A stretch of 28,279 nt of DNA, taken from positions 1-28,279 of the IMG/VR virus record IMGVR_UViG_3300023173_000081; one strand, written 5' to 3'. Of the stretch, positions 1 to 28,279 are shown in pieces. Under the pieces are notes generated by a model, which was not told the origin of the DNA, ran no database searches, and saw only the letters and a program-made list of their open reading frames with translations. A program made the position numbers and the translations under genes. Source of the stretch: a virus. Taxonomy: Duplodnaviria > Caudoviricetes. The stretch's first letter is position 1; the number at the start of each line of letters is the position of its first letter.

Positions 1-142
1 TCCCGTCCTCTTTTCGGTAGATAAGATCATTGTTTCTTTCGCTAATGTAAGACTCTCGTTTTACCTTCGTCTCACTCCCGTTTAACAAAATCAAAAACCA
101 AATTCCTACTGGCGGCAGGAATGTAGGATCGTTCCAGTGCAT
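1..142 (-). CDS. Hypothetical phage protein, 5' part only (runs off the window; not in ORF track)
   Basis: Open frame from ATG at 142: MHWNDPTFLPPVGIWFLILLNGSETKVKRESYISERNNDLIYRKEDG...; strong SD GAGGTG upstream of the ATG; follows the stop of 161..670. Confidence 0.65.
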   Translation of the reverse strand, partial: MHWNDPTFLPPVGIWFLILLNGSETKVKRESYISERNNDLIYRKEDG

Positions 143-159
143 AAGTCACCTCTTACTGA
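142..159. promoter_or_regulatory. Operator-like palindrome TAAGT-N8-ACTTA, 1 mismatch
   Basis: TAAGT cacctctt ACTGA; overlaps the SD and start A of the 1..142 gene. Confidence 0.55.
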
Positions 160-160
160 T

Positions 161-670
161 TTATGCAAACAAACCAAAGCCTGGTCTGCCGCTTGATTTA
201 GATTTAATTTGTTTTTTTTCTTCGAGTTCTTCTTTTTTGCCTGACTCTTTAAGTAATTCAGAAAAGTAAAGCCAAAGATCAGGAATGCTCGTATTAATCC
301 CAAAATCATCGTCATTAATCCAGGGAAACATGGCGGTTATAACCTCTTTGAATGCAGAAGCACCTGAGTAAACAAAGTTTGCGCGTTCTGAGTCTCGAAG
401 TTTAACCAAAAAAGTATCAGCACTATCATCCGAGGTTATAGGCTTAAACAAAACGAAATGCTCGGAGCCAACTTCAATAAACCCATCGATAGTGCAAACT
501 GCATTAAAGGTTGCCCCAGATTTCTTAAGTAGTAAGCCGCGATCTTCCAAAAAGCAATCGAACATCCCCTCTGTAACTCTACATAGGGTCAAATCGTCAA
601 ATATATTTTTAGAAAGCTCTTTGCTCAAAAACTCATACGCGGCAATGACATCATCGAAGCTCGCACTCAT
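161..670 (-). CDS. Hypothetical protein (169 aa)
   Basis: ORF with ATGA overlap to the sbcC stop; co-oriented in the operon; no motif recognised. Confidence 0.8.
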   Translation of the reverse strand: MSASFDDVIAAYEFLSKELSKNIFDDLTLCRVTEGMFDCFLEDRGLLLKKSGATFNAVCTIDGFIEVGSEHFVLFKPITSDDSADTFLVKLRDSERANFVYSGASAFKEVITAMFPWINDDDFGINTSIPDLWLYFSELLKESGKKEELEEKKQIKSKSSGRPGFGLFA

Positions 671-2622
671 GACAGCGCTCCCAACTCATCTACCATCGTA
701 GAGAAGCCTTCTGATTTGCGGATCGTGACCGACTGAGTAATCCAATCGTTCATATCATTGTGTGAGATCAACAATACCGTTCCACGCTCTTTAGCTTTCT
801 CATTAAGAACGCCCATCAAACGCTCTAAGCCTGTCGTATCAAGTGCGTCATCGATTTCATCCATAACCAATAAATCAATCGGCTTAGACGCTCGTGTTGC
901 AACCAAATCCTGCATAGCCAGGTAACAAGACAAACGAACCTTGCGCTTCTCCCCGCCTGATAACCCGCCAAATGATTTCGCACCCGTAAGACTTTCAACC
1001 TCAATAGAGAATTTCTCACGTAGATCACCCTTTGCGGTCTTACTTAGCGTTGACCAGGTGGCAGAAATATTTCCATCAGAAAGAAGTGACAGGTATTGAG
1101 AGGTCTGCTCGTTAAGGAATGGCGTCACGGTATCAAGAATGTGCGCTCGAATGCCCGCTGGACTGAAGATTCTTGCGGTCTCTTCCGCAATTTCCAACGC
1201 CTCTTCAGTTTTCAGGATCTTAGTTTCAGCCTCTTCTAACTGCCCTTTTGCTGCTCGTAACCTGTCAGCGCCAGTCTTTAGAGATTTCTTATGAGGATTC
1301 TCTTCTTTGGTTAGCTTTTCAATGCTGGCCTTCGACAGATCCAGTTTTTCCGCAAGCTTGTCGGTTGCTCGTTCGTAGTCAGCCAACTCTTTAATTTTCG
1401 CTTCCTTAGAGCGAATCTCAGCGTTGGCTTCAGAAACATCTGTCATTCCTTTCTTAAAGTCCGAAACGATCTCACCGAGTTCCTCAAGCTGCTTCTTGCG
1501 TCCGTCTAGTCGTTCCTTTTCAAGTTTCAATTCCTCAACAGAGGATCTAAGCAGTTCGGTGCGCTTTTCGATAACTTCAGCCACTTCACTTTCGTCCATA
1601 GGCTTGCCACACTCTTTGCAAGGTGTTCCTATCGCACTCTTAAGACTTTTGATTTCATCTTTGATAACACCGGCATCACGTTTGTTCTTTTCGTAAGATA
1701 GCTGTTCTGTCTCGCTCAGAGCATTTAATCGAACCAATTTGGAGTTCAGATCCTCTAGCTCTCTGGCTTCATCATCGACAGCCTCAATCTGCTTAGATAA
1801 TTCTTCGACTTGCCCTTCAAGTTCTGCCATCTCTTTTGAAACGTCACCTCGTTCTGCATGGGCAACAGCAATCTTTCCATCCAATTCCTTGGCGGCTTCA
1901 ATCATTTCTTTTTGTTTAATTGACCAGGCTTCAGCCTCTAATTTCAAATCTTTAATGAGTCCTGCCAACGTTTCAAGATTGGCTTTCTTTGAGTCAACCT
2001 CTAATTGGGACTTGGTGTGATCACCCTTAGCAGCAGTAACCTTTGACAGGGCAATCTTGTGGGCATCTTGTAAACGATCAATGCCAGCGGCCTCTTCGAT
2101 CAAGGTCTTTAACTCTTTGTCCGTCATGTTCGGAAAATCAGGCATCGACTCTTGGCCAGAGTAAACAGCATTTTTAAATACCGTTTCAGAGCACCCAAGA
2201 ATTTTATTAAGAGTTTCCTGCGTGATCTTATCTGTGCCACCTGTTAAGTCTTCAGCCATCGCCCCCTCATCCAGATCTTTTGGCTTGTAAAACAAATGAA
2301 GAGAGTTTTTATGATCTTTGTCCTTTCTATATCGACCGATGAAATACGAGCCACCATCAGCATCCTTTAAGACAATTTCAACGTGACAATTTTTTTTAGC
2401 AATTGCATTAATCACGTTATCACCGGTAACACCACGAGCAGTCTTACCGAACAAGCACCAATGAATCGCATCAGCAATTGATGACTTGCCAGAGCCATTA
2501 CTGTTTTGGCTTGAGTCATCCAAGTTTTCACCTTTGATGCAAACTAAGCCGCGAGAATCCAGTTTCATAGTCACTTGGCCAACAGCCATGAAATTTTTAA
2601 TATGTGCGCTTATAAACTTCAT
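667..2622 (-). CDS. sbcC: SbcC/Rad50-like SMC-family ATPase (T4 gp46-like)
   Basis: Walker A SNGSGKS, long coiled coil with central zinc hook CKEC, signature LSGGE, Walker B LLVMDE, H-loop ISH; coupled to a Mre11-like gene. Confidence 0.93.
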   Translation of the reverse strand: MKFISAHIKNFMAVGQVTMKLDSRGLVCIKGENLDDSSQNSNGSGKSSIADAIHWCLFGKTARGVTGDNVINAIAKKNCHVEIVLKDADGGSYFIGRYRKDKDHKNSLHLFYKPKDLDEGAMAEDLTGGTDKITQETLNKILGCSETVFKNAVYSGQESMPDFPNMTDKELKTLIEEAAGIDRLQDAHKIALSKVTAAKGDHTKSQLEVDSKKANLETLAGLIKDLKLEAEAWSIKQKEMIEAAKELDGKIAVAHAERGDVSKEMAELEGQVEELSKQIEAVDDEARELEDLNSKLVRLNALSETEQLSYEKNKRDAGVIKDEIKSLKSAIGTPCKECGKPMDESEVAEVIEKRTELLRSSVEELKLEKERLDGRKKQLEELGEIVSDFKKGMTDVSEANAEIRSKEAKIKELADYERATDKLAEKLDLSKASIEKLTKEENPHKKSLKTGADRLRAAKGQLEEAETKILKTEEALEIAEETARIFSPAGIRAHILDTVTPFLNEQTSQYLSLLSDGNISATWSTLSKTAKGDLREKFSIEVESLTGAKSFGGLSGGEKRKVRLSCYLAMQDLVATRASKPIDLLVMDEIDDALDTTGLERLMGVLNEKAKERGTVLLISHNDMNDWITQSVTIRKSEGFSTMVDELGALS

Positions 2623-3671
2623 ACTGATTCAACCTCCGCAAGAATCTCCAATGCAGCCTTTTTAGCTGCTGTTTTGTGTTTGAATTCAGAAGCATCGACC
2701 CAATCTTCAACACCCTTTTCCAGAGAGCCAAGCTCCGGTGCTTCTGCTGCATCTGGATCACGTTCGACCACGCTGGATGTTTTAATTGGCACGATCTGAA
2801 CTCCTTCAGCGCCCAGCTCGAACAAAGTTTCGCGTAGCTCTTCTATCTCAGAAATAGAAGCGTCTTTCACCTTCATTCGAACGTAGTTGTTGGCGCAGAG
2901 ATCAGGGAAGTCTTCTGGTTCACACTCAGTAAGATCAAGAAACTCTGGGGCATTGGACGGGTGATGAGTGACACCATCATCATCAACAATAAGAAATCCA
3001 GCTTTAGAGCCAATGTCACCCCATGTTTGATGAGTTAAAGCGCCTACTGAATAAACACCGTCACCTAGATCCCGGTGATTGTGATAGTGGCCGCTAAAAA
3101 CACCTTTGAAGCCAAGCTCAGATAAAAACTCAGCCGTTAACCCATGAGAGGGAATATGCGGCAACACTTCATCCACTGGCGCATGAATGAAAAGCTCCAC
3201 CTCTTGAGGGTCTTCAAGTTCAACCTTTGCGTGAACCTGTAATTCATCCTTAAGCTTTTCAACAGAGGAGATCCAAGGCACAAACAAGAAATCATCGATA
3301 AGGGTGATGTCGTTAATAACCTTGCATCCAACTTCACCTAGAGAGGAGGCTGCGTTGCCTAAATCATCAGACTCTTTACCCTGAAGATCGTGATTGCCCG
3401 CAATGATATAAACCTTTAGCCCAAGCTCTGTTGTAATACGTTTGTATGTCTCAAGCGTTGGATTTAATACGCTAGGCGAAACCTTTCCGCGAACGTGGAA
3501 TAGATCTCCGGTGTGAATTAACGCTTTACCACCTGCATCCTTGACAGCTTTGGCAGCCCGCCAAGTCTCGTCCAAGATAATTCGAAGGCGACTATTAACG
3601 CCATTTGGTAATTGTTTTGAGAACGCACTCCAATCATGGTTGTGCGTGTCAGATATGATCCCGTAAATCAT
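2619..3671 (-). CDS. sbcD: SbcD/Mre11-like metallophosphoesterase nuclease (T4 gp47-like)
   Basis: Phosphoesterase motifs SDTH, GDLFH, GNHD, H, GHYH; 4-bp overlap with sbcC. Confidence 0.92.
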   Translation of the reverse strand: MIYGIISDTHNHDWSAFSKQLPNGVNSRLRIILDETWRAAKAVKDAGGKALIHTGDLFHVRGKVSPSVLNPTLETYKRITTELGLKVYIIAGNHDLQGKESDDLGNAASSLGEVGCKVINDITLIDDFLFVPWISSVEKLKDELQVHAKVELEDPQEVELFIHAPVDEVLPHIPSHGLTAEFLSELGFKGVFSGHYHNHRDLGDGVYSVGALTHQTWGDIGSKAGFLIVDDDGVTHHPSNAPEFLDLTECEPEDFPDLCANNYVRMKVKDASISEIEELRETLFELGAEGVQIVPIKTSSVVERDPDAAEAPELGSLEKGVEDWVDASEFKHKTAAKKAALEILAEVESV

Positions 3672-3737
3672 TTGATTTTAATCTCCTACTTTCGTGTATC
3701 CATAAGATAACGATACGACACTGGCGATACTAAAACA

Positions 3738-3755
3738 TAAGTAAGCCATTACTTA
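3738..3755. promoter_or_regulatory. Operator palindrome TAAGT-N8-ACTTA upstream of sbcD
   Basis: TAAGT aagccatt ACTTA, perfect match, 66 bp upstream of the sbcD start. Confidence 0.75.
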
Positions 3756-3804
3756 TTTTATTAAGCCAAAAAGTAGAGAAAAAAGAAAGTCACAAATAAA
3801 GATT

Positions 3805-3832
3805 TTGAATATTTCTTTAATTGCGTTAGGCT
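3805..3832 (+). promoter_or_regulatory. Candidate sigma70 promoter for the + strand ncRNA
   Basis: TTGAAT-16 bp-TAGGCT in an AT-rich segment immediately upstream of the structured region. Confidence 0.35.
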
Positions 3833-4240
3833 GGTTGTATCCTACAAAAAACGACTCATACAACCATTTGAGCACCCGTCTTCTGTGGGTAGAGATGCAC
3901 GCAAAGAATTCTCACTCCGATGAAGGCTGCACTTCAGCTAACAACGATGAGAACACCCTGAACGTGGTTCCACATCTCGATGTTGGCGCTGGAACCGTCA
4001 ATAACCAATCCATGTTGAGGGCAGCAATCCTCTTTATGGCGTCACCGGCCTGTGACGTTAAACTCTCAGGTGTTAATTTTCCTGGGTCGGCTCGGGGTTT
4101 GTTTCGGAGAACGTTATGTTCACCTTAAAGACTTCGAATTGTGAGGTTACGCTTGATATAGCCGCGATAATCCGAGCAGTTGCGATTATTTCGATTGTAT
4201 TATTGTAATCTTTGGCGGGGCGGCTTTGGTCGCCCCAGAC
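3830..4240 (+). ncRNA. Large structured non-coding RNA of unknown class (~410 nt)
   Basis: At least 12 stems, including nested multibranch domains (3952-3961/4066-4074 and 4090-4096/4171-4177 each enclose hairpins); non-Watson-Crick pairs read as G-U on + and as A-C on -; no credible ORF. Confidence 0.65.
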
Positions 4241-4245
4241 CTAAA

Positions 4246-4641
4246 CTAAAAAATATCACCATCTTTTAGTTCATGTAGTCTCAAAAAAGCCTTTACCACC
4301 GAAAGATTAAAATTATCTTCTTCGAAGGTATGTTCTTGCTCAAAAATGATCTTTCCATCTTCGTTCTCAAAGTGAACATTCATTTTGAAGAGATTAAATA
4401 GAATATTAATTTCTGCGTTATATCTAATAACATCTAGCAGGGCAAAGGCATCATGATTAGAATTGCAGGCGTCATAAATGTGATCCGAAGCATCTAGGCT
4501 ATTTAATGTCTTACGCCTAAACTCTTCCTCATCAATGATAACGGCAGCACTGCCATTAACATACAGGTCAGGACTTGGCTCATACCCAACCGCTCTAGCG
4601 CACTGTCTGTTTAGCTCTCTTTCTAAATCCAGATTATCCAT
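4246..4641 (-). CDS. Hypothetical protein (131 aa)
   Basis: ATG-start ORF co-oriented with the operon. Confidence 0.75.
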   Translation of the reverse strand: MDNLDLERELNRQCARAVGYEPSPDLYVNGSAAVIIDEEEFRRKTLNSLDASDHIYDACNSNHDAFALLDVIRYNAEINILFNLFKMNVHFENEDGKIIFEQEHTFEEDNFNLSVVKAFLRLHELKDGDIF

Positions 4642-4722
4642 ATCTCATTCAATCCATTATTGTTTTGGCAGAGAGAGACTAACGATAAACAATCAGTTTG
4701 TTAAGTGGTAAAGGCATTGCCT

Positions 4723-4962
4723 CTACCACCGTCTCACCTTTCCTTTTGTTGATTTACGTTGTGGCCCATAGCCAAGTGGGGGCCTTGAGATAACCTTCTT
4801 GTCTTCAAACTCATCAACAACTATAAATTCGTGGGCAAGACCGTTTATGAGATCCTTGGGATATTCATCAACAAGCTTCACCTCATGATCAGTGCCCTCA
4901 AGATTCGATTCCAGAAGTTCTTTGAATCTTTCGTCTGACCCTAAAATGTAAAATTTACCCAT
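4723..4962 (-). CDS. Hypothetical protein (~79 aa; start revised to MGKF)
   Basis: ATG at 4962 with SD AAGGTGG, overlapping the stop of the upstream gene; the longer track ORF overlaps 4955..5218. Confidence 0.65.
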   Translation of the reverse strand: MGKFYILGSDERFKELLESNLEGTDHEVKLVDEYPKDLINGLAHEFIVVDEFEDKKVISRPPLGYGPQRKSTKGKVRRW

Positions 4963-5218
4963 CAACATCCACCTTACTTTCAATCTCATAAAGACTGTAT
5001 TCAGCGTTTCTTGCAGCTTCATACTTCTCATAAAACTCATTGGCCGCATCCTCACCCACGACTTCAATAAGCTCCTTCTTCAGACAAAGTTTGCAGGGAC
5101 TACCAGCTCTTGCTCTGTTGCCACAGTCGTTAGAGCACTTTGAGAATGTGCTGGCATGAATAGGCATTTGATGTTTGATGTCTCTTAAGATTTCATAGAC
5201 CGGTCTTTTCTGATTCAT
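4955..5218 (-). CDS. Hypothetical protein with Cys cluster (CSNDC...CKLC), possible Zn finger
   Basis: 87-aa ORF, SD AGGTG, four Cys. Confidence 0.7.
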   Translation of the reverse strand: MNQKRPVYEILRDIKHQMPIHASTFSKCSNDCGNRARAGSPCKLCLKKELIEVVGEDAANEFYEKYEAARNAEYSLYEIESKVDVDG

Positions 5219-5225
5219 GAATCAC

Positions 5226-5570
5226 CTATCGATAGTGAGTAACGAACATCAGCTTGTTCTGCTCAGGGTTAATATCGAATAGATGCTTCAGTAGAACATC
5301 GGCAATCTCTTTTTCAGCGCTTAAAGATGGGTCATCACACTCGAACATATCAATTGATTGATGATCTGAAGACTTTTTGAGACAGCGACCAAGAATGACA
5401 TATTTTCCGTTCATTCCGTCAGCCAAAACGTGGACTCCGCCTGGATTAATGTCGTCAATTTTAAATGCTGAATCAATATACTTATCAAGAGCCTCATGCT
5501 CCTCTTCTGAAAAGTGATTGTAAGGCAGCTTTACGCCATAAATAACATATTGATTCTTTTGAATGCTCAT
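5226..5570 (-). CDS. Hypothetical phage protein (114 aa)
   Basis: ATGA overlap with the upstream gene. Confidence 0.8.
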   Translation of the reverse strand: MSIQKNQYVIYGVKLPYNHFSEEEHEALDKYIDSAFKIDDINPGGVHVLADGMNGKYVILGRCLKKSSDHQSIDMFECDDPSLSAEKEIADVLLKHLFDINPEQNKLMFVTHYR

Positions 5571-5977
5571 AAACTGAATTCCCCTTCTTTCTTAATGAAA
5601 TAAGTAAGAGGCAGATAACGCTGCAACTCACCTCCTCGCTTCTTAAAGTTCATCACCTGGACTTTGCCCTCGTCATAGAAGTTCTTAAGGTGAGTGATAT
5701 AAATGTCCCCACTCTCACGAACTCTCACACCAACATAAGCAATGCCTTTTGCTTTCATCTCTCCGAGCGTATCAACGTCAAGCGCCCAGCAAGCAATACC
5801 CTTTCTGATGGCATCACTAATGCTGGGCGCTCCGTTTCTGAAAATTTCTTTCTTGTCTCGATAGGCTAAATAAACACGCTTCTTAGAGGGCAACTCAAAG
5901 ATCCCTCCATAAAGTCGTCTGTTCTTTCGAACATGCTCAATTAGGTGTTCATCCAGTTCTCTTTCGATCTTGATCAT
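5567..5977 (-). CDS. Hypothetical basic protein (136 aa)
   Basis: ORF in tightly packed operon; no motif recognised. Confidence 0.8.
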   Translation of the reverse strand: MIKIERELDEHLIEHVRKNRRLYGGIFELPSKKRVYLAYRDKKEIFRNGAPSISDAIRKGIACWALDVDTLGEMKAKGIAYVGVRVRESGDIYITHLKNFYDEGKVQVMNFKKRGGELQRYLPLTYFIKKEGEFSL

Positions 5978-6443
5978 AATTAGGCTCCAATTCGATAACA
6001 GTTATCTCTTCAGCCAAATTAACGAATAAATTTCCATTGCAACGCCTCAAAATCTTCTCCATTTCATCGGGAGATTCAGGCTTCATGTGATTCTCTTTGT
6101 AATACGAATGTAAGACATTCTCTTTGGTGTCTACATGCTTTCCAGTTACCAAAGCTGTTCCGGCAACTTGATTATTCTTGTCGACCAAAGCGACTGTTTG
6201 CCCCTTAATAACGCGCTTAAACCAAGCTGATCTCAAACGCATTGTGTTAAAGGCTTTATCCGTCCCTTTCATATCGAAGAACTTGATTACTGGCATGTAA
6301 GTTGAGCAAGTTTTGACACTGTTAGAATGAGCATTACATGAGCTGCGAATACCGCAGTGATCACACAAGCTACCTGACTTTCTCCTAAGTCTGTAAAGAC
6401 TGTCTTCTTCAAGAACGACATAACGAAGATTGGCATCGACCAT
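5949..6443 (-). CDS. Hypothetical protein: N-terminal Cys4 cluster plus possible ASCH/PUA-like domain
   Basis: CDHC...C...C followed by KAFNTMR...KGQTVALVD...GTALVT, resembling the ASCH TxR motif; SD GGGGAG; domain call tentative. Confidence 0.6.
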   Translation of the reverse strand: MVDANLRYVVLEEDSLYRLRRKSGSLCDHCGIRSSCNAHSNSVKTCSTYMPVIKFFDMKGTDKAFNTMRLRSAWFKRVIKGQTVALVDKNNQVAGTALVTGKHVDTKENVLHSYYKENHMKPESPDEMEKILRRCNGNLFVNLAEEITVIELEPNYDQDRKRTG

Positions 6444-6518
6444 TGATAGACTCCCCTTTGTTTTTAAGAAGAGTCTATCTGGAAATTAGCGTTAACCGCT
6501 GACTATTTGCAGGTGATT

Positions 6519-7592
6519 TTAGGCTTCAGCTAGCTTGGCCAATTCAATTGATTCATCATCTGTTTCCAGATCTTCTTCGCCTTTAGGAAGCATCGCCTCA
6601 AGCTTTGCTAGACCTTCAGGATCAGACATCAACTTGGCTGCTACTTGCTTCTTATAGAGCTTTGAGCCGTCCCATTCGATACGAGCACCAGCGGAAGGAA
6701 TCACACCAATCTTTACCAGGTGCTCAAGCGTTGAATGGATATAATCGAAATAGCCCGAACCATCTTCACGGAACATGAAGCGCCACTGAGCTGATTTGAA
6801 CGGTGCAGAACACTTGTTCTTGATTACGTTGGCTTTAACTTCTTGCCCCAAAGTGGTTTTCTCACCGCCTGACTTATCGACAATCATTGAACGAGAAAGA
6901 CTGACACGAATAGAGGCGTAGAATTTTGGCGCTCTACCTCCGGGAGTTGTGGTTGGATCACCATACATAACACCGGGCTTTTCACGCACCTGGTTAAGAA
7001 TCAAAATCGCCATCTGATACTTCTCAGCCATCAAAGCGAGTGTTGGGAAGATAGAAGAACAAGCCTTCGATAACGCCAAAGAGTCATTCATCCCCTGCTC
7101 TGTTACTTCCTTGGCAAACTTAGACTGAGGAATCATTGAAGCCAGAGAGTCGAACACAACACAAATAGGCGCGGCTGGATCGATCAACTCACCTTCACGA
7201 ATGGCTTTAGCCACTTTGATTGTGTTGGTTACAGAAGCTTCGAAGGTATCTGGCGTCTTAAAGATCCAAGGCCCCGGAGTATCATCAAGCCCCATCCCTG
7301 TAGCAAGTGAAACGTCAAAGCTACGTTCATGGTCGTTGAACATGGCAACGCCACCCATCTCTTGAGCAGACTTCATTGCAGATGTAGCCAAAGCGGTCTT
7401 TCCGCAGGACTCTCCACCATAGATTTCGATAATTCGACCTACTGGAATTCCACCGTCATAGTCGCCTGAAAGCGCTTTGTTAAGTGGTTTGTATCCAGTA
7501 TCCAACCAAGTTTGAACACCTTGAATTTCATCGTTGTCGCCTACTGCACTAACAACTGCGCCAGCCAATGCTGCTAAATCTGGTTTTTTCAT
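6519..7592 (-). CDS. recA: RecA/UvsX-like recombinase (phage-plasmid type)
   Basis: TGYKPLNKAL-GG-P-GRIIEIYG, Walker A GGESCGKT, Walker B VVFDSL, LNQVREK, TTPGGRAPKFYASIRV, IKNK. Confidence 0.95.
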   Translation of the reverse strand: MKKPDLAALAGAVVSAVGDNDEIQGVQTWLDTGYKPLNKALSGDYDGGIPVGRIIEIYGGESCGKTALATSAMKSAQEMGGVAMFNDHERSFDVSLATGMGLDDTPGPWIFKTPDTFEASVTNTIKVAKAIREGELIDPAAPICVVFDSLASMIPQSKFAKEVTEQGMNDSLALSKACSSIFPTLALMAEKYQMAILILNQVREKPGVMYGDPTTTPGGRAPKFYASIRVSLSRSMIVDKSGGEKTTLGQEVKANVIKNKCSAPFKSAQWRFMFREDGSGYFDYIHSTLEHLVKIGVIPSAGARIEWDGSKLYKKQVAAKLMSDPEGLAKLEAMLPKGEEDLETDDESIELAKLAEA

Positions 7593-8527
7593 AGTTCTAC
7601 CTCACGAGAAAGAAATGGCTCGACAAATTCATCAAGCTTTTTAAGCAGTGAAACGAAAGCCAAGCGCTCAAACAGCGTCTTTAACTTGGCTTCGTTGTAT
7701 TCGGATTTATTAATAACAAGATCAGAAGGGCGCTCTTTGTCACGCAGATCCATCAAGGTCATGTTGCGCTCATAAACCTCACGACCTTCATCTTCTGTGG
7801 CAAATTTAGCGATCTTCTTTCGGTATCGAGAAAGATCTGAGCCTTTTGGGATTTCTGTCTCTCCATCAAACTCTTTTGATTCGAATCGACTTAAGAAATC
7901 AGGCACAGAGCCATACTTCTCGAGGAAAGCAGGTGCACACTTCTCACCAATTCCTTCAACACCTGGAATACAATCTGATCCATCACCAATCAGGACTTTC
8001 GCCTGAAGGAAAAGATCAGCGTTGTCGTAGCCCGTTTGATCTTTGAAATTGCCAACAGAAGCACGTTTGTTGTTGTAAGGGTCAAACCAGCTCACACGTT
8101 TCTGAACTAACTGAATCCAGTCTTCGTCTTTGGTGATCAGAACAACTTTCCCATCTCTGGCAAGCTGTGGAGCTAACCAGCCAGCAATGTCATCAGCTTC
8201 GTTTGAAGCCGAACGCATTTGAGTAACACCCAACGCTTCGAATGTTTTCTCAATCAGCGGAGCAACCTTCTTGTATTTCTCTTTCTGAGCAATACTTACT
8301 GGGTTAGTGCTTCGTTTTGATTTGTATTCCGGCCACATATCAAAACGCCATTGCGCTCGACCATCCCAAAGAACAATAGGCTTATACCCTTCATATCGCT
8401 CAAGCAATTCACGCAATGTCTTTACCGAATGAAAGACCGCCTGGACTTCTGTTTCGCCAACATGCAGAGGATTCGCGTATTGAGAGGTGTAGCCAATCGC
8501 ATTACCGTCAATTACTAGGTAATCCAT
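7589..8527 (-). CDS. 5'-3' exonuclease / flap endonuclease (T4 RNase H / PolA N-terminal-like)
   Basis: LVIDGN, VLWDG, EYKSKR, EADDIA, TKDED, LIGDGSDCIPGVEGIGEKCA (H3TH). Confidence 0.93.
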   Translation of the reverse strand: MDYLVIDGNAIGYTSQYANPLHVGETEVQAVFHSVKTLRELLERYEGYKPIVLWDGRAQWRFDMWPEYKSKRSTNPVSIAQKEKYKKVAPLIEKTFEALGVTQMRSASNEADDIAGWLAPQLARDGKVVLITKDEDWIQLVQKRVSWFDPYNNKRASVGNFKDQTGYDNADLFLQAKVLIGDGSDCIPGVEGIGEKCAPAFLEKYGSVPDFLSRFESKEFDGETEIPKGSDLSRYRKKIAKFATEDEGREVYERNMTLMDLRDKERPSDLVINKSEYNEAKLKTLFERLAFVSLLKKLDEFVEPFLSREVEL

Positions 8528-8549
8528 ATAAACCTCAAAATTTATAGAT

Positions 8550-8578
8550 AAGAAAAGAAAGGGAGCGAACGCTCCCTT
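8550..8578 (-). terminator. Intrinsic terminator after the SSB gene
   Basis: Minus strand AAGGGAGC-GTTC-GCTCCCTT followed by TCTTTTCTT. Confidence 0.75.
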
Positions 8579-8583
8579 ATTTG

Positions 8584-9462
8584 TTAACCAAGCTCTGCAA
8601 GCAGGTCATTCAGGTCGTCTTCATCAGAGGATGCTGACGTAGTAGTTGGCGATGGAGATACGTCTGATCCAGCCGCAGCCTTCACTTCGTATTCAACATC
8701 AATTGCATCATCTACCGACGCTGAAGCCAGGTCAGACGCAATAGACTCAGTTGCTTTCTCTGCTGGCGCAGGAAGCTTGCCATGAGTGGAAGAGGCCAAA
8801 GCAGTGATAGCTTTCGCTTTCTTGGCTTCACTTTCTTGTTGCGCGTAACCGTATAGATCTTCCATCTTCTCAAGCATTGCAGGAGAGGTTTCAGATTGCT
8901 TCTTGGCAAGTGACAAGGTGTAACGAGTGTCACGGCCAGAGCCAGAACGCTTAACTACAACATCGATGCCCATGTTCTCTTCGAAGTCATCACCTTCCAG
9001 TGCCATTTCTTCAAGAACATCCATCAAGTCTTTTTCAAAAAGAGACTTAGGGAATTCGTAAATTTGCGGCTCTGTTTCGCCTGCTGTGACATTGATTGCG
9101 TTAACCAATACACGACCTTTGGCGCGAGCTTCATCAAGCATTTTGAAAGTAGGATCATGCTCTGCGGCGTCCTTACCAAGACGAGAGCGAATTTCACGCT
9201 TACCGTCATTGATCATTTCGCAGATTTCACATGGCTTATCAAAAGTCTCTTCGGAGCAAACGTAAACCGCTTTTAACTGCCCTTTGTTGTCTTTGATGAA
9301 GTGATTTGCGAAAGGCTGGAAGAAAAGACCACGATCTTTTTCACCGCCAGGAAGGATTCGAAGAACTGAACGACCATCAGGAATTTTTGCTGTCTTCTTG
9401 AAGGTTGCTTTTTTACTTTCTTGGGTTTGCTTGAACTTTTTAAGTCTGTCTAATGCTGACAT
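8584..9462 (-). CDS. T4 gp32-like single-stranded DNA-binding protein (start revised to MSALD)
   Basis: RILPG...ANHF...VC...CEIC zinc-ligand pattern; acidic tail DEDDLNDLLAELG resembling the gp32 tail; SD AAGGTG before ATG at 9462. Confidence 0.8.
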   Translation of the reverse strand: MSALDRLKKFKQTQESKKATFKKTAKIPDGRSVLRILPGGEKDRGLFFQPFANHFIKDNKGQLKAVYVCSEETFDKPCEICEMINDGKREIRSRLGKDAAEHDPTFKMLDEARAKGRVLVNAINVTAGETEPQIYEFPKSLFEKDLMDVLEEMALEGDDFEENMGIDVVVKRSGSGRDTRYTLSLAKKQSETSPAMLEKMEDLYGYAQQESEAKKAKAITALASSTHGKLPAPAEKATESIASDLASASVDDAIDVEYEVKAAAGSDVSPSPTTTSASSDEDDLNDLLAELG

Positions 9463-9523
9463 TTCATTCACCTTAATTTTCTGTTTTAACTGCTCTTTCG
9501 AGATACTCAAAGCCTACCAAATG

Positions 9524-9577
9524 TAAGTAAGCTATGACTTACTTTTTAAAGTTTAATTAGTTTATTTCCGAAGTCAA
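9524..9577 (-). promoter_or_regulatory. Promoter TTGACT-16-TAAACT (9577-9550) with downstream operator (9524-9541)
   Basis: TAAGT aagctatg ACTTA lies 8 bp downstream of the -10 element. Confidence 0.7.
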
Positions 9578-9581
9578 CAGC

Positions 9582-10175
9582 TTAAGCTGAAATCTTCTCC
9601 CTACGATCGTTCACGGCTCTCGCCAAGCTTCGTGTAGAGCCGCTTTCGCTTACTGAAAGCTCACCTTCACGTTCAACATTTAAGCGCTTTGCAACCTGCG
9701 TTAGCATGTCACGGCGATGATTGAAAGACTCAAAGGCAGACTTAGCTAAAGCATGTTCGGCTTTAACATCGTGATAGCTATCCAGCGCATTCTGGTAATC
9801 TTCATTCAGAAGAATTTCACCTTCGATCATCTTCTCAGTGACCTTACGTTTTTCTTCTGTTGCTGCTGCCCTAACCTCACGATCAAGCATGGCATAAAGA
9901 ACTTCCATACGCTTTTTGGCGGCATCCATTCTTCGCTGAATCTTTGAAAGCAACACACCATATTTTAAGTGCAATGAGGCTTGCTCAATCATGGCGTTGT
10001 CGAGTTCCAGCTCATTAAAGGCAACGTCTTTGTGAAGCTGATCTGGATCGATGCGACCCGATGGTTTGGCTTTGGGCTTCTCAACAACCTCTTCCGAAGC
10101 TTTCGTGCCTATTTCAGCCATCTCTAGCTCATCCAGGTCTTCAAGTAATTCATCAATATCTAAGTCGTCTGACAT
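9582..10175 (-). CDS. UvsY-like recombination mediator (helical protein; start revised to MSDDL)
   Basis: Helical pattern (QASLHLKYG...VTEKMIEGEILLNEDY...AFESFNHRRDML) resembles T4 UvsY; adjacent to gp32-like SSB and RecA; SD AGGAG. Confidence 0.6.
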   Translation of the reverse strand: MSDDLDIDELLEDLDELEMAEIGTKASEEVVEKPKAKPSGRIDPDQLHKDVAFNELELDNAMIEQASLHLKYGVLLSKIQRRMDAAKKRMEVLYAMLDREVRAAATEEKRKVTEKMIEGEILLNEDYQNALDSYHDVKAEHALAKSAFESFNHRRDMLTQVAKRLNVEREGELSVSESGSTRSLARAVNDRREKISA

Positions 10176-10216
10176 GGTTTTCTCCTGTTTAGTTAAATTA
10201 AAACCCTTCCCAACCA

Positions 10217-10396
10217 TCATTTGGGAAATTTGTATTTGGCAATTTCTTCTCTCCTTTTTTCGATGTCTTCTCTTGTGGTATAGAGACCTCTTCGAAGACT
10301 TAAATTACCCCGTGAATATCTGGCAACAAGGTTTCGGGTTAGCTCTCGCTCCCTATCCTCTCGTTTATTTGAGAATAACTTTTTAATGGAGCGCAT
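10217..10396 (-). CDS. Small basic hypothetical protein (59 aa; not in ORF track)
   Basis: MRSIKKLFSNKREDRERELTRNLVARYSRGNLSLRRGLYTTREDIEKRREEIAKYKFPK; fills the gap and overlaps the stop of the upstream gene. Confidence 0.6.
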   Translation of the reverse strand: MRSIKKLFSNKREDRERELTRNLVARYSRGNLSLRRGLYTTREDIEKRREEIAKYKFPK

Positions 10397-10595
10397 TGTC
10401 TTTTTGGCCCATATCTATTAAAACTTGAATTAGTTGACCTTCATCAGCCAATACTTCTTCATCTTTTCCGTTAGGCGATTCGTCAATTTTGTCCTTCAAG
10501 AAATCAGCTTGAGGAGAGTTTTTGCCAAAAGCCAACTCCGTTAGCATTAACCAATTACCAAGCGTTGAGTCTTGACCTGTTGATAGTTTCTTCAT
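10383..10595 (-). CDS. Hypothetical protein (70 aa)
   Basis: ATGA coupling, SD GAGGG. Confidence 0.75.
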   Translation of the reverse strand: MKKLSTGQDSTLGNWLMLTELAFGKNSPQADFLKDKIDESPNGKDEEVLADEGQLIQVLIDMGQKDNALH

Positions 10596-10912
10596 GATTG
10601 GCCCTCTTTATAAATATGAAGCATTGCAAGGTATTTATTGTTTTTCATTCTCCAAATATCGAAGTGGAATGTGTATTTCTCAGAGGGAAATTCCTTTACT
10701 GAGTATGCGCTTCTAATTAGCTCCTTGTTCTTTATCTGTAATTCAACAATGGTGTTTTTATATTCCTTCTTACGCCAGAACCAACCTGCCCAAGAGTTAG
10801 CAAGTTTCCACTTCAAAGAATAAATCTCATAAAGGTTTTTGCACATAGCATCAAACCAATCGGGATTATCGACATCTTTAAAGTCTATGTAGACTTTCAC
10901 CAGAGTTTTCAT
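10592..10912 (-). CDS. Hypothetical protein (106 aa)
   Basis: Coupled ORF in operon, SD GGAG. Confidence 0.7.
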   Translation of the reverse strand: MKTLVKVYIDFKDVDNPDWFDAMCKNLYEIYSLKWKLANSWAGWFWRKKEYKNTIVELQIKNKELIRSAYSVKEFPSEKYTFHFDIWRMKNNKYLAMLHIYKEGQS

Positions 10913-10914
10913 GG

Positions 10915-11223
10915 TTATGACTCCATAGCCGCTTTGAAGTGAATTAACACCTCTTTAAAAACCGCATTGTGAGCAAGAACCCACTCGTATAGGTCATCAT
11001 CTTCTTTCTTATCAACGGTAAGTCTTGCGAACATTCCGGCTGACTCTTCATAGCGCATTTGCAACCACTGTTCGAAGGTTTCCAAGCTGTTAACACCTGC
11101 ATGTTTTAACAATGCCGATGTGCACTTGTTGATTTCAATCATTTTGGAATACGGAATCATGCCCGCAGCTTCCATCTTTTGATCGAGATCTTTAATCTCT
11201 TCCTTGGTCATCGATTTTTTCAT
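10915..11223 (-). CDS. Hypothetical protein (102 aa)
   Basis: SD AGGAGTGG; overlaps the upstream gene. Confidence 0.75.
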   Translation of the reverse strand: MKKSMTKEEIKDLDQKMEAAGMIPYSKMIEINKCTSALLKHAGVNSLETFEQWLQMRYEESAGMFARLTVDKKEDDDLYEWVLAHNAVFKEVLIHFKAAMES

Positions 11224-11770
11224 GATCCACTCCTACTGCCGCTGATTCCTGTAACTTCAAAAGTGCTTCAAGATATTTCTCAGAACCGCCATAACGGAGG
11301 TTTCTTAGAGCATCGAAGAACTCAAGAATTTCTGCATGTGTGGTAAAAATCTTTGTTGGAAGGTGATAGGTGTATTCCTGATCGTAGTTAAACTTGATCT
11401 CTTCGCCTTTAACAAAGAAGTTCGCCAAAGCCTTCGTAATGGTTCTTGATTTATCAGCACTACAAGGCCACCCTTCGTGCTTTTTAATCTGAGCTTTAAA
11501 ATGTCGCTCATAGAAGTTGCAATGAAGAAATAAATCCTCTGCCTTTTCATTTTTCGCTTTAGAACTTATTAAGCCCTTAAAGACATCAATTAATGGGCTT
11601 AATCCAAAATTAAACATTTCAGGGTCGCAGTTTTCGACGCACTTACCGGAATTTTGTAGTATTTCAGATTCAGCCAATTCCTCGTAAGCCGAAGTTTGTC
11701 TTTCTTTAGCGGCCACAAGTAATCCGTTTAACACATCAGACACAGCATCTTTATTTTGATCAGTCATCAT
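11192..11770 (-). CDS. Hypothetical protein (192 aa)
   Basis: ORF directly after dnaE-C, SD GGGGTG. Confidence 0.75.
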   Translation of the reverse strand: MMTDQNKDAVSDVLNGLLVAAKERQTSAYEELAESEILQNSGKCVENCDPEMFNFGLSPLIDVFKGLISSKAKNEKAEDLFLHCNFYERHFKAQIKKHEGWPCSADKSRTITKALANFFVKGEEIKFNYDQEYTYHLPTKIFTTHAEILEFFDALRNLRYGGSEKYLEALLKLQESAAVGVDHEKIDDQGRD

Positions 11771-11776
11771 TCACCC

Positions 11777-12979
11777 CTATTTACCTTTTAATCCACGAAC
11801 CATATCCATCACGGTCGCAAACACATCGTCTAGACGACTTTGTTCGTCAGGTCGAAATGCGATCATGGAAGGGTTCATTCCAAAAACTATTGAACGGTCT
11901 TTCTTCTCGTCATAAATGACTTGGCCACATAGCTGATCCCAAGAGCCTTTGGCGTCAGGCCACACATGACGAATTGCAGCTCCACCCAAACAGACAATCA
12001 CTGCTGGATTTAAAAGCTCAATCTCTTTGTCTAACGTGGGCGCTTGATCATTGATTTGATCGTTGGTCAGGGTCTTCTGCTCTTTAGGGCGCTTATACTT
12101 GATTAGCCCTGTCCAGTAGCCATCGTTCTTGTCTAAGCCACTACAAGCCATTGCTTGCTCAACTGGATCAGCAGTAATGCCCTCCATAAAGCGGCCGGCC
12201 TCTTCTTCCGACCAAGTGGCAGAGTCCGTAACAACCATGAACTTCGCGTTTGCCCCAATCGCAGGTTTAACAAAGAACTCGGTATCAAACTCATCGATCT
12301 TTGAATCCCTGGCATTCAACAATTCAGTCAAAAGCTCATCTTTGGTGTCAGCGTCCAATGTCAAAGCTCGCTCTGCCTTCACAACCTCATCAATCAACGC
12401 TCCCAGAGCTTCGATCTGAGCTTTTAATCGAGATTCATCCAAAGGCTCTGGCACTCCCTTCTGAATGGAGTAGAACGCGCCTATGGAATCCAGACGTTCA
12501 ATGACTCGCTTGTTCACACAACGGCGATTCACGTTATCAATCAACTCTTCAACGCTTTTGAATCGTCCGCCACATAAGCTCTTAGCGTCTTTGATGCTCT
12601 GTAGCCCTTTCTCAGAGAGCCCCTGAATCTTTTCTAAAGGCGTAAGTAGAACCAATTCACCGTCATGTTCTTTGATCTTGAATTTGGTAAAGTCCGAGTC
12701 ATTAATGTCCGGTGGAAATACTTTGACTCCGTTTAGCTTCGCGTCTTTCACAAGCGGAAGGATCTTCTCATCGGTATCCGCAACAGAGAGCGCGGCAGCG
12801 TAGAACTGAACTGGATAATTAGCTTTCACATACGCAGCTAAATAACTAATTACCGTGTAGCTATAAGCGTGAGAAGAGTTGAATGAGTAGGCAGCAAAAC
12901 CTTCAATATCATTCCAGAAAGATTCTGCTGCTTCGCTGGCCATTCCGTCTTCAAGGCGTTTTAAATTTTTAATCTTCAT
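11777..12979 (-). CDS. dnaE: DNA polymerase III alpha, C-terminal part (fingers + HhH) fused to a degenerate UDG family-4-like domain
   Basis: FAAYSFNSSHAYSY, YVKANYPVQFYAAAL, PPDINDS, IQGL (HhH), VNKRVIERLDSIGAF; C-terminal ~165 aa follows a UDG-like pattern (ANAKFMVV...GRFMEG...KRP...EIELLNPAVIVCLG...NPS). Confidence 0.88.
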   Translation of the reverse strand: MKIKNLKRLEDGMASEAAESFWNDIEGFAAYSFNSSHAYSYTVISYLAAYVKANYPVQFYAAALSVADTDEKILPLVKDAKLNGVKVFPPDINDSDFTKFKIKEHDGELVLLTPLEKIQGLSEKGLQSIKDAKSLCGGRFKSVEELIDNVNRRCVNKRVIERLDSIGAFYSIQKGVPEPLDESRLKAQIEALGALIDEVVKAERALTLDADTKDELLTELLNARDSKIDEFDTEFFVKPAIGANAKFMVVTDSATWSEEEAGRFMEGITADPVEQAMACSGLDKNDGYWTGLIKYKRPKEQKTLTNDQINDQAPTLDKEIELLNPAVIVCLGGAAIRHVWPDAKGSWDQLCGQVIYDEKKDRSIVFGMNPSMIAFRPDEQSRLDDVFATVMDMVRGLKGK

Positions 12980-12996
12980 AAGTCATTACTTACTTA
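12979..12996. promoter_or_regulatory. Operator palindrome overlapping the dnaE-C start codon
   Basis: TAAGT cattactt ACTTA, identical to the copy at 19622-19639. Confidence 0.75.
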
Positions 12997-13035
12997 CTTT
13001 TAAATTTAAATTAATATCGCTCAATCACAGCGGTT

Positions 13036-13341
13036 TTACAACTGCTGGTGATCATCCCTTTCAAGATATTTAGTCAAAGCTTCCACCAATTCAGGGCTAG
13101 GCTGCTTGTTTTCTACAACGGTTCTAGCCATCTCTTGCAGTGTAAATTGCAAGGCTGAAGAGTAACTACAGCGACCCTCAGAATTATTTGCCTGGAAGTT
13201 AAGGAAATCTTGCATCAGATCTCTAAGAGGCTCATCCAACTTATAAGGTCTTGGCTTGATGCCCTTCTCAGCTTGCAGCTTTAAAGATTCCTGCTTCTTC
13301 TGAGAAAAGTATTCAGAACCGCGCTCTTGTGTATTGGACAT
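13036..13341 (-). CDS. Hypothetical protein between the two dnaE halves (101 aa)
   Basis: TAATG stop/start coupling with dnaE-N, SD GAGGGGG; no HNH, GIY-YIG or LAGLIDADG motif seen. Confidence 0.75.
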   Translation of the reverse strand: MSNTQERGSEYFSQKKQESLKLQAEKGIKPRPYKLDEPLRDLMQDFLNFQANNSEGRCSYSSALQFTLQEMARTVVENKQPSPELVEALTKYLERDDHQQL

Positions 13342-15650
13342 TATAAACCCCCCTCAATTGTGTATCCGTTTTCGTAAGCCTGAAGGATTGTAACCTGATC
13401 CTCCACTTCTTCAACTGACACTTTGGTTAGAGCATGAACTTCTTTAACTTGACCATCCTCAAGTTCAATTTGCACATAGCCTGTTGTTGCGCCATCCATG
13501 AATTGCTTCTTCATGGAGGCCATCAAGTCAGCATCCTTCTTGCCTACCGCTTTACGAAGAACGTCGGCTTCTGCCATCGTAAAGCCACACATGTCACGGG
13601 CAATCTGCATCAACTGTTCTTGATAGATAAGAACACCATCCGTAGATTTAAGGGCGTCATTCGTCCTTGGGTGCGGATACGTTGGCATCTCGATTCCCTG
13701 GCGAATTTCGATGTATTTATCTGCCAATCCAGCATCTAATGGGCCAGGTCTATTCAGTGCTGTCACCGCAACCGCATCATCAAATGAGATAGCAGAACCA
13801 CAACTAAGATCTCGCAATAGCTTTCGTGCTCCACCCTTCTCAAACTGGAAGATTCCAACAGTGTCACCTCTCCCCATTAGCTTCAACGTTTCTTTGTTGT
13901 CTAATGGAATGGCTTCATAGTCGATCACCTCAGAAGTAGTTTCTTCAATAAGATCTTGAGCAATGTCCAAGGTATCAAGCGTTGCTAGACCAAGAATATC
14001 GAGCTTAATTAAGCCCCACTCTTCTACCGATCGCTTGTCCCAGTTAACCGTTGTGTCTTTTCGAGTTTCAACAACCGCTCTGTTTACGATGGGTTCGCCC
14101 GCAACAACGATACCTGCTGCGTGTTGTCCTAACGCTCGATTCTGACCTTGAAGCGCTACTGCCTGTTCAAACACATCTTCGTTATCTTTAGCGAATCGAG
14201 AAAGCTCCGGCACTTCTTTTACGGCCTCCTCAAGTCGTGTGTCAGCCGGAATCAACTTCGCACAGCTCAGTTCATGAGGTAACAATCCAAATACTCGCCC
14301 TACGTCTCTCAATGCTCCTGACGCTGCAATGGTTGAATAGTTTGATATGCCCGCTACATTCTCACGGCCAAAATGCTCAACTAAGTGATCGATCACCATC
14401 TGTCGCTTGGAGGACTGAAAATCCAAATCAATATCGGGGTAATCAAGTCGATCTGGATTTAAGAATCGCTCGAAAATTAGATTGAACCGTAGAGGATCGA
14501 CATCAGTAATACCCAACACATAAGAAAGTAATGATCCAGCCGCAGATCCTCGACCGGGACCGACTTTTACATCGTTCTCTTTGCACCAATTGACAACGTA
14601 ACTAACCAATAAAAAATAAGAGCTAAAACCCATCTGTCGAATGACCTGAAGCTCATAAGCCAAGCGATCTTTATAGGGAGTAAGATCTTTTGGCTTGAAT
14701 CCATAGACCTCAGAACCCAATCGTTTTTTAAACCCTTCAACAGCCAGTTTTGCTAACGTTGCGAATTCGTTTTCACTGAATGTTGGCAAGCACATTTCCT
14801 GCTTTTCCCAGTGATAGTCACAATCTGAGAATGCGCCCAGTGAAGTGTCATACACGAATATCGAAGCCCCATCGCTAATCGTGCACTTGCTGGCGATAGC
14901 CTCAAGTTCTTCAGGCGATACCGGATGAAGATCTCGGAAATGCGACACCTGAAAGAAGCGACTCATCACGTTGCCCTTAGTGATAACACCACGCATGATG
15001 TCTTTAGGAAGATCCTGCCCTTCCAAGTAATGAATAGGACGAGTAACGATTCCGGTAATTCCTTTCTCAAACATCGCTGAGACTGCTTTAGAGTTCATTG
15101 TATGATTGAGTAATCCTTCAACGGCATGAAGCTCTACGAGGATGTCAGACGTATTGCCGGACTCAATTAACTTATCCAGAAGCTCATCATGTTTGTTCGC
15201 ATAAAACAAACCGTCAAATCCACCGGTCATCAACTTCAGGTTACCCTTTGAGAAGACTTCACAAACCTGGTCGTAAGATGCGCGTCCAGTGAAGTGAAAC
15301 TGATGTTCTTGGTGTGCTTGCGTTAAAAGCCAAAACAAGTCCTTCATGCCTTCATTATTCTTGGCTATCAGTCGAATCCAGGCATGATCATTATCAATTG
15401 CCTTCTCATCCGAATTTCTGGATGGCTCTTTGTATTCGGCATCTGATACGCAATGTATGGTTACGCCAATATGAAGCTTGAAATCCTTGTCTTTTGGAAG
15501 AGCTTTCGTGGCGTTAACTAATCCATTTACCGAGTTAGTGTCTGCCAAAATCGCTTCTTTGTATCCAAGTTCAATCAAGCTATTGATTGCTTCTTTTGGG
15601 GAAATAATGCTTTCGCCCATTGAGAAGTTTGATTTAATTACAGGGATCAT
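13341..15650 (-). CDS. dnaE: DNA polymerase III alpha, N-terminal part (degenerate PHP + palm/thumb/part of fingers)
   Basis: GPGRGSAAGSLLSYVLGIT, FERFLNPDR, catalytic PDIDLDF, QHAAGIVV, IKLDILGL, ALNRPGP, IYQEQLM, ADVLRKAVGKK. Confidence 0.95.
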   Translation of the reverse strand: MIPVIKSNFSMGESIISPKEAINSLIELGYKEAILADTNSVNGLVNATKALPKDKDFKLHIGVTIHCVSDAEYKEPSRNSDEKAIDNDHAWIRLIAKNNEGMKDLFWLLTQAHQEHQFHFTGRASYDQVCEVFSKGNLKLMTGGFDGLFYANKHDELLDKLIESGNTSDILVELHAVEGLLNHTMNSKAVSAMFEKGITGIVTRPIHYLEGQDLPKDIMRGVITKGNVMSRFFQVSHFRDLHPVSPEELEAIASKCTISDGASIFVYDTSLGAFSDCDYHWEKQEMCLPTFSENEFATLAKLAVEGFKKRLGSEVYGFKPKDLTPYKDRLAYELQVIRQMGFSSYFLLVSYVVNWCKENDVKVGPGRGSAAGSLLSYVLGITDVDPLRFNLIFERFLNPDRLDYPDIDLDFQSSKRQMVIDHLVEHFGRENVAGISNYSTIAASGALRDVGRVFGLLPHELSCAKLIPADTRLEEAVKEVPELSRFAKDNEDVFEQAVALQGQNRALGQHAAGIVVAGEPIVNRAVVETRKDTTVNWDKRSVEEWGLIKLDILGLATLDTLDIAQDLIEETTSEVIDYEAIPLDNKETLKLMGRGDTVGIFQFEKGGARKLLRDLSCGSAISFDDAVAVTALNRPGPLDAGLADKYIEIRQGIEMPTYPHPRTNDALKSTDGVLIYQEQLMQIARDMCGFTMAEADVLRKAVGKKDADLMASMKKQFMDGATTGYVQIELEDGQVKEVHALTKVSVEEVEDQVTILQAYENGYTIEGGL

Positions 15651-16216
15651 AATTTACTCCAAATGATTTGCCCTTCGACCTTTATCAGCTCGTAACTCTT
15701 GGCGATGTTCACAAAAGTTGAGACATATCGCTTGGCTGATAACTCGCTTACTGACAACACCTCTTGATAGTGCTGTCTCAGTGATAACTTGCTCGACCTG
15801 CTGTTCCTTTTAATCCAGCTCCACCCCTCACGCATGAAAGGGTAAAGATGAGAAGGAAAAGGATTTGCCTCTTTTGAAGCTCTTAAATCCAATCCATCTT
15901 TGAAAAGTGCGGTCAAAACTTTCCTGTCCCTTTCCGGTATGTTCATAGGAATATTCGCTTGGCTTGCATAATCGAACTTAACTGTCTTCGCAGGTTGCGA
16001 TACCTCTGCTGACTTCACTTCGAGCTTGGGCTTATCCAGCTCCATTCTTCGAATGTTTTGAAGTCTCACAAAGGTTTCAGTGTTCGCCACAGAACTCGCT
16101 TCATTAAGATAATCTGAGGACGCATCAAGGCAGTTACGCTCATGCTCACACCCTTTGCATGTATCTGATTTAGGGTTGTAGCAAGTGAATAATCCAAAGC
16201 ATCTAGGGGCTAACAT
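15647..16216 (-). CDS. Hypothetical protein with N-terminal Cys cluster (CFG...C...CKGC...C), possible C-terminal winged helix
   Basis: ATGA overlap with dnaE-N; 2 bp from cobS. Confidence 0.75.
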   Translation of the reverse strand: MLAPRCFGLFTCYNPKSDTCKGCEHERNCLDASSDYLNEASSVANTETFVRLQNIRRMELDKPKLEVKSAEVSQPAKTVKFDYASQANIPMNIPERDRKVLTALFKDGLDLRASKEANPFPSHLYPFMREGWSWIKRNSRSSKLSLRQHYQEVLSVSELSAKRYVSTFVNIAKSYELIKVEGQIIWSKL

Positions 16217-16218
16217 GC

Positions 16219-17388
16219 TTAATCCCCAAAGATGCGCTGTGCGAAGCCAAGAACCTTTTCTTTGTCCATGTCAGAAAGTCGATTTATGAAGGCCAACTCA
16301 GCGCCTTTCTTGAAGCTGCCTTTCGCAAATCCAACTTTCGCAATGTTCAAAAGCACTCGTGGCCCAAGCGTGTTCGATGTTTCTTTGTTTAAGAAGGCTT
16401 CACGACACTTGGTAGCAAACTCAACAATCAATTTGGCTTCAGACATCTTCACGCCGCCGTTCTTATGCACCATGTCGATTTCAACCTTCTGATCCATGTA
16501 TCCGAGATAGATCACGATGCCAAATCGTTCGTAGTTAGCAGAGTTACCTACGACTGTTCCGCCATACAGTCCCGTTTCGTCACCAGAACCGTTCGTATTT
16601 CCTGTCGCGCAGAAACGGAAGTTTGGATGTGGCTCAACAATTCTCCACTCTTCAGGGGCTTCTTTAACAACAAGAGGCTTTCCTTCTAGAACTGCTTGAT
16701 AGCAAGAAAGGACTTCTGGAATGGCGAAGTCATATTCGTCTGCCAGGTAAAGCCATCCGTATTTCATAGCCTGTTGAAGTAAGCCTGGAACCCAAACCAT
16801 TTCTTCGCCCTGAACTGTGTATTGTCCGGTAACGTGCGCCTCTTCCATGTTTCCTGTGTGTTGCACACGAACTGTTGGCCAATTGAAAGAGGAAGCAATG
16901 AACTCCCACAAAGTAGACTTACCTGTTCCTGCATGTCCCCAAATCATTGTTGGGATATTCAGTTCAAGTCCCATCACTGCGGTCTTGGTTTCTTCAGGCT
17001 GTGGAATGTAGTTTTCGAATGATTTCTTACATGGAATCAGGTGATTCCAGGCTTCATCAGATTCAGGCAGCTTTACTGGAATTGGATCGCCTGTTTTTGA
17101 TTTGAATTGATCTTTAAGGATCTTTTCAGAAGCTAAAACTTGGTGAAGATAAGTTCCCTCATCTTCAGTCTTTTCAACTTCTTTAACGGAATCTGATGCC
17201 GAAACCTTCTCACGTTTGCGATTTTCAATCTGTAAAACAGCGTATTCAGAAAGCAACGGTGCTTCTGGGAACTCTTCGCTGTAGCGCTCAAGCGTATATT
17301 CAGGGTGCTCTTTCTTTAAGTGCGGTTTGATTGCGTGAGTCTTTGCACCACAGATTTGACAAGTAATTTGGGCTGTTGAGTTAGCCAT
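16219..17388 (-). CDS. cobS: CobS/MoxR-like AAA+ ATPase with N-terminal C2H2 zinc finger (start revised to MANST)
   Basis: CQIC...H...H; Walker A GHAGTGKS, Walker B YLADEYD, HPNFRFCATGNT, ERF; SD GGAG. Confidence 0.88.
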   Translation of the reverse strand: MANSTAQITCQICGAKTHAIKPHLKKEHPEYTLERYSEEFPEAPLLSEYAVLQIENRKREKVSASDSVKEVEKTEDEGTYLHQVLASEKILKDQFKSKTGDPIPVKLPESDEAWNHLIPCKKSFENYIPQPEETKTAVMGLELNIPTMIWGHAGTGKSTLWEFIASSFNWPTVRVQHTGNMEEAHVTGQYTVQGEEMVWVPGLLQQAMKYGWLYLADEYDFAIPEVLSCYQAVLEGKPLVVKEAPEEWRIVEPHPNFRFCATGNTNGSGDETGLYGGTVVGNSANYERFGIVIYLGYMDQKVEIDMVHKNGGVKMSEAKLIVEFATKCREAFLNKETSNTLGPRVLLNIAKVGFAKGSFKKGAELAFINRLSDMDKEKVLGFAQRIFGD

Positions 17389-17455
17389 TAAGTTATCTCC
17401 TAAATTGTTTCTTAACTTGTTATGCAATTCATATTACATGAATATTCAAATAATG

Positions 17456-17473
17456 TAAGTAATCTTTTACTTA
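17456..17473. promoter_or_regulatory. Operator palindrome between cobT and cobS
   Basis: TAAGT aatctttt ACTTA; overlaps the cobT stop codon. Confidence 0.7.
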
Positions 17474-19597
17474 CTTTTTGTCGCCTAGTAAAGCCTCTGA
17501 CAAAATACCCATCAAACTTTGAGGTAGCTCAGTAACGTCATCAAGCACACAGTTCTTTGGGTAGTAACTCACGACACTTCTGGTTTCAATGCCTACTCCA
17601 ATAACATCGATACCCAAATCAGCCATCAGGTAGTCTTTAACAACCTTTATCATTTCATCGTGTTTACCTCGTTTTGTTCCCCAACCATAAGCCGGAGAAC
17701 CGTCGGACAATACGATCATCAATTTTTTTGCTGACTTTTGGGTCATCAAACGCTTGGCACATAAGCGTAAAGATTCGCTATCGATGTTTTGATACAAGCA
17801 AACAGAACCACGTCCTTCATAACCTGTAAATGCCATCCTTCCTGTGGTCACTGGGTTCAAACTCTCGGAAAACGCTTTAAAAATTGGCAAATAGATCGGG
17901 CCATAAGAAGAGTAATCATCTGGATCATCACCCGCTCTTATCGATTCTCGAATTGCTTTATGTAGTTCTTCTGAATCAGTTTCGCGCCCCTCAGCCGTGA
18001 ACCCAATAACTTCATTGTTGATCTTTAATCTGCTCAAGACACTAGAAAGTGCATAGGCAGACTCCATAGCAACCTTAATCCTGTTCCCACTCATAGAGCC
18101 TGAACAATCAACTACCAAGGATACATCGACATCCTTGGCGGACTTCAACTCCCTCTGATAGAACACTCGATCGTCACCAGATTTCAGACGATGCAATGAA
18201 GCAGTGTTAATTCGCCCCTTTCGCTTTCCACCCATCTTTCTGGCTCTGCTCTTAGCGGCAATAATTCGCTCAAGCGTCTTTTGCAGTGGCCCAGTAATTT
18301 TATTGCTTTTATCTACTAGCTTTTCAGCGAGATACGATTGGTCACTTGGTAGGTTTGGTGCGTAGTCAACCAAGTCGAAATCACGACTCCAAACAGAGAA
18401 ATCCCCGGAGTAACTATCCGGCCGAGACATAGATAAAGCGGTAGAAACGTCCCCGTCAAAATCGCGCTCTTCGAAGTCGCCAAGACTAAGTTCTTTCGTT
18501 TCTCCTCCCTCAAAATCAGGTTTGCTTGCAGAGTCATCCTCACCTGACATTCCTGAGTCATCTTTCTCTTCTTCACCTGGCTCTTCACTGCCAGAACCGT
18601 CCTTGTCGACATCGGCTTCGTCAGAGTCGTCTTCTTTTGATTCATCTTCACCATCAGACTCAGAGTCGTCTTCTTCGGGATCTTCGTCTTCTTCGGGATC
18701 TGCTGGCTCCTCACTGTCATCGCCATCTTCGTCTCGATCACTAGAACCATCGCTTCCTTCAGAACTGCCTTCTTCGCTTGAATCCCCTGACTCACCCTTG
18801 CCGTCAGTGGCATCATCTGACTCATCTGACTCATCTGACTCATCTGACTCATCTGGTGAATCTCCCTTGTCGCCGCCCTTATCGTCAGGCATATCGGGTT
18901 CTGGTTTAGATTCTTCGTCTTCGTCTTTTGGAGGGAAGATCGCCTCAAAGATTTCAATCGACAAGTTAGCGCCATCAAAACTGTCTTTTAAATCCTGAAT
19001 TCGATCTTCAAAGGGCTTTAGTCGATCCCAATAATCCGACAGACCTTCAGCTTCAAAATGCTCTAACAAACATTTGAATTCTGAGTGTCCACCCAATAGA
19101 CGAATCATTGGAATATATGAGTAGTTAAACAACTCTTCGGTAGATTTGGCTTCTTTGATCGACTTCTTAAAGAAGTTCTCAATGTAATATTCGCGGGTAG
19201 AAGACAAGTTGCTCCCGGAACCTTTGTATTTTTCTGCCTGCTTCTTCTCAATGAAAACATCTTCAACGGCATTACTCGTTGTATTCAGGAAGTTAGCAAA
19301 ATTTTCTGGAAGCTTTCTTTTCTTAATGTATGGAACAATGATCTTCTTGTAGGCGTCAGGCTCAGTAAACAAGGCGTGAGCACACTCATGATCCACGAAG
19401 CCTTCAATTGCTTTAAGGAAATCGTCAGGCGCATCATCTTTGATATAGGGGATATTGATGACGGATGGCTTACCATCTTCATCATACGAGCAATAGGCGT
19501 TAGAGCCACGTTGGGTCACTTTAATATCGGACTCAGAAAGAATCCGTGTCACAGAGACGACTTTGGCTCTGAGTAGTTCAACTCTTCTTCTAGACAT
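17471..19597 (-). CDS. cobT: CobT-like vWA protein (N-terminal HExxH domain, acidic linker, C-terminal vWA)
   Basis: DHECAH...AVEDVFIE; long D/E/S/G-rich linker; MIDAS DCSGSM and LSDGSP; paired with the CobS AAA+. Confidence 0.88.
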   Translation of the reverse strand: MSRRRVELLRAKVVSVTRILSESDIKVTQRGSNAYCSYDEDGKPSVINIPYIKDDAPDDFLKAIEGFVDHECAHALFTEPDAYKKIIVPYIKKRKLPENFANFLNTTSNAVEDVFIEKKQAEKYKGSGSNLSSTREYYIENFFKKSIKEAKSTEELFNYSYIPMIRLLGGHSEFKCLLEHFEAEGLSDYWDRLKPFEDRIQDLKDSFDGANLSIEIFEAIFPPKDEDEESKPEPDMPDDKGGDKGDSPDESDESDESDESDDATDGKGESGDSSEEGSSEGSDGSSDRDEDGDDSEEPADPEEDEDPEEDDSESDGEDESKEDDSDEADVDKDGSGSEEPGEEEKDDSGMSGEDDSASKPDFEGGETKELSLGDFEERDFDGDVSTALSMSRPDSYSGDFSVWSRDFDLVDYAPNLPSDQSYLAEKLVDKSNKITGPLQKTLERIIAAKSRARKMGGKRKGRINTASLHRLKSGDDRVFYQRELKSAKDVDVSLVVDCSGSMSGNRIKVAMESAYALSSVLSRLKINNEVIGFTAEGRETDSEELHKAIRESIRAGDDPDDYSSYGPIYLPIFKAFSESLNPVTTGRMAFTGYEGRGSVCLYQNIDSESLRLCAKRLMTQKSAKKLMIVLSDGSPAYGWGTKRGKHDEMIKVVKDYLMADLGIDVIGVGIETRSVVSYYPKNCVLDDVTELPQSLMGILSEALLGDKK
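18813..18855. repeat. 9-bp tandem repeat (TCATCTGAC) x ~4.8 encoding (DES)n in the CobT linker
   Basis: Read directly from the sequence. Confidence 0.9.
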
Positions 19598-19621
19598 GAT
19601 TTAATTTTCTCCTAAAATCTG

Positions 19622-19648
19622 TAAGTCATTACTTACTTATTTATTATA
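19622..19648 (-). promoter_or_regulatory. -10 TATAAT (19648-19643) followed by operator (19622-19639) upstream of the cobT-cobS-dnaE operon
   Basis: TAAGT cattactt ACTTA lies 3 bp downstream of a perfect -10. Confidence 0.7.
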
Positions 19649-19651
19649 AGC

Positions 19652-19694
19652 AAAAAAATAGGGAGTGATACAAGATCTACTCCCCTCTTTTTTC
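19652..19694. terminator. Probable bidirectional intrinsic terminator
   Basis: A-tract, GGGAGT...ACTCCC stem, T-tract; lies just after the stop of 19707..19901. Confidence 0.55.
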
Positions 19695-19706
19695 TATTTT
19701 ACTTGC

Positions 19707-19901
19707 CTAGATGACTCGTAAAGATAGCTCAAGATAACCTGACATCCCACCAATGAGGAGTGTCTTCGTGGCGTTGATCTTGTTGAAAACAATAACTTCC
19801 AAACCTCTATACTTACATTCTTTCTCTATTCCGGCGGCCTTCCCTAGCGCCACATACTTATCTGCGAACTGATCTATCGTCAGAGGGTTCATCACGGTCA
19901 T
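19707..19901 (-). CDS. Small hypothetical protein (64 aa; start revised to MTVMNP), first gene of the leftward transcript
   Basis: SD AAGGA/GGA; downstream of the TTGACA promoter; the track's TTG start is the -35 hexamer. Confidence 0.6.
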   Translation of the reverse strand: MTVMNPLTIDQFADKYVALGKAAGIEKECKYRGLEVIVFNKINATKTLLIGGMSGYLELSLRVI

Positions 19902-19954
19902 AATACATCCATCCTTAATGACTTGTTTATACTTTAGCGGGTATTGCGGGCTTG

Positions 19955-19982
19955 ATTTTAGTAAGTTAGAACTTATTGTCAA
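19955..19982 (-). promoter_or_regulatory. Strong leftward promoter TTGACA-16-TAAAAT with an operator over its spacer (19958-19975)
   Basis: Consensus -35; TTAGT aagttaga ACTTA (1 mismatch) covers the spacer and part of the -10. Confidence 0.7.
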
Positions 19983-20069
19983 TAGTCCGTAATATTACGG
20001 ATGGCTAATAAAATCAAATTCTTACATTTGTCTATTTCCATCCCAATTTTGTTACCGCTGATCCAAAAG

Positions 20070-20191
20070 TAAGTAATTTTTTACTAATTTTTTATGACAC
20101 CGTTTGACTTCGATACTTAATTTACATTTAATTATTGGCGTTCCCAGGACTTGTTCCATCTGGCTTACTAATATAAATAGAAACTTACTTA
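20070..20191 (+). promoter_or_regulatory. Repressor promoter region: operators 20070-20087 and 20174-20191; candidate promoter TTGACT-17-TTTAAT (20104-20132)
   Basis: TAAGT aatttttt ACTAA and TAAAT agaaactt ACTTA, 1 mismatch each. Confidence 0.55.
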
Positions 20192-20245
20192 CTAATAATA
20201 AAACTATAAATAATTAGTAATTAAATAAATGCCAGGAATCCGAGG

Positions 20246-20725
20246 GTGGAACGAATGACTATGTATCAAGAAATAAGGGCTGATCAAGTGGCTAAAGTAT
20301 CGGGAAGAAGAAAGAATCCCCTAAAGAGTAAATTCGAGGATTTTACTAATTTCATTATTCAGAGGCAGGAACAACTTGGTGTAAAAAACATCGAGTTAAA
20401 TTCAGAACTAGGCTTCAAGAGTCCTAATGTAATTGCAATGGTAAGACAGGGAAAATGTCGTCTCCCTGTAGCTTCATTAGCAAAGACCGCAAAACTGTTA
20501 GAAGTAGACCTGCGAGACCTACTTTTCTTTTACCTAGAAGAATACGAACCAGATCTTTTTGACGTTTTCTGGGAAGTTAAAGGTGAATATCTAACAGACG
20601 ATGAAATTCTTTTGGTTTTGAAATACAGAGAATTCAAAAAAGAAAACAAGATCAAGTCCGGCCTTGATTTCGAAGTTGATGGCGCAGGCGAAACCCTGAA
20701 TAACGCTTTTAAAGCTTTGAGATAG
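20246..20725 (+). CDS. XRE/CI-like helix-turn-helix repressor (start may be ATG 20255 or 20261)
   Basis: KNIELNSELGFKSPNVIAMVRQGKCRLP...AKLLEVD is an HTH_XRE pattern; divergent from the early operon. Confidence 0.8.
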   Translation: MERMTMYQEIRADQVAKVSGRRKNPLKSKFEDFTNFIIQRQEQLGVKNIELNSELGFKSPNVIAMVRQGKCRLPVASLAKTAKLLEVDLRDLLFFYLEEYEPDLFDVFWEVKGEYLTDDEILLVLKYREFKKENKIKSGLDFEVDGAGETLNNAFKALR

Positions 20726-20750
20726 TAATTTAGGACTTACTAAAAAGCCC

Positions 20751-22046
20751 TCAGTAGAGGGCTTTTTTTGTGGCTATTGGAACTACGTTATTTATTTCAG
20801 TGCCATTTAGATGACTTTCCCAAAGCTCTAACGCCCATCTCTTCTCATCTAGATAATCATAACGGTCATAGTGTTTGGCGCTAACATCACTCTTCATCGC
20901 GTGATTTTGAATTTTATCCCGAATTTCTTTTGGAATACGGAGCTTGCCCATTAGAGTCTTGCAGGTTCTCCTGATGTCTCTAGGCACAAACTGATTGAAG
21001 TCTGGGTGTTCTTTTCTGAATCGATTAACGGCATGAGCGAGACTTTGAGGGTTATAAGTCTCTTCTGGATAAAGTGTCTTTGGGAAAAGATATTCGCTTT
21101 CTTCAAGGCTCATCATCTCTTCGATTATAGCTATCGCGGTATCTGTTAGAGGAACTGTGTGATCCGCCTTATTCTTGGTTATAACCCCAGGCATGAAGAG
21201 TATCTTCTCATCAAACCTTATGTATTCTCTTCTAATAAGGCAAAGCTCGTTAGGTCTTTGCCCTCCGCTATAAAAGCACAACTTAAGCAGCAAGTAGGAC
21301 TTACGACCAACATTCTTTGTTTTGAGAAAATTACCGAATACAAAATGTATTTCATTCAAGCTCAAAAAGTTATTACCTACACCTTCTGCGCTTGTTTGCT
21401 TTGGAATGGGTGTAACCGGGTTGTATTTCAAATCAAAGTTCATTTCTGAATACATGTTTGCCGGATCGTTGTCGTGCTTCAATCCATAGTTAAAGGCTGC
21501 ATGTAGCCTTGTTCTTATTCTATTCGATTCTACAGGAGCACCTCTGTTTATCATTCCAGCTAAGATCTTAACGATTTCACTGGTTTTTACTTCTGAGGCT
21601 TTAGTGTCTTCCGGTATGTGAGGATAAATCTCACTTTCTAACCTTTCCTTGGTGATCTTAAAAGTTCTTTTACCGGTTCTCTCCATCCAATCAACATAAC
21701 TATCGATAAGCTGTTTTATCGTGCCTCTGTTTGACATCTCAGCCTCTCGTTTTGCTTCGAGTTCTGCTGCTTTTTGAAATTCGGCTTTAGGGTCTTTTCC
21801 TTCTGATAGCATGTATCTTATTTCTTTCGCCTTTTCTCTGGCGTCAGACAGAGATAAAACGGGAAAGTCCCCAATGGTTAGAACAATCCTCTTTCCATCT
21901 TGCCTGTAGATATAAACAAATTGTTTTCGACCGGACGATAGGACTCTGACCCCTAAGCTTCCTAGTCCTCTGGTTTTGTCGGAGTCCATCTTGTAATAGC
22001 TTTTAGGCTTAGATGGTAAAACCGATATTTCTTTGAAAGTAAGCAT
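20751..22046 (-). CDS. int: Tyrosine recombinase/integrase (P4-like, N-terminal arm-binding domain)
   Basis: LGVRVLSSGRKQF...TIGDFPVLSLSDAREKA; catalytic GGQRPNE, TKN, PRDIRRT, QNH, KHYDRYDY. Confidence 0.93.
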   Translation of the reverse strand: MLTFKEISVLPSKPKSYYKMDSDKTRGLGSLGVRVLSSGRKQFVYIYRQDGKRIVLTIGDFPVLSLSDAREKAKEIRYMLSEGKDPKAEFQKAAELEAKREAEMSNRGTIKQLIDSYVDWMERTGKRTFKITKERLESEIYPHIPEDTKASEVKTSEIVKILAGMINRGAPVESNRIRTRLHAAFNYGLKHDNDPANMYSEMNFDLKYNPVTPIPKQTSAEGVGNNFLSLNEIHFVFGNFLKTKNVGRKSYLLLKLCFYSGGQRPNELCLIRREYIRFDEKILFMPGVITKNKADHTVPLTDTAIAIIEEMMSLEESEYLFPKTLYPEETYNPQSLAHAVNRFRKEHPDFNQFVPRDIRRTCKTLMGKLRIPKEIRDKIQNHAMKSDVSAKHYDRYDYLDEKRWALELWESHLNGTEINNVVPIATKKALY

Positions 22047-22088
22047 GACACGACCTCTTTAAGATTCTCCTAATAGGTCGCAAAAAAG

Positions 22089-22313
22089 TTAGTGTCGTTG
22101 TTAGTGTCGTTAGTGTCGTTAGCGGCTCATTTATAATTTTGACATTTCATCAAGCCCAGTTAATATGCGGACTTTAGAAATGAGCGTTCGCCTCCTAAGC
22201 GAGTGATCGGGGTTCGAGTCCTCGTGGGGAGGCCAGCTAACATGCGGGTTGCAGACCATTCCTTGTCTTCACCCCTTCCCTTACGCCCATTTTTAGTGTC
22301 GTAATTAGTGTCG
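22089..22313. repeat. attP-like site: arm-type repeats TTAGTGTCG (22089, 22101, 22110; 22293, 22305) flanking a tRNA-derived core
   Basis: Five perfect 9-mers in direct orientation, with 12-bp spacing on both sides, next to the integrase 5' end. Confidence 0.8.
22182..22235 (+). pseudogene. 3' fragment of tRNA-Arg(CCU), the attP core/replacement sequence
   Basis: Anticodon arm TTCGC-CTCCTAA-GCGAG, T arm CGGGG-TTCGAGT-CCTCG, acceptor 3' strand TGGGGAG-G-CCA; no 5' acceptor strand upstream. Confidence 0.85.
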
Positions 22314-22483
22314 TTAGCAATCGACTAACAAAAAACGCCTAAAATCAGATTTGCGATCCTCAGTAACAATTATACCCTTTAACTCTGCACTTAAAAAAAG
22401 GTAGAGTAATATCTAATTGCATATCACATTAGATATGTAAAAAATTTTCGCGTATAGTCGCCCAAACTTTTTTTGGAACTTGA

Positions 22484-23188
22484 GTGATGGCTTACACAGT
22501 AGCGGATCTTGGTAGCATAAATAGCACCAAGATATATAAGGCATTATCAAATACACCTTTCATGTCTAGATTCATGTCTAAACAGATAAATAAGGTTTCC
22601 TCTTCTGACGTTCATATTTTTAGGTATGCACTTAAAAAAGAACTTGGTCGAGAAGTAAGTTTCAAATTCATGGAAGCTATTCAACGGGCTGCAAGAGCTG
22701 TTATTGCTAATGGCGAAAGCAACGTCCAACCTTCTAAGCATCTTCTATTTCCGTTTCTGCCCCTTATGGAAACGTTAGACGACTTTGTTGAAATCATTGA
22801 GTCTCTACCTTCTGATTACATGGACGCCGCTATCGTGTGTCTTGAGGGTGGTATCACGCCTAAACGCTTAAGCACCCTCCGTTGGTCGGACAAGAAAGTG
22901 ATTAATCACCTTATGGATCAATCGGAAGGCATTCGTATAGTGATTAGAGGAAGAAACAAGGTCAGACTGCTTACTTCAAACTTAATGTTCTGGAAGTCCA
23001 ATGCAGACGGTAGACCAGAGCCTTTGATTGATATTGAGGAAGTATTCTATGAAGCTTTTGGCTGTCCTTGGCCGGAAGTTGTTAAAGATTGGAATTCCCT
23101 GGCTTCAGTTAACAACTCTGAGAACGCCAAAGAATTCGCTGATCTTATTGAAGACGAAACGGGCTATCGCTTAAGAGAAGTTAACTAG
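22484..23188 (+). CDS. Hypothetical protein with degenerate tyrosine-recombinase-like segment
   Basis: AAIVCLEGGITPKRLSTLRWSD resembles box I (GxRxxELxxLxWxD) but lacks the catalytic Arg; no HxxR seen. Confidence 0.6.
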   Translation: MMAYTVADLGSINSTKIYKALSNTPFMSRFMSKQINKVSSSDVHIFRYALKKELGREVSFKFMEAIQRAARAVIANGESNVQPSKHLLFPFLPLMETLDDFVEIIESLPSDYMDAAIVCLEGGITPKRLSTLRWSDKKVINHLMDQSEGIRIVIRGRNKVRLLTSNLMFWKSNADGRPEPLIDIEEVFYEAFGCPWPEVVKDWNSLASVNNSENAKEFADLIEDETGYRLREVN

Positions 23189-23292
23189 ATTGTTCGCAAG
23201 GAAAGGCGTTCTTAAAAGCGACAATGACCATTAAGACATCTCTTTTGTGCAACATTGAAGGGTTATCTTCAAGGTGCTTTATAGCAACTCAA

Positions 23293-23562
23293 TCATGACA
23301 ATACTTTCCTCACTTTCTTTTGAGTCATTGGATCACTCAGAAACAGGCGAATCAAAACTCTTAGGATGCCAGAGCTATCAATATCTTCCTCGGCAATGTT
23401 CTGAAATTCTGCCACCTTGTCTGTGAACTCGACCTTTGTTTTTGATGACACACGAACGCAGATCATCTCCTGCTTATTTCTTCTTTTAGGCGCTTTATTA
23501 ACAATGCCGCCATCCCTTCTCGCTTTATCTAATCTTGTGCTTGCTGATTCTAGTTTTCCCAT
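23293..23562 (-). CDS. Ribbon-helix-helix ParG-like centromere-binding protein
   Basis: Basic unstructured N-terminus, then ICVRVS strand and two helices (SSGILRVLIRLFL); overlaps the parA stop. Confidence 0.7.
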   Translation of the reverse strand: MGKLESASTRLDKARRDGGIVNKAPKRRNKQEMICVRVSSKTKVEFTDKVAEFQNIAEEDIDSSGILRVLIRLFLSDPMTQKKVRKVLS

Positions 23563-24320
23563 TTTTCGATCAACTCCACAGCCAATGAATTAAAATCTTC
23601 TGAACTCTCTGATGCCGGGTTATAGAGGTAGACAGGTGAACCCACTGCGTTAGCCTGGTTAACCGTTTCTCTCTTTCTAATAACTGTCTTCAAGACCCGA
23701 TCTTCTATAACTTCCAACTTCTCATTCATGAATTCATTGATCGTTTTCGTTCTTTGATCGATCATCACCTTCAAAATGTTGTATTTGAAATCATGAGTTT
23801 CTTTGACCTCCTCAATGACATCGAATAAATCTGCCACGCCATCCAGCGAGAATTTGCCGTCAACTGGTATTAGGAATGTGTCTGACATTTGTATTGCATT
23901 CACCACCGCCAGATTCAGTGATGGCGGGCAATCGATAATCACGTAATCGTAATCTATGGCTATTTTTTCTATGTGGCGTGATAACAGTCGCTCTCTGTGA
24001 GTTCGGGTGACGCATTGTTCTATTACTCTGCTCAGATGGATACTTGATGGGATCAAATCTACGTCACAAGCGTCTGCCGATCTTATAATGTCTGTCATCA
24101 ACTTATATGAGAACTTATTATTAATAAACAGACTGGCGATCGTTTGTTCTACGGCTAATTCACAATCTTTAATTAATAGTGACGTTGCGTTTGCTTGTGG
24201 GTCTAAATCAAGCAGAAGCACTCGCCTAGCATTGTTTGTCAGAGCTACTGATAAGTTAACGGCTGTTGTGGTTTTCCCCACCCCGCCTTTCTGATTGGCT
24301 ACAGATATGATCTTAGTCAT
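23550..24320 (-). CDS. parA: ParA/Soj partition ATPase, type Ib (start revised to MTKII)
   Basis: NQKGGVGKTT, DLDPQAN, YDYVIIDCPPSL; no N-terminal HTH. Confidence 0.93.
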   Translation of the reverse strand: MTKIISVANQKGGVGKTTTAVNLSVALTNNARRVLLLDLDPQANATSLLIKDCELAVEQTIASLFINNKFSYKLMTDIIRSADACDVDLIPSSIHLSRVIEQCVTRTHRERLLSRHIEKIAIDYDYVIIDCPPSLNLAVVNAIQMSDTFLIPVDGKFSLDGVADLFDVIEEVKETHDFKYNILKVMIDQRTKTINEFMNEKLEVIEDRVLKTVIRKRETVNQANAVGSPVYLYNPASESSEDFNSLAVELIEKWEN

Positions 24321-24323
24321 GAT

Positions 24324-24383
24324 ACGTCTCACGTTTGTAAAACAGGTGTTATTCATTTGTTTTACAAACGTAGAACGAGACGT
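24324..24383. promoter_or_regulatory. Inverted repeat upstream of parA (operator/centromere candidate)
   Basis: ACGTTTGTAAAACA (24331-24344) / TGTTTTACAAACGT (24358-24371), extended by ACGTCTC / GAGACGT. Confidence 0.6.
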
Positions 24384-24409
24384 TGGCTTATTGTTAAAAA
24401 CGCCTGCTT

Positions 24410-24682
24410 TTATTTGAAACTTTTTTCAACGTTGATTGGGTTCATTCCCTTCTCGCAGTTACGGCATGAGTCTCTGCCTTTTACTCGATTGTCTGCATCA
24501 ATGAACTCCTGACTGCCATCTCTTTTTGTTACGATGCGCCCGGTATAGCGGTTGTTCGAGTCATAGACGTAACCTTTTTTGTCCATGTATCCCTGGTAGC
24601 GATTGTGTTCATCGTAGAATTCCTGATTTGCAATTGAACCTTGCGCCGCAGTCAGCGCGATCATTAGAGCTAAAAATTTCAT
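24410..24682 (-). CDS. Small exported protein with short YDxxNRYxG-type repeats (90 aa; start revised to MKFLA)
   Basis: Signal peptide MKFLALMIALTAAQGSIA; repeats FYDEHNRYQG / VYDSNNRYTG / FIDADNRVKG; SD AGAGG. Confidence 0.75.
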   Translation of the reverse strand: MKFLALMIALTAAQGSIANQEFYDEHNRYQGYMDKKGYVYDSNNRYTGRIVTKRDGSQEFIDADNRVKGRDSCRNCEKGMNPINVEKSFK

Positions 24683-24704
24683 GCTGTATCCTCTATCAAT
24701 ATAG

Positions 24705-24722
24705 TAAGTCATTACATACTTA
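24705..24722. promoter_or_regulatory. Operator palindrome upstream of the exported-protein gene
   Basis: TAAGT cattacat ACTTA, perfect match. Confidence 0.75.
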
Positions 24723-24787
24723 TATATGAAAGCGAAATTGTCAAAGAATTGGGATCTAAAAAAAGTGGAAAATTTGGAAAAGTATAA

Positions 24788-24807
24788 AACTGGATATTAA
24801 ACCAGTT
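24788..24807. promoter_or_regulatory. Candidate LexA (SOS) box
   Basis: aaCTGGATATTAAACCAGtt = CTG-N10-CAG with AT-rich core, just upstream of a minus-strand -10 TATACT (24786-24781). Confidence 0.55.
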
Positions 24808-24811
24808 GAAA

Positions 24812-24845
24812 GCTATTTCAGATAACAAGTATTATCTGAAATAGC
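24812..24845. repeat. Perfect 14-bp inverted repeat
   Basis: GCTATTTCAGATAA-caagta-TTATCTGAAATAGC. Confidence 0.8.
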
Positions 24846-24892
24846 CCTTCCACACAGATTGGGGAATTTGCTAGAAGGGCTAAGATTTAAAA

Positions 24893-25504
24893 CTAAGCTG
24901 CGGCGAGTTTGTTGTCTTTGATAAATTCTTTCTGTAGATCAGCTACCAACTGATTTTCTAGAATCGAATAAACATGTGGCGCAAACTCGCTGTCACTTAA
25001 TGCTAAGAACTTTTCAACCTCCCTTCCGTTTGAATTCATTAGTTTAATGAAGCACTCAATAAAATCGTGCCCTCTAAGTCCATCCGTTATCTGCTGACCA
25101 GAAAAACCTGCTTCACTAATGTCTTGCAGAATATCCAGAAACCCAAATAGGTTCATTTCATTGATCACCTGACTATGGAATTCAACATTACTGAGAATTG
25201 TCTTTTCGACGTCCCCCAGAAACCCACATTGATCTGAACTAGGAATTTCGAGACTGATATTCGAGCCTTCGAAGTTATTAATAACGAACGTCCCTTGCGG
25301 GAGTCCTTTTATTAGACTGCATGTATGTATCGCCCCATAAAGAATGTTGACCACCTCTTTCGATGCAGAACCGTCAATCCGCGAAACAATTTCCGCAATG
25401 ACTTCCGTGACATTCACACCGTTGTTTAGTTGATCAATCTTCTCTACTGGCCAGCCAACATCGACACTCAGCATAAGAGGTTTTTTTAGTGAAATTTTCG
25501 CCAT
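24893..25504 (-). CDS. Hypothetical protein (203 aa) ending in LAAA
   Basis: SD AGGAG; long upstream non-coding region. Confidence 0.8.
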   Translation of the reverse strand: MAKISLKKPLMLSVDVGWPVEKIDQLNNGVNVTEVIAEIVSRIDGSASKEVVNILYGAIHTCSLIKGLPQGTFVINNFEGSNISLEIPSSDQCGFLGDVEKTILSNVEFHSQVINEMNLFGFLDILQDISEAGFSGQQITDGLRGHDFIECFIKLMNSNGREVEKFLALSDSEFAPHVYSILENQLVADLQKEFIKDNKLAAA

Positions 25505-26170
25505 AATCTCTCCTGTGTTGTTATAGCTATTATTAATCTTCTTGTAAGGTCAGTTTTTACCAAGACAAGAACTATAAGCGTCATAAAAATGACCATCTGC
25601 TCATTTTCGAGCTGAAAACAGTTAATATTTTTTAAAAAATTTATGCAACATCGAAAAATTCAAATCCCATTAGTCTCAGATTTTCTTTGTTCTACCGAGA
25701 CAAAATATACACTTTGTTACACTACAACAAAGCACGCAACATATTGTTTTTATTAGAATTATTTTCAAATCCAAACCGTATCAAAAATTAATTGTCTATA
25801 TAGGCAAAAAAAGTGACTTATAAGTCACACATATCTTTTTTGTAAAGTTTTGTAAGTAAATCGCAGTTACATTCTGTTACATCGAATTTATGTCCGAAAA
25901 TAACCGAAATCCTCTTAATCTCGTCACATTGTCGTCGCTAACAATTCGAAGATTACACAGTTTTCAGGAAAGATTTCAAAAGAAAGAGTGGCATCAAGGC
26001 AGTCGACACTAGGTAAAAATCGATCACGCTTAACAATAAATAGATTAATTTTTGATCTAAACAGGGAGTTTTTAGTGAAAATAAGTGGTCACAAATTTTA
26101 GGCGCATCTCTATTTAAATCCTCAACGGTAAAATGGAATCTGTCAGGTAACTTTCTTGACGTTTGATTGA

Positions 26171-26192
26171 ATTTGAGAGCTAGATCACAAAA
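26171..26192. promoter_or_regulatory. CRP-like binding site
   Basis: attTGAGAgctagaTCACAaaa versus consensus aaaTGTGAtctagaTCACAttt. Confidence 0.5.
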
Positions 26193-26270
26193 ACAAATTT
26201 TGGGCGCTGAAAGCGTTCAGATCGTGAAGCATCGGCCAAAACCAATACTTTATCATTAGTCACTATCTGT

Positions 26271-26291
26271 AAGCCCCGCGTAGCGGGGCTT
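26271..26291 (-). terminator. GC-rich hairpin after the hydrolase gene (terminator-like, weak U-tract)
   Basis: AAGCCCCGC-gta-GCGGGGCTT, 10 bp after the stop. Confidence 0.55.
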
Positions 26292-26301
26292 GCTGTGAAG
26301 G

Positions 26302-27258
26302 TCAAACAATAGATTTTTTATTAATTAGCCCCACCAGGCGATCAATAACAAGACCACTCAGGAAGTAAGTATGGCCCGTCGGCTTGTCCGCTGCGGTATT
26401 GAAAGAGTCGCAATCCATCTGCTGAATGTTGTCGGGTGCTTTCGACAGATTCTCTACCCCTGTATGTCCAAGGCGACGAGATGCGATGCGATTTTTAAGG
26501 TTTACGACTTTTGAGCCACGCAAAGCCAGATCATCACTAGCGAACAAAACTAAAACCTTCTTTGCCGCACGAGAGATTACTGAGCCACGATTTCCACGAT
26601 GCAATGTTTCGTTAACCACATCAGCAGCAGCCATTGTGATCGAGCGGAACATCAATGGCATATCACCAAGCTCCTTCTCAACATAACAAAGAGACTCACG
26701 CAGAACGCGATTACCCATTGAGTGAGCGATCACTGACATTCGAATGTCACACAGGTCGTCCTGCTTCTGTTGCCACTGAAACATTTTCAGAATTGCGCGA
26801 CCAAACGAAGCGCCGGAAGCATCTGCTGACTTCTGATCGTCCCAGTAATCTTTAACTGCGCCAAAGTCATTGTCCGTTGGCCAGATGACCGGGACTACAA
26901 GTGTTTTACCGTGTCCTTGCTTTGTGGATTCAGTATCAATTTTTTTCTGTAGCTTCTGGCTACGGATGATCACGTCAATTGGAGTGTTGCTGTATCCATG
27001 AATGTAAAACAGCACGTTCTGAACGTCTGCCGCTCTCATAGAAGCAAAGAACTTCTCCGATCCACACTCACGAATAATTCCTCCGTAAGCCACGCTTTTT
27101 GAGTTCAACTTACCCAGATCTACTGATGTCGCATCGACAGTCTCACAGAAGTAAACTTCACCGTCAGGCATGTTTGCTTCTGGATTGAACGTCTTTACGT
27201 CCTCTAATTCATCGGCTTTAGCTTCGCTAGTTTTTCGATTTGTGATTATGTAGGCCAT
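26302..27258 (-). CDS. Alpha/beta hydrolase, DUF900-like esterase/lipase (start revised to MAYII)
   Basis: YIHGY oxyanion motif, nucleophile elbow IAHSMG, DDLAL, C-terminal GHTY; SD GGAGG. Confidence 0.85.
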   Translation of the reverse strand: MAYIITNRKTSEAKADELEDVKTFNPEANMPDGEVYFCETVDATSVDLGKLNSKSVAYGGIIRECGSEKFFASMRAADVQNVLFYIHGYSNTPIDVIIRSQKLQKKIDTESTKQGHGKTLVVPVIWPTDNDFGAVKDYWDDQKSADASGASFGRAILKMFQWQQKQDDLCDIRMSVIAHSMGNRVLRESLCYVEKELGDMPLMFRSITMAAADVVNETLHRGNRGSVISRAAKKVLVLFASDDLALRGSKVVNLKNRIASRRLGHTGVENLSKAPDNIQQMDCDSFNTAADKPTGHTYFLSGLVIDRLVGLINKKSIV

Positions 27259-27275
27259 AAAACCCTCCATCAAAG

Positions 27276-27293
27276 TAAGTCAGGACTGACTTA
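27276..27293. promoter_or_regulatory. Operator palindrome upstream of the hydrolase gene
   Basis: TAAGT caggactg ACTTA (8-bp arms). Confidence 0.7.
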
Positions 27294-27298
27294 TTAAA

Positions 27299-27727
27299 TT
27301 AATGAAAATTTAGATCCATTTCAAGCTGTATTTCAGGTTTTTCTTCTGGATCTGGCCAAAGTGCTTCAGCCATAAGCTCGGCACAACGCCCAACCAAATA
27401 CGCTTTGGCCTCTGTGTTCTCGATAGTTAAAGGAACGCCCTTCTCGTCCAAAACCATGTCTGCAAAATGACTCGCCTCATGCGCAATGGTATTGATAGAG
27501 TCATTCTCTATCAGAGCCGCATAATAAGGGCGCCCCTCAACATTGAATTGGAAAATCTGGCCATTACTGCCCTCGTGATACTCAGCCTCAAACCATTGTG
27601 CGGTTTCTTCCCCAAATAACCCTTTCATAGTGGTGTGCATATCTTCGTAATCGCTGAAGACAACTATTTGAGCCTCATAAGGGTCAAGACTGACAACAGA
27701 AAATACCTGGTTTCGTTCTAACAACAT
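27299..27727 (-). CDS. Small HExxH (zincin-like) protein (142 aa; start revised to MLLER)
   Basis: TIAHEASH followed by EAKAY; SD GGAGG. Confidence 0.7.
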   Translation of the reverse strand: MLLERNQVFSVVSLDPYEAQIVVFSDYEDMHTTMKGLFGEETAQWFEAEYHEGSNGQIFQFNVEGRPYYAALIENDSINTIAHEASHFADMVLDEKGVPLTIENTEAKAYLVGRCAELMAEALWPDPEEKPEIQLEMDLNFH

Positions 27728-27729
27728 TT

Positions 27730-27984
27730 CTACCCTCCCAATACAGCCATGTATGAAAACCCTGCAATTGAGGTTACTTTGATCAATCCACTGAAAAAGC
27801 AGTAAACAAAGAGCCACTCTTTCACTTGCTTGAAAAACTCGCTTTGGTCGTTATCGATAAATACCGCTAGGCCAAAAGAGAAGATGAATGTGTTGATCAA
27901 TACACCAAAGATCATCATCGGTGATTCACTGTTAATCAGCACATCCATCAATATTGCGAGAATTACTGTTACCCAATACATCAC
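27730..27984 (-). CDS. Small membrane protein (about 3 hydrophobic segments)
   Basis: 84-aa hydrophobic ORF coupled to the ligase stop. Confidence 0.7.
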   Translation of the reverse strand: MMYWVTVILAILMDVLINSESPMMIFGVLINTFIFSFGLAVFIDNDQSEFFKQVKEWLFVYCFFSGLIKVTSIAGFSYMAVLGG

Positions 27985-28279
27985 TAAACTCCCACACCGT
28001 CTTCTACGGGCTTATCATCGCGGAAACGAATAAAGCGGGGATGTCGAAGGGACTTATCAGGGGTAACTTCGTGATACTCGACCTCGACTAAGCGACCAAT
28101 ATGAGAGTCTTTATCTAACCAGATGGATTCGCGTAACTCGTCCGTTAATCCTGATCCGACATTTACAGTCACACCTTCGAAGTTAACAACCAGAGCACCA
28201 AGCTGTCCTTCAAACTTACCAGTGCCCTCTTGTAATCCGGTGATCTCCACATCGACTGTGTTTCGATCTTTGATTTTTA
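27984..28279 (-). CDS. ATP-dependent DNA ligase, C-terminal OB domain (5' part outside the window)
   Basis: Frame open to the window edge: KIKDRNTVD (motif V), GTGKFEGQLGAL, VGSGLTD, SLRHPRFIRFRDDK (motif VI). Confidence 0.9.
   Translation of the reverse strand, partial: KIKDRNTVDVEITGLQEGTGKFEGQLGALVVNFEGVTVNVGSGLTDELRESIWLDKDSHIGRLVEVEYHEVTPDKSLRHPRFIRFRDDKPVEDGVGV

Follow-up and report, generated by a model that had tools for sequence, protein, structure and literature searches.

We found that the window, that is, the whole 28,279-nt stretch of a virus record with an estimated completeness of 26%, carries on its + strand a unit of about 390 nt in which a long structured leader precedes a small open reading frame (ORF) for a hydrophobic peptide. 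The same layout, comprising a leader of ~260–275 nt, a ribosome-binding site, a hydrophobic ORF of 29–34 codons and a GC-rich hairpin, is present at 15 distinct loci in the phage-plasmid window, Moritella and Vibrio plasmids, other phages, genomes and metagenomes, and, judged from family libraries and literature listings, it is a real and probably undescribed family. The reading we prefer, by analogy with known systems, is a type I toxin-like mRNA that would act in the manner of timP, tisB or dinQ. The first-pass annotation had proposed a large non-coding RNA on the + strand; this stands in that the element is conserved, covarying, transcribed and without an Rfam match, yet it also has coding sequence, the ORF being retained at each of the 15 loci. 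Overlooked at that stage was the fact that the last third of the unit is a conserved protein-coding frame (4116–4208).

The unit is flanked by sbcD, which is on the minus strand and starts at 3671, and by an ORF of 131 aa that ends at 4246. Its features are as follows.

3806..3833, + strand: candidate sigma-70 promoter, which would give a start near 3840
3855..4246, + strand: transcribed unit with structured leader, small ORF and 3′ hairpin; 3′ end inferred
3892–3900 with 3964–3966 and 3973–3978, + strand: long-range helix with a bulge at 3967–3972 and a variable domain inside
3966–3972 with 3990–3996, + strand: pseudoknot 1, between the bulge and the loop of hairpin 3981–3988/3996–4003
4010–4039 and 4040–4057, + strand: two hairpins, 91–94% paired, with double-sided changes
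4065–4070/4081–4086 and 4080–4086/4091–4097, + strand: mutually exclusive hairpins, the default one and the alternative one, the latter followed by a U-rich run
4092–4100/4129–4137, + strand: outer helix of the predicted lock, whose inner hairpin pairs the Shine-Dalgarno sequence with codons 1–3
4106–4109, 4116 and 4206–4208, + strand: Shine-Dalgarno sequence, ATG and stop codon
4116..4208, + strand: conserved ORF of 30 aa, MFTLKTSNCEVTLDIAAIIRAVAIISIVLL, whose C-terminal helix is hydrophobic
4217..4236, + strand: GC-rich 3′ hairpin, 96% paired, double-sided changes in 4/8 pairs, no clear U-tract in the window, as had been noted before

The ORF is intact and free of frameshifts in 15/15 leader-bearing loci, and the variability of its first 24 codons is 0.13, 0.10 and 0.35 at codon positions 1, 2 and 3, respectively. 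The values of pN and pS are 0.18 and 0.63, with pN < pS in 78/78 non-independent pairs; it should be noted that the RNA structure constrains the codons as well, so this ratio is no clean test of selection on the ORF. The Shine-Dalgarno sequence is weak in L051 and L083. The N-terminus of the peptide is polar and conserved, its C-terminal part is hydrophobic (19-residue hydropathy of 1.85–2.46 in 13/13 peptides), and AlphaFold, with a 10-row alignment, predicts one helix with a mean pLDDT of 78. A profile search against 1.84 billion proteins returned 16 hits. Of these, 14 are 29–38 aa long and begin at the same Met, one reaches 54 aa owing to an N-terminal extension, and a 1,559-aa repeat protein was dropped. 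The names of 10 of the 15 database relatives were checked and were either absent or “hypothetical protein”. No peptide family was found at E ≤ 10 in Pfam/NCBIfam (6 peptides) or PHROGs (10 peptides), PADLOC had no match for the peptide, and the ESM Atlas returned only unnamed clusters, below 0.9. Neither the peptide nor the RNA matched TisB, DinQ, ShoB, TimP, Hok, Ldr, Ibs or other known type I families, as far as the libraries contain them.

The folding energy of the window region compared with shuffles, a check suggested earlier, gave a modest z of −2.32 on the + strand and −0.70 on the − strand. The comparison of homologues is more informative: in the structure common to 13 sequences, 95.4% of cells are paired and 28/60 pairs have double-sided changes, with 0/500 shuffles as high and slid controls at 40–46%, although this support is overstated since the scored structure was derived from the same sequences. 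RNAalifold gave 65 pairs, 33 of them with double-sided changes. The + strand orientation proposed earlier is supported by the ORF and by 77 G-U against 5 A-C cells, a count that is biased by the fact that the structure was folded on that strand. The leader as a whole combines many insertions and deletions with many invariant bases.

Pseudoknot 1 is the best-supported element of the leader in the sequence comparison. Its six pairs are 100% paired in 13 sequences, three of them with double-sided changes and one position with four different pair types; it is kept in 2/2 held-out loci, and the hairpin whose loop it uses has double-sided changes in 8/8 pairs. The segments 3966–3972 and 3990–3996 had been listed before as a nested hairpin; their pairing is upheld, but they form a predicted pseudoknot. 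The long-range helix 3892..3978 is present in the window’s own fold and is 96–97% paired, with double-sided changes in 4/9 pairs, in a scoring where the window’s own row was misaligned by 4 nt. The hairpin at 4040–4057 exposes an invariant four-base loop core (4047–4050), which can pair with 4089–4092 in 13/13 sequences (100% paired, no double-sided change), making a second pseudoknot possible. Further downstream, 4080–4086 is contested by two near-copies of a short strand, and both resulting hairpins are conserved. The default hairpin is the lowest-energy local fold in 13/13 sequences; the alternative is 100% paired, has double-sided changes in 3/7 pairs and scores as terminator-like in the window, its U-run is weak in several copies, and RNA contigs continue through it. 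The closing stem between the 5′ and 3′ ends that appears in single folds is absent from the consensus.

Of the 12 stems that the first-pass annotation had drawn from the letters, 10 pair fully as written in an ungapped check, and 3952–3961/4066–4074 (7/9) and 4010–4021/4028–4039 (10/12) need a bulge. In the 12 other sequences, by a column test that is unreliable where the window’s row is out of register, the stems 3966–3972/3990–3996, 4010–4014/4035–4039, 4039–4045/4052–4058, 4109–4112/4118–4121, 4145–4149/4159–4163 and 4217–4224/4229–4236 are 87–100% paired, 4090–4096/4171–4177 (73%) and 4103–4108/4133–4138 (56%) are intermediate, and 3909–3914/3948–3953, 3921–3925/3932–3936 and 3952–3961/4066–4074 are not kept (32–36%).

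At the start of the ORF, the lowest-energy predicted fold of 13/13 sequences contains the lock, with the Shine-Dalgarno sequence and the ATG paired with early codons and a predicted cost of opening the start site of 5.3–11.7 kcal/mol. These folds leave out pseudoknots. Covariation of the lock helix is weak because the codons constrain it. We also considered the alternative hairpin as the ON state and rejected this model: forcing the hairpin leaves the mean opening cost at 8.66 vs 8.67 kcal/mol, with a lower cost in 7/13 sequences. Truncating the RNA in silico from its 5′ end likewise leaves the lock closed.

The stretch is present in 18 sequencing runs, 12 of them RNA, all from salt marsh in 2018 and possibly from one campaign. 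We examined contigs of 7/12 RNA runs and of one DNA run, the runs having been chosen by this stretch. A separate RNA contig lies inside 3855–4222 in 6/7 RNA runs, the seventh having one long contig across the region; the separate contigs start at 3855, 3855, 3861, 3861, 3861 and 3934 and end at 4156–4222, in 5/6 cases at 4156–4186, short of the stop codon. The DNA-run contig covers 3729–4637. In the two runs with both separate and long phage contigs the depths are 640 vs 14–30 and 874 vs 16–64; depth of contigs measures abundance poorly and the stretch itself served to select the runs, so these values only hint at an abundant discrete RNA from the unit. The lack of RNA coverage to either side of the unit is given no weight here. 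Contigs cannot show the strand. In two runs adapter-like letters precede 3855 and 3861; we take these for the read-2 primer, and if the library was of the dUTP type, a + strand RNA would start there. Homology ends near 4246.

The candidate promoter at 3806..3833, proposed earlier, has 7/12 consensus matches and was not reported by the promoter scan. Promoter-like sites in L001 and L085 lie equally far from the ATG (280–288 nt); by the same rule 7/15 loci have any promoter-like site. A LexA-like box, sought by its consensus, was found in 0/15 loci. The perfect 9-bp inverted repeat at 3832–3866, listed before as the first stem (3832–3840/3858–3866), pairs as written and spans the predicted RNA start; its 5′ arm is probably outside the RNA because contigs begin at 3855 or 3861 in 5/6 runs, and the repeat may be a DNA operator instead of an RNA stem.

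Rfam had no match in the window at the gathering score, and only chance matches at E ≤ 10; at five more loci only microRNA models matched, on long hairpins outside the unit. ARAGORN and Rfam found no tRNA or tmRNA, in agreement with the earlier reading of the letters. Likenesses to group I/II introns, twister and omega-RNA were considered and have no Rfam support, and the 3805–4128 ORF and a tmRNA-tag-like reading near 3937 were discarded, their frame not being kept in homologues.

The window also holds sbcC, sbcD, recA, an exonuclease gene, SSB, dnaE, an integrase gene and parA; the best matches of its RecA are plasmids of ~110 kb from Klebsiella and E. coli, one typed IncFIB, and we take the phage group to be of the SSU5/pHCM2 type, which is used here as a label. 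A partly palindromic 18-bp motif recurs between genes with 0–4 mismatches (3741, 9527, 12978, 17455, 19621, 20069, 24704 and 27275) and likely represents phage repressor sites; the copy at 3741 sits between the sbcD start and the RNA. The dnaE region (11777–15650) is split into ORFs of 769 and 400 aa, with a 101-aa ORF without a family between them, vs a single dnaE in the Klebsiella relative, and the 400-aa ORF ends in a UDG-like C-terminal domain. Short tandem repeats of 9 bp upstream of the integrase gene (22089–22122 and 22293–22317) are possibly arm-type binding sites.

The homologues were collected in several ways. BLAST with the window against 72,556 plasmids gave a single match, which lies between genes on a plasmid of Moritella marina (240 nt, 77%); the Moritella sequence used as query led to a divergent copy on a Vibrio plasmid, and with four query variants the true plasmid carriers are only these two. 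Pattern scans, whose rows are mostly chance and were kept only after profile scoring, brought in further loci, two of them from viruses, one from a genome and seven distinct ones from metagenomes; the new real rows per scan were 0/9, 0/7, 0/18, 1/15, 1/4, 0/3, 1/47 and 0/4, in another scan 9/10 rows were real, with L148 dropped, L144 the same as the window and L146 the same as L139, and a further one gave no rows. The resulting set of 13 distinct sequences has a core identity of 51–96%. The peptide profile alone then identified two more genomes, and both have the leader (E ~1e-30) with pseudoknot 1 intact. In genome samples the unit was rare: 4/400 by DNA, two of them chance; 3/401 (one order), 1/401 and 1/38 (one family) by the peptide profile, the centre genome counted; and 1/2 by pattern. 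One homologue, searched against 5,426 E. coli genomes, gave no match, and the unit was not found in phage records, in plasmids by tblastn or in PDB.

Beside sbcD the unit is missing in 32/32 related loci (31 viral loci and the Klebsiella locus). This absence, together with the rarity in genome samples, points to a mobile passenger rather than to a core component of the phage group. The unit is not phage-specific: a phage-encoded RNA had been one of the earlier suggestions, and it is found on plasmids and in apparent cassettes as well. By our own motif-plus-fold rule, attC-like sites lie close on both sides in 3/13 copies (L083, L121 and L141) and are absent from the window copy, and the flanked copies leave ~10–25 nt per side outside the conserved unit. 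The L121 copy is surrounded by CcdAB and Phd-ParE genes, L083:1150–1690 is a putative attC-flanked cassette within the lysis region of a phage contig, and AbiE or PDC-S14 is near the unit at other loci; no constant neighbour or partner gene was found across loci. The plasmid with the Moritella copy also has its own Rep gene; at L001:7470–7700 and 8570–8600 it has palindromes that by eye resemble dif/attC, unscored by the attC rule. The copy on L144, a metagenome contig of 153,679 bp, is apparently identical to the window around the unit, and hence this element is also represented by a far longer piece.

Two identities of the RNA can be weighed against these data. A replication primer RNA of the ColE1 or marine RNA-based (MRB) type, proposed earlier, would agree with the length of the unit, which is close to the 465 nt of MRB RNA II (accessible part of PMC3035462), with the marine plasmid context, and with the lack of a Rep3 gene in the fragments of this phage and in three near-complete relatives (L010, L015 and L019, that is, G880–G882, have no Rep3_N match). 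In the same neighbourhood of the Klebsiella phage-plasmid a RepB gene lies ~1.6 kb upstream of sbcD, which bears out the earlier remark that enterobacterial relatives carry rep near sbcD. Nevertheless, we consider a primer RNA extremely improbable. The unit is protein-coding, patchy and not common to Vibrio plasmids, whereas MRB origins, in the text of PMC3035462 available to us, are without protein-coding sequence and common to 25 Vibrionaceae plasmids; moreover, the unit is absent from the related sbcD loci and from five near-complete relatives save one weak 10-residue match, and copies are seen in putative attC-flanked cassettes, within a phage lysis region and next to an ordinary Rep gene. 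Because those five relatives lack it, the replication of this phage group is a question separate from the unit. It is also very unlikely that we are dealing with a true non-coding RNA whose ORF is a structural by-product. Two thirds of the unit are non-coding, the RNA contigs are deep relative to the flanks and the protein collection does not list the window peptide as a called gene; on the other hand, the ORF stays free of frameshifts at 15 loci behind a leader with many insertions and deletions, its third codon positions are the variable ones, and the Met, the spacing and the hydrophobic tail are all conserved.

We favor, with moderate confidence, a stable, silent mRNA for a membrane-damaging peptide that would be activated after transcription and serve the stability of the carrier or defence against phages. 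Type I systems are defined by an mRNA of 150–400 nt and a peptide of 20–60 aa (PMC8594479, in the part available), a range that includes the ~390 nt and 29–34 codons found here, and both a hydrophobic, membrane-type peptide and a hidden ribosome-binding site are predicted in 13/13 sequences. We infer the toxicity of the peptide, its translation and the trigger by analogy. In the proposed mechanism, the lock would form once the first codons are transcribed and would block co-transcriptional translation; later refolding or trimming, with a pseudoknot recruiting the ribosome as in timP and tisB, would allow the peptide to be made. The peptide would then insert in the inner membrane and stop growth, by which the carrier element would be stabilized or a phage infection aborted.

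An antitoxin was sought as a match of at least 14 nt within 2.5 kb at 13 loci, and none was found; the window itself gave nothing significant, no convincing conserved antisense promoter was seen, and no leader ORF was found. An antitoxin, if there is one, must be either an antisense RNA inside the unit or encoded at another place. In the cassette copies it is either internal or absent, because the ~10–25 nt left on each side do not fit a separate antitoxin gene.

This layout bears on a reading in which the leader would act as a riboswitch-like or phage-triggered sensor and as the sole control of the peptide, with no antitoxin; it keeps the idea of an mRNA and departs from the favored reading in what opens it. 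The lack of space for a separate sRNA gene in attC-flanked copies, the large number of invariant bases in the leader, its pseudoknots, of which one is supported and the other possible, and the competition of a terminator-like hairpin with an upstream one would all suit it; we judge it rather unlikely, since the same peptide always follows the leader and no varied metabolic genes do, no Rfam riboswitch matches even at E 10, the U-run is weak in several copies with RNA contigs passing the hairpin, and an internal antisense RNA is possible. Its broader form is equally tentative: an antitoxin-free cassette spread by integrons, plasmids and phages, in which a stockpiled silent mRNA with a double-pseudoknot leader would sense a cue, for instance a metabolite or an infecting phage, and release a membrane-killing peptide. 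The peptide may also be a non-toxic small membrane protein, for example one that excludes superinfection or modulates a transporter; alternatively, the RNA may have a dual function. The single hydrophobic helix and conserved polar N-terminus predicted for it, its occurrence in phages and the lack of a detected antitoxin are consistent with this; we find it unlikely, given that a predicted default translation lock and a covarying 260-nt leader would be costly for a harmless protein and that no partner gene is constant across loci.

Among known systems, the closest design to the type I toxin-like mRNA proposed here is, by analogy, timP/TimR, an mRNA for a small membrane peptide first annotated as the non-coding RNA RyfA, which shares with the unit a pseudoknot within a structured 5′ UTR, a stem hiding the Shine-Dalgarno sequence and mutually exclusive folds (PMC11228461 and PMC13000454, available parts). 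The unit differs in its longer leader with a bulge-to-loop pseudoknot, in that no antitoxin gene and no Rfam or toxin-profile match was found, and in its occurrence on marine mobile elements and cassettes instead of in enterobacteria. The peptides of tisB, dinQ, shoB and zorO have about 30 aa. The corresponding systems tisB/IstR-1, dinQ/AgrB, shoB/OhsC and zorO/OrzO have, as the unit does, a hydrophobic peptide behind a long inert 5′ UTR, and tisB also uses a pseudoknot (available part of PMC13000454). Their antitoxin gene, as far as the available text of PMC8594479 goes, lies 5′ of the mRNA without overlap, for which the cassettes of the unit have no room; in addition, the unit has neither a detected LexA-like box nor a profile match to them. 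In hok/Sok, ldr/Rdl and aapA/IsoA, which are mobile or repeated toxin mRNAs, the antisense RNA lies wholly inside (same part of PMC8594479), and antisense RNA inside the mRNA region, as in hok/Sok, is the only layout possible for the cassette copies; our searches found no conserved antisense promoter, leader ORF or profile match linking the unit to this group. Gene-less cassettes of Vibrionaceae superintegrons are, like the unit, a few hundred bp long and empty to gene callers; compared by description, and in the part of PMC11014356 at hand, they are without conserved small peptides, whereas the unit has a peptide and a covarying fold. No description of the family was found in literature listings and open papers: its peptide motifs led only to unrelated antimicrobial-peptide papers and were in none of 8 supplement files of PMC2887945, and the accessible part of PMC12654330 has nothing bearing on it.

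Type I toxin mRNAs serve as the principal models of how a lethal message is silenced through RNA folding alone, and the pseudoknotted examples cited here, timP and tisB, are enterobacterial. The family presented here would add a larger, strongly covarying leader with natural compensatory variants, and the mechanism is therefore directly testable. It would also mean that some apparently empty integron cassettes contain a real gene missed by annotation, and, if it is true that no antitoxin exists, the unit would represent a new mode of controlling such a toxin.
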